Below are positions 1 through 64,000 of a stretch of 64,000 nucleotides of DNA, one piece after another. How positions within the stretch are numbered: position 1 is the first letter of the stretch; every line of letters begins with the position of its first letter. The translations under genes and the position numbers were made by a program. This DNA is from Candidatus Bathyarchaeota archaeon. Its GTDB lineage: Archaea > Thermoproteota > CALKCG01 > B24 > DRYS01. The notes beneath the pieces were generated by a model. The model was not told the origin of the DNA. It did no database searches and saw only the letters and a program-made list of their open reading frames with translations. The stretch lies in the NCBI GenBank assembly GCA_018396535.1, contig JAGTQC010000005.1, forward strand, positions 32,001-96,000, in the 5' to 3' direction.

Positions 1-102
1 TACCGGATACGAGGCTTATCCGAGCGTTTTCTACTCCTATTACTGGGAATCCTGGTAGATAACTTAACGTAGCGTATACTGCGGACATGTATATAATTAA
101 TG

Positions 103-135
103 CTAGGCTCCTAGTATGCAATACTAGGAGTCTAG
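103..135. repeat. Inverted repeat / hairpin (CTAGGCTCCTAGTAT-GCA-ATACTAGGAGTCTAG)
   Basis: Perfect 10-bp stem CTCCTAGTAT/ATACTAGGAG with a 3-nt loop, extendable to 15 bp with one G-T pair, in apparently non-coding DNA. Confidence 0.6.
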
Positions 136-286
136 ATTTACTTGTTATTCAACCTAATAAGCTTGGTGTATATAGTATACATTAACATCTTACTGTAATC
201 ATAATACTCATTGTTTAGCTACATGGGTTTAGACTTGTTAGAGAGAATAGTTAATAGCTTAATTATTCAACCTTATATATTCAACC

Positions 287-1225
287 TTGAAAGCTATACG
301 TGTTTATAAGGATAATGCTGAGATCATAGATATGGAAATAGAAAAACCTCGTAGAAACGAGGTTTTAGTCGAGACGAAGGCTTGCGGTATATGTATGAGT
401 GAAGTATATATGTTTACGGGTAAGCTTCCTGGTGGTAGAGTTGCTGGGCATGAAGGCGTAGGGGTTATAGCAGCTTTAGGTGAGGATGTAGTCGGTGTAG
501 ATATTGGTGATAGGGTTACAACCCTCGGTGGACCAGCTTTCGCAGAATACTATAAAACTAGTATCCATAACATCGAGAAGATACCTAGTTATGTCAATGA
601 TGAGGATATAGTGTATTGGATATCTGAACCGCTTGCATGCGTAGTTAACGCTATTAAAGGTTCGAAGCTAAAAGCCGGGGATGATGTATGTGTAATCGGA
701 TGCGGTTACATGGGTCTGCTAATAATACAAGCTCTACCTAAGAGTATTCTGGGTGAGCTTATAGCAGTAGATATCCGTGAAGATAGGCTTAGGCTAGCTG
801 AAAAATTCGGTGCTGATCATATCTTAGATGCTAGGAAAGCTGATATCGTAAGCGAGGTGCATAGGATATTGGGTGGTTACGTCGATGTAGTTATAGAAGC
901 ATCAGGAGCTAAAGGTACTATACACACAGCTACAGAACTTTTACGTCCAGGTGGTAAGCTGATTCTATTCGGTTGGCATGTAGAGGATGAAATCGTACCT
1001 ACAAGTCTATGGCATACTAAAGGTTTAGTAATCCTTAATACATCTCCAGCGTTTTCGCTAGATTTCAATAGAGATTTTCATGATGCTGTGAAGCTTCTAA
1101 AGAAGGGGGTATTCGATCAGAGCCTCCTCATAACTCATAGATTCCATTATACAGAAGCTCAGAAAGCTTTTAAGATAGCATTGGAAAAACCGGAAGGATT
1201 CATTAAAGCGGTTATAACATTCTAA
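287..1225 (+). CDS. Zn-dependent medium-chain alcohol/polyol dehydrogenase (MDR family)
   Basis: CGIC and GHEGVG catalytic Zn motifs, GCGYMG Rossmann motif; lacks the 4-Cys structural Zn lobe; TTG start. Confidence 0.85.
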   Translation: MKAIRVYKDNAEIIDMEIEKPRRNEVLVETKACGICMSEVYMFTGKLPGGRVAGHEGVGVIAALGEDVVGVDIGDRVTTLGGPAFAEYYKTSIHNIEKIPSYVNDEDIVYWISEPLACVVNAIKGSKLKAGDDVCVIGCGYMGLLIIQALPKSILGELIAVDIREDRLRLAEKFGADHILDARKADIVSEVHRILGGYVDVVIEASGAKGTIHTATELLRPGGKLILFGWHVEDEIVPTSLWHTKGLVILNTSPAFSLDFNRDFHDAVKLLKKGVFDQSLLITHRFHYTEAQKAFKIALEKPEGFIKAVITF

Positions 1226-1318
1226 ACTCAAGAATCGATTATTTTCATTATTCTCAGCAAATATATTTATCTTATATAAAAGAGAAAAAGAAATATTATG
1301 TATAATCTATATTTAAGG

Positions 1319-1651
1319 CTAAACAGATTCTACAGTTATATCTAATATATCTCCTTTCTTTATTGATTCTGATGCTTTAACCTTCTTAGAGAAGTCGCTT
1401 ATCTTCATTAAAAGCCATATATTTGTTTTATCTCCCTTCTTTTTAGTAGTATCTGCTACTGTTTCTATCACACCTAGCTTTGAGACAGTTACTTTAAGTT
1501 TCGTTTTGTCACGTTCTACATCAGATTCTAGTGTAAACTCTTTTCTTCTTTCATCGTATGTGAATAATTCACTAAGGCTAACTTCAGCTCCTGCATTTAC
1601 ATCTTTATCTGCTTTTAAACTGATTTTACCTACTATCGGCATATCTATCAC
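1319..1651 (-). CDS. Hypothetical small Lys-rich protein in an AT-rich segment
   Basis: 110-aa ORF with AGGTGA SD-like site and TATA-rich upstream region; no family recognised. Confidence 0.65.
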   Translation of the reverse strand: MIDMPIVGKISLKADKDVNAGAEVSLSELFTYDERRKEFTLESDVERDKTKLKVTVSKLGVIETVADTTKKKGDKTNIWLLMKISDFSKKVKASESIKKGDILDITVESV

Positions 1652-1910
1652 CTATATTTACCTAATATATATTATATATAAATATGCCCCGAATATATAG
1701 GCTTTACCTATGGTTTGCTTACGCTTATAATTTTATATTGCTATTTTGCTGTATGTTTAAGCTAATTGTCTAGCTGTATACATGTATAATTATATCTTTT
1801 ACTTTAATGCGGCTCTGTATTTGTATATAGGTTAGATAAATCGATGTATTATAGAAAGATTTACCTTATACCTCACTAGCTCTTAGATAGGGTTTGGGGG
1901 CATCTATAGG

Positions 1911-2849
1911 ATGGGGATTAGAGAATCGTTTAGAGGTCTAGATATCCTAACTCTACAAGAGCTTAGTAGTGAGCAGATAGCATTTCTACTAGGCTTAGCT
2001 ATGGATATGAAGGAGAGAGTAGATCGTTATGAAGGTTTACTCAAAGGTAAGGTTTTAGCTATGATATTCGAGAAGCCTTCAACTAGGACTAGGGTTTCGT
2101 TCGAGGTCGCAATGTATAAGCTCGGAGGCTATGCGTTGAATCTGAGATGGGATGAGCTTCAACTTAGTCGTGGAGAGCCTATCAAGGATACTGCCAGAGT
2201 TTTAAGTAGGTATGTAGATGCTATCATGGCTAGAGTCTATAAGCATAGTGATCTAGAGGAGCTTGCTAAGTATGCTTCGATACCAGTTATAAACGGTTTA
2301 AGTGACTTATGGCATCCATGTCAGATTCTGGCAGATCTCCTAACTATAAAGGAGGTTAAGGGTGGGTTTAGAGGTGTGAAGCTAGCGTATATCGGTGATG
2401 GTAATAATGTATGTAATACACTTTTAGTGGGTTGTAGTAAGGTCGGTGTAGATGTGAGTGTAGCCTGTCCTAGAGGATATGAGCCTAGCCCTAGAGCTTT
2501 AGAATGGGCTTATGAGAATTCACGTATAAGTGGATCTAAGGTGGAGGTTCTTGAGAATCCTGTAGAAGCTGTTAAGAATGCAGACGTAGTGTATACTGAT
2601 GTATTTATCTCCATGGGGTTTGAGTCTGAAGCTGAAGAAAGGAGGAGGATCTTCCTACCTAGGTATAGAGTTGATGCTAAGCTTATGAGTTATGCTAAAC
2701 CGGATGCGGTATTTATGCATTGTCTACCAGCTCATAGAGATGAAGAAGTCGATGAGGAGGTATTGGAAGGGAAGAGCTCCGTCGTCTGGCTTCAAGCTGA
2801 GAATAGGTTATATGCTCAGATGGCTCTCCTATACCTTATACTGGGCTGA
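1911..2849 (+). CDS. argF: Ornithine carbamoyltransferase
   Basis: FEKPSTRTR, HPCQ, SMG and HCLP motifs. Confidence 0.97.
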   Translation: MGIRESFRGLDILTLQELSSEQIAFLLGLAMDMKERVDRYEGLLKGKVLAMIFEKPSTRTRVSFEVAMYKLGGYALNLRWDELQLSRGEPIKDTARVLSRYVDAIMARVYKHSDLEELAKYASIPVINGLSDLWHPCQILADLLTIKEVKGGFRGVKLAYIGDGNNVCNTLLVGCSKVGVDVSVACPRGYEPSPRALEWAYENSRISGSKVEVLENPVEAVKNADVVYTDVFISMGFESEAEERRRIFLPRYRVDAKLMSYAKPDAVFMHCLPAHRDEEVDEEVLEGKSSVVWLQAENRLYAQMALLYLILG

Positions 2850-2858
2850 TGGTGGGTT

Positions 2859-3665
2859 TTGAGATCGATATTAGTGGTAGCATCTAAGATGGATCCTGTA
2901 GGAATCTCAGCATCGAAGATATTGGTGGAGAAATATGGGTTAGAAAAGCGTCTAGATGACCGTTATACTGGTATGGTAGCAGGTATCGATTTAGAATTAT
3001 GGTTGATAGATGTAGATTCCATATACGCCGATATGGTTGAAGCAGAAGCTCATGATCTTATAATATTTATCTCTAGGCATGAGGCACGTATACCTAGACC
3101 AATGCTTCTAGTTCATCCTACCGGTAACCTTTCTGATGAAGCCTTGTTTGGCGGTAAGCCTAGATGCCTATCTATAGCTGCAGCTGAAGCTATGGCTTCT
3201 GTTTTAAGAATGCTAAAGTATGAAGCTTCTAGGAGAGGGTTAAATTATATCGTATCTTATGAAGCAACTCATCATGGGCCTACGGTGAATAAGCCAATCC
3301 TATTCGTTGAAGTTGGTAGTACTATTAGGGAGTGGAGTGATAGAGCTGCCCTTGAAGTTGTAGTCGAAGCCGTAGTATCTGCTACTAGATCAGAATCTAG
3401 GAGTGAAGCTGCGATAGGTGTAGGTGGCTCACACTATAACTCTAACTTTACATCTCTATGTCTTAGTAGACGCTATGTATTCGGGCATATGATTCCGGGG
3501 CATGTAGCGTGGGCTATAGATAGAGAGATGTTCTCTAAATGTATAGATATGACGTTGGAGGATGTCAGGTATGCGATATTCGATTGGGATAATATAAGAT
3601 CTTCAGATAGATCTAGAATTATAGGTTATGCTAGGGATGCAGGGTTGGAGATAGTTAAAGTTTAA
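2859..3665 (+). CDS. dtdA: Archaeal D-aminoacyl-tRNA deacylase (DTD2)
   Basis: SRH, HPTGN, EATHHGPT, VEVGS and GGSHY motifs; next to secE/spt5. Confidence 0.93.
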   Translation: MRSILVVASKMDPVGISASKILVEKYGLEKRLDDRYTGMVAGIDLELWLIDVDSIYADMVEAEAHDLIIFISRHEARIPRPMLLVHPTGNLSDEALFGGKPRCLSIAAAEAMASVLRMLKYEASRRGLNYIVSYEATHHGPTVNKPILFVEVGSTIREWSDRAALEVVVEAVVSATRSESRSEAAIGVGGSHYNSNFTSLCLSRRYVFGHMIPGHVAWAIDREMFSKCIDMTLEDVRYAIFDWDNIRSSDRSRIIGYARDAGLEIVKV

Positions 3666-3689
3666 TTTTGTGAATCTGATAGTATATTG

Positions 3690-3866
3690 ATGATGGCTAG
3701 TATAATATCAGCAAAGTTTACAGCACTTAGGAGGTTACTTAGGCTTTCGGTTAAACCTACTTGGAAGGAGTATTGGCTTTCGTTAAAGGTATGTCTAATA
3801 GGTATGGGGTTGATAGGTATGGTAGCATTCCTTATAAGGCTTCTAGCATCTCTCATACCTGCCTAG
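3690..3866 (+). CDS. secE: Protein translocase subunit SecE/Sec61-gamma (58 aa, not in ORF track)
   Basis: Manual translation MMASIISAKFTALRRLLRLSVKPTWKEYWLSLKVCLIGMGLIGMVAFLIRLLASLIPA; KPxxxEY motif plus one TM helix; canonical position upstream of spt5. Confidence 0.93.
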   Translation: MMASIISAKFTALRRLLRLSVKPTWKEYWLSLKVCLIGMGLIGMVAFLIRLLASLIPA

Positions 3867-3879
3867 GAGATGGTTAGAT

Positions 3880-4380
3880 ATGAGTAAAGTTTACGATAAG
3901 ACGCGTATATATGCTGTGAAGGTTACGGTCGGCCAGGAGGAGAATGTCGCAGAGATGCTTAGTAATAAGGTAGAAGCCCTCGGTTTACCGTATAGTAAGG
4001 GTATAAAAGCTATCGTGTATAGCCCAGATCTTAAGGGTTACATACTTGTCGAAGCTACAGACCCCGTTCTCATAGATGAGGTTATCCAAGGTGTAAAGCA
4101 TGCGAGGGGTAGGGTTAAATCGAAGTATTCGTATCAGCCTGATTTCATACCTATGGAGGAGGCTTTAAGCTATCTTAAAGCGAAGCCTAGTATAGAGCTC
4201 CTATCTGAAGGCGATATGATTGAGATTACAGGGGGTCCGTTTAAAGGTATGAAGGCTAGAATAATATCTGTGAATAAGGATAGAGGCGAGGTTACCGTAG
4301 AATTACTCGATACACCATATACGATGCCTATCACTATGTATGCAGAGTATGTACGTAAAGTTTCAGAAAAGTCTAGTTAA
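3880..4380 (+). CDS. spt5: Transcription elongation factor Spt5/NusG
   Basis: NGN domain (VTVGQE, KGYILVE) plus KOW motif (GDMIEITGGPFKG). Confidence 0.97.
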   Translation: MSKVYDKTRIYAVKVTVGQEENVAEMLSNKVEALGLPYSKGIKAIVYSPDLKGYILVEATDPVLIDEVIQGVKHARGRVKSKYSYQPDFIPMEEALSYLKAKPSIELLSEGDMIEITGGPFKGMKARIISVNKDRGEVTVELLDTPYTMPITMYAEYVRKVSEKSS

Positions 4381-4409
4381 CCCTTAAATATCGGGTTGAA
4401 GATTCCTTC

Positions 4410-4940
4410 GTGAATGTATCAGATATGTCTACCGGTAGCATGAAAGTGTTGGAGTTTCTCGTAGAGGGTGGTAGCGCATCCCCAGGTCCGCCTATAGGGC
4501 CTGCTCTAGGTCCTCTAGGTCTTAACGTACCTGCTGTCGTTAAAGCGATAAACGAAGCTACAGAGAAGTTTAAGGGTATGCGTGTACCTGTGAAGATATA
4601 TGTCGATGTTAAAACTAAGTCTTATACCATCGAAGTCGGTATACCTACGACTGCGGCTCTACTTCTAAGAGAAGCTGGGTTAGAGAAAGGTTCAGGTGAA
4701 TCTGGTAGGAAGTTTATCGGTGATATATCTTTCGATAAAGTTTTGAAGGTAGCTAGTATTGTCAGGGTTAAGAGTAGAGCTAAGACTTTTAGAAATATTG
4801 TTAAAGAGGTTCTCGGTGTATGTGTTAGTATGGGTTTGAAAATCGATGGAAAGCATCCTAAGGAGGTTATTAGAGATTTAGATAGAGGCCTCTATGATGA
4901 TGCTATAGCTAGAGTTGAAAGAGAGTTTACGTCAAGCTGA
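4410..4940 (+). CDS. rpl11: 50S ribosomal protein L11 (uL11)
   Basis: GGSASPGPPIGPALGPLG motif; true start may be a downstream ATG (4425 or 4440). Confidence 0.97.
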   Translation: MNVSDMSTGSMKVLEFLVEGGSASPGPPIGPALGPLGLNVPAVVKAINEATEKFKGMRVPVKIYVDVKTKSYTIEVGIPTTAALLLREAGLEKGSGESGRKFIGDISFDKVLKVASIVRVKSRAKTFRNIVKEVLGVCVSMGLKIDGKHPKEVIRDLDRGLYDDAIARVEREFTSS

Positions 4941-4943
4941 ATT

Positions 4944-5246
4944 CTAGCATCTACACGGTGTCGATCTACATTTAGGGCAGCCGCATCCATACTTAGATCT
5001 AAGAGCATCTTCCAAATCTATATCTAGGAGATTACAGATGCTTGCAAGCCAAGCCGCTACATCGGCTGCTTCGCTAGCTATCTCACTCTTAGATCCAGAT
5101 GATATAGCTCTACCTAGCTCTATACTCTCCTCTAATAGGTGGAGGTATGTAGCCCATATCCCTCTACCCTTATCTTTATCAAAGTATATCATACGCATAG
5201 CTTCTTGTAGATTCCTGGTGGTTTTCATATCGTATATAGCGGTCAT
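4944..5246 (-). CDS. MazG-like nucleotide pyrophosphohydrolase with C-terminal Cys motif
   Basis: EExxEL...EAADVAAWL motif, YFDKDxxRG and terminal CPKC..PCxC. Confidence 0.85.
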   Translation of the reverse strand: MTAIYDMKTTRNLQEAMRMIYFDKDKGRGIWATYLHLLEESIELGRAISSGSKSEIASEAADVAAWLASICNLLDIDLEDALRSKYGCGCPKCRSTPCRC

Positions 5247-5333
5247 ATCTCGGTAGCATTATATCGTTATCAGTGTAGCTTAACCCTTATATACCTAATA
5301 TACAGTTTAGGGTTGTATTCAGGAGTAGAGGAT

Positions 5334-5501
5334 ATGAGTGGTAGATCACGTAGGAGAAGAGAGCATATGCCTCCTACTAGTGCTGGATTGTTAAGATTCT
5401 TCGAGGAGGAAGTTGGAGGTATTAAGCTTAAGCCTACGGTAGTCGCTATCTTATCGGTAGCTATAATAATTATAAGTATAGTCCTACTGATATTCTTCTA
5501 A
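5334..5501 (+). CDS. secG: Preprotein translocase Sec61-beta subunit
   Basis: SAGLLRFFEEE...KLKP plus one TM helix; ATG at 5334 preferred over TTG at 5313. Confidence 0.92.
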   Translation: MSGRSRRRREHMPPTSAGLLRFFEEEVGGIKLKPTVVAILSVAIIIISIVLLIFF

Positions 5502-5510
5502 ATCCATGTA

Positions 5511-7274
5511 TTAAACTAAAAGCGCTATGTAAGCCATGATTAATATGTTAATGAGAATTATGGTTGTAGGTATAAGCTTCCTTGCATAGCTTATACATGT
5601 TTCGGTAAGTTTATCTATCCTTTCAAGGAATCCTCTACCAATAATCTTAACATCATCAACCTCTACTTCTATATGATCGAATCCTTCAATAGGTTCTAGT
5701 TTAGCTTTTGCTTCTTCAAACACCTTAATGGTCGTAGCTATTATCCTATCGAAAGGTATACCTTCACCTAATGGTTTATATCCTCTACCAGTTACCATAC
5801 CTGTGACAGCGTGAGTATCTGTCGTGAATACTTCTATATATGAAAGCCCTCTATCCCTCATACTAGATATTATAGCCTCCCTAAGCTTTGGAAGCATATT
5901 ATTCGAATCGTATACTATATAGCCTTCAAGCCTGCCAGGTGTTTTGAATAAAGCCACTGTTACGCCACCAGGCCCAACTCCATCGGTAGGGGTGTAATCC
6001 TCTATGGGGTTTGTAGCTATAGCTATACTTGCAGGATAGGTTTCAGTACTCCTTAATATCTCTATCATTTTAAAGGCTAGGCTCCGTATAGATGCATAGC
6101 TATATTCGTCGCCGCCTTCTCTAGATTCTATAGAATTGTGACAGTCTATGATGTATATAGCATCTAATCCAATCCTCTTAGATATATTGGAGAATTCCTC
6201 TTGGATACTTAAAGGTATATCTTCAGTATGTTTCGGTGCTCTAGTGAAGCATAGGAGAATGACTTTATCTATCAGATGCCCTATACATCTATCCTCCCCA
6301 TCTGATATCTCCATTATGCTAGAGATCTTTACAGGCTTAAACTCTATCCTACTTCGTGCTGTAGATACAGCTTCGGCTATCCTCTCATAGTACTTAGATG
6401 ATGTAAGATCGTTCTCATGCGTAGATGCACCGTGGAATACTATCGCACAATCAACGTTTAATACCGATTCAACTATGGATTTAAGTTTCGAAGGCATATA
6501 GCTACTACCTACATTTAGGAATGGTCCACTATGTATGAATGGTATTACAGCTGCGTATAGTCTCTCTCGAGTTTTGAATAGGAGTATAGCTATCCTGGCT
6601 TTAGAACGTGATCCATGGTTATCTAGGAGTTCTTCTATGACACCATGATCACCCTCCATCCAGCATAGTAGGAATCCGTAGAAGTATCTTGGAAAACTTA
6701 AGCCTGTAGTTTTCATCCCCCTCCGCTCTATCATCTTTAAGATTGATAAGGATATAGCAAAGCCTAGTATAGACCATAGTAGAGGTATGAAGTCTACTCT
6801 ATTTAGCCATACCATAGTTGAATAACATAGTATGGTTGGTTGTAGAGCGAGTATAGATTTCCATAGATGTCTAACCTTTGATATACTCCATATCACGAGT
6901 GTTCTTAGATATACTGCTATACATATCGAGGATTGGATAGCATATACCGTCGCGCTTCTCCCTATAGCTACTATAACTCCTAGTATGTAGAGTATGATGA
7001 TAGCGTTAGAGATAGATGAAAGGGCTAGTATCCTTCTAATCTTCAGTACTGGATCATATCTTTTGAAGTATAGTATTGATAGATCTGCTATGCATGAAGT
7101 ATAGCTTGAGAGTATTACGATGGGTAGCATGCTCGTATCGGATGCTAACGTATAAGCTATAAAGGTTATAGTGGATAGGTATATAGGGATTATAATCTTG
7201 GTATCTGGTAGCTTGAATAGGTATCTATACCTACGGACTAAGCTATCGTGATGTATAGACATATAGAGTGACAC
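5511..7274 (-). CDS. DUF2070 family membrane protein
   Basis: N-terminal TM helices; HSGPF, HGASTHEND, DCHN, DSNN and TTDTH motifs; usual neighbour of Sec61-beta. Confidence 0.85.
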   Translation of the reverse strand: MSLYMSIHHDSLVRRYRYLFKLPDTKIIIPIYLSTITFIAYTLASDTSMLPIVILSSYTSCIADLSILYFKRYDPVLKIRRILALSSISNAIIILYILGVIVAIGRSATVYAIQSSICIAVYLRTLVIWSISKVRHLWKSILALQPTILCYSTMVWLNRVDFIPLLWSILGFAISLSILKMIERRGMKTTGLSFPRYFYGFLLCWMEGDHGVIEELLDNHGSRSKARIAILLFKTRERLYAAVIPFIHSGPFLNVGSSYMPSKLKSIVESVLNVDCAIVFHGASTHENDLTSSKYYERIAEAVSTARSRIEFKPVKISSIMEISDGEDRCIGHLIDKVILLCFTRAPKHTEDIPLSIQEEFSNISKRIGLDAIYIIDCHNSIESREGGDEYSYASIRSLAFKMIEILRSTETYPASIAIATNPIEDYTPTDGVGPGGVTVALFKTPGRLEGYIVYDSNNMLPKLREAIISSMRDRGLSYIEVFTTDTHAVTGMVTGRGYKPLGEGIPFDRIIATTIKVFEEAKAKLEPIEGFDHIEVEVDDVKIIGRGFLERIDKLTETCISYARKLIPTTIILINILIMAYIALLV

Positions 7275-7410
7275 CCAACTATACTAGACTATATGGTTTT
7301 ATCGTAGAGTAGAATTATTGTCGTTTTCAACCTATATTTAAAGTTCGTACTGGTATGCCGCAACTATTTTAGTATTGAATTGTAGTCTAGATAGGTAGAG
7401 GATACAGTCG

Positions 7411-8916
7411 ATGAGTATGGATATTAATTCGCTGATAGAAGCTATCCTCTCTATTAGGAAGGATCTTAGTAGAGATGATATCTTAAGGATGATAGAGGAG
7501 AAGAAGAGGGAATTTTTAGGTTTCCTAAGTGATGAGGGGGCAGCTCTCATATTAGCTCAAGAGCTAGGTTTAACTATGGAGTCTACTAGTAGTGGGTATA
7601 GTGAAACAAAGCTATCTAGTCTAGTCCCAGGTCTTAGGAGTGTTAGCGTTAAGGGTAGGATTGTATCTGTAAAAGAGCCTACTAAGTTTACCAGAAGCTA
7701 CGGTAGGGAGGGTGTCGTCCAGAGGGTTACCATTATGGATGATGATGGGGCTATCGTCGATATAGTACTCTGGGATGACAGTGTAGAAAGGTTTAGTAGA
7801 CTTGGCGTAGGATATGGATCCCTTATCAGGATTAGATCAGGGTATACAAGGGAGGGATTGGGTGGCAGGGTTGAAGTACATGTAGGTAGAAGAAGTGATA
7901 TAGAGGTTATAGAAAGATATCCTAGCGAATACGAGTTTACACCTATATGCGATCTCAAACCCGATGGATACTTTAACGTAAAAGCTACTCTATGTATGGT
8001 TTACCCTTTGAAAAGTGTTAGAGATGAAGGTGCTGTAAGATTCGTTAGAGCTAGGATAGCTGATGAAACTGGATGGGTTAACCTACTTGTATGGGGTGTT
8101 AAAGCTGATGAGCTATTATCCCAAAACCCCTCTATAGGGGTTGTGGTTAAGGTGTATAATGGCTTCGTTAAGAGGAGGCTTGATGGGTCGTTAGAGCTGC
8201 ATGTAGGTAGGATCGGTAGGGTGGAGGTTACAGGTGAGCGTAGTATTCTACCCTTGAAATATGTGAAGGTATCTCAGCTTAAACTCGGATCTAGGGTTGA
8301 TATGCTTCTAAGATTGCTAACTTATAACTTTAGGAAGCTTAGTAGTGGTAGGAGAAGGGTGAAGATGCTTTGTTGGGATGGGGAGGATATGATACGTTTA
8401 ACTATATGGGAGGAAGCCCTATCGTATATCGAAAACTCTCTAGATATGTTGAAGCCTAACGATGTAATACTAATCCAGCTCGGTAGGGTTAGGGAGAGGA
8501 TAGGTATGGTGGAGGTCGATGTAGATGGTAGCGGCTATGTATATGTGAACCCTCAGTTCGTAGTAGATCCTCCACCTCCATACCAGTTTAAACATGTAAA
8601 GATAGGTGAGCTTAAAGAGGGATGTATTTATGAATCAATCAGGGGAGTAGTATTGACTAAACCATCGGTTAGAGAAGTCGGATCAGATGATCGTAAAGTG
8701 AAGGTTTCTACGATCCGTATCGGTGATGACACAGGGACTATCGATTTAACACTCTGGAGGGATTGTGTCGATAAGGTATCGGAGATCGATATAGGTGAAC
8801 TCGTAGAGTTTAGGTGGATAGTAGTTAGAAGGAGTAGTTTAGATGGTATCGAAGCCTCCACTACCATCTTCTCCGATGTATTAAGATTAGGGAGACCTAC
8901 CTCTGCTTCATCTTAA
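7411..8916 (+). CDS. rpa: Replication protein A (multi-OB-fold ssDNA-binding protein)
   Basis: N-terminal helical domain (LSDEGAALILAQELG) and about four OB folds with DxTG...LW motifs. Confidence 0.88.
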   Translation: MSMDINSLIEAILSIRKDLSRDDILRMIEEKKREFLGFLSDEGAALILAQELGLTMESTSSGYSETKLSSLVPGLRSVSVKGRIVSVKEPTKFTRSYGREGVVQRVTIMDDDGAIVDIVLWDDSVERFSRLGVGYGSLIRIRSGYTREGLGGRVEVHVGRRSDIEVIERYPSEYEFTPICDLKPDGYFNVKATLCMVYPLKSVRDEGAVRFVRARIADETGWVNLLVWGVKADELLSQNPSIGVVVKVYNGFVKRRLDGSLELHVGRIGRVEVTGERSILPLKYVKVSQLKLGSRVDMLLRLLTYNFRKLSSGRRRVKMLCWDGEDMIRLTIWEEALSYIENSLDMLKPNDVILIQLGRVRERIGMVEVDVDGSGYVYVNPQFVVDPPPPYQFKHVKIGELKEGCIYESIRGVVLTKPSVREVGSDDRKVKVSTIRIGDDTGTIDLTLWRDCVDKVSEIDIGELVEFRWIVVRRSSLDGIEASTTIFSDVLRLGRPTSASS

Positions 8917-10201
8917 CTAACATTCTAAGAGCCTCGATTATTATCGATAATCCGTCTGATAGAGTTTCATCTGGTATATCAAGTGTAGGTGTTATCCTCA
9001 GAACACCTGTCCCATACTCCTTGACTATTAACCCTCTGTAGAGAGATAGTATCGAAGCCACCTTAGCATCCTCGTATCCTAGATTTAGCCCTATACTAAG
9101 ACCCATACCCTCAACTTCCGCATCGATTTGAAGTTCGGATACGGTATCGGATAGAGTTTTAGTTATTCTCCTACCTATATCCAACGCTCTAGTTATAAGC
9201 TGCTCTTTTATTAAAATCTCTACTATAGTGATAGCTATACGCATAGCTAGGATCGGTATAACACCGTATACCGGCGTCAACCCAGGCTCCCAATCCATAA
9301 CTTTATCTCTAGCTACCAGAATCCCCAGGGGCATACCGTTAGAGAAACCCTCTCCTATGATATACATGTCTGCTTTAACATCCCACGCTTCAAGACTAAA
9401 CCATCGCCCACATCTACCTGGTGATGTAAACGTTTCACAATCTACTAGGAGTATACCGTATTCTCTAGCTATCTTAGCTAGTTTAGGAATATAGTCTCTA
9501 GGTGGTGGTGTTAAATCATAGCTTCTCGGGGTTTGGATGAATATAGCAGCTATATCCTCTGGATGTACTCTATGTAATGTATGTTCCTCGAAAAACTCTA
9601 TACAATATATATCACAATCTGGATACTTTAGCCTGAACGGGCATTTAGAGCATTTAGGGTATGGTATATCGACTACATGCATAGGTTGGAGATCTACTCC
9701 AAGTTTAACATGCCGCTTCGATGATATAGTGATCCCGCCTATCCCTCCTCCAAACCAACATCCATCTAGTACCGCTATTATCGGTCTCCGTGTATGCCAT
9801 AGAGCTAGTTTTAAAGCTTCTTCGCATGCCTCCCAGCTTGACGAAACTGTATGGATCCTGCACGGTTTTATCGGAGCTATCTTATATAGCGTATCTAGAA
9901 ATTCGACAAGTATATCTCCATAATAATCTAGCGTAGGATAACAGTATATGGAGCTGGATATAGTATCTACTATAGTCTTCTTGATCTCTTCCCTAGATGG
10001 GGTTAAAGTTATTCTGCCAAATCCCGAATCGAAATCTATAAGCATATTTCCATCTGCATCCTTTAGGTAACTTTCATAGAAGTGTGAAACGGCTAAAGGA
10101 TAGCTTCTACGTATGGAAGGAGATATTAGGCTATCGATCTTCGCAGCTATAGTTCTAGAATTCTTGCCTGGAGGGATGGAGGATAATCTACTATGCTTCA
10201 T
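8897..10201 (-). CDS. Class III aminotransferase-fold protein, apparently degenerate (PLP lysine replaced by Glu)
   Basis: Overall GabT/ArgD-like fold (DADGN..IDF, GRCG.WF, G.P.G), but IIGEGFSNGMPLG stands in place of the xxAKGxxGGxPLG motif. Confidence 0.8.
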   Translation of the reverse strand: MKHSRLSSIPPGKNSRTIAAKIDSLISPSIRRSYPLAVSHFYESYLKDADGNMLIDFDSGFGRITLTPSREEIKKTIVDTISSSIYCYPTLDYYGDILVEFLDTLYKIAPIKPCRIHTVSSSWEACEEALKLALWHTRRPIIAVLDGCWFGGGIGGITISSKRHVKLGVDLQPMHVVDIPYPKCSKCPFRLKYPDCDIYCIEFFEEHTLHRVHPEDIAAIFIQTPRSYDLTPPPRDYIPKLAKIAREYGILLVDCETFTSPGRCGRWFSLEAWDVKADMYIIGEGFSNGMPLGILVARDKVMDWEPGLTPVYGVIPILAMRIAITIVEILIKEQLITRALDIGRRITKTLSDTVSELQIDAEVEGMGLSIGLNLGYEDAKVASILSLYRGLIVKEYGTGVLRITPTLDIPDETLSDGLSIIIEALRMLVKMKQR

Positions 10202-10304
10202 ATTATTGGTTTTAGTAGAGTGGGAGGGAAAAATAACTCTTAACGTTCGATCCAGTTTTAGTTTTTCAGGCTTCTACTGTTAAGCTTTGTATCGATGTAT
10301 TCCC

Positions 10305-10601
10305 TCAGCTTTTAGGTCTCGCTATCACTATATCGATGGTGGATACGTTACTCTTTCTTCCGTCTTGACTTATAAGCTCTTGTGTTCCTATACTTATGGA
10401 TTTAATCTCGAGATCCTTAAGGAAGGATCTCCTTATCAATTCGACGACATCTACCGCTTTAGATATGGCTCTACCCCTAGCCTTCACGGTTATACTATCT
10501 GCTCCGCTATTGAATATCGTCATACAAGCGACGACGTAATTCATTACAGGCTTCTTACCTACTAAGACGACGTTCTCCTGAGCTGAAGACATATCCAGCA
10601 C
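10305..10601 (-). CDS. albA: Chromatin/RNA-binding protein Alba
   Basis: [10 protein letters not shown] and [13 protein letters not shown] motifs. Confidence 0.97.
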
Positions 10602-10703
10602 CTTCCCTGCTTATCCCTACGATCTTCGCTGAAACCTAAGATTAAAAGCAACTCCTTATATACTTTTCTATCGTAATCATATAGATCGAGTATACGTGGT
10701 GTC

Positions 10704-12257
10704 ATGGATATGAGTGATCTACATAATGTTATAGGTTATACCACTAGCCTGTGCCCTGAATGTCTCAGGATACTGGATGCTGAGATATATGAGAAGGAGG
10801 GAAAGGTATGGATAAGTAAGGAGTGTCCTGAGCATGGTGTTTTCGATGACTTATACTGGGGTAGCTATGAACAGTATAAGAGGGCTCAAAAGTATTTTTG
10901 GCATGGACGTCCTGTAGATAATCCGCAAGTAAACGTCGATAAACCTGTATGTCCGTTTAGCTGTGGTCTATGTAGTATGCATATAGGACATACAGCTCTC
11001 GCTAACATAGTCGTTACGAATAGATGCGACCTCTCATGCTGGTACTGCTTCTTCTATGCTGAGAAGGCTGGCTATGTATATGAGCCTAGTTTAGAACAGA
11101 TAAGAAGTATGGTTCGAGTATTAAGGAGTGAGAAGCCTATACCCTGTAACGCTGTTCAACTTACAGGTGGTGAACCAGCGCTTAGGGATGATCTACCCGA
11201 TATAATAAGGGTTATAAGAGAGGAGGGGGTGGAGCATGTACAGGTTAATACAGATGGTATAAGACTTGCTTTAGATCCAGATCTAGCTAGTGTATGGCGT
11301 AGAGCTGGTGCGAATACTATATATCTAAGCTATGATGGCCCGGATCGCGAAACTAATCCTAAAAACTATCTTGAAGCACCTAAGGCTATAGAGAATTGTC
11401 GTAGATGCGGGTTTACCAGCATAGTCCTAGTCCCCACGGTTATAAAGACTGTGAACGATCATATCGTCGGTGGTATAGTGAGGTATGCTATCGAGAATAT
11501 GGATGTAGTTAGGGGGGTTAATTTCCAGCCGGTTTCACTAGTAGGTAGAATGCCTAGGAGTGAAAGGATGAAATATAGGATAACGATACCCGATCTGCTT
11601 GAAGAGTTATCAGATCAGCTTGACGGTGTAGTTACACCTGAAGATTTCTATCCTGTTCCCGCATGTATGCCTATAAGCTGGTTTGTAGAAGCTTTATCGG
11701 GTAGACCTAGATACGAATTATCTTCACATTTCGCGTGTGGTATGGCTACATATGTATTTAAAGATGGGGGGAAGCTTATACCGCTACCTAGATTCTTCGA
11801 TATCGATGGATTCCTAGAGTATCTCCTAGAATCTACAGATAGAATAAAGAAGGGTCGATCTAGATTATTCGAAGGATTCAAGCTTCTGTTTAAGCTTAGC
11901 TCGTTTATAGATAAGGATAAGGCACCCAGATATGTTAACATCGCTAGACTAGTTTTCAATATATTCGTCATGAGGAACTATTCTGCTCTAGCTGATTTCC
12001 ACTATAAAACTCTCTTTATAGGTATGATGCATTTTCAAGACCTATATAACTATGATATAGAGCGTGTGAAGAGGTGTGTGATACACTATACACTTCCGGA
12101 TGGAAGGGTGGTGCCATTCTGTGCGTTTAATGTTATACCTCAGCTGTATAGGGATAGTGTTCAAAGGATGTATGGGCTACCGATCGATGAGTGGGAGAGG
12201 ATTAAGGGTAGGCGTATAAGAGAGGATTTCTATCGCAGGGTAGAGGTTTCGGTGTGA
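10704..12257 (+). CDS. tes: Radical SAM tetraether lipid synthase (Tes / GDGT-MAS, MJ0619 family)
   Basis: N-terminal SLCPEC..CPEHG, CPFSCGLC..H cluster, CDLSCWYC radical SAM motif, C-terminal MHFQDLYNYD..RVKRC..H...PFC. Confidence 0.88.
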   Translation: MDMSDLHNVIGYTTSLCPECLRILDAEIYEKEGKVWISKECPEHGVFDDLYWGSYEQYKRAQKYFWHGRPVDNPQVNVDKPVCPFSCGLCSMHIGHTALANIVVTNRCDLSCWYCFFYAEKAGYVYEPSLEQIRSMVRVLRSEKPIPCNAVQLTGGEPALRDDLPDIIRVIREEGVEHVQVNTDGIRLALDPDLASVWRRAGANTIYLSYDGPDRETNPKNYLEAPKAIENCRRCGFTSIVLVPTVIKTVNDHIVGGIVRYAIENMDVVRGVNFQPVSLVGRMPRSERMKYRITIPDLLEELSDQLDGVVTPEDFYPVPACMPISWFVEALSGRPRYELSSHFACGMATYVFKDGGKLIPLPRFFDIDGFLEYLLESTDRIKKGRSRLFEGFKLLFKLSSFIDKDKAPRYVNIARLVFNIFVMRNYSALADFHYKTLFIGMMHFQDLYNYDIERVKRCVIHYTLPDGRVVPFCAFNVIPQLYRDSVQRMYGLPIDEWERIKGRRIREDFYRRVEVSV

Positions 12258-12356
12258 TGGGTATGCAATTATAATTGTACTAACACTTTTTATACTATTG
12301 TATCTGTATTTCTTCCATACGTAAATTAAATATAGTAGATCGTATCCATACTGTAC

Positions 12357-13430
12357 TTGGATAAAGCTATGGCTACAGAGTATCGCAAAATTCAGTTGAT
12401 AGGTGGATCCTCCTATGCTGTAACCCTACCTAAGGATTGGGTTTCGGAAGTTAAGTTGAGGCCTGGAGATTTCGTAACTATACAAAAGCAATCTGATCTA
12501 TCCCTCCTTCTAGTACCTCAGAAGACTGGGAAGCCTGTGGAGCAAGCTTATGGTGAAGCTATCGTCGAGGTTAACGATGTCACCGATATGGAGCGTATAT
12601 ATAGGATGATAGTGGGCTTCTATCTTGTCGGTTATCGAACTATAAGAGTGAAGTTTACTAGGAGATGTTCTGAAGCTAGGAATAAGCTTGTAGAATTTAT
12701 ACGTAAGAAGCTTCTAGGTGTAGAGGTTGTTGAAGAGAGGGTTGATGAAATTGCTCTACAGACGTTTATAGAGTTTAGAGAGTTCCCATCTATAAAATTA
12801 GTAACCAGAATGATGACTATAACTCAATCTATGTTGACTGATGCTATACAGGCGTTATTCGATTTGGATGCAGAGCTTTCTAGAGATATAATAGAGAGGG
12901 ATGATAGCGTAGATAGGCTATACCTCCTATCGGTTAGACAGCTTAAGAGAGCTGTAGAAGATCGGAATATATTGAGGGAGCTGGAGATAAAGGATTTCAG
13001 GCATGTATTAGGGTATAGATTGATAGCTAAGAGTATCGAGAGGGCTGCGGATCATGCTGCTAGGATAGCTGAAGTATCTGCTAAACTACATGAACATGTA
13101 ATCGATAGTCTTCGCCTAGTGATAGTTGAGTTAGCAAAGTATGCTAATACGATGTTAGAGAATTCTTGGAGAGCATTGGTTAAGATGGATATGGATCTCG
13201 CTAACGATGTTATATCTAATAGGAAGAAGATATTATCGATGGTGGAGGAGGCTTCATACATAGTCTTGGAGAATTATAAGGATACTAAAACCGTGATGAA
13301 TCTAGGTCTGGTATTAGAGAGTTTGAAACGTATAACGGAGTATGCTTGCGATATCGCTGAGATAGTTATAAATCTTGCTATAGGAAATAGGGATAGACTT
13401 AGGATAGGTAAACCAGTAGAGGAGCGTTAG
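12357..13430 (+). CDS. phoU: AbrB-PhoU phosphate uptake regulator
   Basis: RKIQLIGGSSYAVTLPKDW AbrB domain and two PhoU repeats (DDSVDRLY, ERAADHA). Confidence 0.92.
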   Translation: MDKAMATEYRKIQLIGGSSYAVTLPKDWVSEVKLRPGDFVTIQKQSDLSLLLVPQKTGKPVEQAYGEAIVEVNDVTDMERIYRMIVGFYLVGYRTIRVKFTRRCSEARNKLVEFIRKKLLGVEVVEERVDEIALQTFIEFREFPSIKLVTRMMTITQSMLTDAIQALFDLDAELSRDIIERDDSVDRLYLLSVRQLKRAVEDRNILRELEIKDFRHVLGYRLIAKSIERAADHAARIAEVSAKLHEHVIDSLRLVIVELAKYANTMLENSWRALVKMDMDLANDVISNRKKILSMVEEASYIVLENYKDTKTVMNLGLVLESLKRITEYACDIAEIVINLAIGNRDRLRIGKPVEER

Positions 13431-13498
13431 ACTCTATACTAAGCTCCATGTCTAATCTTTATTAGGAGGATCAACTCTATCCTCTCCTTGAATAGTAT

Positions 13499-13575
13499 AG
13501 CGGGGTGGGGTAGCCAGGAAACCCGCCGGGCTCATAACCCGGAGATCCCTGGTTCAAATCCAGGCCCCGCTACCA
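13499..13575 (+). tRNA. tRNA-iMet: Initiator tRNA-Met (CAT), CCA encoded
   Basis: Cloverleaf with AGCGGGG/CCCCGCT acceptor stem (A1-U72), anticodon arm CCGGG-CTCATAA-CCCGG with three G-C pairs, TTCAAAT T-loop, 3' ACCA. Confidence 0.97.
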
Positions 13576-14562
13576 TTATAATACCGATTCTAGACCCATA
13601 TTCTCCAGTATCCCTTTTAGACGCTTCTTATCCTCATCCTTTAAATCGAGTAGAGGTAATCTAACTCTTCCACCTCTAAGTCCTATAATATCCATAGCTG
13701 CTTTTATAATTGCGTAAACCATATACCCTTGTATGTATGGTGGTGGAAGTATGGATGTTGTAGGTCCATACTTTACGTTCATCTCTGTTATAAACTCCTC
13801 TAGTATGGATATCTTCTCTAGGAACTCGGTGAGCTTAGAGAAATCCTTCGAATTACCTGCTTTCAATATTTCGAACGATACTTCTGGCATGAAGTTAGCG
13901 TAGCCGGAGATATAACCTTTAGCTCCAAGTAGTACTGTAGATATATACCACCATTCTCCTCTACCCTGGATGATAGGTATCTTACTACCTACTGCTTTAA
14001 CCTGCTCGTAGAACGTTGCTATATGGGGTGTATTCTCTTTAACTCCGATTATGTTCGGTATCTCTGATACTATACGCTTCATAAGCCGTGGGTTGATATA
14101 TATTTTGGAGACATCTGGGTTGTTATATATTAGTAATCCTATATTTATCGATGTAGCTATCTCCTTATAGTATCTTATAAGCCCCTCCTCTCCAGGTATA
14201 TGGTAGTATGGTAGGACAACCATGACGCCGTCTGCTCCTATATCTTCTGCGTACCTAGAGATTTCGATCGTCCATTTCGCTCCAGCTCTCATTGTTCCAG
14301 CTATCACAGGGATTTTACCACCAGCTATATCGACTACAGTCGATATAACCTTCCTCCGCTCTTCATCGTTTAGAGCATAGAATTCACCTGTACTACCTGT
14401 AGGTACTAGGACCATGGGGCCTAGATGCCTCTTCTCTACGAGAAACTCTGTATTAATCTTCAATCCTTCTAGATCTAGGCTTTCATCACTTCTGAATGGT
14501 GTTATCTGTACGATTAGGAGAGCCCCCTGGTTTAGATAATCTCGAAGCTTTTCATATTCCAT
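13576..14562 (-). CDS. DapA/NanA-family class I aldolase (DHDPS-like)
   Basis: TPF, GSTGEF, PYY, IYNNP and GVKE (Schiff-base Lys) motifs. Confidence 0.88.
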   Translation of the reverse strand: MEYEKLRDYLNQGALLIVQITPFRSDESLDLEGLKINTEFLVEKRHLGPMVLVPTGSTGEFYALNDEERRKVISTVVDIAGGKIPVIAGTMRAGAKWTIEISRYAEDIGADGVMVVLPYYHIPGEEGLIRYYKEIATSINIGLLIYNNPDVSKIYINPRLMKRIVSEIPNIIGVKENTPHIATFYEQVKAVGSKIPIIQGRGEWWYISTVLLGAKGYISGYANFMPEVSFEILKAGNSKDFSKLTEFLEKISILEEFITEMNVKYGPTTSILPPPYIQGYMVYAIIKAAMDIIGLRGGRVRLPLLDLKDEDKKRLKGILENMGLESVL

Positions 14563-14610
14563 TGCGGATCGACCTATACTCGTCTGCTTGATCGACTTTA
14601 AGATCAGTAT

Positions 14611-16458
14611 CTATTTAAAACTTTTGAATCCTATTAGCTCCATATACGGTATGCCTAGAGAGCTAAGGTATATCCTATGGAAATCTGGATCAACTGCTAT
14701 CTCCACATACTTTACGCGTCTAGCTATATCTATAGCCTTATTCATCTCGTCGTTATTTTTCAGGATTAGCCTAGCACCTGAGCCTGCGGTATTACCTAGG
14801 AATACCACTCTATCTGATGGTATATCTGGAATTAATCCTATAATCTTCGCGCTTTCAGGATTGATATATGTACCGAAAGCTCCAGCTACTAGAACTTTAC
14901 TTAGATCCTCCACTCTTGCTCCATAATGCTTTAACAGTATGAGCCACCCGGTTTCTATAGCTGCCTTCGCCTTCTGCACCTCTCTCACATCCCTCTGTGA
15001 TATAACTATATCTTCACCTATAGCCGTCTCCTCAGACCATGCTAGTATGAATTCACGTCCAGTAGCTGTACTTCTAATCCTAGGATTACTTGTACGATCG
15101 GTTATCGCTCCTCTAGAGTCTATTACACCTACGCGATACATTTCAGCTACAGCATCTATTATACCTGAGCCGCATATCCCTCGAGGTTTAACAGAGCCTA
15201 TAGTCGTATACTCTACGTTCAACCCGTTGCTAGATATCTTTACCCTTTCTATAGCTCCCTCTACCGCCTTCATACCGTATCTTATCTCCATCCCCTCGAA
15301 AGCTGGGCCTGAAGCTGCTGAGCAGCATAGGAGTAGATTTCTATCGCCTAGGACTATCTCAGTATTAGTTCCTATATCTAGTAGCAAGGTTAACTCATCA
15401 GATTCGTATATTCTAGAAGCTAGTATATCCGCTACGGCGTCTGCACCTACGAAGCCTGCTATATTCGGTGGGCTGTATATATATGCGGATTTATTAACGT
15501 TCAAACCTAGTGTCGAAGCTTTAGCTTTGATAGGATGGACGGATACAGCTGGGTATGGTGAATATACCAGACTTGTTGGATCTATACCGTAGAATATATG
15601 ATGCATCGCTGTATTACCTACTAGAGTAACCTTATATATCGAGTTTTGATCTACACCTATCATACGGCATATACTCGATACTAGATCGTTTATAGCATCT
15701 ACGACTATGATCCTTAGCTTCTCAAGATTCTCCTCAGATTCGAGTATGTATGAGATGCGTGATACTATATCCTCCCCATAGGCGATCTGAGGATTAACAA
15801 TCCCATCCCCGTATAGAGTCTCTCCTGTCGATAAATCCACTATGAATGCTGCTATCTTTGTCGATCCTAGATCTATCGCAAGTCCATATAGACTGCTCCT
15901 AGTATCTCCTCCATCTATATCTATCACCTCTTCTCCATCGATTGTCACTGTTATCCCCATATACTTTAAAGCTTTAGGTAGCTTTCTTAGAGCTTCTAAT
16001 GAGAACGATGAGATGTTAAACCCGAGCTTCGTAAGAGCTTCTCTTACTATACTCTCGTATGGCTTTACGTTTTCGAGCGTAGGCTTATCGATCTTTAGGT
16101 AGACCTTCATAATCCCAGGTTTAGCTTCTACGCTAGGTTCGTATCCGATTATCGAGAGTCTCTGTTTTACTAGTGAAGCTCTATTCTGCATGACATCTAC
16201 AATAGTATCTCCTATCAGCTTAGCTTGGCAAGCTAGTCTGAAGCCTGAGTCTATCATTCTATCAAGATGTTTCTTCTCAGCTTCTGTGGGGGCTGTTAAG
16301 CTATCTTTAACGATCCTAACTCTGCATTTGCCACATATACCTCTACCTCCGCATATAGCTGGAAGTTGTATAGATGCTCTTCTCAAAGCTTCGAGTAGCG
16401 TCAGCTCGGTATCCACCTGTATTCTTAAACCATCTGGTAGGATTGTAACTATAGGCAA
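14611..16458 (-). CDS. RACo-type ATP-dependent reductive activator of corrinoid proteins (2Fe-2S + ASKHA / DUF4445)
   Basis: CGGRGICGKC..RLACQ ferredoxin; DLGSTK, GNTAM, DIGTN, GPAFEG, GICGSG, AKAAI and AGAFG motifs. Confidence 0.93.
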   Translation of the reverse strand: MPIVTILPDGLRIQVDTELTLLEALRRASIQLPAICGGRGICGKCRVRIVKDSLTAPTEAEKKHLDRMIDSGFRLACQAKLIGDTIVDVMQNRASLVKQRLSIIGYEPSVEAKPGIMKVYLKIDKPTLENVKPYESIVREALTKLGFNISSFSLEALRKLPKALKYMGITVTIDGEEVIDIDGGDTRSSLYGLAIDLGSTKIAAFIVDLSTGETLYGDGIVNPQIAYGEDIVSRISYILESEENLEKLRIIVVDAINDLVSSICRMIGVDQNSIYKVTLVGNTAMHHIFYGIDPTSLVYSPYPAVSVHPIKAKASTLGLNVNKSAYIYSPPNIAGFVGADAVADILASRIYESDELTLLLDIGTNTEIVLGDRNLLLCCSAASGPAFEGMEIRYGMKAVEGAIERVKISSNGLNVEYTTIGSVKPRGICGSGIIDAVAEMYRVGVIDSRGAITDRTSNPRIRSTATGREFILAWSEETAIGEDIVISQRDVREVQKAKAAIETGWLILLKHYGARVEDLSKVLVAGAFGTYINPESAKIIGLIPDIPSDRVVFLGNTAGSGARLILKNNDEMNKAIDIARRVKYVEIAVDPDFHRIYLSSLGIPYMELIGFKSFK

Positions 16459-16475
16459 ACCGGTATCATCCTCTC

Positions 16476-17399
16476 CTACTCTATAAACTCTACATCATCT
16501 ATTATCCCGTCTGAATCCGTATCTAAACCTCTAACGATCCTGCATTTAACTCTACGATCATGCATGTTCCCTTCCATAGCCTTATCCGTATACCTTATGA
16601 AACCTACTATAGCTGCTCTAGTTCCTCTAAATCCTTTACCAGCTAGGACTAGGATGACCCTACCCTTCGAGAAGGGGTTCTCTATCCTAGCTATAAGTCC
16701 TATATGCTTCTCTAGGTATCTTCTACCGGATAACGGGGAGTATATAGTCCAATCCTTAAGATCTTCTGAATACTCGAAGTATACTGGTAGGAAACGGTTA
16801 ACTTCATCTGTTAGCATATTCGATTTAGGTCCTCCAACTAGTATTAGATTACCGTTTTTATCCTCTGTTTTAACTTGTGTATCTAATTTATACGCTATAT
16901 CTACGCTCTTATTCAGAAACGATCCCAGAAATAATGCTAGATCTATAGCCGAATATCCATCTGAGGCTGCGTATCCATAGCGTCCATGAGGATCTGGGCT
17001 ACCTATAACTATCAGAGCGTTGAATAATCCATCTTCTATGAATGGGTGTAGAGCTGGTATAGCTTCGATCCTATGGAAGGATAGTCTACCTACAGGCTTC
17101 ACTCCGGGTGGTAGTATGAGTATACCTGAAGGATTCAATCTGTATACTTTACATCTACGTCCATCTACATCCTCTAGCGTCCACTCGATTATACCTGCTT
17201 CTATTAGACGCTTTATATGGTAGGATAGTCTCTGTATTGTTAGGGATAAGCTTCTACTTAGATCTGATAGAGTATACGGTTTAACGGATAGCTCCTCCAC
17301 TATTTTAAGCGATATATCTGTACCTAGTATTTTCATAGTTTTAGGGTTATCTATAACCCTGCACTGGTAGATCCTACCATCGTTATCCACTACATACAT
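16476..17399 (-). CDS. ArsR-like wHTH protein with C-terminal alpha/beta domain (LVGGPxxN motif)
   Basis: wHTH (LSDLSRSL..QRLSYHIKRLIEAGII) followed by VIGSPDPHG, NLILVGGPKSN and terminal DTDSDG. Confidence 0.7.
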   Translation of the reverse strand: MYVVDNDGRIYQCRVIDNPKTMKILGTDISLKIVEELSVKPYTLSDLSRSLSLTIQRLSYHIKRLIEAGIIEWTLEDVDGRRCKVYRLNPSGILILPPGVKPVGRLSFHRIEAIPALHPFIEDGLFNALIVIGSPDPHGRYGYAASDGYSAIDLALFLGSFLNKSVDIAYKLDTQVKTEDKNGNLILVGGPKSNMLTDEVNRFLPVYFEYSEDLKDWTIYSPLSGRRYLEKHIGLIARIENPFSKGRVILVLAGKGFRGTRAAIVGFIRYTDKAMEGNMHDRRVKCRIVRGLDTDSDGIIDDVEFIE

Positions 17400-17444
17400 A
17401 TGGATCGCTCTACAGTTTAGAGTTTATAATGATGGTATTAGAAC

Positions 17445-18470
17445 TTAAGGTTTAACTATAACTTTAATAGGGTTTCTAAGCTCTCTCTTTAGAGCTTGCT
17501 CCACCTTATCTAGCGTTATCCTATGCGTTATCAGCTTATCTACATCTATACTTCTAGAAGCTATCATCGATATAGCTCTACCCATAGAGTATGGGTTTAT
17601 GAAGCTTCCGAGTATAGCTAGTTCGTATCTATACAGGATGTAGGGGTTTACGTACGCCTTATCCTCTTCTGGAGCTACACCGAATACAAGGATCCTTCCT
17701 CCTCGGCCGATTATCCTTAAAGCCTCCTCTAGATATCGAGCTCCACCGACGGCTTCTATTACTACATCTACTCCTAAACCCGCTGTCTCCCTATGTACGA
17801 CCTCCTGTAGATCCTCCTCGATCGGATCTACCACTATATCTGCTCCTAGTTCAGCTGCTAGTTTTCTTCTAGATTCTATAGGCTCTGAGACTATAGTAAG
17901 TACTGCTCCTAAAAGCTTAGCTAGCTGTAGGTGTATGAGACCTATAGGTCCAGCTCCTATTATCGCAGCTGTGAATCCAGGTTTCGGTGATATCCTATCC
18001 CAACCGTGTATGCAGCAGCTAACTGGTTCTACGAGAGCAGCTTCATCGAATGATATGCTACCTGGAATCCTATAGGTTTGGTTAGCCGGTACGCTGATAT
18101 ACTCTGCAAAGGCTCCATCTCTAACGACGCCTATCGGAGTCCACTCTAAGCATAAATGTATTCTTCCAGATCTACAGTATACGCATCGACCGCATACTAT
18201 GGTTGGATCGGCTACTACCCTATCGCCTACAGATATATACTTCGATGCCTCTCTACCTACCTCTACTACTCTACCTGAGAATTCGTGTCCAGGGATTATA
18301 GGGTATCTAGCTATCCCAGCCTTCCCCTCATATATATGTACATCTGTACCGCATACACCGCATGATTCTACTCTAATCAATACATCACATGGGCCTATAC
18401 TAGGTTGGTCTACATCGATTATCCTAAGGGAGAATGGTGCATCTATACGTGCAGCCTTCGTAGCTATCAC
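17445..18470 (-). CDS. Zn-dependent polyol/threonine dehydrogenase-like MDR
   Basis: CGTD, GHEFSG, CGRCVYCRSG..LC structural Zn and GAGPIG motifs. Confidence 0.92.
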   Translation of the reverse strand: MIATKAARIDAPFSLRIIDVDQPSIGPCDVLIRVESCGVCGTDVHIYEGKAGIARYPIIPGHEFSGRVVEVGREASKYISVGDRVVADPTIVCGRCVYCRSGRIHLCLEWTPIGVVRDGAFAEYISVPANQTYRIPGSISFDEAALVEPVSCCIHGWDRISPKPGFTAAIIGAGPIGLIHLQLAKLLGAVLTIVSEPIESRRKLAAELGADIVVDPIEEDLQEVVHRETAGLGVDVVIEAVGGARYLEEALRIIGRGGRILVFGVAPEEDKAYVNPYILYRYELAILGSFINPYSMGRAISMIASRSIDVDKLITHRITLDKVEQALKRELRNPIKVIVKP

Positions 18471-18600
18471 CTCTCTACATGACCCAGTATGGCTAATATA
18501 GGGTATTTTAATCCTGCTATATCCATGAGATCCCTTTATCCTTGAGGTCTACATATATAGGAAAAGGTTATATGCCTATCTGGTTTTCTATTGAAGGACG

Positions 18601-20805
18601 GTGATCTATATGGAATGTAAAGATATACTTAATCTATTGAAATCTATTGAACCTGAAAAACTACCTGAGATACCTGATAGCTTGGATCACGTCGATCACA
18701 TCGTTAAGACCGCTTTAAGAGGCTATCCTGAGTTAGCTGCAGATCATCTCCTAAACCCTGAGCTTAGAGGTGAATTGAGTAGGATTATAGGTGATATAGT
18801 GAGACAGTTGGATCTAGTATTCGAAGGCTCAGCTATACTCGGCGATAAGGATATCGTAGTGAAGAGAGCGCGATCATATCATCTACTATTAGAGATAGCT
18901 TTAAACCTATTTGGATACGAGAGGATTCTAGCTGGTTTCTCGGATTGTGAGGTAGAGGATAGCATCCAGTATATAGAGAATGCGCTCTCCAGATGGGAAT
19001 CCATAGAGAGGAGGTGTAGCGGGGATGGAGCGCCTATAGCTGAAGCTGTTGTTAGATTATTAATAAGCGATATGAAGAAGGTTATGGCTAGTAACCCGAG
19101 AGCTGAGGGTATGGTTGCGGTTATGGGTAGATCTGTTGAAGCTCAGCTTAACCCTGATTGCTGGACTGTAAGCTTCCTTAGAGCTATGAAGAAGGAGATA
19201 GAGAGTAACATCTACTATAAGCTTAGCCGCCTCGGATTTTGTAGGTTTGGTAATGACTACGCCTTAGGTTTGAGATGGCTTCGTAGACTCGGATATGTTC
19301 AGGTATCTACTAACCCAACTTTAGCAGCTATAGCTTACGATGATGATCCATCGCTTTGGAATGTATTCCGCAAGGTATTGAGGGATGAGGTTGCTAAAAC
19401 TAATCCGGAGTGGCTTAGGGATCCAGCTAGGTATAGCGATGAACTAGCTATGAGGGCGACTATGGTTGCATTATGGCCTAACATGGAGGTTTTCAGACCG
19501 ATATTCTTCCTAAGAGAGTATAAGGATGGTATGATAAGCTATCAGTTAAACCCGAATGTAGCTGATAGTGTGGAAGGTAGTTTGAAAGATGCGTTTAAGA
19601 TCTATACATCGGCTCAGGAATACTTCAAGAAGTATGATGCGTATCTATTATGGGGCTACTCTGCTAAGATCGAGCGTGGTAGGCCTAATATAGTCTTTAA
19701 GGTTGCGGGTAGCTCGCCTGCGGCGATAGATATAACTAGGGAGCTTGAATCCCGTGGTATAGGTACGAATAATACTGTAACCTTCACCGTATCTCAGGAG
19801 GCTACTTTGATCATAGCTAAGATAGAGGGTATGGTAGATGCTGTTAAACGCGGTGTAAGGATTACGAGATGCTATGAGACGACTATGGGTGGACGGCTTG
19901 ATGATCATATGCGTGAGTATGTAGCAGCCTACTTCGTTAAGAAGGCTCTAGCTAAGCTTAGGAGTGATGTAGAGAAGGAGGAGGCTTTGAAGGTTCTAGC
20001 TTCTATGGTGAAGGCATCTATAAAGATGGAGCCTGATGGTAGGTGGATAGGTCCTACTGGATGGGGTTATGATCTCGTTGCTTCTACGGTAGATGAGAAG
20101 GTGGAGCTTATATGTTCTAGAGCGTATATACGACCCCTACATAGGGATGGATTTGCAGAATTCCTAGTTAGGTATGGTGTTTTCGAGTGTGGTGTGGAAG
20201 AGGCTAGGAGGATTCTCGAAGAGGCTGAGAGAGCTATAGGTTATGGTGGAATACTAGTTAGTCAAAGAGTTTGGTCTCTATTCTTTAGTAGGGAGAATAA
20301 GCAGAAGTGGATCGGCTACCTAATATCTAAGTATGGGCTTACAGCTGAGCAGGCTGCTGAGATAATGGATGTTATAGATGTACTACCAGCATCTAAGAGG
20401 AAGCCTGATGAAACCCTATTAACTTTAGCGGGTAATAATATGACTAATACAGAGTTTCCGGATCAGCAGATGGCTGTTGTTAAAGCTACTGGTAGCTCAT
20501 CGTTTAGGTTAGAGGATTATGAGTATTCTATACTTAAAAAGCATGATGAGAAGATAATTGAATGGCTTATGAAGTGGGATGACTTCGTAAAGGCGTTCGA
20601 ATTAACCCCTCAGCTTAGGGAGAAGTTCGAAGAGGTTGGTATAGATGTATCTGGGATGGGTGAGAGAGGATTGCAGCCTGAGGAGTGGAGTAGCTTCGGA
20701 TCGACGTATAAGACTATGAGAGGGTTTAGGCAATCTTATCTAACGTTTAGAGAGAAGGTTGTGAATATAGCTAGGGAAGTTGCTAGGGAGCTCTCCATAA
20801 CCTAG
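18601..20805 (+). CDS. Extended transaldolase-family protein (734 aa)
   Basis: STNPT, NIVFKV (Schiff-base Lys), NxTVTFTVSQ and GRLDD motifs, with a long N-terminal extension and an internal insertion. Confidence 0.75.
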   Translation: MIYMECKDILNLLKSIEPEKLPEIPDSLDHVDHIVKTALRGYPELAADHLLNPELRGELSRIIGDIVRQLDLVFEGSAILGDKDIVVKRARSYHLLLEIALNLFGYERILAGFSDCEVEDSIQYIENALSRWESIERRCSGDGAPIAEAVVRLLISDMKKVMASNPRAEGMVAVMGRSVEAQLNPDCWTVSFLRAMKKEIESNIYYKLSRLGFCRFGNDYALGLRWLRRLGYVQVSTNPTLAAIAYDDDPSLWNVFRKVLRDEVAKTNPEWLRDPARYSDELAMRATMVALWPNMEVFRPIFFLREYKDGMISYQLNPNVADSVEGSLKDAFKIYTSAQEYFKKYDAYLLWGYSAKIERGRPNIVFKVAGSSPAAIDITRELESRGIGTNNTVTFTVSQEATLIIAKIEGMVDAVKRGVRITRCYETTMGGRLDDHMREYVAAYFVKKALAKLRSDVEKEEALKVLASMVKASIKMEPDGRWIGPTGWGYDLVASTVDEKVELICSRAYIRPLHRDGFAEFLVRYGVFECGVEEARRILEEAERAIGYGGILVSQRVWSLFFSRENKQKWIGYLISKYGLTAEQAAEIMDVIDVLPASKRKPDETLLTLAGNNMTNTEFPDQQMAVVKATGSSSFRLEDYEYSILKKHDEKIIEWLMKWDDFVKAFELTPQLREKFEEVGIDVSGMGERGLQPEEWSSFGSTYKTMRGFRQSYLTFREKVVNIAREVARELSIT

Positions 20806-20867
20806 TTTTCTAAATATTAATTAATGCTTTTTAGCCAGTATGTATATGTCTGTATTGCGGTGATCTT

Positions 20868-21881
20868 ATGGCTAGACCTAAGGTATACGTAACGAGGAAG
20901 ATCCCCTCACCTGGCTTAGAGATTATAGGTGAATACTGTGATTATGAGTTGTGGCCTGATGTAGAGTATCCTCCACCGAGGAGTGTCCTGATAGAGAAGT
21001 TGAGGGATAAGGATGGACTCCTATGCTTACTAACAGATAGGATAGATGCAGAGGTTATGGATGCCGCGCCTAATCTTAAAGTGATAAGTACGTATAGTGT
21101 AGGCTATGATCATATAGATATAGAGGCTGCGACTAAGAGGGGTATCTACGTTTGCTATACTCCAGGTGTACTTACCAATGCTACAGCTGATTTTACTTGG
21201 GCTTTAATGCTAGCAGCGGCTAGGAGGGTATGTGAAGCTGATAGGTATGTGAGGAGTGGTAGGTGGGATAAGCCTTGGAATCCGTTTATGCTTCTAGGCG
21301 TGGATGTATATGGTAAAACCCTTGGTATAATAGGGTTGGGTAGGATAGGGAGGGCTGTAGCTGAGAGAGCTAGAGGCTTTAATATGAAGGTTATATACTA
21401 CGATCTATATAGGCTTTCTCCGAGTGAGGAGGCTAAGCTTGGGGTTGAGTATAGAAGTTTAGAGGATGTTTTAAGGAGTGCCGACTTCGTAAGCATCCAT
21501 GTACCTCTAAGTAAGGAGACGTATCATCTTATAGGTGAGAGGGAGCTTAGATTGATGAAGCCTTCTGCGATATTAGTTAATACTTCTAGAGGCCCAGTCG
21601 TCGATGAGAAGGCTTTGTATAAGGCTTTGAAGGAGGGTTGGATTAGAGCTGCAGGTATAGATGTATGGGAGCAGGAGCCTACACCTAAAGATAATCCTCT
21701 ACTAACGCTCGATAACATAGTGGTTGCACCGCATATAGCTAGTGCTTCTGAGGAAGCTAGATCTAGTATGGCTGAGATGGCTGCTAGGAATCTTGTAGCG
21801 GTATTGAAGGGTGAGATGCCTCCAGCTTTAGCTAACCCGGATGTATTGAAGATTAGACCTCTTAGTAAAGTTAAGGTATAG
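20868..21881 (+). CDS. gyaR: Glyoxylate reductase / D-2-hydroxyacid dehydrogenase
   Basis: SVGYDHID, GLGRIG, NTSRG, DVWEQEP and PHIAS motifs. Confidence 0.92.
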   Translation: MARPKVYVTRKIPSPGLEIIGEYCDYELWPDVEYPPPRSVLIEKLRDKDGLLCLLTDRIDAEVMDAAPNLKVISTYSVGYDHIDIEAATKRGIYVCYTPGVLTNATADFTWALMLAAARRVCEADRYVRSGRWDKPWNPFMLLGVDVYGKTLGIIGLGRIGRAVAERARGFNMKVIYYDLYRLSPSEEAKLGVEYRSLEDVLRSADFVSIHVPLSKETYHLIGERELRLMKPSAILVNTSRGPVVDEKALYKALKEGWIRAAGIDVWEQEPTPKDNPLLTLDNIVVAPHIASASEEARSSMAEMAARNLVAVLKGEMPPALANPDVLKIRPLSKVKV

Positions 21882-21891
21882 CTTAGTATCC

Positions 21892-22758
21892 CTATCCCCT
21901 GAATACCCATCTGATATATCTCATACATATCCTAGATCTACACCGTCTCCTTTTCACAGATAGTAGTAGTGCTAGTATGTATATGGATAGCATGGTTACG
22001 CCTATAACCCCGCTTACAGGTAGGTTTGCTACAACCGCTATTATAAATCCTGTTATAGATGATATGAGCGTTATAGATATGGCTTGGTTTCTAAGTTTCT
22101 CGAAGCTATGTGCGAATTCGTAGGCGATTATAGCTGGAGCTGCTATGAATAGCTCTGTGAGTAGTGCTCCTACGACTCTAAGGTTTACTACGGTACATAG
22201 GGATGCTAATATTAGTATGAGGTATCTGTAGAATTTTATATTTAACCCGTATGCCTCCGAAGATTCTGGATCAAATAACGTATACTTGAGTTCACCGTGG
22301 AATAATATTAGTACGATGATTACGATTATACTTACTGATACGAGTTCTATAAGTTCGTAATCCGTTATTCCTAGTACATCCCCTACTAGGAAACGCCAGG
22401 CGGAGGATATGTATGGGCTGCTTAAAGCTATAGCTAGAACAGCTATAGCTGTAGATGATCCGAATATTATACCTACAGACATATCACTCCTCCCCCCTAT
22501 CCTCTCCTCACTGTATCCCGATAGGATCGCGAACAGTATACTCGTAGCTACAGCTCCGATCAACGGGTTGATACCTAGGGTTATAGCTATCGTAGCTCCA
22601 GCTAGAGCTGCGTGAGCTAGAGCTGCACCTAATGCTGATAAACCTCTCAATACCATATGGACGCTAATATTAGCAGAGACTATGCTAGCTATCACGATGG
22701 CTATGAAGGCTTTGACTATTAGTATCGGTATGTTTTCAAGCATGGGAATCCATACCAC
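21892..22758 (-). CDS. znuB: Zn/Mn ABC transporter permease
   Basis: ABC-3 permease motifs (ALAHAALAG, FLVGD, FDPE.S, VGALL); multi-TM. Confidence 0.88.
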   Translation of the reverse strand: MVWIPMLENIPILIVKAFIAIVIASIVSANISVHMVLRGLSALGAALAHAALAGATIAITLGINPLIGAVATSILFAILSGYSEERIGGRSDMSVGIIFGSSTAIAVLAIALSSPYISSAWRFLVGDVLGITDYELIELVSVSIIVIIVLILFHGELKYTLFDPESSEAYGLNIKFYRYLILILASLCTVVNLRVVGALLTELFIAAPAIIAYEFAHSFEKLRNQAISITLISSITGFIIAVVANLPVSGVIGVTMLSIYILALLLSVKRRRCRSRICMRYIRWVFRG

Positions 22759-23512
22759 CCATAAACTTTACTCCATTCCTCGTATAGAAGTGTACTGGAC
22801 GCATATATGTTTCCTCTAGTAATTTCTCATCTAGTGTATCTTCTACATCACCGTATGCTATCAAGCGTCTATTTAGGAGGAGTATCTTAGTAGCGTATTC
22901 TATGAGTGGTGTTGCATCGTGGAGGACTACTATGATACATACATCTTTACTATACTCTTCGCGTATCATATCGATTATATCCTTTATGGATGGGGAGTCT
23001 ATGGCTGAGAACGGTTCATCTAATAATAGTATTTTAGGTCGTGAAGCTAACGCTCTCGCTATCAGTACCTTCTGTTGTTGCCCACTAGATAGGTGAGAGT
23101 ATGGCTCGCTCCACAGTTTATCTACACCTAATCTACGAGCTATATCTAGAGCTTCCTCCTCATCCTCATATGTAATAATCCTTGGGGGTGTTTTAGAAAG
23201 GAGTCTACCCATAAGGATTACATCTCTAACTAGCATAGGCATCCTAGGATCTATCCTCTCTCTCTGAGGGGTATAGCCTATAAGCCTCCTTATCGATCTA
23301 TCTCTATAAGGATCCTTACCTAGTACTCGAACCGATCCGGATGATGGTTTTAATATCCCCACGATCAACTTTAGTAGCGTAGTCTTCCCAGCTCCATTAG
23401 GACCTAGTACTAGTAGAAGCTCGGGTCTATTTATAGTGAAGCATATATCCGAGAGTATAGGTACACCCTCTATCTCTATATACACGTTTTCTAACTCTAT
23501 AAGAGGCTCCAT
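22736..23512 (-). CDS. znuC: Zn/Mn ABC transporter ATPase
   Basis: Walker A GPNGAGKT, GYTPQ, LSSGQQQ, LLLDEP and VLHD motifs. Confidence 0.92.
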   Translation of the reverse strand: MEPLIELENVYIEIEGVPILSDICFTINRPELLLVLGPNGAGKTTLLKLIVGILKPSSGSVRVLGKDPYRDRSIRRLIGYTPQRERIDPRMPMLVRDVILMGRLLSKTPPRIITYEDEEEALDIARRLGVDKLWSEPYSHLSSGQQQKVLIARALASRPKILLLDEPFSAIDSPSIKDIIDMIREEYSKDVCIIVVLHDATPLIEYATKILLLNRRLIAYGDVEDTLDEKLLEETYMRPVHFYTRNGVKFMGGMDSHA

Positions 23513-24495
23513 TAGCTAGCACCTCTATACCTCCTAAATGTTATCGTGAGTATGAGGATGAAGGTAGCTGCGGCCAATAGAGGTATATACTGCATCGAGT
23601 GGTATCCCTCCCTAAAGTATCCAAGTTTTAAATTAGCTAGAGATACTATTAATCCATAGGATACTATCTTAATATACTCTATGTAGCTATCTTCATATCC
23701 GGTTGGGAGAGGGTTGAATACTACGATAGGTGCACCTACATCTTTTGAAATCTCGCTTGCAATCCTACCTTCATCAAGCTCGTACTCTAATAGATGAACG
23801 ATTATAGCATCTGCAGATCTAGCTAACTCTCTAAACTCGGTGATATCCCTCGGTGCTACAGTTCTCTCTCCTCTAACCAGTATACCGGCAATCTCTATAC
23901 CCATATAATCTAGTAGTGGCTCCATATGCGATCCGGCTAGAGCCACCTTCAACCCATCCAATCTATATAGGGATTTACAGTTTTTAATCCATCCGGATAT
24001 AGCAGATATACTTTTATTAAACTGTTCGAATCTATACCTGTAGTATTCCTCCCTCCATGGATCTATAATCGATAGCGTCATATACAATGCTCTAGCTATA
24101 ACTATAGCATTCGATGGGTAGAGCCATACATAGTGTGGATTACCTCCAGGTATATACATGCTACTACTCCAATTCTCCCATCCAAGCTTGATAGCTTGTA
24201 CATCCTCAAAATATCCGAGGAATTCCTCTCTACCAACGCATACGAATATATCTGCATTCTCTAGAAGTAGTCTATCTTTAGGTTTAGGTGCATATACGTG
24301 CGGATCTATGAAGGCTGGTACTATAGTAGCAACTTCTACTAGATCTCCCCCGATATCTCTAGCTATCAAAGCTAGAGGCTCTATGGTAGCTATTATCCTA
24401 ATCCTATCGTTAACTGGTAGTGCTACTATACTAGATAATCCTATCAATAGCGTGAACTGTATTAGGAGTAGGTTTAAAAGTGGTAGTATACGCAT
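23512..24495 (-). CDS. znuA: Zn/Mn ABC transporter substrate-binding protein
   Basis: Signal peptide, DPHVY and NPHYVW metal-binding motifs, C-terminal TM anchor. Confidence 0.9.
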   Translation of the reverse strand: MRILPLLNLLLIQFTLLIGLSSIVALPVNDRIRIIATIEPLALIARDIGGDLVEVATIVPAFIDPHVYAPKPKDRLLLENADIFVCVGREEFLGYFEDVQAIKLGWENWSSSMYIPGGNPHYVWLYPSNAIVIARALYMTLSIIDPWREEYYRYRFEQFNKSISAISGWIKNCKSLYRLDGLKVALAGSHMEPLLDYMGIEIAGILVRGERTVAPRDITEFRELARSADAIIVHLLEYELDEGRIASEISKDVGAPIVVFNPLPTGYEDSYIEYIKIVSYGLIVSLANLKLGYFREGYHSMQYIPLLAAATFILILTITFRRYRGAS

Positions 24496-24504
24496 ATGAA
24501 CCCC

Positions 24505-24909
24505 CTAATGTTTATGAGGTATTCTAAAACCGCATGGGCAATATTCCGGTGTATCCAATAATCTGCATAGGCATTCTGCAAATTTATCCGATATGAAGAA
24601 ATCTATTCTTGATGATTCTTCATGCGCCTCCTCCTTCGTAAATCCTAGGATATCGTGAAGGAACCGTTCAAGAACTCTATGCTTATGTAGTAGGTTATCT
24701 ACGTAATCTACCCCCTCACTAGTTAATTTAACACCAACTCTAGGCATATATATGATATACCCTTTCAAAACGAGATTCTGAAGTATGGATATAGATGTAG
24801 GAGTTTTTACCTTGAACAATCTTGCGATTCTAGCTGGTTTAACATATTCTGAGGATAACCCTTCTCGATATATAGTAAGAAGGTATCTTGATTCTAGGTG
24901 TGTAAGCAC
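24505..24909 (-). CDS. mntR: DtxR/MntR-family metal-dependent repressor
   Basis: ESRYLLTIY, KHRVLERFL and terminal P.YCPCG..IP motifs; heads the metal ABC operon. Confidence 0.9.
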   Translation of the reverse strand: MLTHLESRYLLTIYREGLSSEYVKPARIARLFKVKTPTSISILQNLVLKGYIIYMPRVGVKLTSEGVDYVDNLLHKHRVLERFLHDILGFTKEEAHEESSRIDFFISDKFAECLCRLLDTPEYCPCGFRIPHKH

Positions 24910-24939
24910 ATGTTAGACTAACTCTAACATATATATAAA
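24910..24939 (-). promoter_or_regulatory. Predicted DtxR/MntR operator (ATGTTAGA-N5-TCTAACAT) next to a TATA box
   Basis: Perfect 8-bp inverted repeat at 24910-24930, between the minus-strand TTTATATA box (24932-24939) and the mntR GTG start. Confidence 0.7.
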
Positions 24940-24989
24940 CATTACCCAGTTTACAGGGTGGAAAGTTTATTAGGGATTATCTTCCCTAT

Positions 24990-25691
24990 ATGAGTAGGCT
25001 AATCGGGGATAGATCGATGAGTCTTACCAGAGTTCAGCGTGATATATTGAGGAAGACTGTTGAAGAAGTCTTTAAGCTTATAGAGGGTAATCCTCGTAGA
25101 TTTAAACAATCCCTAGAACTTATAGTGAATCTAAGAGATATAGATCTGAAAAAGCCTGAAAATAGATTTGTAGAAGTTATATCCCTACCGCATGGATCTG
25201 GTAAGCCTGCTAGGATCTGTTTAATAGCTTCGGGTGCTCTAGCTTCTCAAGCTAAAAATGTAGGAGTGGATCTTATATTAGATCCGAATGATCTAGCATC
25301 GTATGGTAGTGATAAGAGGAAGGGGAAGAAGTTAGCTAGAGAATATGATTTCTTCCTAGCTGAAGCTCAATATATGGGTCTCGTAGGTAGATATCTAGGT
25401 ACATTCCTAGGTCCGAGAGGGAAAATGCCTACACCTATTACACTAACAACATCTCTAGAAGATATTGTAAAATCTCTTAAGAACAGTGTTAGAATTAGGG
25501 TTAGGACAAATCCTCAAGTAAAGTGTAGGATTGGTATTGAAGGTATGACGGTGGATGAGGTAGTTGATAATATAGAATCTGTCTTTTCTAAAATTATAAG
25601 TAGGATGCCTAAAGGTATGGGAAATGTAGATAGTATATATCTGAAGGGTACTATGACCCCTGCTATTAAGGTAAATTTAAGTAAGGTGTGA
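24990..25691 (+). CDS. rpl1: 50S ribosomal protein L1
   Basis: RRFKQSLELIVNL, LPHG and LGPRGKMP motifs; start may be ATG 25017. Confidence 0.97.
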   Translation: MSRLIGDRSMSLTRVQRDILRKTVEEVFKLIEGNPRRFKQSLELIVNLRDIDLKKPENRFVEVISLPHGSGKPARICLIASGALASQAKNVGVDLILDPNDLASYGSDKRKGKKLAREYDFFLAEAQYMGLVGRYLGTFLGPRGKMPTPITLTTSLEDIVKSLKNSVRIRVRTNPQVKCRIGIEGMTVDEVVDNIESVFSKIISRMPKGMGNVDSIYLKGTMTPAIKVNLSKV

Positions 25692-25694
25692 TAG

Positions 25695-26645
25695 ATGTCT
25701 ACTGTAAAATTGTCTATTAAAAAGGAGAGAAAGATAAAGCAGTTTGAAGAATTGAAATCACTTATTTTAAATTATCCTACCATTATCGTAGCTAGATTAT
25801 ATAGGGTTGATGCTAATTATCTGCATGATCTAAGGATAAAATTTAGGGGAAGAATGATTTTCAAAGTTGCAAAAAATACATTATTTAAGAAAGCTTTAGA
25901 AGAAGTTTATGGTAAAAATATAGAAATAGATAAATTTAGTTCTATATTATTTGGTGAAAACGTATTTATATTCACTAAAGATAACCCTTTTAAAGTATAT
26001 TTAGATTTATATAGGAGTAAGATATTTGTATCCCCATCACCTGGAGATATAGCGCCAGATGATATAGTTATACCTGAAGGGGATACAGGTATACCACCTG
26101 GACCTGCTATAAGTGATTTCAGTCAATTAGGTATCGAAACCAGAATAGTTAAGGGTACTATACATATCGTTCGGAGTAAGGTTCTAGTGCATAAAGGTGA
26201 GAAGATATCGCTAGAAGTTGCTAACCTTTTATCGAAACTCGGTATGAAACCTATAGCTATATGGCTTGATCCTAAAGGAGCTTTAACCGATGGCATCTTC
26301 ATACAGGAGGATGTATTAAAGATAGATCCAGAGATTTATAGAGGTATATTTAGAGACGCGGTATTATCCGCCTTCAATTTAGCAGTTAGCATAGAGTATC
26401 CGACTGTAGAAGTTCTACCTACGCTTATACTAAAAGCTCACAGTATAGCATTATCGTTAGCTTCGTATATAGCCTTACCTATGCCTGAGATGATTATGAA
26501 TCATATAGTGAAAGCTGTAGCGATCGCTAATACCTTATACTCACTAATCGAGGGTAAAACTAAAGAGAAGGAGGAAACTTTAAAAGAGGGAGAAGAACCT
26601 AGTGAAGAAGAGGGGTTGGGAGGTCTAGCCGCCCTCTTCGGATAG
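25695..26645 (+). CDS. rpl10: 50S ribosomal protein L10 (P0)
   Basis: KNTL, GDIAPDDI, GDTGIPPGP motifs and acidic tail ending GLAALFG. Confidence 0.97.
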   Translation: MSTVKLSIKKERKIKQFEELKSLILNYPTIIVARLYRVDANYLHDLRIKFRGRMIFKVAKNTLFKKALEEVYGKNIEIDKFSSILFGENVFIFTKDNPFKVYLDLYRSKIFVSPSPGDIAPDDIVIPEGDTGIPPGPAISDFSQLGIETRIVKGTIHIVRSKVLVHKGEKISLEVANLLSKLGMKPIAIWLDPKGALTDGIFIQEDVLKIDPEIYRGIFRDAVLSAFNLAVSIEYPTVEVLPTLILKAHSIALSLASYIALPMPEMIMNHIVKAVAIANTLYSLIEGKTKEKEETLKEGEEPSEEEGLGGLAALFG

Positions 26646-26658
26646 GAGGTGGTGGAAT

Positions 26659-26979
26659 CTGGAGTATATATATGCAGCTCTACTCTTATACCACTCTGGA
26701 CAGAAGATAGATGAAGAGAATTTAAGGAAAGTATTAAATGCAGCATCGTTAACACCAGATGAAGCTAGACTTAAATCACTAGTAGCAGCTCTTTCAGAAG
26801 TAGATATCGGTGAGGTTATAAAATCTGCAGGGGTATCCATATCTACTCCAACTCAGGTAGCAACTACAGCAAGTAGAGTAGAATCTAAAGCTGCGGAAGC
26901 TAAAGAAGAGAAGAAGGAGAAGGAGAAGGAAGAGGAGAAGGAAGAAGCCTTAGAAGGGTTAGCTGCATTATTCGGTTAA
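26659..26979 (+). CDS. rpl12: 50S ribosomal stalk protein P1/L12 (106 aa; apparent CTG start; not in ORF track)
   Basis: Manual translation (CTG)EYIYAALLLYHSGQKIDEENL...EEALEGLAALFG; SD GGAGGTG at 26645-26651. Confidence 0.95.
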   Translation: MEYIYAALLLYHSGQKIDEENLRKVLNAASLTPDEARLKSLVAALSEVDIGEVIKSAGVSISTPTQVATTASRVESKAAEAKEEKKEKEKEEEKEEALEGLAALFG

Positions 26980-27012
26980 CGATGACCGGTGAAGGTAACT
27001 CGATACTGCTAG

Positions 27013-27324
27013 TCATCTTAATGGTATCCTCTTAATAGTGCCGCATCTAAGACATGTTATTACGACTTTAGTAACTCCATCAGATCGTATTCTTATACGA
27101 CATGTATATCCTGGCACTATGAAACGTTTACATTTCTTACATAATAGATATCGCTTATATATTCTTGGTATTCTAACCTTTGCTTTCATGGAGATCCTCC
27201 GAGCTATCTCTATATACCTATCTGCTCTCCTCGGATTTTTTTCGAAGCATTTTAATGCCAGTTCGAATAATTTCTCTATCCGCTCCAAGGCTATCTTCTT
27301 CCTTCTTCTACTCATCCCCTCCAC
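27013..27324 (-). CDS. rnp4: RNase P protein Rpp21
   Basis: IALERIEKLF, ADRY, CKKC..PG and CLRCG motifs. Confidence 0.93.
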   Translation of the reverse strand: MEGMSRRRKKIALERIEKLFELALKCFEKNPRRADRYIEIARRISMKAKVRIPRIYKRYLLCKKCKRFIVPGYTCRIRIRSDGVTKVVITCLRCGTIKRIPLR

Positions 27325-27430
27325 CGGTATTAGATTTATCGAAGCTAGATACCTATAACGATCATTTCACAAGTTAGCTAGGCTGTAGATAAAGATATCT
27401 ATAAGTCTAGACTTAGAATTTCATATCCAC

Positions 27431-28171
27431 ATGTCGTTTAGAAAGTTGATACTGATAATTGCAGAATCAGCTTTAGAGCTTATCCCTAACGAACTTAAGA
27501 ATCATCCAGACATAGTACGTTTTGCTAGAAAAACCGGTATAGATGTGGACTATATAATATTGGATAGAAGCTATCATCATCATGCTATGTTGAAATTGAA
27601 GGATTCTAATAAACGTGGTAGACCTGATATAGTACATTATACGCTTCTTTCAGTATTGGAGACACCGTTATGTTGGGATGGGATGCTAGAGGTCCATGTA
27701 CATACATACGGTAATAACGTTATACATATAGATCCTGAGGTTAGATTACCTAAGAACCATCTTAGATTTCAGGGTATTATCAGACAGGTATTCAGGCATG
27801 GTAAAGTCCCCCCGAATTCAAAGAAGCCCTTGCTAGAACTTCATCGTGAAACACTTAAAGTACTTATTGGAGAGGTTAAGCCAGATATCCTCATAGGACT
27901 CTCTGAAAAGGGTAAACCTGAAACTATAGCTAGACTATCATCTAGGCTTATAAAGTATGAAAGACCTGCCATAATCATAGGGGGGTTTCCACATGGAGAT
28001 TTCTCTGAAGATACTCTAAAATTACTCGATGAACTGGTATGTGTAGATCCTAAGCCGATGCATGCATGGATAATCGCCGCTAGGATAGTTCATAGCTTCG
28101 AAGAGGTGTTAGGTCTCGATGAAAGGAGATTAAGTATGCTAACATCATATGGAGGATATAAACCCTCTTAA
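27431..28171 (+). CDS. nep1: Nep1/Emg1 16S rRNA pseudouridine N1-methyltransferase
   Basis: AESALELIP, LDRSYHH, RGRPDIVH, RLPKN and GGFPHG motifs. Confidence 0.95.
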   Translation: MSFRKLILIIAESALELIPNELKNHPDIVRFARKTGIDVDYIILDRSYHHHAMLKLKDSNKRGRPDIVHYTLLSVLETPLCWDGMLEVHVHTYGNNVIHIDPEVRLPKNHLRFQGIIRQVFRHGKVPPNSKKPLLELHRETLKVLIGEVKPDILIGLSEKGKPETIARLSSRLIKYERPAIIIGGFPHGDFSEDTLKLLDELVCVDPKPMHAWIIAARIVHSFEEVLGLDERRLSMLTSYGGYKPS

Positions 28172-29554
28172 GACATCATAGATTGATCTAATAGTTAGAT
28201 GAACTATACGCTCCTTACCTGTTAACGATTCAAGTCTTTTAATCCTAAAGTATAATGGTGGGTGGGGATCGAAGTTAAGCCATGAACTAGCTCCGTATAC
28301 TTTCTCGTGCATAAGTTTAGAATATCCTATCTTATATAGAGCTTCAGCTAAAGCTTTAGGATTACCAAGTCTGATAGCTGCTTCTAGATCAGCTCTAGCT
28401 TCTAGAAATTTCCCTACAAAGTATATCATGAAAAATGCTAGGGGGAAGTATATGAAGGGTAGAAGTATAACTATCGGGTACAATACATATATTCTCAGAA
28501 GATATTCCGCCACCGAAACTATGAACAATATAAATGGATCTATATTCTTTATATGACTAAGTTCATGCCCTATGACAGCTTCAATCTCATCTATATCGAG
28601 TTTTGTTAAGAGTCCTGTAGTTACTATGATAGCAGATCTCCACGGTATCATCCCTGTAGCAGCTGCATTAGCTATAAGCGTATTGATTAGAGCTAATTTA
28701 ACCCTAGGTAAATTATACTTCACTCTAACTTTTTCTACGATATCGAAGATATCGTATGAACGTATAAATACCTTATCAACAGATGACTGAAGCCCATAGA
28801 ACGAGAATATCCTACTAACGATATCTGGCTCAGGTATCTTACCTAGCGCTAAAGTTTCTTCAAAAATAGCCTTTTTAATCTCCATAAGCTGATCTTGTGT
28901 ATAATTCGATATAAACCATTCATACTCCTTAGGTGATAATACATATTGTACTACATATACGTGTCTACGTCTTTCGTTTAAAGCCCAATCAGAAATTCCC
29001 ACCATTATCTTATCTGCATTCAATAGTATTATAAATTGTAAAAGTACAAGTATAAATGGGGCATAATATTGAAATATTGCAAACATTATGATATTTAACA
29101 TCATAAAAAATAAAAAGAATGGAAGCATATTATCTGAGAAAAGTTTCTCTATAGTTTTTCCTCTACGAGAAGCATATTTATCAGGATATATATTAGCATA
29201 CTCTACGAACGTTAAGAAGATAGATGAGCGTCTCACATTATCTTCAAACGAATGGATAGCGTAGCGTACAGAATCCTTTATATTTTCAACTACGTCTACT
29301 GGTGGATTACCATACTGATATATATCCAACACAACTACTTGATCGACATATATCACTACATATATACTCCACTCAAATCCGTGACTTAAAGTAAAAGTGA
29401 TTATATTATAGCCTAAATGAAGGCTATGTTGGATAAGGAACGGTGGTATATGAAGTTTCAATGCTATTACCTGTTCAATGAAGCCTATAAGTTCATGTAA
29501 CCTATACCTAGGAGCTTCAACTTCGAATATAAAGCGCAACGGAGTAGAGGACAC
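28145..29554 (-). CDS. htpX: M48 (HtpX-like) membrane Zn metalloprotease with long N-terminal extension
   Basis: NAAA, HELSH, EARAD and HPP..FRI motifs; TM segments. Confidence 0.82.
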   Translation of the reverse strand: MSSTPLRFIFEVEAPRYRLHELIGFIEQVIALKLHIPPFLIQHSLHLGYNIITFTLSHGFEWSIYVVIYVDQVVVLDIYQYGNPPVDVVENIKDSVRYAIHSFEDNVRRSSIFLTFVEYANIYPDKYASRRGKTIEKLFSDNMLPFFLFFMMLNIIMFAIFQYYAPFILVLLQFIILLNADKIMVGISDWALNERRRHVYVVQYVLSPKEYEWFISNYTQDQLMEIKKAIFEETLALGKIPEPDIVSRIFSFYGLQSSVDKVFIRSYDIFDIVEKVRVKYNLPRVKLALINTLIANAAATGMIPWRSAIIVTTGLLTKLDIDEIEAVIGHELSHIKNIDPFILFIVSVAEYLLRIYVLYPIVILLPFIYFPLAFFMIYFVGKFLEARADLEAAIRLGNPKALAEALYKIGYSKLMHEKVYGASSWLNFDPHPPLYFRIKRLESLTGKERIVHLTIRSIYDVLRGFISSI

Positions 29555-29629
29555 CTCTTTACATACACCTGCCTAGGCTCGTATTAGAATAGGGTAGCCA
29601 GTAAGATAAATGTTAGTTTTCCCATTATC

Positions 29630-29935
29630 TTAGAGCTCTATAAATTGAGCGTGAGAGACGCCGGATATTCTTATGATAGCATTAGCATGTATAAGTCCCC
29701 TCTTTTTTGCTTCGTTTACTATCTTATCTCCAAATAAATTGGCTACGGTAGCCGTCTCAAGTATCGATAAAGCTTTTTCGATAGTAACTAGGGATCCCTT
29801 AAAGAATTTTTCATCTATATATACCTCAAGATCACCATCCTTTAGAGTTTTACCTAAAAGATCAGCATCGCATACTGCTACAAGTACATCTTTTCCATAC
29901 CTAAATACCTTGACATATACAAGCTCTTCACTCAA
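29630..29935 (-). CDS. DUF424 family protein
   Basis: LVAVCDADLLGK, FFKG, ANLFG and HAQ motifs. Confidence 0.88.
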   Translation of the reverse strand: MSEELVYVKVFRYGKDVLVAVCDADLLGKTLKDGDLEVYIDEKFFKGSLVTIEKALSILETATVANLFGDKIVNEAKKRGLIHANAIIRISGVSHAQFIEL

Positions 29936-30085
29936 ACTCTACACGCTCATATTTTACGGTACACTCTAGGATTATTTAATAGTTTCCTCAATGTCTTGTA
30001 AAACTATAAGCTTATAATAGAGTAACTATACAAGCCTTTTTCTAGCAGGGAGTAGGAGGGGTAAGTATATTAAGGTGTAGGAAGT

Positions 30086-30283
30086 ATGTCTAGATATGAA
30101 GAATTAATACCGAAACCTAGAAGTAGATTTCTAAGGGTTAAATGTCCAGGATGCGGTAATGAACAAATAATATACGAGAAGCCTGCTATTAAAGTTACAT
30201 GTAGAATATGCGAGCATATACTAGCTGAACCAAGAGGTGGTAAGGGTAAGATCTTAGCTGAAATTCTTGAATATCTACCTTGA
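30086..30283 (+). CDS. rps27e: 30S ribosomal protein S27e
   Basis: [19 protein letters not shown]...CRIC...PRGGK. Confidence 0.97.
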
Positions 30284-30293
30284 GGTGTTTGAT

Positions 30294-31085
30294 ATGGATA
30301 ATGAGTGGCCCGAGGTTGGTGAAGTTACTATAGGCACTGTTAAAAGCGTATATGATTATGGTGCTTATATAGCTTTAGATGAGTATGCTGGGAAGATAGG
30401 ATTTCTACATGTATCTGAGGTCTCGACTACGTGGGTTAGGAGTATAAGAGACTATCTAGAAGAAGGTAGGAAGGTTGTAGTTAAGATTATTAAAGTTGAT
30501 CCAGAGAAGGCACATATAGACCTATCTTTAAGGAGAGTTACAGAATCAGAAAAGAGAGAAGTACTTAGGCTTTGGAAGAGAAGAAGAAGTGGATCAGTAC
30601 TACTAGCTAGAGCCTGTAAAGAGGCAAAATTAGATTACGATGAGGTCTTAGCCCGGTATGGAAAAATTATAGAGGATAAGTTTGAGGATATCTATGGATT
30701 ATTCGAAGCTGTCATCGAGAAAGGTATCAGTGTTTTAATAGATCTTAACCTACCAGAAAATCTAGTAAAAGCAATAGAGCATATAGCTAGAGAAAGGATA
30801 TCCGTAAAGAAGGTTGAAGTTTCCGGTCTATGCGAAATATACTTCTACGATAGCAATGGTGTGGAAAAGATTAAGAAAGCATTCGATTATGCTTTAAAAT
30901 TGAGAAAACCTGAAGGTGTAAAGGATGTTAAGGCGTATACTATAGGAGCTCCACGATATAGAATCGAAGTAGTGGGAAGTGAATATGGCTTAGCAGCTAA
31001 ATTCCTTAAAAGAATTATAAATAGATTGCAGGTTGCAGTTGAAAAGCTTGGAGGTAGCTTTAAGTATATGGAGGAGAGAAAGTAG
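30294..31085 (+). CDS. eif2a: Translation initiation factor aIF2 alpha
   Basis: S1 domain (WPEVGE, LDEY, HVSEVST, IDLSLRRV) and GAPRY; ATG 30294 with GAGGTG SD preferred over TTG 30267. Confidence 0.96.
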   Translation: MDNEWPEVGEVTIGTVKSVYDYGAYIALDEYAGKIGFLHVSEVSTTWVRSIRDYLEEGRKVVVKIIKVDPEKAHIDLSLRRVTESEKREVLRLWKRRRSGSVLLARACKEAKLDYDEVLARYGKIIEDKFEDIYGLFEAVIEKGISVLIDLNLPENLVKAIEHIARERISVKKVEVSGLCEIYFYDSNGVEKIKKAFDYALKLRKPEGVKDVKAYTIGAPRYRIEVVGSEYGLAAKFLKRIINRLQVAVEKLGGSFKYMEERK

Positions 31086-31267
31086 TGGTATGGCTTTTAA
31101 GGAGATGTATAAATTGTGGTAGATATACTCTCAAAAAGGATAAATGCCCATATTGTAGTGGAGATGTTAGGATCCCTCATCCACCGAAAACATCTATATA
31201 CGATAAGTATAGAGAATATAGAAGGAGGATAAGGGAAATTGCGGAAACCAGTAGTAGTATGGGTTAA
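31085..31267 (+). CDS. nop10: H/ACA RNP protein Nop10
   Basis: CxxC..YTL...CPYC...PHPP...DKY..YR. Confidence 0.95.
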   Translation: MVWLLRRCINCGRYTLKKDKCPYCSGDVRIPHPPKTSIYDKYREYRRRIREIAETSSSMG

Positions 31268-32015
31268 ACGAGGCTTAGAGTTTAATGATCCCTTAGTTAT
31301 AGAGGGCTTCCCTGGTCTAGGATACGTAGGTAGGATAACGGTTGATTACATCGTAGAGAAGCTTAACGCTGTAGAATTTGCTAGGCTTTACACACCATAT
31401 TTTCCACAGCATGTTATAGTAGATGAGCATGGTGAAGTTAGACTTCTTAAAGCATCGTTCTACTACTGGTCGGAGCCAGATAGTAGACGAAGCATCATAC
31501 TAGTAGTGGGTGATAGTCAAGCTCAAACAATCGAAGGTCAATATAGGCTTGCATCTACGATACTAGGGTTTACACGTAAGCTAGGAGCCAGAAGAGTAGT
31601 ATGTATAGGGGGGTATGAAGCATATGTAAGCGATAAACCTAGACTATACGTAGCGGGTACAGATTTAGATATTATTCGAGAAGCCACATCTATCGGTGTA
31701 GAGGTTGGACGTATAGGTAGCCCTATAGTAGGCTTAGCAGGTGTGATACTAGGCATAGCTAAATTCTACGATATGAAGGGCATAGCGATTCTGGTGGAGA
31801 CACCTGGATATTATCCTGATATAGTTGCTGCTAAGGAAGCAATAATTTTTGTATCTGAGTATATAGGTGTGAATATAGATGTAGGCGATCTAGAAAAATA
31901 CGCTGATAAATTTTCTCAAACTTTACGAAGTTTAGAAGAAGTAGCTGAAGAATTGAAGCATTTATCCGAGTCAGTTAGATTAGCCGATAGAGGAAGGTTG
32001 ACGTATATAAGCTAG
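31239..32015 (+). CDS. PAC2-family proteasome assembly chaperone
   Basis: EGFPGLGYVG, GDSQ, ETPG motifs and C-terminal HbYX-like YIS. Confidence 0.9.
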   Translation: MRKPVVVWVKRGLEFNDPLVIEGFPGLGYVGRITVDYIVEKLNAVEFARLYTPYFPQHVIVDEHGEVRLLKASFYYWSEPDSRRSIILVVGDSQAQTIEGQYRLASTILGFTRKLGARRVVCIGGYEAYVSDKPRLYVAGTDLDIIREATSIGVEVGRIGSPIVGLAGVILGIAKFYDMKGIAILVETPGYYPDIVAAKEAIIFVSEYIGVNIDVGDLEKYADKFSQTLRSLEEVAEELKHLSESVRLADRGRLTYIS

Positions 32016-32698
32016 GGCTCTATCACCGAGCCTATATCGTATCCCTCGAGAGCTTTCACTATATTCTCTGGAGTTAAACCTGACACAACTATAAATCTGA
32101 ATGGTGTTTCTGATAAAAGTCGACATGCTTCTGGATCTATTACTTGGTTTATACCTGCTTTATACCTCACATCCGCGAATATCTTTTTCAATTCCTCGAT
32201 TTTAATCTTAGAAAGTTTTTTCGCATCTCTATATATGTTCGGATCTTTATCGTATATGCCGTCAACCTTCGATGCTTTAACTATGACCTCGGCCTTCAAC
32301 CTTCTAGCTAATAGGATAGCTACAGAGTCTGTAGTCATACCAGGGGTTAATCCACCCATAACAACAAGTAAACCATTATCTTGCATAGCTTTAGCTTCAT
32401 CGATACTTCTTGCTATAACACCCTTCGTTAGATCTTTCAGACACTTAGAGAGTAGTAGAGCTACTATGCGTGAAGCCTCTATCGCTATCTCATCTTTATC
32501 TTCCTCTGCTAATCCTAATTTTTCAGCTATACTTATTAAACTCCGTGCAAACTCTCCTCCACCAACTACTACTGCCAACCTGTACTCCATTCCTGCAAGT
32601 CTTCTTATAACAGATGAATACGCATATAACACGCCTGGATCTATAGGTGACGCTATGATAGAACCGCCTATCCTAATTACAGCACTTAGATCCCTCAA
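32012..32698 (-). CDS. pyrH: UMP kinase
   Basis: IGGS, VVGGG, PGMTTD and VDGIYDKDP motifs of archaeal PyrH. Confidence 0.92.
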   Translation of the reverse strand: MRDLSAVIRIGGSIIASPIDPGVLYAYSSVIRRLAGMEYRLAVVVGGGEFARSLISIAEKLGLAEEDKDEIAIEASRIVALLLSKCLKDLTKGVIARSIDEAKAMQDNGLLVVMGGLTPGMTTDSVAILLARRLKAEVIVKASKVDGIYDKDPNIYRDAKKLSKIKIEELKKIFADVRYKAGINQVIDPEACRLLSETPFRFIVVSGLTPENIVKALEGYDIGSVIEP

Positions 32699-32773
32699 CG
32701 CTCGGATAACTTTAAAAGCTGTTTTCAGGTATAAACATGACGGAAGGATAGGAAGTATAAGTGGGGATATTAT

Positions 32774-35008
32774 TTGTCCTCTAGTAGGCTTCCTAAAAAG
32801 CTCAGTACTAGAATTCTAGAAGCTTTAGCTTCTAGCATTAGGATGGAGATACTTAGATTACTACACGAAGAAGGCCCTCTTTCATATAGTGAACTTATGG
32901 ATAGACTAAATCTGGATCCTGTTAAGCATGCAGGTAGGTTCGCCTATCATCTCAAGAAGATTCAATCTGCTAATCTCATAACGCTATCAAAGGAGGGTAG
33001 GAAGTATCAGCTTACAGATTTGGGATGGAAAATATATGAGCTTACACGTGAAATAGAGGAGCATGCCCTTAGAGCTGGTACAAGACTTCTAGTAAGAACA
33101 TCGCGTACAACCATAGAGGAGTTCGATCGTAACCGCATAGTAGAATCGCTTGTTAGAGAAGCTCAAATACCTCAGGAGATAGCTGAAAGAATAGCTAGAA
33201 AAGCTGAGGAAAGACTCCTCGATCTGAGGGTAAAATATCTTACAGCTCCCTTGATCAGAGAATTCGTAAACGCTATACTCATAGAAGAAGGTATGGAGGA
33301 GTATAGGCATAAGCTTACTAGGCTAGGTTTACCAGTCTATGATGTTAAGAAGTCTTTTCAAGATATAGGTGCTAGAGGCGGTATTGCTAAAGACGTTAAA
33401 GATCGTGCGGGTGAGGCTGTACTTAGAGAGTACGTCCTACTTGACATACTACCTAGAAGAGTCGCAGACTCCCACCTATCTGGTTATATAGATATAAGAA
33501 AACCTGGGTCATGGATACTCCATCCAGATGTGATAATACATGATATAGAAGAGATCCTAGCTAGACATGCTTCAATGTTAACATTACCATCAGAAGAGAG
33601 TAGGCTAAAGCTCTACATAGCATATCTATCAAAGTTCATAAGAGATGTATGCTATGAGATACATGAAGAACAGGTAGTAGAATACTTCAACGTCTATCTA
33701 GCTCCATACGTAACTGGGGTTAGAGATATCGAAATAGAAGACGAACTCATATCTTTTCTTATATACCTCTCTGATCTGAAACCCACGGTATCACTAGGAC
33801 TTGAACTAGGGATACCGAGTTTCATGGAAGAAAAGAGGGCTCTTGGAAAGAAGATCGGATATGGCGATCTATACGATGAAGCGTATCGTTTACTTAGAAG
33901 TCTACTTAGATGTTATGAGAGGCTAATGAGCTTTAATAGATTTCGGAGATGCCTACCGCGTTTAATAGTTAAGCTCAGAGGAGGGGATATAGATGAAGAT
34001 ATACTGCTTCATATCCACAGAATCATATCCTTAGGTGGGGAAGTAACGTTTTCTAATTTAGCTAAGACTAATGGAATAACATCATCTGAGGGTATATGGA
34101 TTGAAGCGGATAAAGGTTTACCAGAATATGCTTTACTAAGGAGTCTTTGGATCGGTGGTGTGTCTGTGAATATACCTAGAGCTTCATATGAATCTCATGG
34201 AAGAGAGAATATATTCGCTCGTAGATTAGAAAGGATATGTAGAGATGCCGTAGACTCTCTATTATTCAGGTATAGTGCTGTATCATCTAATATATCCTCT
34301 AATCTTCTCCCCACTCTATTTGGTGGAGTTAGCCCATACTCTAGTATCAAAAATTGTAAATACGGTCTAAACTTAGTAGGTCTCTTAGAAGCTGCTATGC
34401 TTTTCACAGATTCAGAAAACTTTATCGAAGACGATGTATTGGATTATACGTGGAAGATCATAGACTATTTACGTGAGATAGTGAGAAGTATAGAACAGGA
34501 AACAAGAATTAAGATAACCCTATCTAGTATAGCCGATATCGATGCTTCAACTAGGCTTGCCAATATGGATCAGTTATACTATGGTAAAGCTAAAGAGTAT
34601 AAACACTTATATAGACCGTTCTATGCCTCTGGCTCTCTCATACCTATGGATATAGATGTATCGACTATAAATAGAATAAGAATAGAAGCTGAATTTCATA
34701 GAAAGATTGATGGAGCATTAGCTGTAATACCGTTGAGTGAAGATGATATTGAGGATGTAGAAGCCATGAAAGACTTAACCATAGAAGCGTATGAAAACTA
34801 TGATCTAAGATGGTATAGCTATGGGTTTAAATTCACATATTGCACCTTATGCCGTAGACATTTCAACGGCTTTATCGAAGTATGTCCAGAGTGTAGATCA
34901 TCTAGAGATCTTGTAAGATATGTCAAGATAGGTGCATCGTATATGAGTGAGTATGTTTTACCAGATGGTGTAAGAAATGCTTTATTGAAGTCTAACAGCT
35001 CTCATTAA
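32774..35008 (+). CDS. wHTH + ATP-cone + class III ribonucleotide reductase (NrdD)-like fusion, apparently catalytically inactive
   Basis: ArsR-type wHTH at residues ~12-90, ATP cone (VRTS..IEEFDR..YLTAPLIRE), NrdD-like barrel, C-terminal CxxC..CxxC; glycyl-radical motif absent. Confidence 0.8.
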   Translation: MSSSRLPKKLSTRILEALASSIRMEILRLLHEEGPLSYSELMDRLNLDPVKHAGRFAYHLKKIQSANLITLSKEGRKYQLTDLGWKIYELTREIEEHALRAGTRLLVRTSRTTIEEFDRNRIVESLVREAQIPQEIAERIARKAEERLLDLRVKYLTAPLIREFVNAILIEEGMEEYRHKLTRLGLPVYDVKKSFQDIGARGGIAKDVKDRAGEAVLREYVLLDILPRRVADSHLSGYIDIRKPGSWILHPDVIIHDIEEILARHASMLTLPSEESRLKLYIAYLSKFIRDVCYEIHEEQVVEYFNVYLAPYVTGVRDIEIEDELISFLIYLSDLKPTVSLGLELGIPSFMEEKRALGKKIGYGDLYDEAYRLLRSLLRCYERLMSFNRFRRCLPRLIVKLRGGDIDEDILLHIHRIISLGGEVTFSNLAKTNGITSSEGIWIEADKGLPEYALLRSLWIGGVSVNIPRASYESHGRENIFARRLERICRDAVDSLLFRYSAVSSNISSNLLPTLFGGVSPYSSIKNCKYGLNLVGLLEAAMLFTDSENFIEDDVLDYTWKIIDYLREIVRSIEQETRIKITLSSIADIDASTRLANMDQLYYGKAKEYKHLYRPFYASGSLIPMDIDVSTINRIRIEAEFHRKIDGALAVIPLSEDDIEDVEAMKDLTIEAYENYDLRWYSYGFKFTYCTLCRRHFNGFIEVCPECRSSRDLVRYVKIGASYMSEYVLPDGVRNALLKSNSSH

Positions 35009-35484
35009 ATTAGGTTGAGTAGAGCATCGTTTCTATCCATAATCCTGCGGCAGTAGTGGCACTGTATCAGTAAGGGATCCTTAGATATGACGTGAAATAC
35101 GGGTTTGATAGGTTCATGGCTATTCGATATGCAAGATGGATTACCGCATTTAACAAGACCTACTAAGATATCAGGTATCTTAACTTTCATCTTTGATAAA
35201 ACCTCGTAATCTCTTATTATATTTATCGTAGCATTAGGAGCTATCAAAGCTATTTTATGAACCTCGCTTTCTACTAGTTCCTTCCCTTCGATCTTAACGA
35301 TATCCTTTAACCCAAGCTTATGACTAGGTACATTCATTACGACGCTTATCGTTAATCCTTCCTTACCGGTTAAACCTAGTATCCTAAGTACATCTAAAGC
35401 ATAGCCTGCGGTTATGTGGTCTATAACTGTTCCATCCTTAATCTTTTGCACTCTTAACTCCCTTCGTTCATCCAATGTCTTCAC
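35005..35484 (-). CDS. pyrI: Aspartate carbamoyltransferase regulatory chain
   Basis: IKDGTVIDHI, KDIVKIE, CGNPSCIS and CHYC motifs. Confidence 0.97.
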   Translation of the reverse strand: MKTLDERRELRVQKIKDGTVIDHITAGYALDVLRILGLTGKEGLTISVVMNVPSHKLGLKDIVKIEGKELVESEVHKIALIAPNATINIIRDYEVLSKMKVKIPDILVGLVKCGNPSCISNSHEPIKPVFHVISKDPLLIQCHYCRRIMDRNDALLNLI

Positions 35485-35576
35485 CTAGCGTAACACTATC
35501 CTTAAGCTAGGATTTTAGTCTTTCTACAATCTCTAGGGTAAAGGATATCTATAGCTTACTGGATAGTAGCATAAAT

Positions 35577-36287
35577 ATGCAACGCTACATATCTAGAAGA
35601 GCTATGGTAGGTAAAGCCTGTATAGGGTTGAATTCTACGATATTAGGTGCAAGCGTAATCGGTGATGGTAGTTTCATAGATTCGTATACGATCTTAGGTT
35701 ATCCTACCAGGCATAAAATTATGAAGCTACTCGAAAACGACTATATAGACTACGATGCTTTAGATAGCTTCAGCGAAGGCTGCCGCATAGGTAGTCGATG
35801 CATAGTTAGATCAAATACCATAATCTATGAATACACAAATATAAGCGATGATGTCGAGATAGGTCATGACGTACTAGTAAGAGAGTTTGTCTATATAGAT
35901 AGTTCTACACGTATAGGATCTCATACAGTCATAGATGGCTATGTAGAGATAGGTAAGAAGGTTAATATACAGACTGGCTGTTATATCCCACCTAAAGCTA
36001 TCATAGAGGATAGAGTATTCATAGGACCGTATACATTAATCCTAAATGATAAGTATCCTCCTAGCGGTAGACTTGTAGGCTCTAGGATATGCCATGACGC
36101 TATCATAGGTGCCGGAGTAACCATACTACCGGGAGTAGTAGTAGGCGAGGGGGCTGTCGTAGCTGCAGGGGCGCTCGTTACCAGAAATGTCGAACCATAT
36201 ACCGTCGTTAAAGGTAGACCTGCTAGACTATGTTACTCCAGGGATGAGTATGAAGAGAGAAAGAGAAGGTATATCAATCAAGCCTAG
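35577..36287 (+). CDS. Hexapeptide-repeat (LbH) acyltransferase
   Basis: Repeated hexapeptide pattern; FIGP..LNDKYP and GAVVAAGALVTRNV motifs. Confidence 0.9.
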   Translation: MQRYISRRAMVGKACIGLNSTILGASVIGDGSFIDSYTILGYPTRHKIMKLLENDYIDYDALDSFSEGCRIGSRCIVRSNTIIYEYTNISDDVEIGHDVLVREFVYIDSSTRIGSHTVIDGYVEIGKKVNIQTGCYIPPKAIIEDRVFIGPYTLILNDKYPPSGRLVGSRICHDAIIGAGVTILPGVVVGEGAVVAAGALVTRNVEPYTVVKGRPARLCYSRDEYEERKRRYINQA

Positions 36288-36511
36288 GGTTGGAGTTCTA
36301 GAAGTGTTTCGGTAGATGTAACGTTAGGTAACCTGTTTATTTCAAGAACCGCTCGGCATATATCCCCTACAACTGGAGCTTCTATGAAGGCTACTAAATC
36401 ATACCTACCAAAGGTAAAGAATGCCTTTGTAACACCCTTAATCTTCCTTACAGATTCCAGTGTACCTATTACACCCTTTGGCTCTAGTTTAACGAAAACT
36501 ATAGCTTTCAT
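36284..36511 (-). CDS. Stand-alone Lrp/AsnC ligand-binding (RAM) domain protein
   Basis: KAIVFVK...GRYDLVAF...VTSTETL; no HTH. Confidence 0.85.
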   Translation of the reverse strand: MKAIVFVKLEPKGVIGTLESVRKIKGVTKAFFTFGRYDLVAFIEAPVVGDICRAVLEINRLPNVTSTETLLELQP

Positions 36512-36523
36512 CTAATATTCACC

Positions 36524-36757
36524 TCATGTAGATGGGAATATTATGAGGGTCTCCGTAGATTTAACCCCCCTCACCTGAGCTAGTTTAAGTACATTTTCTC
36601 CAAGTCCCTTCAAATCCTCCGCTTCTATCTCTACTACAAAATCCCAGCGGCCTAATGTAGCTGTAACCGATCTAACACCCTTCGCTTTACTAAGTTCTAG
36701 ATTTAATATTTCGAAAGAACCCGGCTTAGCTTCTATCAGTACGATAGCCTCTATCAA
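36524..36757 (-). CDS. Stand-alone Lrp/AsnC ligand-binding (RAM) domain protein
   Basis: EAIVLIE...GRWDFVVE...GVKSTETLI; no HTH. Confidence 0.85.
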   Translation of the reverse strand: MIEAIVLIEAKPGSFEILNLELSKAKGVRSVTATLGRWDFVVEIEAEDLKGLGENVLKLAQVRGVKSTETLIIFPST

Positions 36758-36816
36758 CTCTAACCCCCTATGCTTATTAACACCCTCTCGAATATAACAG
36801 TTTATAGTGTCTAGCC

Positions 36817-37278
36817 GTGGGAGTCCAAGGATCTCTAGAATTGGAAGTATACGTGCATGCTACGGAAGATGAACATAAAGTTATGAAAGCTGTTAGTAAC
36901 ATACTACCTAGGGATCTCTATGAGAAGCTACGCTTCGATAGGGTTAGAACAAGAGGACATTATGGCAATCCTATAACAGTCATAAAGGCGGAGGCTAGGT
37001 TGGATGATGCTAAAGCTATATCGAAGTATATACTTGAGAAGATGGAAAAATACGATAGAGAGTATATTCGTAGGAATCTAGAAGTATTCGTAGATAGCGT
37101 TGGTACCATATATCTTAGATTCGATAAACAGGAAGCATACCTTGGTAGGATTGTGTTAAAAAGTAGCGATCCGATATGCGTAAGATTAAGATTCGATATA
37201 CCTCCAGGTGGAAGAATTAATCCTATCGAGTATATAGGAGGGATAATCTTTGAAGAGGTACGTAGATCTTCATGTTAA
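36817..37278 (+). CDS. Exosome-operon RNA-binding protein (COG1325-like)
   Basis: HATEDEHKV, GHYGNPI and YLRFDKQ motifs. Confidence 0.88.
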   Translation: MGVQGSLELEVYVHATEDEHKVMKAVSNILPRDLYEKLRFDRVRTRGHYGNPITVIKAEARLDDAKAISKYILEKMEKYDREYIRRNLEVFVDSVGTIYLRFDKQEAYLGRIVLKSSDPICVRLRFDIPPGGRINPIEYIGGIIFEEVRRSSC

Positions 37279-37927
37279 ACCTAGGAGTGAGGAGGATGTA
37301 CACGATATTTTAGAAACAGCTTTGAAGCTAGGTTATAAAGCCATAGGATTAGTTATCGATAGCATCTACAGTCAGTTAGTAGAGGAGTATAACGGATTGA
37401 AGATATTAAAGAGGATTGATGTAGATGCAAAGCTAGATGATCTACGTAAATATAGAGTAAGGTTATCCAGGAAGTATGATATCGTATCAGCTATCTGCCG
37501 AGATAGTAGCGATATTAGGAGAGCTCTAAAATGCGGCTTCAATATAATCTGTTTCAAAGGCCTACCTAGCACTCCTAAAATAACCGATTTCTCCCTCATA
37601 AAGTATAGTGAAGCATACTTAGAATTAGATCTATGCGATCTACTATCCTTTAATGAAGATGAAAGGATAATGGTCTTCAGATCAATAGCTAGAATATTCA
37701 GATACGCATCTAGGAAGGATGCTAAACTTATACTAGCGAGCGGCGCAGTTGACTCCTATAAGCTTAGAGCACCATTAGATTTAGCAAGTATGGTGCTTCC
37801 CGCAGGTGTAACATGGTTTGAAGCTTTAACAGCAGCCGTATACAATCCATCTATATTCTTCTCGTATATGATACGTAAGAGTATGGGGTATGTAAGTGAA
37901 GGTGTTAGGATCGTTAGAAGGTGGTAG
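37250..37927 (+). CDS. rnp3: RNase P protein Rpp30
   Basis: DLHV, LGY and SGA...LRAPLDL motifs; superoperon position. Confidence 0.85.
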   Translation: MKRYVDLHVKPRSEEDVHDILETALKLGYKAIGLVIDSIYSQLVEEYNGLKILKRIDVDAKLDDLRKYRVRLSRKYDIVSAICRDSSDIRRALKCGFNIICFKGLPSTPKITDFSLIKYSEAYLELDLCDLLSFNEDERIMVFRSIARIFRYASRKDAKLILASGAVDSYKLRAPLDLASMVLPAGVTWFEALTAAVYNPSIFFSYMIRKSMGYVSEGVRIVRRW

Positions 37928-38255
37928 GGTTATCCCTCTGAAAACTATTCGAAGAAGGTATATACTTATAGAGCTAGTGAAGAGTAGTATGCATATAGAT
38001 GCTAAACATATAGTTTCAGAATTAAAGAGGAGTTTACTTAGATTATACGGAGAATATGGTTTAAGCTTAGCGGATATACATCCCATAGAATATGGTAGTA
38101 GCTATCTCGTAATATCATGCGATCATAGAATGCTTCAGCAGGTTAGATCTGCTATAGCTTATCTAGATCGTATCGGTGGTATCGATGTACTACTATGTGT
38201 ATCCTCAGTATCCGGAACCCTTAAAAAGCTTAGGATGAGGATGAGGTTCACGTAA
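37896..38255 (+). CDS. rnp2: RNase P protein Pop5/Rpp14
   Basis: RRRYI, LYGEYG and VSGTLKKL motifs. Confidence 0.9.
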   Translation: MKVLGSLEGGRVIPLKTIRRRYILIELVKSSMHIDAKHIVSELKRSLLRLYGEYGLSLADIHPIEYGSSYLVISCDHRMLQQVRSAIAYLDRIGGIDVLLCVSSVSGTLKKLRMRMRFT

Positions 38256-38304
38256 CATTTATCTTTAAAGGAGTTGTATCTAGTAGAACTCGAGGTTAAC
38301 GTAT

Positions 38305-39021
38305 ATGTTTACACCACCTGGAGCCTATGATAGAGTCATAACGATATTCTCTCCTGAGGGTAGATTACTTCAGGTAGAGTATGCTGTCGAAGCTGTTAGG
38401 AGAGGTGCTACTATAGTAGGTATAGTATCTAGGGAAGGGGTAGTCTTAGGAGCTGAGGAGAAGGCTACATCTAAACTTCAGGATCCAAGGTTTTCATGGA
38501 AGATTTACCAGATAGATGACCATATAGGTGTCGCTATAGTAGGTTTAGGCGCGGATGCCCGTATACTTGTAGATCAGGCTAGGATATATGCTCAGACGCA
38601 TAGATTAACCTATGGTGAACCTATAGATGTAGAAGTTCTAGCTAGAAGGATAGCTGATATAAAGCAGGCTTACACGCAGTATTCTGGTGCTAGACCCTTC
38701 GGTGTCGCTATGGCCTTCGGAGGTGTAGATAGAGAGGGGCCGAGGCTATTCGTAACTCTACCAGGTGGAGACTACTGGGGTTACAAGGCTACATCGCTAG
38801 GTGCGAATAGCGAGCAAGCGTCAGAAGTATTGGAAGCTGAGTACAGGGATGATTTAGCATTAGATGAAGCTATACTACTATGCTTAAAAAGCTTCTCTAA
38901 AGCATTAGAGGGTAAGGTTGGCGGGCGTAATGTGAAGATAGCTGTAATACCTGTATCGACTAAGCAATTCAGAAGACTTACCGATGAAGAAGTCGATCTA
39001 TACGCAGCTAAACTCGGTTGA
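38305..39021 (+). CDS. psmA: Proteasome alpha subunit
   Basis: YDRVITIFSPEGRLLQVEYA and RPFGV motifs. Confidence 0.98.
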   Translation: MFTPPGAYDRVITIFSPEGRLLQVEYAVEAVRRGATIVGIVSREGVVLGAEEKATSKLQDPRFSWKIYQIDDHIGVAIVGLGADARILVDQARIYAQTHRLTYGEPIDVEVLARRIADIKQAYTQYSGARPFGVAMAFGGVDREGPRLFVTLPGGDYWGYKATSLGANSEQASEVLEAEYRDDLALDEAILLCLKSFSKALEGKVGGRNVKIAVIPVSTKQFRRLTDEEVDLYAAKLG

Positions 39022-39062
39022 TACATATACACCTATCTTAAGGAAATTGTTTAAATTTTAGC

Positions 39063-39779
39063 TTGGATTATTCTACCGTAGATGAGGTTATGAAGGGTAG
39101 TAGTACACTAGCTCGTATAAGGAAGGATGGGGAGCGGTATGAGATACTAGTTTATAGCGAAGCTGCCTTAAACTATAAGCTCGGTTTAGAGAAGGATATA
39201 ACTAAAGTCCTAGCTTCTACCGATGTATTCACAGATTTTAGACAAGGGTTAAGAGCTTCGGTGGATAAGCTTAGAAAAGCCTTCGGTACAGATGATGTAT
39301 ATAAGATAGCGGATTTGATAATCAGGTATGGTGATATCCAGATACCTGCTGAACTTAGAAGGAAGATGATCGAGGAGAAGCGTAGGCAGATAGTAGCATT
39401 CATAACAAGAAATTGTATCGATATACGGACTGGTTTACCGATACCAGCGCTTAGAGTTGAGCAGGCTATGGATGAAGTCGGCGTATCTATAGATCCGTTC
39501 GAAGATGCTGAGATCCAGGCTAGACGTGTTATAGAGGCTATTAAGAGTATAGTACCCTTAAAGATCGAGTCTATGCGTATCGCTGTTAAGATTCCATCTA
39601 GATATGTTGGCAAAGCATATAATCTAGTATTGGGTATAGGTAACGTTGAGAGAGAGGAGTGGCAGAAGGATGGATCCTGGGTAGGTATAGTTACTATCCC
39701 TGCAGGTCTACATGGCGAATTTATAGATAAGCTAGGTAAAGTTACAGAAGGTGAAGCTCAGGTTAAGATATTGAAGTGA
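39063..39779 (+). CDS. Ribosome maturation factor SBDS/Sdo1
   Basis: GERYEILV, AFGTDD, EEW..DGSW motifs; superoperon position. Confidence 0.93.
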   Translation: MDYSTVDEVMKGSSTLARIRKDGERYEILVYSEAALNYKLGLEKDITKVLASTDVFTDFRQGLRASVDKLRKAFGTDDVYKIADLIIRYGDIQIPAELRRKMIEEKRRQIVAFITRNCIDIRTGLPIPALRVEQAMDEVGVSIDPFEDAEIQARRVIEAIKSIVPLKIESMRIAVKIPSRYVGKAYNLVLGIGNVEREEWQKDGSWVGIVTIPAGLHGEFIDKLGKVTEGEAQVKILK

Positions 39780-39789
39780 GGGTAGAGTT

Positions 39790-40488
39790 ATGTCTACGAT
39801 AGAGGAGAGAAGATTAGTTCTACCTGGAGATCTAGTAGTAGAGGGTGAAGGATACGAGCTTGGAGCTAACGTCTACAGGGATGGTGTGAAGATATATTCT
39901 CAAGTAATCGGGCTTGCGAGTATAGTAGATAACAAGGTTTCTGTAACAGCTCTCAAAGGCGTATACATACCTAAACGTGGAGATATAGTAGTAGGTATAG
40001 TTAGAGAAGTAGGTATAACTAGATGGCTTATAGATATAAACTCCCCGTATCAGGGTGTACTCCCAGCTGTAGATGTTATCGGAAGGAAATTCTCTACTGA
40101 TAAAATCGATCTTAAGGACTACTTGAAGGTAGGGGATGTTATAGTTGCTCGAGTCGTTAGTTTCGATAGGACAACGGATGCTATACTAACTGTAGATGGG
40201 AAGGGGTTGGGTAGAGTAGATAATGGTAGACTCGAGTATATAACACCTACTAAGATACCTAGATTGATAGGGAAGAAGGGTTCTATGATAAATCTTATCA
40301 AGAAGGAGAGTGGATGTAATATAACGATAGGTAAGAATGGAGTGATACTTATAGAAGGTCCAAGTAGGGAGTTGGAGGAGTTGGTAGCAGAACTTGTAAA
40401 GAAGATAGATAGAGAAGCACACGTACCTGGTTTAACGGATAGGGTAGCTGAGATCCTTAGATCCTCTATGAAGGGTGGGCAGGTATGA
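39790..40488 (+). CDS. rrp4: Exosome RNA-binding cap Rrp4
   Basis: VLPGD, YIPKRGD, KH motif [10 protein letters not shown] and EAH..GLT. Confidence 0.96.
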
Positions 40489-41201
40489 GCGAGTTCACTA
40501 GGAGAGATGGAAGGAAGCCTGATGAGTTAAGGCCTATAAAGATGAAGGTTGGCGTACTAGATAAAGCTGATGGATCGGCTTACGTAGAGCAGGGGGGTAC
40601 TAAAGTCCTCGTAGCTGTGTATGGGCCGAGGGAGGTTCATCCTAGACATCTAGGTCTACCAGAATCAGCTATAGTTAGATGTAGATACCATATGGCTCCA
40701 TTCTCTACTAAAGAACGGAAGAGCCCTACACCTACAAGGAGGGAGATAGAGCTATCCAAGGTTATAAAGGAAGCTTTAGCAAGTACTATAATGCTAGATC
40801 TATACCCTAGAACAACTATAGATATATTCGTGGAAGTACTGCAGGCAGATGGTGGAACGAGGTGTGCAGGTATAACCGCAGCCTCGCTCGCCCTAGCGCA
40901 TGCAGGTATACCTATGATCGATCTAGTATCAGCTTGCGCTGTAGGTAAATGGAACGGTAGGATTATAGTAGATCTAACAGGTGAGGAGGATGAGGAGTGT
41001 GAAGCAGATATGCCTGTAGCTTTAATGCCGAGTTTAGAAAGGGTGACGCTAATACAGTTAAACGGTAGGTTAACTCCAGATGAGTTTTTAGAAGCCTTCA
41101 ACCTCGCGGTGAAAGCTTGCAAGTATATAGGTGAGCTTCAGAAAGCTACTCTTAGAAGCTATTATGAGAAGATAAAGGAGGAGGTTCTATATGAGCAGTA
41201 G
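40485..41201 (+). CDS. rrp41: Exosome RNase PH subunit Rrp41
   Basis: RRDGR..ELRP, YGPRE, MAPFS and ADGGTR motifs. Confidence 0.97.
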
Positions 41202-42003
41202 ACTAGTAATACCGGAGCTTACGAAGAGGAGGATTAGGGAGCTTGCTAGTCAACGTAGGAGGATCGATAAGAGAGGGTTAGCAGAGTTTAGAACAGTATT
41301 CATAGAGAGGGGTATTATACCACAAGCTGATGGCTCCGCTCTCGTCCATATAGGTAATACGAAGGCTATAGCAGGTATTAAGATAGATCTAGGTCAGCCA
41401 TACCCGGATATGCCTAACGCAGGTGTCCTAGCTGTTAACGTAGAATTGATGCCCCTAGCCTCACCTACATTCGAACCAGGACCACCTGATGAGAGGGCTG
41501 TAGAGGTAGCGCGTATAGTAGATAGAGCTATACGGGAGGGTAGGATGATAGATCTAGAAGAGCTTGTTATAACACCTGGTAGGGAAGTCTATGTTATCTT
41601 CGTAGATACCTATCTCGTAGATCATGATGGTAATATGATAGATGCATGTGTACTCGCAAGCGTAGCTGCACTCCTAGATGCTACTATGAGGAAGGCGATA
41701 GTATCAGAGGGTAGAGCTAGATTGATAGATGAGAGATCCCCCCTACCTATAAGACACTATCCCTTAACCGCTACTATATGTAGGATAGGTGAGACGCTTA
41801 TAGTAGATCCGATACTAGAGGAGGAGGAGACTGCTGAAGCTAGGATTACCATAGGCTTCGATGAGGAGGATAGGATATGTATGATACAGCATAGTATAGG
41901 TATGCTTAGGTATAGCGAGCTATACCAAGCGATAAATATATCTAGGGAGGCTGTATCCCGTTTAAGGAAGGAGCTCTGTAAGGTGTTCCCGAATGCCGGG
42001 TAG
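41191..42003 (+). CDS. rrp42: Exosome subunit Rrp42
   Basis: [19 protein letters not shown] and DP..EEE motifs. Confidence 0.96.
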
Positions 42004-42217
42004 AAGGCAGAAGACTCTCGGATGGCTTAAAGCTAGGTATGGAGCTACTGTTAGAGCTAGGTATACTACAGTATGGGTTCAAGCTCATAGCAGGTATAGG
42101 TGTCCGAGATGTATGTTTATAGGTTTAGAAAGGGTTTCGGTAGGTATATGGCGTTGTAGGAAGTGTGGTTTAACTATAGCTGGAGGAGCATACCAGCCTA
42201 CTACTAAGATAAAGTAG
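41993..42217 (+). CDS. rpl37ae: 50S ribosomal protein L37Ae (eL43)
   Basis: RYGATVR, CPRC, GIWRCRKC and AGGAY motifs. Confidence 0.96.
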   Translation: MPGRRQKTLGWLKARYGATVRARYTTVWVQAHSRYRCPRCMFIGLERVSVGIWRCRKCGLTIAGGAYQPTTKIK

Positions 42218-42225
42218 TCTAATCT

Positions 42226-42489
42226 ATGATCGGGGAAGCCTACTCTGTGATAAAGGTGGATCTAGGTAGGGTAGAGGTTAATAGGATAGTATACGAGGTT
42301 TTGAAACCTGAAGCTAGGAGTCTACCATCTAGAAGGGTGGAGGGTATTGTAGGATTGGATGAGAATGGTGTGGTAGTATTAGAGATTAGAGCATCGGATA
42401 CTATAGCTTTAAGAGCTGCTGTGAATAGCTATATGCGTCTATTAAAAGCTGTGAAATCAGCTCTAGATGTAGTATATATCTATCCATGA
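42226..42489 (+). CDS. pcc1: KEOPS complex subunit Pcc1
   Basis: LKPE...A.DTIALRAAVNSYMR motif. Confidence 0.9.
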   Translation: MIGEAYSVIKVDLGRVEVNRIVYEVLKPEARSLPSRRVEGIVGLDENGVVVLEIRASDTIALRAAVNSYMRLLKAVKSALDVVYIYP

Positions 42490-42532
42490 TAAGTTTTTAA
42501 ACATCCCGCTACTCGTAGTAGATTTAGAAGAT

Positions 42533-42606
42533 GCCTCGGTAGCTCAGCCTGGTAGAGCAGCAGCCTTGTAAGCTGCGGGTCGCGGGTTCGAATCCCGCCC
42601 GAGGCT
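42533..42606 (+). tRNA. tRNA-Thr: tRNA-Thr (TGT), no intron, CCA not encoded
   Basis: GCCTCGG/CCGAGGC acceptor stem, GCAGC-CTTGTAA-GCTGC anticodon arm, GCGGG-TTCGAAT-CCCGC T arm; upstream TTTTTAAA box and downstream pyrimidine tract. Confidence 0.97.
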
Positions 42607-42746
42607 CTCCCCCCTCCTATTTTCTCCATGATTTCCGTTATGGTTTTTATCCATATGCTATCCGTAGATCTGTAGGTTTCCCCATCTGGTTTCCAGGTTT
42701 ACTCTACCACTGGGAAAGTTTATCTAGTATTGTATTAATCTAGTTT

Positions 42747-45053
42747 ATGATGGTTCTCTCCATGAGGGTGTATGGTGTAGGTTATGGTAGGGTTTTAGCA
42801 TTCGTATTATCTATGGTTATCGTAGCTTCGCTACTGGTAGCGTTATACTTCACCTACTATATGTTTATGGAGAGGTGTGGGAGATGTTTTATAGGTTTAG
42901 TAAGGATCGAGGGTGCGATAATTTATGATGAGGATGCCTACAGGTATCTAAGACTCATAGAGTCTGCGGCTGTGAATTCTAGTATAAAGGCTTTAGTAGT
43001 GTACGTCAACTCTCCAGGTGGATACGCTGATCTAGTAGAAGCTATACATCTAGAGTTATCGAGTCTAGGAAGGGTTAAACCAGTAGTATGCGTAGCTCAG
43101 CTAGCTTTATCAGGAGGATACTATATAGCGGTAGCTGCAGAACATATATACGTATACCCTACATCATATGTAGGTAGTATAGGTGTTATAGGTATCGGGC
43201 CATCTATACTAGTACCATCTGAGAGGGTTATGGAAACCGGGCCGTACAAGATTGTAGGATTCTCTAGACTACTATTCCCATACAATATAACAGAAGCTTT
43301 AGATAACTTCCTAGATGCAGTAGAATCCGGGAGGAGGGGGAGGCTAAGATTAAGCCGTGACGAGCTTAGTAGAGGATTAATATACATCGGTAGCGAAGCT
43401 GTGAAGCTAGGATTAGCTGATGAACTCGGCTCGATAAGAGATGCGTTAAACCTAGCTTCGAAGAAAGCTGGTATAGAAGAATACGAAGTCGTAGATCTAA
43501 ACACCGGTAAACCCTACACAGAGTATACAAGCTCTAGAGAATTATACGAATATTTATGGAAGGATATATCGCTAGAAGCATTATCGAAAACCCATCCACC
43601 ACCAGCACTATACTACATATACCTACCCCCACAGCTATACCTAGAGCTAGCCTCCCAATACCATACAATAGTATACAACACCACATACTCTAACGGTAGA
43701 GTCCTAGTAGATCTAAGCCACGGGAATACAGTATCATGGATAGATCTAGATGTACTATCCGGTAAGCTCGTAGAGAACGGTGCATCCATAGCGTTCACGA
43801 GAAGCTGGATGGATATAGAGGATAAACTACTCAATTCATCAGCTCTGATAATAGCTACACCAACAGTAGCCTACACCGATAGAGAAGCTAAACTAGTAGA
43901 GGAGTATGTAGAGAAGGGTGGTATACTACTACTATTCTTCGATCCATCAGTCGAGTATGTATCCATACCAAACCTCGCATACCCTATCAACACTATAGCA
44001 TCCAGGTTCAACATATACTTCGCAGGCGGATACCTATACAACAATCTGGAAAACTTCGGATTCTACAGAAACATATACGCATACATAGCTAAAGAAGCTA
44101 TCGATAACCCAATAGTATTAAACGTAACTAGGATAGCGTTATTCACAGCTACACACATATACTCATCAAGCCCAGCTCTAGCATATACATCGAACAACAC
44201 ATACTCATCGACAGCGGAGAAGCCTGGAAGATACACCGTAGCAGTATACGGTAGGAGAGGTTCAGGGCTAGTCGTAGCCTTCAGCGATCTATCATTCCTA
44301 CAAGAACCATACTGCTACGTAGCCGATAATCTTAAACTCGTAGAGAATATAGCATCCATCATAGCTCAGAATACACCCCCAGCTCGAAGAGTAGAGAAGC
44401 CGCCAACCATACCCGAGATACCTGAAACTAGAGAGATAAGCGAGCCTAAGATACCGGTAGGTTTAGAGAAGGAGTATCTATGCATAGAGGATGGAGAGGA
44501 GTACAGGATAATATGGGTTAAAGTAGGTGATAGAGAAATCCTAGTAGTATACCCGCAGACAACCATACACTACTACTACGATGAGGAAGGCTCCCTTACA
44601 AGCTGGACTACAGATAACATTACATGCATATACCTAGAACCCATACCTAAACCACCCTACCCGCTAGTCGCTGGTAAAGAATGGGGTTGGCGTTCAAGAT
44701 ATAGCCTATCGATCAGCAGCCTAGAATATCTAGGCTCGATAGAAGGCTACTTTAAAGTCGAGGATGTAGAGGAGATAGAGATAGCTGGTAGAGTATACCT
44801 AGCAGCTAGGGTTGCATTCGAGATAAACGATACACTATACATGGATGGCGCATCATCTAGAAGCATATCTAGAGGATTCCAGTGGATATGCAGCGAGATC
44901 GGGCATATAAGAGAGGAAACCACCACATACTACTACATAGATAGCATACTACAGACGATAGTTAAGAGGATACTAGTACTGGAGGAGGTTAGGTATAGGA
45001 GCAAGTCTATATATAGCTGGAATACGATACACATACAACAGGTAGTATACTAG
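42747..45053 (+). CDS. Membrane-anchored S49 (SppA-like) peptidase fused to a DUF4350/GATase-like domain and a C-terminal beta domain
   Basis: TM anchor; NSPGG, ALSGGYYIA, GSIGV and TGPYK motifs; then VLVDLSHGN..YVEKGG.LLL; Pro-rich linker. Confidence 0.78.
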   Translation: MMVLSMRVYGVGYGRVLAFVLSMVIVASLLVALYFTYYMFMERCGRCFIGLVRIEGAIIYDEDAYRYLRLIESAAVNSSIKALVVYVNSPGGYADLVEAIHLELSSLGRVKPVVCVAQLALSGGYYIAVAAEHIYVYPTSYVGSIGVIGIGPSILVPSERVMETGPYKIVGFSRLLFPYNITEALDNFLDAVESGRRGRLRLSRDELSRGLIYIGSEAVKLGLADELGSIRDALNLASKKAGIEEYEVVDLNTGKPYTEYTSSRELYEYLWKDISLEALSKTHPPPALYYIYLPPQLYLELASQYHTIVYNTTYSNGRVLVDLSHGNTVSWIDLDVLSGKLVENGASIAFTRSWMDIEDKLLNSSALIIATPTVAYTDREAKLVEEYVEKGGILLLFFDPSVEYVSIPNLAYPINTIASRFNIYFAGGYLYNNLENFGFYRNIYAYIAKEAIDNPIVLNVTRIALFTATHIYSSSPALAYTSNNTYSSTAEKPGRYTVAVYGRRGSGLVVAFSDLSFLQEPYCYVADNLKLVENIASIIAQNTPPARRVEKPPTIPEIPETREISEPKIPVGLEKEYLCIEDGEEYRIIWVKVGDREILVVYPQTTIHYYYDEEGSLTSWTTDNITCIYLEPIPKPPYPLVAGKEWGWRSRYSLSISSLEYLGSIEGYFKVEDVEEIEIAGRVYLAARVAFEINDTLYMDGASSRSISRGFQWICSEIGHIREETTTYYYIDSILQTIVKRILVLEEVRYRSKSIYSWNTIHIQQVVY

Positions 45054-45055
45054 GT

Positions 45056-45853
45056 ATGGCTAGTAGAGATGGTAGAGGTGTAGAGTGTAGTAGATGCGGC
45101 TCATCCATAGATATACCTGAAGCCATCTTCTGTCCTAAATGCGGGGCGCCGCTGCGAAGAAGTATAAGCGATGTAGCGTGGAGTATAACAGATGTATTCA
45201 AAGTCCTCCTACTATCCTTCCTCATATTCATACCATCAGTCATAGCGATAGGCTTCATAACATACATAGTATCCGGGGTAGACCCATTCAGCTCCTTCCT
45301 CACATCCTTCACCCTACTATCCCTATTCCACGTAATCCTACTATCGTTCACGCTTATCTACATAAAGAGGAGGGGTGGAAGCTTCAAATCCCTAGGATTA
45401 AGAAGTATCAGTAGAAGGATTATACTATTAGGCATAGCTTCAGGTTTAACGATAGTCGTAGCTAACATATCGGTAACCATGCTGCTCCAACCGACGATAG
45501 GAGCTAGCCCAATACAGGAGGAGATATATAGGCTAATATCCAAGCCTGGTATGCAGATAGCTATAGCTGTATTCTCAGTCTTGTTAGCGCCATTCGTCGA
45601 GGAGGTATACTTCAGAGGATTCAGCTACCAAGCCTTCAAGAAATCCTGGGGTGTAAAGGCAGCTATACCGTTATGCTCGATATTCTTCTCTATACTACAT
45701 ATGGATCCATGGAGCATACCCAACACATTCATAGCAGGACTGATACTAACCCTAGTATACGAGAAAACAGGAAACCTAAACGCTACGATAATAGCTCACA
45801 GCATAAACAACCTATCAGCTATACTCATCTACCTACTATCCTATACGCCTTAA
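45056..45853 (+). CDS. CPBP (CAAX/Abi) intramembrane metalloprotease with N-terminal zinc ribbon
   Basis: CSRCG...FCPKCG ribbon; EEVYFRG, FSILH and AHSINN motifs. Confidence 0.9.
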   Translation: MASRDGRGVECSRCGSSIDIPEAIFCPKCGAPLRRSISDVAWSITDVFKVLLLSFLIFIPSVIAIGFITYIVSGVDPFSSFLTSFTLLSLFHVILLSFTLIYIKRRGGSFKSLGLRSISRRIILLGIASGLTIVVANISVTMLLQPTIGASPIQEEIYRLISKPGMQIAIAVFSVLLAPFVEEVYFRGFSYQAFKKSWGVKAAIPLCSIFFSILHMDPWSIPNTFIAGLILTLVYEKTGNLNATIIAHSINNLSAILIYLLSYTP

Positions 45854-47020
45854 CGTTATAGCGTTATAAAGGCATATAGAGGAACATAAACCACAGCCTA
45901 CACATACTCTATGATCCACAACCGGCCTACCATCCGCTACCCTTATAGCTTCATAGAAGCATGAACGTAGACAACGCATACATCTAACACACCTACCATA
46001 ATCTATATCCGATTTATACACGGATACCCTATCAAGCTTCTCGAAATCTAAGACGTTAGGTAGAGCTACCCCGATTACATCACCCACACTAGAGAATCCT
46101 CTACTCGCAAGCCATCTATCAAGCTCACTCAGGATACGTGTTATAAACTGGAATCCGTGCATTATGATCGCTGTACAGATCTGTACAGATCTACATCCAA
46201 GCATTAGGAATCGGAGTACATCCTCATACCCAGATACACCTCCAGAACCTACTACACATGCTCTAACACCAGACTTAACTATCTTGTAAACCCAGCTACA
46301 GCTTATCGGCACCATCCATGGACCGCCATATCCACCTAAACCACCCCATACAACAGGCTTCATAGAATCCACATCGATCACTAACCCTTGGAAGCGAGCC
46401 GTAGCTACAACTAGATCCACCCCAGCTCTATCAGCAGCTAAAGCTATAGCTAGAGGATCCGCACCATGCGGTGTAAGCTTAACAGCTACAGGTATATCCA
46501 CAACCCTCTTAACCGCTGCTACAATCCTCTCGACGATACTAGGATCCGCCCCAGCAGTCTTACCCATAAGCACACCCTCCCCAGCTTCGACATGAGGGCA
46601 GGATAGATTAAGCTCAACCATAGAGACGCCAGCCTCCCTAACCATAGATGAAAGCTTAACCCATTCATCGATACTCCTACCAGCTATGCTAGCAACTACT
46701 ACAGCACCATACCTTCTAGCATAATCCACAGCTATACCAAGATCCTCGATAGCCTCCTCTGGAGATAGCTCAGACATAAGCTCTACAGAGTAGAGAGAGT
46801 AGAATCCTGAATCCACAGATTCAGGATGCATCACATAGAATCTAGGCCTAGGCTGAAGTCTATGCATCTCAGCGAAGGTTATAGTCTTCGAAACAACAGC
46901 TGCAGCTCCATACTCCATACATCTAATCATAGCCCTAGAATCTATGGTAGGCGTACCAGCAGCCACCATCAACGGATTCTTAAACCTTACACCAGCTACC
47001 TCTACAGATAGATCTGGCAT
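45836..47020 (-). CDS. PreA-like FMN dihydropyrimidine/dihydroorotate dehydrogenase homolog with C-terminal 2x[4Fe-4S]
   Basis: KTI, ELNLSCPH, KLTP, GGYGG, GSGG and VQICTA motifs; CVRCMRC..C and CVGCGLC..C. Confidence 0.82.
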   Translation of the reverse strand: MPDLSVEVAGVRFKNPLMVAAGTPTIDSRAMIRCMEYGAAAVVSKTITFAEMHRLQPRPRFYVMHPESVDSGFYSLYSVELMSELSPEEAIEDLGIAVDYARRYGAVVVASIAGRSIDEWVKLSSMVREAGVSMVELNLSCPHVEAGEGVLMGKTAGADPSIVERIVAAVKRVVDIPVAVKLTPHGADPLAIALAADRAGVDLVVATARFQGLVIDVDSMKPVVWGGLGGYGGPWMVPISCSWVYKIVKSGVRACVVGSGGVSGYEDVLRFLMLGCRSVQICTAIIMHGFQFITRILSELDRWLASRGFSSVGDVIGVALPNVLDFEKLDRVSVYKSDIDYGRCVRCMRCLRSCFYEAIRVADGRPVVDHRVCVGCGLCSSICLYNAITLRRIG

Positions 47021-47057
47021 AAATCACCACCCCGAATCTATACATAAGGAGAGTAGG

Positions 47058-48032
47058 CTAGAGTATGCCAGCACTCCTAAGCGCTCTACGTATAACCTCC
47101 CTCTCACCCTCAGATACAGGCTTCAAAGGCGGCCTCACATATGTATACCTTATAACACCGAGCATAGCTAAAGCCTCCTTAAGCCTAGCCCTATACGCTC
47201 TAACAGGAGGCGCGAATATAACATCAGCTAAAGGTTGAAGCCTAGAAGCTATCTCCATAGCCTCCCCATACCTACCCTTCCTCGTAAGCTCATACATCTC
47301 TACAAGTAGATCTGTACCTATAGTACCGAATCCTATAAGCGCCCCATCAGCACCGAGAACTAGAGATTCGTATATGAAGTTATCGTTACCGGTTAAAACA
47401 GATACCCTAGGATTAAACTTCTTAACAACTCTAAGAGTCTCTAGAAACTTCCTAGCATCGAAGGAAGCCTCCTTTATAGCTACCACACCATCGAGCGATG
47501 TCACAAGCCGTAGAGTCTCCTGATCGAATACTACACCACCAAGATCCGGTTGTAGTTGAAACACAACCAGCGGTATACGAGAACCATCATACACAGACTT
47601 ATAGTATTCATATACAACCTCTGAAGCATAACCCCCAGCGAATATAGATGATGGAAATACCAGTAGAGCATCAGCACCAGCATCCCTAGATTCACACGCC
47701 CACCTAACTACTTGAGGTATATAGCCAGGCTGAAGCCCAGCTACTATCGGAATCCTACCCCCGACAACATCTCTGACTATCTCTATAACCTTCAACCTCT
47801 CCTCAGGTAGTAGATGGAAACCCTCACCCGTATCCACGTTTACAGCTAACCCACCTATCCTAAAACCCGAAATCCATTTCACATAGTTTCTCAGAGAATC
47901 CTCATCTATACTATAATCCTCTAGCATAGGGCATACGATAGCAGGTATTATACCCTCCAATCTAACTATGCTCATACCCATGCATCTAGAAACTAATACC
48001 CAGTTAATTAATATTACCCCTATCCTCTCCAT
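47058..48032 (-). CDS. DapA-family aldolase/dehydratase (atypical)
   Basis: DTGEG, AIKEAS, TGND and GADGALIG motifs; FQ in place of the usual YN. Confidence 0.82.
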   Translation of the reverse strand: MERIGVILINWVLVSRCMGMSIVRLEGIIPAIVCPMLEDYSIDEDSLRNYVKWISGFRIGGLAVNVDTGEGFHLLPEERLKVIEIVRDVVGGRIPIVAGLQPGYIPQVVRWACESRDAGADALLVFPSSIFAGGYASEVVYEYYKSVYDGSRIPLVVFQLQPDLGGVVFDQETLRLVTSLDGVVAIKEASFDARKFLETLRVVKKFNPRVSVLTGNDNFIYESLVLGADGALIGFGTIGTDLLVEMYELTRKGRYGEAMEIASRLQPLADVIFAPPVRAYRARLKEALAMLGVIRYTYVRPPLKPVSEGEREVIRRALRSAGIL

Positions 48033-48044
48033 AAAATGAGTACC

Positions 48045-49331
48045 CTACTGAAACTCGAATATCCTACCCCCTACTATAGTCTTCGCAACCCTAACCCTAT
48101 ACGATCCAGCACTCCCACTGATAGAGAGGATAGCTATATCGGCTATACAGCCATCCGATATACTACCTACAGACTCCAACCCCTCTAACCTAGCTTGATT
48201 AGTAGAGGTAAACATCGATGCTAGGTGTAGAGAATCCTCAAAAGATCTTGCAGGCCTATCTATCATAAATCCTGAAAAATCTCTTGTGAATAAGTTTAGT
48301 AGATTCTCGAAGGCTCTATCCATAGTGAGTAGGCTTCCAAATAGGGTTCCAGGTGGAGGCTGCTTATATACACCATCAGCATCTCTGTAACGTTTAACAA
48401 CTAGTACACCACCATCATCACTCCTACATCCTACAACCGAGAATGCCTCAAACTCACCTCTAGGTACCTCCTCATCTATAGGGAATACAGCATCGGTTAT
48501 CGCTATAACCTCACCCATCCTACCCTTCTGTATACGTCTCTCGATTATATCCGATACATACCTAGTATCCACATGGTATCCATCAAATATTATCTCGATA
48601 GATATAGGTAGAGTTAAAGCCCCCTCATACATCCCCCCACCCTCGAACGGTTTAAAGGATTGCCCCATAGCCCCATTCGTTATATGAACGATATACCTTA
48701 ACCCCCTCCTCCAAGCCTCCTCAAGTCGTCTAGCAGAAGCTTTAGAATGACCGCAGCCAACTATAAGACCTCTAGAACTAGCATATCCTACTAGATCCGA
48801 TCCGAAATCCACAGCTATATTAACTAGTCTAGCAGCTCCTGTCTCGATTATACCATCGAGGAGTTCAACAGCCCCCTCACTCCAAGGCTCAACTATGTAT
48901 TCACGAGGCTGGGCTCCACCACACTCAGCTCTTATAAACGTCCCCTCTACGTGAGCCCCCTCAATCCTAGCCCCATCTAAGCCATTCCGGTTAGAAGACA
49001 TATACGATCTTATACTACGTAGATAACTCAGAAGCCTATCCCTAGGCATAGCTATAGTAGCTATCTTCACCGATGTCACTCCATGCCTAACTAACGCTGA
49101 AGCAACCCTAGATAACCTATCTACACCTATATCCGAGATAGATCCTATCAGATCATGTACATGCTGATCCCTAAACCCTGGTATGATAAACAACCCGCTG
49201 CAATCTATAGTCTCACCTACTCTAACACCATCATAAACCCTTGTGATCCTACCATCCTCTACAGCTACATCTGCTCTAACTAAACCCTTAGGTGTTAAAA
49301 CCCATCCGCCACGAAGGGTAAAAGAATACAT
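48045..49331 (-). CDS. N-acetylglucosamine-6-phosphate deacetylase-like amidohydrolase
   Basis: PGFRDQHVH, GAHVEGTFI, GHS, HITN, DGYHV, ITDA and LFGS motifs. Confidence 0.8.
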   Translation of the reverse strand: MYSFTLRGGWVLTPKGLVRADVAVEDGRITRVYDGVRVGETIDCSGLFIIPGFRDQHVHDLIGSISDIGVDRLSRVASALVRHGVTSVKIATIAMPRDRLLSYLRSIRSYMSSNRNGLDGARIEGAHVEGTFIRAECGGAQPREYIVEPWSEGAVELLDGIIETGAARLVNIAVDFGSDLVGYASSRGLIVGCGHSKASARRLEEAWRRGLRYIVHITNGAMGQSFKPFEGGGMYEGALTLPISIEIIFDGYHVDTRYVSDIIERRIQKGRMGEVIAITDAVFPIDEEVPRGEFEAFSVVGCRSDDGGVLVVKRYRDADGVYKQPPPGTLFGSLLTMDRAFENLLNLFTRDFSGFMIDRPARSFEDSLHLASMFTSTNQARLEGLESVGSISDGCIADIAILSISGSAGSYRVRVAKTIVGGRIFEFQ

Positions 49332-49341
49332 AGCTAATGTT

Positions 49342-50250
49342 TTAGCCTAGTAGCGAAAGCCTCGATAGAAGATCCTCTAAGAAACGCTTAGATTCCACCA
49401 CATCTGAATCTATATCTCCCCTATACCCTGCTCCACCTATATCGACAGCTATATAGCCTCTATACCCATGCTTAGCTAACGCTTTAACTACACCCTCCCA
49501 ATCTACGGTACCCCTACCCGGGGGTAGATGTAGATTATCCCTTCCATCATTATCTGATGCATGCACATAGGATATCCTAGAACCTAGCTTCTCGACAGAT
49601 AAAGGTAGTATCTCCTTCTGAGCATGTAGATGACCTGTATCCAGAACCGCGTAGAAGTTATCTGCACCTACAGCATCTAGCAACCTAAGCATAGCATCAG
49701 TATTACTTATATTCTCCCCAACCCTAGGTTCTAGGCAAAGCTTAAGCCCATACTCCTCAGCTAGACGGCTACATCTCTTAAAGCTCTCAACAATCCTAGC
49801 CCAAAGCTTAGGATAACTAAATCCTGGATCTACTTCAACCCTAAATTGTATACCAAAGCTTATAGCCTCCTTATACGGTACAGTACCTATGAACTTGAGT
49901 GGAGGAGTAAACGAATCTAGCTGAATCATATCGCAATCTAGGAATCTAGTTATCCCACAACTCTCCTCGAAATTCTTCAATGCTCTGCTCCATAACACCT
50001 CATCTAGACTAACTATATCTGGGAATATAGCGCATACATTGATAACCTTGAGACCTAGATCGCTACATAGCTTCCTAACCTCCCCCTTACGCTCCCTAAA
50101 CTCTAATAGCTGCGCCTCTCTAACAACCTCAACCTCCACAGCATCGAAGCCTAGCTTAGCCATCTCGCGTAGAGCTGTTAAAGTCTTATCGAATGATGGA
50201 GGATACCCATACTTAGTTATAGCATATAGCCAAGCACAACTAACCTTCAA
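49342..50250 (-). CDS. Sugar phosphate isomerase/epimerase (xylose isomerase-like TIM barrel)
   Basis: GFDAVE, CLEP, LDTGH and HASDNDG...HLPPGRG motifs. Confidence 0.85.
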   Translation of the reverse strand: MKVSCAWLYAITKYGYPPSFDKTLTALREMAKLGFDAVEVEVVREAQLLEFRERKGEVRKLCSDLGLKVINVCAIFPDIVSLDEVLWSRALKNFEESCGITRFLDCDMIQLDSFTPPLKFIGTVPYKEAISFGIQFRVEVDPGFSYPKLWARIVESFKRCSRLAEEYGLKLCLEPRVGENISNTDAMLRLLDAVGADNFYAVLDTGHLHAQKEILPLSVEKLGSRISYVHASDNDGRDNLHLPPGRGTVDWEGVVKALAKHGYRGYIAVDIGGAGYRGDIDSDVVESKRFLEDLLSRLSLLG

Positions 50251-50360
50251 CCCGACTCCACCAGCCTATACTATCGATGAAATATCTGCATATAAACGTT
50301 GACTATAATACTAAGGCGAAAGGAATATATAACAGGTCATCTAGATACCCTTAAGGAGAT

Positions 50361-52469
50361 ATGAGCGAATACATGGGTATACGTACTAGGACATGGATCA
50401 TAGGAATAATAGCCGTAATATTATCCACCATATTCACTACATTCGTAGCACTATTCACAACAGGAGGAACACTATGGGGTTTAACCATAAATCCATGGGC
50501 TCAGGCGCAATCCGGAACTTTAACATTCGTATTCTGGTGGCCTCTAATTATAGCCTCTTTAGCAGCGGTATTAGCTAGGAATGGCGGATTGAATAAACAG
50601 GAAGTAACGATAGTACTAGCTATGGTTTGGGTTTCCTGGATGATCCCATCATTCTACGGTGTACTACCCGTCCTCACCATGATGGGTACTGCTCGTCAGA
50701 TTCCAGCCTTCCACCGATGGAATCTAGAGTATCTTAAACCTGCTCATTGGCAGTGGGGTCCTGATCCGTTCAACGATAAGCTTTGGGAGTCTTGGATGTA
50801 TGGTGGACCAGTACCATGGGCTGAGTGGATGCCAGCCCTATCCTGGCATATCGTTAGGATACTAGCCTACTATCTATGCTACATGTTCCTAGCTAGCATG
50901 TTTAGGAGACAATGGGTTGATCTAGAAGCTCTACCATTCCCACATGCTACTGCTGCTGCTAAGCTTATAGATATGGCTTATGAGAAGGTTGATGGAGGAA
51001 CAAGACTATTCCAAAACGTATGGCTATGGCTAGGACTACTAATAGGATTCCTAGCAATATACCCATACTGGGCATGGACACTACCAGGACTAGGAGTAGC
51101 GCAGTTAATGTATCCGGCAACACAGGGGATAGATTTAACACCGTACGTTATACTACCCCAGGCTCCGTTAACGTTCAACTTCGAAGCATTCTTCATAGGA
51201 TTCTTCTTCCTAATACCCGTGAAGACGCTGTTTAGCTTCATAGTAGTAGATGCTATAGCCTTCAGAGTTATACCCCCTATCATATGCTATCTAGGCTTAT
51301 GGGAGCCTCACTCTGCAGGTTCTTCAGGAGGTATAAACGCTTATATAGGGTGGACACAGGAGGGATGGACTGGCCCACTCATGCAGAGTTGGCAGCAGAC
51401 CTGGGGTAAGCTAGGCTGGATCACTGTGGGAGCGATGTTCGGGTTAATGTTCTTCCCGATATTCGTCACCTATAGGAGCGAGCTTATCAACGCCTTCAAA
51501 GCTATAATAGGTAAAGCTCCACCGGAGGTTGAAGCTAGAGAACCGTTGAAGTTTAGGTATATGCTACTAGGCTTCATAGTATTCCTACTAGTATACATAG
51601 CTACATGGTGGAGTTCGAGTCTCGGATACCTACCAGTATTATGGGGTATATTCTGGACCGTTGTGAATGGATTATACTGGGTTGGTAGAGCTAGGATAGC
51701 TGGTGATGCAGGACTTATATTCGAGGATCTATGGAATGAGCAGAGGTTTGCACACTACTGGAACTCAACCATGGTAGGATGGTTCCTAGCAGATACATCT
51801 TCACCATTCTTCATGGATGATCTGCAGAAGAGGTATCTTGTAGTAAGAGCAGATTATCCATGGTATACCTCTGTTATAAAGGCAGCCCCCATGGCTTCTA
51901 TTATAGAATCGTATAAGATAGGATCATTAGAGGGTGTACATTCCAAGTATATATTCATTGCAGGGCTTATCGCTACGATACTAGGTGTCGTACTATCGAT
52001 GTTCGTGATACTGCAGATGTGGTATAGCTTTGGAGCTTTAAACCTTTCTACATTCAACTATACAGGTGCACCGCATAACCACTATCAGAGGGGCCCCACG
52101 TACAGGGTCGTCGCGGTTGTTGGAGATTACTGGAGGCAGGGTATAACCGTGAAGCCTACAGCTAATCAATGGATACTATTCTCTGTAGGATTCATAATAG
52201 TATCCCTAATTCACGCTCTATCAGCTAGATACCCATGGTTCCCTGTAAACGCACCTGGAACAGCTTTAGGTCTAGGTATATTCCAAGCAGCATTATGGTT
52301 CCCAGCGATAATAGCTTATATAGCTAAGGTTATCGTTATGAGGATTGGTGGAGCTAAGCTATACGAGGATGTAGCTATGCCATTCGCTATAGGTATGGCT
52401 GCATCTGTATCCTTAGCGATACTACTGGGAGTAGCTTCAGGCTTCGCTACAACTCTAACCATGATGTAA
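50361..52469 (+). CDS. Polytopic OPT-like transporter (DUF6785/DUF6784-type)
   Basis: Many TM helices; GPVPWAEW.P, RRQWVD.E.LPFP, PWFP and AK...RIGG..LY...PFA.G motifs. Confidence 0.72.
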   Translation: MSEYMGIRTRTWIIGIIAVILSTIFTTFVALFTTGGTLWGLTINPWAQAQSGTLTFVFWWPLIIASLAAVLARNGGLNKQEVTIVLAMVWVSWMIPSFYGVLPVLTMMGTARQIPAFHRWNLEYLKPAHWQWGPDPFNDKLWESWMYGGPVPWAEWMPALSWHIVRILAYYLCYMFLASMFRRQWVDLEALPFPHATAAAKLIDMAYEKVDGGTRLFQNVWLWLGLLIGFLAIYPYWAWTLPGLGVAQLMYPATQGIDLTPYVILPQAPLTFNFEAFFIGFFFLIPVKTLFSFIVVDAIAFRVIPPIICYLGLWEPHSAGSSGGINAYIGWTQEGWTGPLMQSWQQTWGKLGWITVGAMFGLMFFPIFVTYRSELINAFKAIIGKAPPEVEAREPLKFRYMLLGFIVFLLVYIATWWSSSLGYLPVLWGIFWTVVNGLYWVGRARIAGDAGLIFEDLWNEQRFAHYWNSTMVGWFLADTSSPFFMDDLQKRYLVVRADYPWYTSVIKAAPMASIIESYKIGSLEGVHSKYIFIAGLIATILGVVLSMFVILQMWYSFGALNLSTFNYTGAPHNHYQRGPTYRVVAVVGDYWRQGITVKPTANQWILFSVGFIIVSLIHALSARYPWFPVNAPGTALGLGIFQAALWFPAIIAYIAKVIVMRIGGAKLYEDVAMPFAIGMAASVSLAILLGVASGFATTLTMM

Positions 52470-52489
52470 AAAGAGGGGAACTTTAATTA

Positions 52490-53260
52490 TCAGCCTTTAA
52501 TATTTTTTAATATTCTCTCAGCGTTGCCATAGAATATATTCTGTATCTCATCTCTCGTAAAACCTATTTGTGGGAGAGCCACTTCCCAGAAGTTTTTATA
52601 TCGTAGAAAGTTTTCTGGGGCCGTGTCTGTAGCATACAATAGCCTGTTTGGATCAGCATCGTAGCGTATCCTATTCTTTAATGCTAAAGCTACCCAGAAT
52701 GTATGTCCTCCGCATATATCGAAGTATAGGTTCGGGTTATGCATCATGAGTACAGCAGCTTCATCACACCATGGATGCCCTAGATGTGCTCCGATTATTA
52801 TCAAATTAGGAAAGCTTCTAGCAATCCTATCTAGACGGATCGGGCGCATAAAATCCGATGAGACTCTATATTCTCTATCTACCGGATCCCTAGCTACGAT
52901 ACCTGTATGGAATAGTATAGGCATCCTATACTTTTCAGCTCTCTCATAGTATGGAAAGAATTCATCGCTATCATAAGGCTTCAAAGGCTTTATAATCTTC
53001 AACCCAGTAAACCCGCGAGAATATAGATCATCTACAACTTTAGTATCATCTACACCTAGATGTACAAACCCGAATCCCTTGAATAGATCTGGGTATTCCT
53101 GGAAAGCCTCTTCTATAAGCCTATTCTCATCTACTCCTCTAAACCTACCTAAACTCTGAAGCCAAACCATGGATATATCAGCTTTCTCACAACCCTCTAC
53201 TAGACGTTTTAACGGATCTCCACCGATAGGGTAGTGTACATGCACATCTATAGCTTTCAT
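52490..53260 (-). CDS. Amidohydrolase_2 family metal-dependent hydrolase
   Basis: IDVHVH, GLKI, ILFHTG, GAHLGHPW, YATD and GNAERI motifs. Confidence 0.85.
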   Translation of the reverse strand: MKAIDVHVHYPIGGDPLKRLVEGCEKADISMVWLQSLGRFRGVDENRLIEEAFQEYPDLFKGFGFVHLGVDDTKVVDDLYSRGFTGLKIIKPLKPYDSDEFFPYYERAEKYRMPILFHTGIVARDPVDREYRVSSDFMRPIRLDRIARSFPNLIIIGAHLGHPWCDEAAVLMMHNPNLYFDICGGHTFWVALALKNRIRYDADPNRLLYATDTAPENFLRYKNFWEVALPQIGFTRDEIQNIFYGNAERILKNIKG

Positions 53261-53302
53261 AACCCGTCAACCTATAAGCTAGTATATCTACTAGATATAA
53301 GC

Positions 53303-54289
53303 TTATGGTATACGCCCTAAGCTACCCAGTCTCCCAGCTATCCTCCTCGCAGCTTCTCTAAGCTCCCCAACTCTATCCTCAGGTACCCCATCATATGTGA
53401 ATACCCATGCACCCCATTCTACACCTGCAGCATACTTAAGCCTATCCCTAGATAAGTGTGGAGTATAGAATTCTACATGTAGTCTATAATCCTTGTTCAC
53501 CTGTTTAATAGGTGCTTGATGGAATATCATCATATAGGCATACTCTGATCCAAATAGCTCCTCGTAAACACCGGTAGCTACCCTTATAGTATCGGCTAGT
53601 AGGAGTGCTGAATATCTATCGAGCTCGTAGAGTAGTTTAACATCTCTCAATGGATATATATGCATCTCGTATGGCCACATAGCATAGAATGGTAGTAGGA
53701 GTATGAATTCATCGTTGACATATACTATACGTTTAGATTCCCTAATCTCCGCTTCAACTATATCTTCAAAAAGGTTTCTCCCATAATCCCTTCTATACCT
53801 GATAACCGATTCTATCTCTCTAACTATCCTCGGAGGGATGAATGTGAATGCGTAAATCTGGCTGTGAGGATGGGTTAGCGAAACACCTATCAGTACACCC
53901 TTATTCTTAAAGGGCATCACATATTCTATAGCTGGGTTAGATGCGATATCCCTGGTTCGTTCACCTAGCAGGAGTATATACTCCGACACCTGCTCTAAAG
54001 GTATATCTTGAAAATCCCCCTCATGCACCGGTGTTTCCACTACTACTTCACATACTCCTAAAGCCTCACTCTTAATAAACGGTTCACACCCCTCATCTAC
54101 TTTAGGCGGGTTAAGCGATAGAGCTGGATATCTATTCGGTAGAGCTAAGACTCTCCACTCACCCTGAGTTTCAGATCCGCCGGGGCAAAACGGACAGAAG
54201 GTTGAATGCCAAGGCCTCCCCTTCCTATGACCAGCTACTATTATCCAGCAGTCTAGGAGCGGATTCCACCTCAACTCATGTCCAGACAT
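53303..54289 (-). CDS. galT: Galactose-1-phosphate uridylyltransferase
   Basis: ELRWNPL, CPFCPG, NRYPAL and GVSLTHPHSQ motifs. Confidence 0.9.
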   Translation of the reverse strand: MSGHELRWNPLLDCWIIVAGHRKGRPWHSTFCPFCPGGSETQGEWRVLALPNRYPALSLNPPKVDEGCEPFIKSEALGVCEVVVETPVHEGDFQDIPLEQVSEYILLLGERTRDIASNPAIEYVMPFKNKGVLIGVSLTHPHSQIYAFTFIPPRIVREIESVIRYRRDYGRNLFEDIVEAEIRESKRIVYVNDEFILLLPFYAMWPYEMHIYPLRDVKLLYELDRYSALLLADTIRVATGVYEELFGSEYAYMMIFHQAPIKQVNKDYRLHVEFYTPHLSRDRLKYAAGVEWGAWVFTYDGVPEDRVGELREAARRIAGRLGSLGRIP

Positions 54290-54427
54290 AGTTTAGCCCC
54301 CATCGATGCAAGCTTTCATTGCATCTATCACCCATAACTAAGATAGCCATCTAGTATGTAACCTTTCCCCCTCGACTTCATAGGATAATCTCCAAGTCTA
54401 AATAGATCATCCTATAAAATCCATATC

Positions 54428-55702
54428 TTATACATAGGTTCTAAGATCTACCCTCGCTCCCTCACCTATCTTAGAAACCCATGCTGATGGACATCCTATA
54501 TCTAGACAAGCCTTCCTTATCCTTATAGCTTCATCGAAGCTTCTAGCTAAACCGAGTATAACTCCTCCAAGACCCGCACCCGATATCTTAGCACCTAACG
54601 CACCTGAATCCAGCATAGTAGACCATATCTCTTCGAGTCTAGGTAGACTTACCTCGTATAAATCTCTCAATAGTGTATGCTGGAATGAGAGTATGCACCC
54701 CAATACTGAGATCGGATCATCGAAATTAGGTCTATACTCTGATGAAAATTCATCACCTACTATCGAACGATATAATTCTGGCTGAGCTTTCATATACTTG
54801 ATAATCGATAGAGCATACATAGTCGATCTATGCATTCGTATAGTGAAGATTACCCTATTAGCAAGTTTAGATGGGAGAGAGGATAGATAAGGCTCTATCT
54901 CCTCCTCAGATATATCCTCCCATCTAGGCTCATAGTATCTACGACCAAGCTTCAAAGCTAATTCTACCGGGACTTTAACCTCATCTAGGAGAATCCTTAA
55001 CGCTTCATCTATCTCTGCTTGTCTAACAGGATGAACCGATACTATCCTACGCCTCACACCTGAATCTGCTAAGACCATTATGAAACCTCTATCCGGAAGC
55101 TCCTCCACATCGTATGGTGGCCTCGTATCTAGCTTCAATATCCCGCCATAAGATGAACCATACTGATCTAACCTACCACACGGTATACCCATAACATCAT
55201 GCTCAGCAGTATAAGCGATCTCAGCTACATCTCTCCTAGAAAGCTGGAGATCGTATAGTCCAGCTATAAGTTTAGCTATGGAAACTTCTAGAGCAGCGCT
55301 ACTCGATAAACCCGAACCTATAGGTACATGGCTTAGTATAGCTATATGTAACCCATCTATCCCAACACCCATATCCATGAATACTTTAACGAGAGCTCTA
55401 GCATAATCACCGAACCATCCACCACCCCTAAGCTTCAAACTACATATATCCACCTCATCTAAGTAGTCTACACCTTCATCGAATAGATTAACCGATGATA
55501 CTCGTAGTATACCATCCCTAGACCTATAACCGGCTGCATAGCATCTAAGTTCGATAGCTATAGGTACGACTGGTAGACCCTTATAATCTTGATGCGTATT
55601 TAGAAAATCAGCTCTACCTGGAGCTGAAGCTATCACAACCTCGGCATTCCTTGATGGATCTAAGAATCCTATCAACCTAGATACTACATCCTTCAGGGAC
55701 AT
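54428..55702 (-). CDS. galK: GHMP sugar kinase, galactokinase-like
   Basis: APGRADFLNTHQDY, PIGSGLSSSAA, CGRLDQ and SGAGLGG motifs. Confidence 0.8.
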   Translation of the reverse strand: MSLKDVVSRLIGFLDPSRNAEVVIASAPGRADFLNTHQDYKGLPVVPIAIELRCYAAGYRSRDGILRVSSVNLFDEGVDYLDEVDICSLKLRGGGWFGDYARALVKVFMDMGVGIDGLHIAILSHVPIGSGLSSSAALEVSIAKLIAGLYDLQLSRRDVAEIAYTAEHDVMGIPCGRLDQYGSSYGGILKLDTRPPYDVEELPDRGFIMVLADSGVRRRIVSVHPVRQAEIDEALRILLDEVKVPVELALKLGRRYYEPRWEDISEEEIEPYLSSLPSKLANRVIFTIRMHRSTMYALSIIKYMKAQPELYRSIVGDEFSSEYRPNFDDPISVLGCILSFQHTLLRDLYEVSLPRLEEIWSTMLDSGALGAKISGAGLGGVILGLARSFDEAIRIRKACLDIGCPSAWVSKIGEGARVDLRTYV

Positions 55703-55732
55703 ACCTAGCCTCTTATAAGCTAAACAGTCTAT

Positions 55733-57253
55733 CTATATTGATGCCATACTCTTAGATATACGCTCCCAGATAGGAATCATCCTCCTCCGCGATTCAGGAC
55801 CTAGTATTATAGGTTCTATACCCGCTATCTCGCATAGATATGTTAACGAGCGTACATGATCCCCTGCGACAGCTAGTATATGATTAGATGGGAATACGTT
55901 TATGAATTCTTCGAAACTGCAATGTAGTCTGGCATGGACGTGAGGCCATGTTGGGTTAGTCTCCTCGTTTATAGCCTTCCTCTCATCTGGTGGTAACTCT
56001 ACAGCTTCACCTAACACTATAACCATGTAGAGTCTATCATCCCATAATCCTAGACGAGCAAATGTTAAGGGTCCAGGAGCTGCATCGAATTCGACTGAAG
56101 CCCCTCCAGCTTTAAAGTAGAATTCTAAAGCTGGATGGAGGGTTATCTTCTTGAAGTTCTCCCTAGGATCGAAGCTTCTAGAAGCATACCAGCTTGAATG
56201 ATTACCTGAATTACAGAAATCCCATATATCCCTATCTGGATGGTAGAGTCTAACATCCATGAATAGTACGGGTAAACCCCCGCTCACATATTTCAATATC
56301 TGCATAGTTAATGCTGCGAGAGCATCTGCTTCTGTAGCGCATACCATAGGCTCCTTAGATCCATTCCAATCGTATGGATCGTTCATAAGCATCTCAGCTA
56401 CATCTGTTATACATACATGCTCTGATAGCTCCCTCTGACCCTTTATACCGCAGAAATCGAACCCCATCTCCTCGTTAATCATCTTCATAGCTAGGTATAG
56501 CCTCACCTGCTTCTCTAAGGCTTCGGGTGTAAGCATCTTCCCATCATATCTTATACGATCTCCTAGAAGATCTTCAAGCCACTTCATACCCTTCCTAACC
56601 TCTGTCTCATCCACCTTCTCCATCATCTTAACAAGTAGGAATTGATCTATATGGTATAAAGTCACACCGAAAGCCTTCTGTATAGGTACTAGGTGGAAGT
56701 ATCCAGTCTCCATACCCATGGAGTGCCCACCATAGAGTCCGTAAACCTCCCCTCTAAGATTCGTATATGCTTGAGCAGCTCTAACCCAATCTATAACTCT
56801 AGATTGAACATCAGGATCATCTATATCACCGATTATACGATGAGTCCTTACACCAGCCTGTCTCAAAGCTCCATCCGTAGCTAGTAAGCCTACGTTACCA
56901 GGATACTTACCACTATTATTGGATAGGCATAGGATTGGCTTATCCCTACCAACCGTATTTATGAATGGCCATACTAAATATGGGAAATCCCATACATAGA
57001 AGCATAGTATAATCTGTCTACAATTAGCTCTAACAAGTTCCTCCCCTACTCTACGAGCAGTCCTTATAGATTTTATAGTTTCAGAGCCTACTACAACTTT
57101 AGGTGTAGATCCATCTATATTCCTAGCTTTACTACGTATTATCTCAGCCCATCTATTAACCACCTCCATACACTCTTTCTCGTTAGCCTTGTACACATGC
57201 TCCCTCTCATCATTTATCAAAGCGATACCTATAGGCGTGGTTTTCAAATCCAA
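55733..57253 (-). CDS. L-fucose/L-arabinose isomerase-family sugar isomerase
   Basis: GGHSMGM, KGQRE, ATEAD, FMD, CNSG, TFARL, WPH and SNH motifs of the FucI family. Confidence 0.85.
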   Translation of the reverse strand: MDLKTTPIGIALINDEREHVYKANEKECMEVVNRWAEIIRSKARNIDGSTPKVVVGSETIKSIRTARRVGEELVRANCRQIILCFYVWDFPYLVWPFINTVGRDKPILCLSNNSGKYPGNVGLLATDGALRQAGVRTHRIIGDIDDPDVQSRVIDWVRAAQAYTNLRGEVYGLYGGHSMGMETGYFHLVPIQKAFGVTLYHIDQFLLVKMMEKVDETEVRKGMKWLEDLLGDRIRYDGKMLTPEALEKQVRLYLAMKMINEEMGFDFCGIKGQRELSEHVCITDVAEMLMNDPYDWNGSKEPMVCATEADALAALTMQILKYVSGGLPVLFMDVRLYHPDRDIWDFCNSGNHSSWYASRSFDPRENFKKITLHPALEFYFKAGGASVEFDAAPGPLTFARLGLWDDRLYMVIVLGEAVELPPDERKAINEETNPTWPHVHARLHCSFEEFINVFPSNHILAVAGDHVRSLTYLCEIAGIEPIILGPESRRRMIPIWERISKSMASI

Positions 57254-57330
57254 CCACCATAGAAATCATGGCATATATATGAGAGAAAAATCTTCTGGTC
57301 TCCGATAACGGATATATAGAGTATCGCTCA

Positions 57331-57975
57331 CTATACAGCTGCTATACTGTATAAACTATACCAGCTATCAGCTACTATCGAGGCATAGCGGTAATCCTCT
57401 ATTCTGAATCTAGGTCTCAATATACCTATACGTATAGGTATACCAAGTTCTCGATAGATCTCGAAGAATACAGGATTATCATCGACTATGATCTTAACCC
57501 TATACTCCTCCAATATCCTTTCCAGAAGCATACGGCGTATACTCGTCGGATCCTCTATATACTTCTCCAGATCTGGCGCCATATATATCATCATCGGATC
57601 AACTGGAAACCCCATCGATCTAAGCTCATCTAGCGTCGCATCTCTCATATTACTAGTCCTACCTGTAAGATATACTATCGTATAGCGTCTAGACCATATG
57701 GATACCGTATCGGCTGCATAGGGTATGGGTTTATCCATCTCGAGGAGTTTAAACCCATCAGGATCGTAGCATAAGAGTATAGACCAGAACTTCAAGTAGA
57801 TAGGATGATAACCAGGTCCATAGTATTTCCTAGCTATATGGCTAGATCCATACATCTCTAATTCGCTTATAGGTATATCTAGCCCGGTTACCCTACGCCA
57901 CGCAGCCTGCCTCCTAAGAGATGTATCGATTATAGTCTCATCGATATCTAGGACGACAGCTTCTCTAAATCGCAT
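57331..57975 (-). CDS. HAD-superfamily phosphatase
   Basis: DIDETIIDT, YLTGR and VDDN motifs. Confidence 0.85.
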   Translation of the reverse strand: MRFREAVVLDIDETIIDTSLRRQAAWRRVTGLDIPISELEMYGSSHIARKYYGPGYHPIYLKFWSILLCYDPDGFKLLEMDKPIPYAADTVSIWSRRYTIVYLTGRTSNMRDATLDELRSMGFPVDPMMIYMAPDLEKYIEDPTSIRRMLLERILEEYRVKIIVDDNPVFFEIYRELGIPIRIGILRPRFRIEDYRYASIVADSWYSLYSIAAV

Positions 57976-58073
57976 CGACCATACCTCGATACAGATTTAG
58001 GATATAAAATCTGAAGGTAAACTTCTTTTAAACGTTTATCTCTACATAGTCTAGGAGTCAAGAGTGAAGAGGT

Positions 58074-59225
58074 ATGGAAGCTACGCTTATCGAAACACCT
58101 CTAGGAATACTACTACTAGATAATGATGGTAGATTCATCGATGGGGAGAGGTTTAGAAGCGTAGATGAAGCTATAGATAGGCTTAGACGTATAAGTCGAG
58201 GTGAGACTGTAGAGGAGCTTAGAACCCTACTCGAGAGATGGGTTGATAGGATAAAGATATTGAAAGTCTCTTCAGACGATATAGCCTCGAATCTGAGAGG
58301 GGAATTCGGTTTCGATATAACCGTAGATAAGGCTAATCCTGTATGGAGGATGTATAATAGGAAATCTGTAGAGATACTTAGAGAGATCGGCTGGGTTAGA
58401 GATGCTAGAGAGTATGCGAATATCAAGAGGGAGGTTGGGTTACTACTCGCAGAGAAGGTTATCTCCGAAGCTCTAGCATCTAGGGATCTACTGATAATAC
58501 AGTGTGCATCAGCTATCGATGATCTAGCTGAAATCATAAATATGCTCTGGAGTAGGCTTAGAGAATGGTATGGTATACATTTCCCAGAGCTCGAGAAGAT
58601 AGTAGATGAAATCGAACTATACGCGAAGATAGTGCATAGTATCGGAGGTAGAAGTAATTTTACAGAGGAGAAGCTATCCGAGCTTAAGATCTCTAGATCT
58701 AAAGCTGCGGATATAATCGAAGCAGCCATAAACTCTCTAGGTGGTGATATAGGTGAAGCAGACTTAAGACAGATAGCTGAACTAGCGTATACGATACTAC
58801 AGCTTATAGCCCTCCGCGAAAGGCTAGTAGGCTATCTAGAAGATTCTATGCGTAGGGAAGCCCCGAATATTACAGGTTTAGTCGGCCCTATCATAGGAGC
58901 TAAGCTTATAGCTAAAGCTGGAGGTTTAGAGAAGCTTGCGAAGATGCCTGCTAGTACTATACAAGTTTTAGGTGCGGAGAAAGCGTTATTCAGAGCTATT
59001 AGAAGTGGTGGAAAACCTCCTAAGCATGGGATAATATTCCAGCATACCTTAATCCATCAGGCGCCTAAGAAGATACGTGGAAAGATAGCGAGAGCTCTTG
59101 CAGCTAAGCTAGCTATAGCTGCGAGAGTAGACTACTATACAAAGGAGGATATAAGTGAGAAGCTTAGGAGAGAGTTGAACGAGAGGGTAAAGGAGATTAG
59201 ATCAGCCTACATAGAGAAGGGTTAA
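58074..59225 (+). CDS. nop5: C/D box RNP protein Nop5 (Nop56/58)
   Basis: REWYGIHFPEL, PASTIQVLGAEKALF and PPKHG motifs. Confidence 0.97.
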   Translation: MEATLIETPLGILLLDNDGRFIDGERFRSVDEAIDRLRRISRGETVEELRTLLERWVDRIKILKVSSDDIASNLRGEFGFDITVDKANPVWRMYNRKSVEILREIGWVRDAREYANIKREVGLLLAEKVISEALASRDLLIIQCASAIDDLAEIINMLWSRLREWYGIHFPELEKIVDEIELYAKIVHSIGGRSNFTEEKLSELKISRSKAADIIEAAINSLGGDIGEADLRQIAELAYTILQLIALRERLVGYLEDSMRREAPNITGLVGPIIGAKLIAKAGGLEKLAKMPASTIQVLGAEKALFRAIRSGGKPPKHGIIFQHTLIHQAPKKIRGKIARALAAKLAIAARVDYYTKEDISEKLRRELNERVKEIRSAYIEKG

Positions 59226-59347
59226 CCCTCTAATGGATAGATGATATCTGTAGCCTACTAACTCGTATACTAGCTAATCTAATCGTCTAGGGGGAGCAAT
59301 ATTTAAACGTAGATAATCGTCATAAATCTATGTAGCGGGATTAATCT

Positions 59348-60040
59348 ATGGTGAAGATCGAGCCTTTAAAGGATATAGAGGGTGTATACAGGGTTCTAGG
59401 ATTAAAACCTGCTAGGATAGCTACACGTAACCTTACGCCTGGGCGTCAAGTATACGGTGAGAAGCTTATAGTATACGAGGGTGTAGAGTATAGGGTTTGG
59501 GATCCATATAGGAGTAAATTCTCAGCTGCTATACTTAAGGGTCTCAACAGGCTGCCTATAGGTAGAGGATCTAGGATACTATACCTAGGCGCAGCTACAG
59601 GTACCACTTCGAGTCACGTATCCGATATAGTAGGCGATGAGGGTGTAGTATACTGTGTAGAATTCTCTGCTAGAGCTCTCAGAGAGCTTGTGATGAACGT
59701 AGCTAGGTATAGGGAGAATATGGTTCCAATCCTAAGCGATGCACGTCTACCCGAAGCTTACCGCTTCATAGTGGATGAAGTTGATGGGATATACTGCGAT
59801 ATAGCTCAACCCGAGCAAGCTAGAGTTTTAGCAGATAACGCTGACCTATATCTCAAGCCGGGTGGCTTCATACTACTAGCGGTTAAAGCTAGGAGTATAG
59901 ATGTGAAGAAATCGCCTAAGGAGATATACGAGAGAGAAGTGAATATACTTAAGGAGAGGGGGTTCAAGATACGTAGTGTGATAAACATAGAATCCTACCA
60001 TAAGGATCATGTTATGGTCTACGCCACTTACAAACCTTGA
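59348..60040 (+). CDS. flpA: Fibrillarin 2'-O-methyltransferase
   Basis: VYGE, WDPYRSK, LYLGAATGTT.SHVSD and DIAQP motifs. Confidence 0.97.
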   Translation: MVKIEPLKDIEGVYRVLGLKPARIATRNLTPGRQVYGEKLIVYEGVEYRVWDPYRSKFSAAILKGLNRLPIGRGSRILYLGAATGTTSSHVSDIVGDEGVVYCVEFSARALRELVMNVARYRENMVPILSDARLPEAYRFIVDEVDGIYCDIAQPEQARVLADNADLYLKPGGFILLAVKARSIDVKKSPKEIYEREVNILKERGFKIRSVINIESYHKDHVMVYATYKP

Positions 60041-61245
60041 TACACCATCAACTCGGCTATCCTATAGTAGAGATATTTGAGGGGAAGGTTAGACTAATCC
60101 TACCAGAGGTATCTCTAAAAAGTAGCATCCCCCCTAAAACTCCTGTATTCTACAACCCCGCTATGGCGAGAAGCCGGGATATAGGCGTACTATTTATTAG
60201 AGTTTGCGAAGATCTACCGGGTGGGGGGTTAAGCGTATGTGATGCATTGGCAGGATCGGGTGTGAGAGGGCTGAGATACCTTATAGAGACATCTAGGGTT
60301 GGACACCTCGTATCGAACGATATAAGTAGAGAAGCTGTTAAACTGATCTCAGTAAACGTCAATGTAAACGGTGTATCTGATAGGGTAACTATAGAGAATC
60401 GCGATGCGAATAGTCTACTAGCAGACTATGCTTCTAGAGGAGAGCGGTTCCATATTGTAGATATAGACCCCTTCGGCTCACCTGCAAACTATATAGGTAA
60501 CGCTATAATGGCAGTACGCGGTAGAGGTATCCTAGCAGCTACGGCTACAGATACGGCGCCGCTTTCAGGAGTATATCCTAAGACATGTCTTAGGCGGTAT
60601 GGAGCTATATCCATTAAGACAGAGTTCTATCATGAAGTCGGTTTGAGAATACTGGTAGGATATATAGCGAGGATTGGTCTAACCTACGATCTAGGAGTAG
60701 ATAACCTCTTAGCCTATAGAGAATTACACTATTTTAGATGCTATGTAAGGGTTGAACCTGGGGTTCGTAGAGCTGAGAAAACTCTAGATAACATAGGTTT
60801 CATAACATACTGTAGTACATGTATGTATAGGAGGAGTATACCGTTGGTAGACGCTGCTCTCCGTAGCAGCCCCAGTTTAACAGTATGCCCTCTATGTAGC
60901 TCTAACCTAAACTTCATAGGGCCCCTATGGATTGGTAGGCTGGCTTCGCCAAGCTTATGTAGGAGTATGGTGGAGGAGATCGAGAGAACGGTCGTAACAG
61001 ATAGGGATCATATAACTAGGCTTCTATCATATCTAGAATACGAGGCATCTATGCCTCCGACATACTATACACTAGATCGTATAGCGTCTAAGCTTAGAGT
61101 AGAAACACCAAGCTTCGAAAAGATCAGAGATATAATCATAGGGGAGGGCTACAGATTCTCTAGAACACACTTCGATCCTAAAGGGTTTAAAACAGATATG
61201 GATCCGATAACTCTACTAGAATTGTTGAGGAGACACCTAGAATGA
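60037..61245 (+). CDS. trm1: tRNA (guanine-26-N2)-dimethyltransferase
   Basis: VFYNP, SGVRGLRY, DIDPFGSP, TATD, GPLW and SRTHF motifs. Confidence 0.95.
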   Translation: MIHHQLGYPIVEIFEGKVRLILPEVSLKSSIPPKTPVFYNPAMARSRDIGVLFIRVCEDLPGGGLSVCDALAGSGVRGLRYLIETSRVGHLVSNDISREAVKLISVNVNVNGVSDRVTIENRDANSLLADYASRGERFHIVDIDPFGSPANYIGNAIMAVRGRGILAATATDTAPLSGVYPKTCLRRYGAISIKTEFYHEVGLRILVGYIARIGLTYDLGVDNLLAYRELHYFRCYVRVEPGVRRAEKTLDNIGFITYCSTCMYRRSIPLVDAALRSSPSLTVCPLCSSNLNFIGPLWIGRLASPSLCRSMVEEIERTVVTDRDHITRLLSYLEYEASMPPTYYTLDRIASKLRVETPSFEKIRDIIIGEGYRFSRTHFDPKGFKTDMDPITLLELLRRHLE

Positions 61246-61271
61246 TCGTATAGTAGAATCTGTATGTATAG

Positions 61272-61637
61272 CTAGTCTACTAGACTCTCTCCTTGACGGA
61301 GTATCCACTCTTCTAGGAGTTTACATTTTAGGTGGGATGAATCGCCTCCGATACCGCATAGTGAATCCTTCTCGCATAGTATACATGGCGCGGATTCTAT
61401 AGATAGTCGACTAGGCTTATTATCCACTATCATAATCCTATACGTCCATCTATTAGATTGAAGGATACGTTCCCTCCTTATCAAACCCTTCCTCTCTAGA
61501 TTCAGGACTATCCTCGCCACCTCTTTACTTGTTACACCCAGCATCTTCCATAGATTACTCTGTAGTACCCCATCCTTTGAGCTTCTTATAATCTCCAGAG
61601 CCTTCTTCTCTAACTCCTCCCCGCTTCTTCTAGCCAT
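61272..61637 (-). CDS. TFE-beta / RPC34-like wHTH protein with C-terminal Fe-S Cys cluster
   Basis: GVLQSNLWK wHTH plus PCILC..C...C..L.EW. Confidence 0.8.
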   Translation of the reverse strand: MARRSGEELEKKALEIIRSSKDGVLQSNLWKMLGVTSKEVARIVLNLERKGLIRRERILQSNRWTYRIMIVDNKPSRLSIESAPCILCEKDSLCGIGGDSSHLKCKLLEEWILRQGESLVD

Positions 61638-61755
61638 AACCTACATCTAATAGTCCGCCTCGATACTAGATAAGCCTTTCCAGTATGGGGTAAGCCTCTC
61701 CCTAGGTAATGTTTAAAGATATCGTTATCCACTCTAATATCACTGGATCTAAGCT

Positions 61756-62157
61756 TTGAGCGAGTCGACGGATATAGAGTTTGAGAATATAAAAAGACGT
61801 ATGCTAGCTAAACTTCAGAAGAAGATAGCATCTAGTGAAGGTGTACAGCATAGGGAGGAGCTGAATCCTGAGAAATATGTCGAAAATAATCTTGAAGGTA
61901 AAGCTGTAGAGATACTCGAATACTTTAAGCAGCAGTATCCAAACAATGTGTATAAGGCTGTAGTAGAAGCTATAGCTAAAGCTATGATGCGGGGGGTTAT
62001 CCCTAAACCCCTCGATGCTGTAACACTATATAATATACTTTTGAATCTAGGTTTAAGAGTTAGACTTCCTAGCCGAATCTATGTAGCTAAGAAGGGTGAG
62101 GTTAAAGACTTCTCCGAATATCTTAGGGAGAAGCTATCAGAGGAGTCTGGTACATAG
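61756..62157 (+). CDS. PDCD5-like dsDNA-binding domain protein (divergent, C-terminally extended)
   Basis: DxEFENIKRRML N-helix; L...A.E.L....QYP; LYNIL..LG.RVR. Confidence 0.6.
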   Translation: MSESTDIEFENIKRRMLAKLQKKIASSEGVQHREELNPEKYVENNLEGKAVEILEYFKQQYPNNVYKAVVEAIAKAMMRGVIPKPLDAVTLYNILLNLGLRVRLPSRIYVAKKGEVKDFSEYLREKLSEESGT

Positions 62158-62258
62158 TAAGCCTATGATATTAAGCTGTATTTAGTCTGGGATAATATTT
62201 AAATGAGTGTTTTTCAGTCTCTTATACTAATAGCTAAGGTTTATGGAGAAGTCTAGGT

Positions 62259-63503
62259 ATGATTACTAAAAGTTCCTCAAAGGATATAGGTAGAGTTGTG
62301 CTAGCGTTTTCAGGTGGATTAGATACATCTGTAGCTGTTGTATGGCTTAGAGAGAAGTATGGAGTGGATGTTATAACAGTGACGGTAGATGTAGGTCAAA
62401 ACGAAGATTTTAAAGAGGTAGAAGCTAAAGCGGAGAAGCTGGGGGCTATCAAGCATTATACGTTAGATTGTAAAAGAGAGTTTATCGATGAATACGTGTT
62501 CAAATCTGTTAAAGCTAACGGTTTATATCAAGGTGAATACCCGCTTAGCAGTGCTTTATCGAGGCCGCTTATAGCATCTAAGTGTGTGGATATAGCTTTA
62601 AGAGAGGGGGCGGATGCCATAGCTCATGGATGTACAGGTAAGGGTAATGATCAACTAAGATTTGAGATCACGATAAAGTCTCTAGCACCAGATCTTAAAG
62701 TATTAGCACCAGTGAGGGAATGGGGCTTTAATAGAGATTGGGAGGTAGAGTATGCGTTAAAGCATGGCATACCTATAAAACCTAAGAGGGAGAGATATAG
62801 CATAGATGTGAATCTATGGGGTAGATCGATAGAGTGCGGTCCACTAGAAGATATATCCTCAGATCCACCTGAGGATGTATTCGAATGGACCAATCCGCCA
62901 TGGAAGGCTCCAGATAAACCTGAAGAAGTCTCTATAAAATTCGAGGATGGTATACCTAAAGCTATAAACGGAGAGGAGATGGATGGGGTTAAGCTGGTAT
63001 CCTTCTTGAATAATCTAGCTGGATTGCATGGTATAGGACGTATAGACCATGTAGAGGATAGGACTACTGGTATAAAGACTCGTGAAGTATATGAAGCCCC
63101 CGCAGCTACATGTATACTTAAAGCACATAAGGATCTTGAAAAACTAGTGTTAACTGGACGCGAATTAAGGTTTAAGGAGCAGGTCGATGTGGAGTGGTGT
63201 AGCCTTGTATATACTGGTTTATGGATGGATCCGCTTAGGGAAGCTTTAGATGCCTTCATAGATACGATCGAGAAGAGAGTTTGCGGTGAGATAACTCTCA
63301 GAATGTATAAAGGCTCCGTTACGATTGTATCGAGGAAGTCGGAGTATAGTCTATACGATGTAGATCTAGCAAGCTATAGTAGTAGCAGCCTATTCGATCA
63401 GAGGTGGGCTGAAGGATTCATAACATTATGGGGTCTACCTACAATCCTCGCTAATCGGGTTTCTCGAAAAAAGTTATCTATCAGATATGCTTATGGGGGG
63501 TGA
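62259..63503 (+). CDS. argG: Argininosuccinate synthase
   Basis: LAFSGGLDTS, HGCTGKGNDQ, YSIDVNLWG and GIKTREVYE motifs. Confidence 0.97.
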   Translation: MITKSSSKDIGRVVLAFSGGLDTSVAVVWLREKYGVDVITVTVDVGQNEDFKEVEAKAEKLGAIKHYTLDCKREFIDEYVFKSVKANGLYQGEYPLSSALSRPLIASKCVDIALREGADAIAHGCTGKGNDQLRFEITIKSLAPDLKVLAPVREWGFNRDWEVEYALKHGIPIKPKRERYSIDVNLWGRSIECGPLEDISSDPPEDVFEWTNPPWKAPDKPEEVSIKFEDGIPKAINGEEMDGVKLVSFLNNLAGLHGIGRIDHVEDRTTGIKTREVYEAPAATCILKAHKDLEKLVLTGRELRFKEQVDVEWCSLVYTGLWMDPLREALDAFIDTIEKRVCGEITLRMYKGSVTIVSRKSEYSLYDVDLASYSSSSLFDQRWAEGFITLWGLPTILANRVSRKKLSIRYAYGG

Positions 63504-63509
63504 GTAGGT

Positions 63510-63683
63510 ATGCAGATTAAATGTCCTGAATGTGATGGTGATATACCGGTACCCGAAGATGTGGTTCCAGGAGAAATAGTTCCATGCCCAGATTGCGGAT
63601 CTGAGTTTGAAGTGTATCTAGGTAGTGATGGAAGTATAGAGCTGAAACCTGTAGAGATAGAGGGTGAGGATTGGGGAGAATAA
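63510..63683 (+). CDS. lysW: Amino-group carrier protein LysW (57 aa, not in ORF track)
   Basis: Manual translation MQIKCPECDG...PCPDCG...EGEDWGE, with the hallmark C-terminal EDWGE. Confidence 0.97.
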   Translation: MQIKCPECDGDIPVPEDVVPGEIVPCPDCGSEFEVYLGSDGSIELKPVEIEGEDWGE

Positions 63684-63704
63684 AGTCTAGGGAGTAGGAA
63701 AGGT

Positions 63705-64000
63705 TTGAGGATCGTATTGAAGATAGGTGGAAGCCTATTAGCCGAAGGGGTTGAAGAAACAGAGCTAGCCTCAGATATAGAGAGGATAGCTTCAGAGCAT
63801 AGCTTAGTTATAGTTCATGGAGGAGGAAGGGATGTAACTCATGTATGTGAGCGTATGGGTAAGAAGCCTATCTTCGTAACATCACCTGAAGGATTTAGGA
63901 GTAGATACACGGATCTAGAAACTCTAGAGATATACGTTATGGTTATGGCTGGGAAGGTTAACAAAGAGCTTGTAGCATACCTTAGGAGCAGAGGATTGAA
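63705..64000 (+). CDS. lysZ: [LysW]-aminoadipate/glutamate kinase (partial; runs off the window)
   Basis: TTG start; RIVLKIGGS...IVHGGG...FVTSPEGFRSRYTD. Confidence 0.92.
   Translation, partial: MRIVLKIGGSLLAEGVEETELASDIERIASEHSLVIVHGGGRDVTHVCERMGKKPIFVTSPEGFRSRYTDLETLEIYVMVMAGKVNKELVAYLRSRGL

Follow-up and report, generated by a model that had tools for sequence, protein, structure and literature searches.

A catalytically dead class III ribonucleotide reductase paralog fused to a winged helix, a candidate regulator of nucleotide-supply genes in archaea

Between pyrH and pyrI in the window, i.e. the whole 64,000-nucleotide stretch of Candidatus Bathyarchaeota DNA analyzed here, lies a gene for a protein of 744 amino acids. 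Sequence comparisons support its identification as a catalytically dead paralog of the class III ribonucleotide reductase (RNR) NrdD that is fused to a DNA-binding domain. This pseudo-enzyme probably forms a homodimer and regulates the transcription of nucleotide-supply genes in a manner resembling the bacterial repressor NrdR, a reading to which a probability of about 0.6 is given. The coordinates of the gene, its domains and its surroundings are collected in Table 1.

Table 1. Features of the dead NrdD paralog gene and its surroundings (positions within the window).
Feature	Position	Strand	Evidence or remark
Whole gene, 744 aa: winged helix-turn-helix (wHTH), cone-like domain, dead NrdD barrel, Zn ribbon	32774..35008	+	
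pyrH (archaeal UMP kinase), divergent neighbor	32012..32698	-	TIGR02076 193 bits, cut-off 158
pyrI (aspartate carbamoyltransferase regulatory chain), convergent, 4-bp overlap	35005..35484	-	TIGR00240 189 bits
75-bp divergent promoter region, common to dead paralog gene and pyrH	32699..32773	.	
Palindromic TATA AACTTTAAAAGCT, generic	32708-32720		within 75-bp promoter region
Block AGGTATAAACATGACGGAAG, kept in nearest relative	32727-32746		within 75-bp promoter region
GGGG before TTG start	32763-32766		within 75-bp promoter region
ArsR-type wHTH, residues 10-101 (a1-a2-a3-a4-b-b-a5)	32801..33076	+	profiles, ArsR match, AF2 secondary structure
Divergent ATP-cone-like domain, residues 104-181	33083..33316	+	PF03477 27.0 bits, GA 25.8
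NrdD-like ten-stranded barrel, residues 210-714, catalytically dead	33401..34915	+	PF13597 120 bits
Degraded substrate-triphosphate motif I-D-I-R-K-P, residues 239-244 (canonical HxHD)	33488..33505	+	
Val253 in conserved beta-strand Cys column (T. maritima C125)	33530..33532	+	
Glu439 in finger-loop thiyl-radical Cys column	34088..34090	+	
Zn ribbon C690, C693, C704, C707	34841..34894	+	invariant in family
Former glycyl-radical loop YVKIGASY, residues 716-723	34919..34942	+	Ala721 (34934-34936) in Gly column

The open reading frame starts with TTG. As the first-pass annotation had described, pyrH is divergent across a 75-bp gap and pyrI overlaps the 3' end of the gene; its statement that the window contains no NrdG also held, the sole radical-SAM match there reaching 38 bits where the cut-off is 131.

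The body of the protein has the barrel fold of NrdD. The Pfam NRDD match spans residues 210-714, the AF2 model of the full-length protein has a pLDDT of 88.9, and the top Foldseek matches were all class III RNRs (9dca, E 2.6e-23; 8p2s, TM 0.71; 4coj, TM 0.72; and 1h7a). With the NrdD equivalog TIGR02487 the dead paralog scored 137 bits, compared to a cut-off of 326 and to 467 bits for the real NrdD of the same genome. Residue columns were compared in an alignment of 152 sequences, 25 of them real NrdDs and 127 members of the dead-paralog family. The column of the radical glycine, occupied here by Ala721, holds Gly in 24 of the 25 real NrdDs and in 11% of the family, and the Tyr directly after it is retained by 2% of the family. 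At the thiyl-radical position, Cys was found in 24/25 real NrdDs and in about 2% of the family; for the beta-strand Cys these numbers were 24/25 and 0/127. DIRKP..PDV (residues 240-244 and 251-253) aligns with Y112-L-H114-D115-R116 ... C125 of T. maritima NrdD; the HxHD motif and the residue roles in that enzyme were taken from the literature (PMC4493059). The NxN flap is deleted in all 127 family members, the dead paralog included, and the PAE helix cap is lost in this protein and across the family. All these elements (radical Gly, both Cys, NxN flap, HxHD and PAE cap) are retained in 24 of the 25 real NrdDs. The Zn ribbon, C690-x-x-C693 ... C704-x-x-C707, is present. In Aigarchaeota and Nitrososphaerota the barrel is eroded and the Zn ribbon lost, and there the HTH and the cone are the most conserved parts. 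From the letters alone it had been proposed that the protein keeps a full NrdD-like body and an intact C-terminal Zn site, that YVKIGASY carries Ala at the radical Gly, that HIHDL..NC has become DIRKP..PDV and that the thiyl Cys is gone, and the fold searches and the alignment bear this out in every part.

The dead paralog shares common descent, the barrel fold and the C-terminal Zn ribbon with the class III NrdDs (T4, 1h7a; T. maritima, 4coj; P. copri, 8p23; S. thermophilus, 9dca; PF13597 and TIGR02487). Unlike these, it lacks the catalytic elements, carries an added wHTH, stays under the equivalog cut-off and also occurs in aerobes without NrdG-dependent chemistry. Separate working reductases were identified in the source genome: a canonical NrdD (650 bits, loop ARVVGYY) and a class II RNR with its own ATP-cone (91 bits); NrdG is encoded there as well (159 bits). 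Therefore, the dead paralog is not needed as a reductase. The genes nrdD, nrdJ and nrdG are located on contigs other than that of the dead paralog. No NrdR could be identified in this genome, in which the best TIGR00244 match, located elsewhere than the dead paralog, had 26.5 bits compared to a cut-off of 124.65.

The ArsR-like wHTH that had been noticed at the N-terminus was recovered by Pfam DUF7347 (44 bits) and HTH_20 (35.3 bits, threshold 27) at residues 14-89; HTH_5, with 19 bits, stayed under its threshold of 22. Among solved structures the best sequence match of the N-terminus was the ArsR protein 6j05 (E 5e-6), and the AF2 model shows the a1-a2-a3-a4-b-b-a5 topology of ArsR. With the NCBIfam ArsR/SmtB metalloregulator subfamily NF033788 the domain scored 32.9 bits, below the cut-off of 55. 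In the recognition helix, G54, F56, Y58, H59 and L60 are invariant or nearly so across the family. An ArsR-like homodimer was modelled at 0.65, compared to 0.00 for the best control, a result that may stem from similarity to ArsR dimers of solved structure; the calibration mark is one that 20 of 30 true homomers passed, as did 1 of 23 single chains. Contact agreement between the runs was at least 87% and pLDDT at least 88. The modelled interface comprises residues 8-24 and 81-102, and the wHTH is accordingly predicted by the model to dimerise via a1 and a5. The ArsR topology of the first 100 residues is common to the ArsR/SmtB repressors (e.g. 6j05), but the sensor part would here be a 640-residue RNR remnant and not a metal site.

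The domain after the wHTH had been called a well-preserved ATP cone, which was an overstatement. Its Pfam match, at residues 107-177, is marginal, with 27.0 bits against a threshold of 25.8 and against the 91 bits of the class II RNR cone in the same genome, and a sequence search of solved structures with the cone alone found no ATP-cone. The domain reads V107-R108-T109-S110-R111 where canonical cones have V-x-K-R-D-G. The Lys-Arg pair of this hairpin, which we take to bind nucleotide phosphates (K9/R10 in E. coli NrdA), is absent, with T109 and S110 in its place. The fold itself is present: the AF2 model contains a beta-hairpin (strands 106-108 and 114-116) and four helices (119-130, 134-149, 158-171 and 175-181), and the full-length fold matches the cone-bearing NrdD of S. 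thermophilus. R108, S110, E115, F117 and I122 are conserved across the family, and the 'RTS' type of cone is also found as the second cone in the nearest real NrdDs, P0130 and P0142.

In a phylogenetic tree the dead paralogs were monophyletic, lying on one side of a branch opposite the real NrdDs. All 16 genomes of the source's class contained the family, and across the phylum it was present in 262 of the 401 genomes sampled. Grouped at 90% identity, its members make up more than 2800 clusters. No publication on it was found in the literature searched outside subscription journals, and it is apparently a large, undescribed family. As had been expected of annotation pipelines, its members do carry the name 'anaerobic RNR': thousands of database entries are labelled 'anaerobic ribonucleoside-triphosphate reductase', including those from obligate aerobes such as Ca. 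Nitrosotenuis. This label distorts metabolic reconstructions, e.g. of inferred anaerobic capacity.

Gene neighborhoods were counted in the 50 Bathyarchaeia loci whose downstream flank extends over at least 3 kb; these come from related genomes and are not independent samples. In 44 of them a real NrdD, NrdJ or pyrB/pyrI is encoded just downstream of the dead paralog; pyrB or pyrI lies at most four genes downstream in 32, in both orientations, and a real nrdD follows directly in 18. The order dead paralog, glutaredoxin, real nrdD was observed in 14 loci. The divergent pyrH arrangement of the window is shared by 6 of 67 related loci, and the order pyrH - dead gene - pyrI recurs in 6-9 related species. 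A carbamoyltransferase gene is the divergent neighbor in one Nitrososphaerota genome. In five complete genomes of ammonia oxidisers the dead paralog is the only NRDD-family match and no real NrdD is present; in four of these the class II RNR gene follows it directly in the same orientation, and in the fifth it lies near that gene and is divergent from it. At least one related genome has the dead copy only, at E 1e-30 or better. This gene context supports a link between the family and both RNR and pyrimidine genes.

A gene-specific semi-palindrome of 12-18 bp was found at the dead paralog's own promoter in 29/80 species. With up to three mismatches, the 18-mer ACTTTAATTTTTTAAACT had 37 matches in 957 kb, and 29 of these sit 22-60 bp upstream of a dead paralog gene. 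The halves of the element read TTTAA-N4-TTAAA, and one of the loci from genomes with the 18-mer is that of Ca. Bathyarchaeum tardum M17C-01. The 12-mer core of the 18-mer gave 28 matches, of which 19 are upstream of the dead paralog gene and one is unrelated. The spacer after the dead paralog gene contains nine matches, eight of them inverted (before grx-nrdD in seven loci, at a contig end in one) and one forward, before nrdD in locus L044. The exact 18-mer, with C or T at the fourth base, was present as a single copy in each of five genomes; further near-matches in the genomes of five relatives, beside proteasome, peroxidase and adhesin-like genes, were taken as chance. Among species with proteins 35-93% identical, the element forms a conserved island of 19 bp with unconserved flanks. 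In one large clade, the promoters of the dead paralog and of grx-nrdD have the element in common. It fits autoregulation and control of nrdD; because it overlaps a TATA-like sequence, part of its conservation may reflect promoter strength.

The element is missing from the lineage of the window. Neither the 18-mer nor its core is present near any nrd or pyr gene of the source genome, and no operator could be recognised there. When its promoters (dead gene/pyrH, pyrI, pyrB, nrdD, nrdJ and nrdG) were compared pairwise by k-mers, only GTATAAACAT was shared, a TATA-like 10-mer that is reversed upstream of nrdD and has a chance of ∼0.03 for the pair before correction for 15 pairs. In relatives, the conserved element was not found in the spacers between pyrB and pyrI. 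The palindrome CTTTAAAAGC at 32710-32719 was rejected as an operator, since it is present in 14 copies in the source genome and represents a generic promoter word. A tandem TAGGTTTAGA upstream of the source genome's nrdD resembled paired boxes and was dropped because the 10-mer has 63 copies and the genome is full of over-represented 10-mers.

In the mechanism proposed here, a class III RNR paralog has lost its radical chemistry, and an ArsR-type winged helix has taken the place of the N-terminal ATP-cone. The homodimer would bind DNA at short semi-palindromic sites overlapping the TATA region of its own and of RNR promoters, presumably as a repressor. Nucleotide ligands may modulate this binding at the variant cone, at the remains of the dimer-interface specificity site, or at both; at the T. 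maritima specificity-site residues Gln161, Gln210 and Gln218 the MAFFT and HMMER alignments differ by one or two positions. Candidate targets in the lineage of the window would be the dead paralog itself, pyrH, pyrI, nrdD and nrdJ. The first-pass annotation had read the protein as an RNR scaffold repurposed as a nucleotide sensor controlling DNA binding. This is partly supported. The dead NrdD with its DNA-binding domain and the links to RNR and pyr genes stand; the cone without the Lys-Arg pair, the degraded substrate site (HxHD motif, PAE helix cap and NxN flap), the lack of a recognised operator in the window's lineage and a pyrimidine link given by gene order weaken the reading.

In this role the dead paralog would be an archaeal counterpart of NrdR, the RNR-specific repressor of bacteria, which combines a Zn ribbon with an ATP-cone (TIGR00244; PMC9110341, PMC12176259). 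Both would join a DNA-binding domain to an ATP-cone-type module, lie beside RNR genes and be autoregulated, so that by analogy the same job is proposed. NrdR binds paired boxes of RNR promoters in dependence on nucleotides; for the dead paralog, the element conserved in relatives before its own gene and before grx-nrdD is an indirect hint of comparable binding. However, in NrdR, a protein of about 150 aa, a Zn ribbon directly precedes the cone, whereas the dead paralog has a wHTH, about 744 aa and a whole RNR barrel, and its cone, unlike that of NrdR, lacks the Lys-Arg pair. Homology is limited to the cone; the dead paralog would at most work like NrdR and is not a member of its family.

Other readings were weighed against that of an NrdR-like regulator. 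In the lineage of the window the dead paralog might regulate the pyrimidine genes (pyrH, pyrI and ATCase) and not those for RNR, the RNR link being ancestral. The flanking pyrH and pyrI, with nrdD, nrdJ and nrdG on other contigs, the recurrence of this gene order in related species, the pyrB/pyrI genes downstream in 32/50 loci and the divergent carbamoyltransferase gene in Nitrososphaerota all agree with this. We consider it unlikely nevertheless, as pyr promoters share no motif with the dead paralog promoter in the source genome or its relatives, pyrB is 75 kb away in the source genome, and the pyrimidine link is seen in gene order only, where it may go back to synteny that was inherited. Somewhat less likely still is a non-transcriptional role on DNA, e.g. 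as a tether that holds a nucleotide-sensing or protein-recruiting scaffold on the chromosome to supply replication or repair. Selection on a large barrel and a Zn ribbon, far beyond the needs of a simple repressor, and the lack of an operator in the window's lineage are compatible with a tether, but a classical regulator is what one would expect from the gene-specific semi-palindrome that many species have at the promoters of the dead paralog and of nrdD, and it is the barrel and the ribbon that decay in Aigarchaeota and Nitrososphaerota, not the HTH and cone.

NrdD works as a dimer, and a pseudo-enzyme could control the working class III reductase by forming heterodimers with NrdD or by titrating NrdG through the Zn ribbon, with the HTH secondary; the retained ribbon, several positions conserved as in real NrdDs and the real nrdD directly downstream in 18/50 loci could be explained in this way. 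This is very unlikely, given that the five complete ammonia-oxidiser genomes keep the dead paralog without a real NrdD, that at least one related genome has the dead copy only, and that the HTH, along with the cone, is the most conserved part. Least probable of all is a new, non-radical nucleotide activity in the old barrel. The barrel residues N466-x-P468-R469, G536/E539, R594/D599 and Y617 do stay conserved across the family, but all known catalytic and substrate-phosphate elements are gone, the barrel is eroded in several lineages, and the wHTH fusion is kept throughout.

Inactive RNR paralogs with new roles include yeast Rnr4 and murine cytomegalovirus M45. To our knowledge, none of this type carries a DNA-binding domain. 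Like the dead paralog, these proteins are RNR-family members without catalysis that are kept for another purpose; unlike it, they derive from class I subunits and act by protein-protein contacts. M45 has been referred to as an inactive RNR homolog (10.1101/324590).

More tentatively, and doubtful at this breadth, the family may be an archaeal master switch: a dimeric repressor that would read (d)NTP pools via inherited allosteric sites and couple transcription of RNRs of both classes to pyrimidine synthesis (ATCase and UMP kinase) across Bathyarchaeia, Methanomethylicia and ammonia-oxidising archaea. Aerobic ammonia-oxidising archaea are globally abundant. As far as we know, archaea mostly lack NrdR and the control of their RNR genes is largely unknown. 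A conserved and widespread regulator candidate makes this control testable, and bench tests are feasible because some ammonia oxidisers in cultivation and an enriched Bathyarchaeum have orthologs. If true, the family would clearly exemplify how a large allosteric enzyme can be recycled whole into a transcription factor.

The gene between pyrH and pyrI in the window encodes a descendant of the class III ribonucleotide reductase (RNR) NrdD that fails every catalytic membership test, and it is therefore referred to here as dead nrdD. With the NCBIfam NrdD equivalog its product scored 137 bits, below the cut-off of 326. The AlphaFold2 model, for which 48 family members were aligned as input, was confident (pLDDT 88.9, pTM 0.81). 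All of its best fold matches were class III RNRs, and the cone-bearing enzyme of S. thermophilus matched it over the full length. Both flanking genes named in the first-pass annotation were borne out, and the other genes around them have housekeeping functions (aIF2-alpha, proteasome parts, RNase P, SBDS).

Dead nrdD, the domains of its product and the flanking genes (genes in window positions, domains in residues)
Feature	Position	Strand	Remarks
Dead nrdD	32774-35008	+	TTG start, 744 aa
Winged helix	residues 14-89		Pfam: DUF7347 44 bits, HTH_20 35 bits
ATP-cone	residues 107-177		Pfam 27.0 bits, threshold 25.8
NRDD	residues 210-714		Pfam 120 bits
pyrH	32012-32698	-	divergent from dead nrdD, 75-bp gap
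pyrI	35005-35484	-	convergent with dead nrdD, 4-bp overlap at its 3' end

Residues were compared in an alignment of 127 family members bearing the winged helix (wHTH) and 25 sequences classed as real NrdDs; counts among the latter reach 24/25 because one of them is an N-terminally cut family member. The beta-strand Cys (24/25 real NrdDs, 0/127 family members) is replaced by Val253, the finger-loop thiyl Cys (24/25, about 2%) by Glu439 and the radical Gly (24/25, 11%, with the following Tyr in 2%) by Ala721, in agreement with the loss of catalytic parts described in the first-pass annotation. The NxN flap, present in real NrdDs, is deleted in 127/127 family members including the window's protein. 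In T. maritima NrdD the gamma-phosphate of the substrate is bound by the HxHD motif (PMC4493059). D-I-R-K stands at this position in the dead protein, and 2% of the family retain the second His; the phosphate-binding helix likewise has a degraded PAE cap. A few barrel residues are retained (N466-P468-R469, G536/E539, R594/D599, Y617). The Zn site, also described earlier as intact, is complete with C690, C693, C704 and C707; many relatives stop directly after this ribbon or do not carry it. Barrel descent and Zn ribbon are common to the protein and NrdD, whereas the radical Gly, both Cys, the NxN flap and HxHD are lost. It is nearly certain that the protein is a pseudo-enzyme.

A full HMMER scan identified 1475 relatives, with the full architecture in about a hundred 50%-identity representatives. 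The clusters obtained in a word-indexed search number more than 2800 (at 90% identity) and bear the names 'anaerobic ribonucleoside-triphosphate reductase', 'helix-turn-helix domain-containing protein' or 'ArsR family transcriptional regulator'. In a tree calculated from the cone onward, the family occupies one side of a branch and the real NrdDs the other. All 16 genomes of the window's class encode it, as do 262 of the 401 sampled across the phylum; named members are found in Bathyarchaeia, Hecatellales, Conexivisphaerales, Aigarchaeota, Ca. Methanosuratincola and Ca. Nitrosotenuis cloacae. Conservation is highest in the N-terminal 260 residues. No description of the family was found in the full-text literature, the coverage of which excludes most subscription journals.

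The ATP-cone had been called well preserved, which did not hold: it lies barely over the Pfam threshold, and its hairpin reads V107-R108-T109-S110-R111 compared to V-x-K-R-D-G in canonical cones. R108 and S110 are conserved throughout the family, and the cone residues E115, F117, R/K121 and I122 are retained. Sequence searches with the cone alone or with the family profile, whose alignments begin past the cone, matched no solved cone. Since this same 'RTS' cone occurs in the nearest real NrdDs as a second cone, preceded by a canonical one, the wHTH appears from these sequences to have taken the place of the first, canonical cone. Nucleotide sensing is a plausible putative function of the protein.

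Elsewhere, the window's genome (G000) encodes working counterparts: a canonical NrdD, which scored 650 bits and has the tail ARVVGYY, an NrdG scoring over its cut-off and a separate class II RNR, for which a check had been proposed, with an ATP-cone of 91 bits; NrdR was not found in this genome. Of the NrdR model, a 101-aa open frame outside the window (G000:C8:152392-152613, locus L125) covers just the ATP-cone half (26.5 bits, profile positions 47-124); this frame may encode a stand-alone cone protein. When the real NrdD was used as query against the genome of locus L023 (G009), the dead copy was the sole match at E 1e-30 or better (28% identity); either this MAG is incomplete or the regulator was kept without a class III RNR.

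Neighbourhoods were sampled at 80 species-level Bathyarchaeia loci, and the 50 that extend 3 kb or more downstream were used for downstream counts; NrdDs with RxxGY were counted as real. A same-strand gene for a real NrdD follows within two genes in 18/50 loci, the divergent pair pyrB/pyrI, whichever way it is oriented, within four genes in 32/50, and at least one of real NrdD, NrdJ, pyrB and pyrI in 44/50. The order dead gene, glutaredoxin-like gene (grx), real nrdD occurs in 14/80 loci. Other neighbours are conserved less (next cluster 9/80, pyrH 8/80). In the window's lineage the RNR genes are no longer adjacent, and pyrH and pyrI, the sole remaining neighbours among these genes, recur in the same order around the dead gene in the closest relatives. 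The true pyrB (C10:142342-143232) lies 75 kb away, and a second carbamoyltransferase-family gene at window 1941-2843 (+) (G000:C10:33941-34843; ATCase model 158.7 bits, below cut-off) is probably an ornithine carbamoyltransferase. Five Bathyarchaeia species (L031:6557-7858 and four other loci) encode, immediately before the dead gene, a 433-aa protein with the same kind of wHTH (HTH_20, HTH_5, DUF7347), possibly another, shorter relative of the regulator. In the distant lineages of Ca. Nitrosotenuis cloacae (L112) and Ca. Methanosuratincola (L114), the dead gene follows one and the same pair, a thiolase and an OB-fold/zinc-ribbon (ChsH2-like) gene, so that this order is conserved between them.

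A role requiring a real NrdD partner is ruled out by five complete ammonia-oxidiser genomes, since the dead gene is the sole NRDD-family match in each. In four of them the class II RNR gene follows it on the same strand after about 200 bp, and in the fifth the two genes are close together and divergent, which links the family with RNR genes of two classes.

In many Bathyarchaeia relatives the promoter of the dead gene carries a semi-palindromic 18-mer, ACTTTAATTTTTTAAACT, with the core TTTAA-N4-TTAAA. It gave 37 matches (up to 3 mismatches) in 957 kb of loci, 29 of them ahead of the dead gene at a distance of 22-60 bp and always in identical orientation; an exact copy lies upstream of real nrdD in L044, and one with 3 mismatches abuts the pyrI start in L029. 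For the 12-mer core 28 exact matches were reported: 19 precede the dead gene (18 forward, one inverted), the spacer that follows this gene contains 8 inverted copies and, ahead of nrdD in L044, 1 forward copy, and 1 lies elsewhere. Seven inverted cores are located about 65 bp ahead of grx-nrdD and the eighth at a contig end. Across 17 species whose proteins share 35-93% identity (median 67%), the element stands out as a 19-bp island between unconserved flanks, and for a second conserved word, TACAGAWTTTTA, 16/17 matches fall in the spacer that separates the dead gene from grx/nrdD. Each of five genomes has the exact 18-mer (C or T as 4th base) once; near-matches in these genomes adjoin unrelated genes and were rejected. 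The position of the element coincides in part with a TATA-like stretch and fits the spacing of a core promoter, where many archaeal repressors bind. As a sequence feature it is consistent with autoregulation and control of nrdD, as a candidate operator that does not itself identify the binding protein. In the ammonia-oxidiser loci L121-L123 and L112, the region upstream of the dead gene and the spacer towards the class II RNR gene are rich in GATC-containing words (24 in 1342 bp, versus 5.2 per kb in adjoining coding DNA), and CACAAGT is common to both promoters just ahead of the TATA box; this may be an operator in that clade.

The 18-mer and its core are absent near every nrd and pyr gene of the window's genome, and no convincing motif common to the dead-gene promoter and those of its nrdD, nrdJ, nrdG, pyrB and pyrI was found. 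The spacer between pyrH and the dead gene contains a palindromic TATA word of generic type (14 copies in the genome), a block AGGTATAAACATGACGGAAG conserved in the nearest relative and GGGG ahead of the start codon. The real nrdD promoter (C9:135560-135828) has blocks conserved in the genus member L107. Among these blocks are the inverted repeat ACTATG-N5-CATAGT and, directly before the TATA box, the word AACTACAWTTTTCTAGAGTA, which resembles the 18-mer variant ACTACAATTTTTTAAACT of two relatives. Oligonucleotide use in this genome, window included, is extremely skewed: many 10-mers exceed 100 copies in 1.41 Mb (about 3 expected; TATACCTATA 136, GCTATAGCTA 129), and TAGGTTTAGA has 63 copies, mostly within long open frames.

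Two copies of residues 6-104 were folded alongside three controls. The homodimer scored 0.65 and the best control 0.00; the runs agreed in at least 87% of contacts, with pLDDT of at least 88. The calibration mark is reached by 20/30 proteins solved as homomers and 1/23 solved as single chains. Helix 1 (residues 8-24) and helix 5 (81-102) form the modelled interface, as in ArsR/SmtB dimers, and the pass may therefore stem from likeness to solved structures. The modelling supports a predicted homodimerisation of the wHTH region. The best-supported mechanism, with a probability of roughly 0.6, is that the protein acts as a dimer to regulate the transcription of nucleotide-supply genes; it is proposed to work like NrdR without being a member of the NrdR family.
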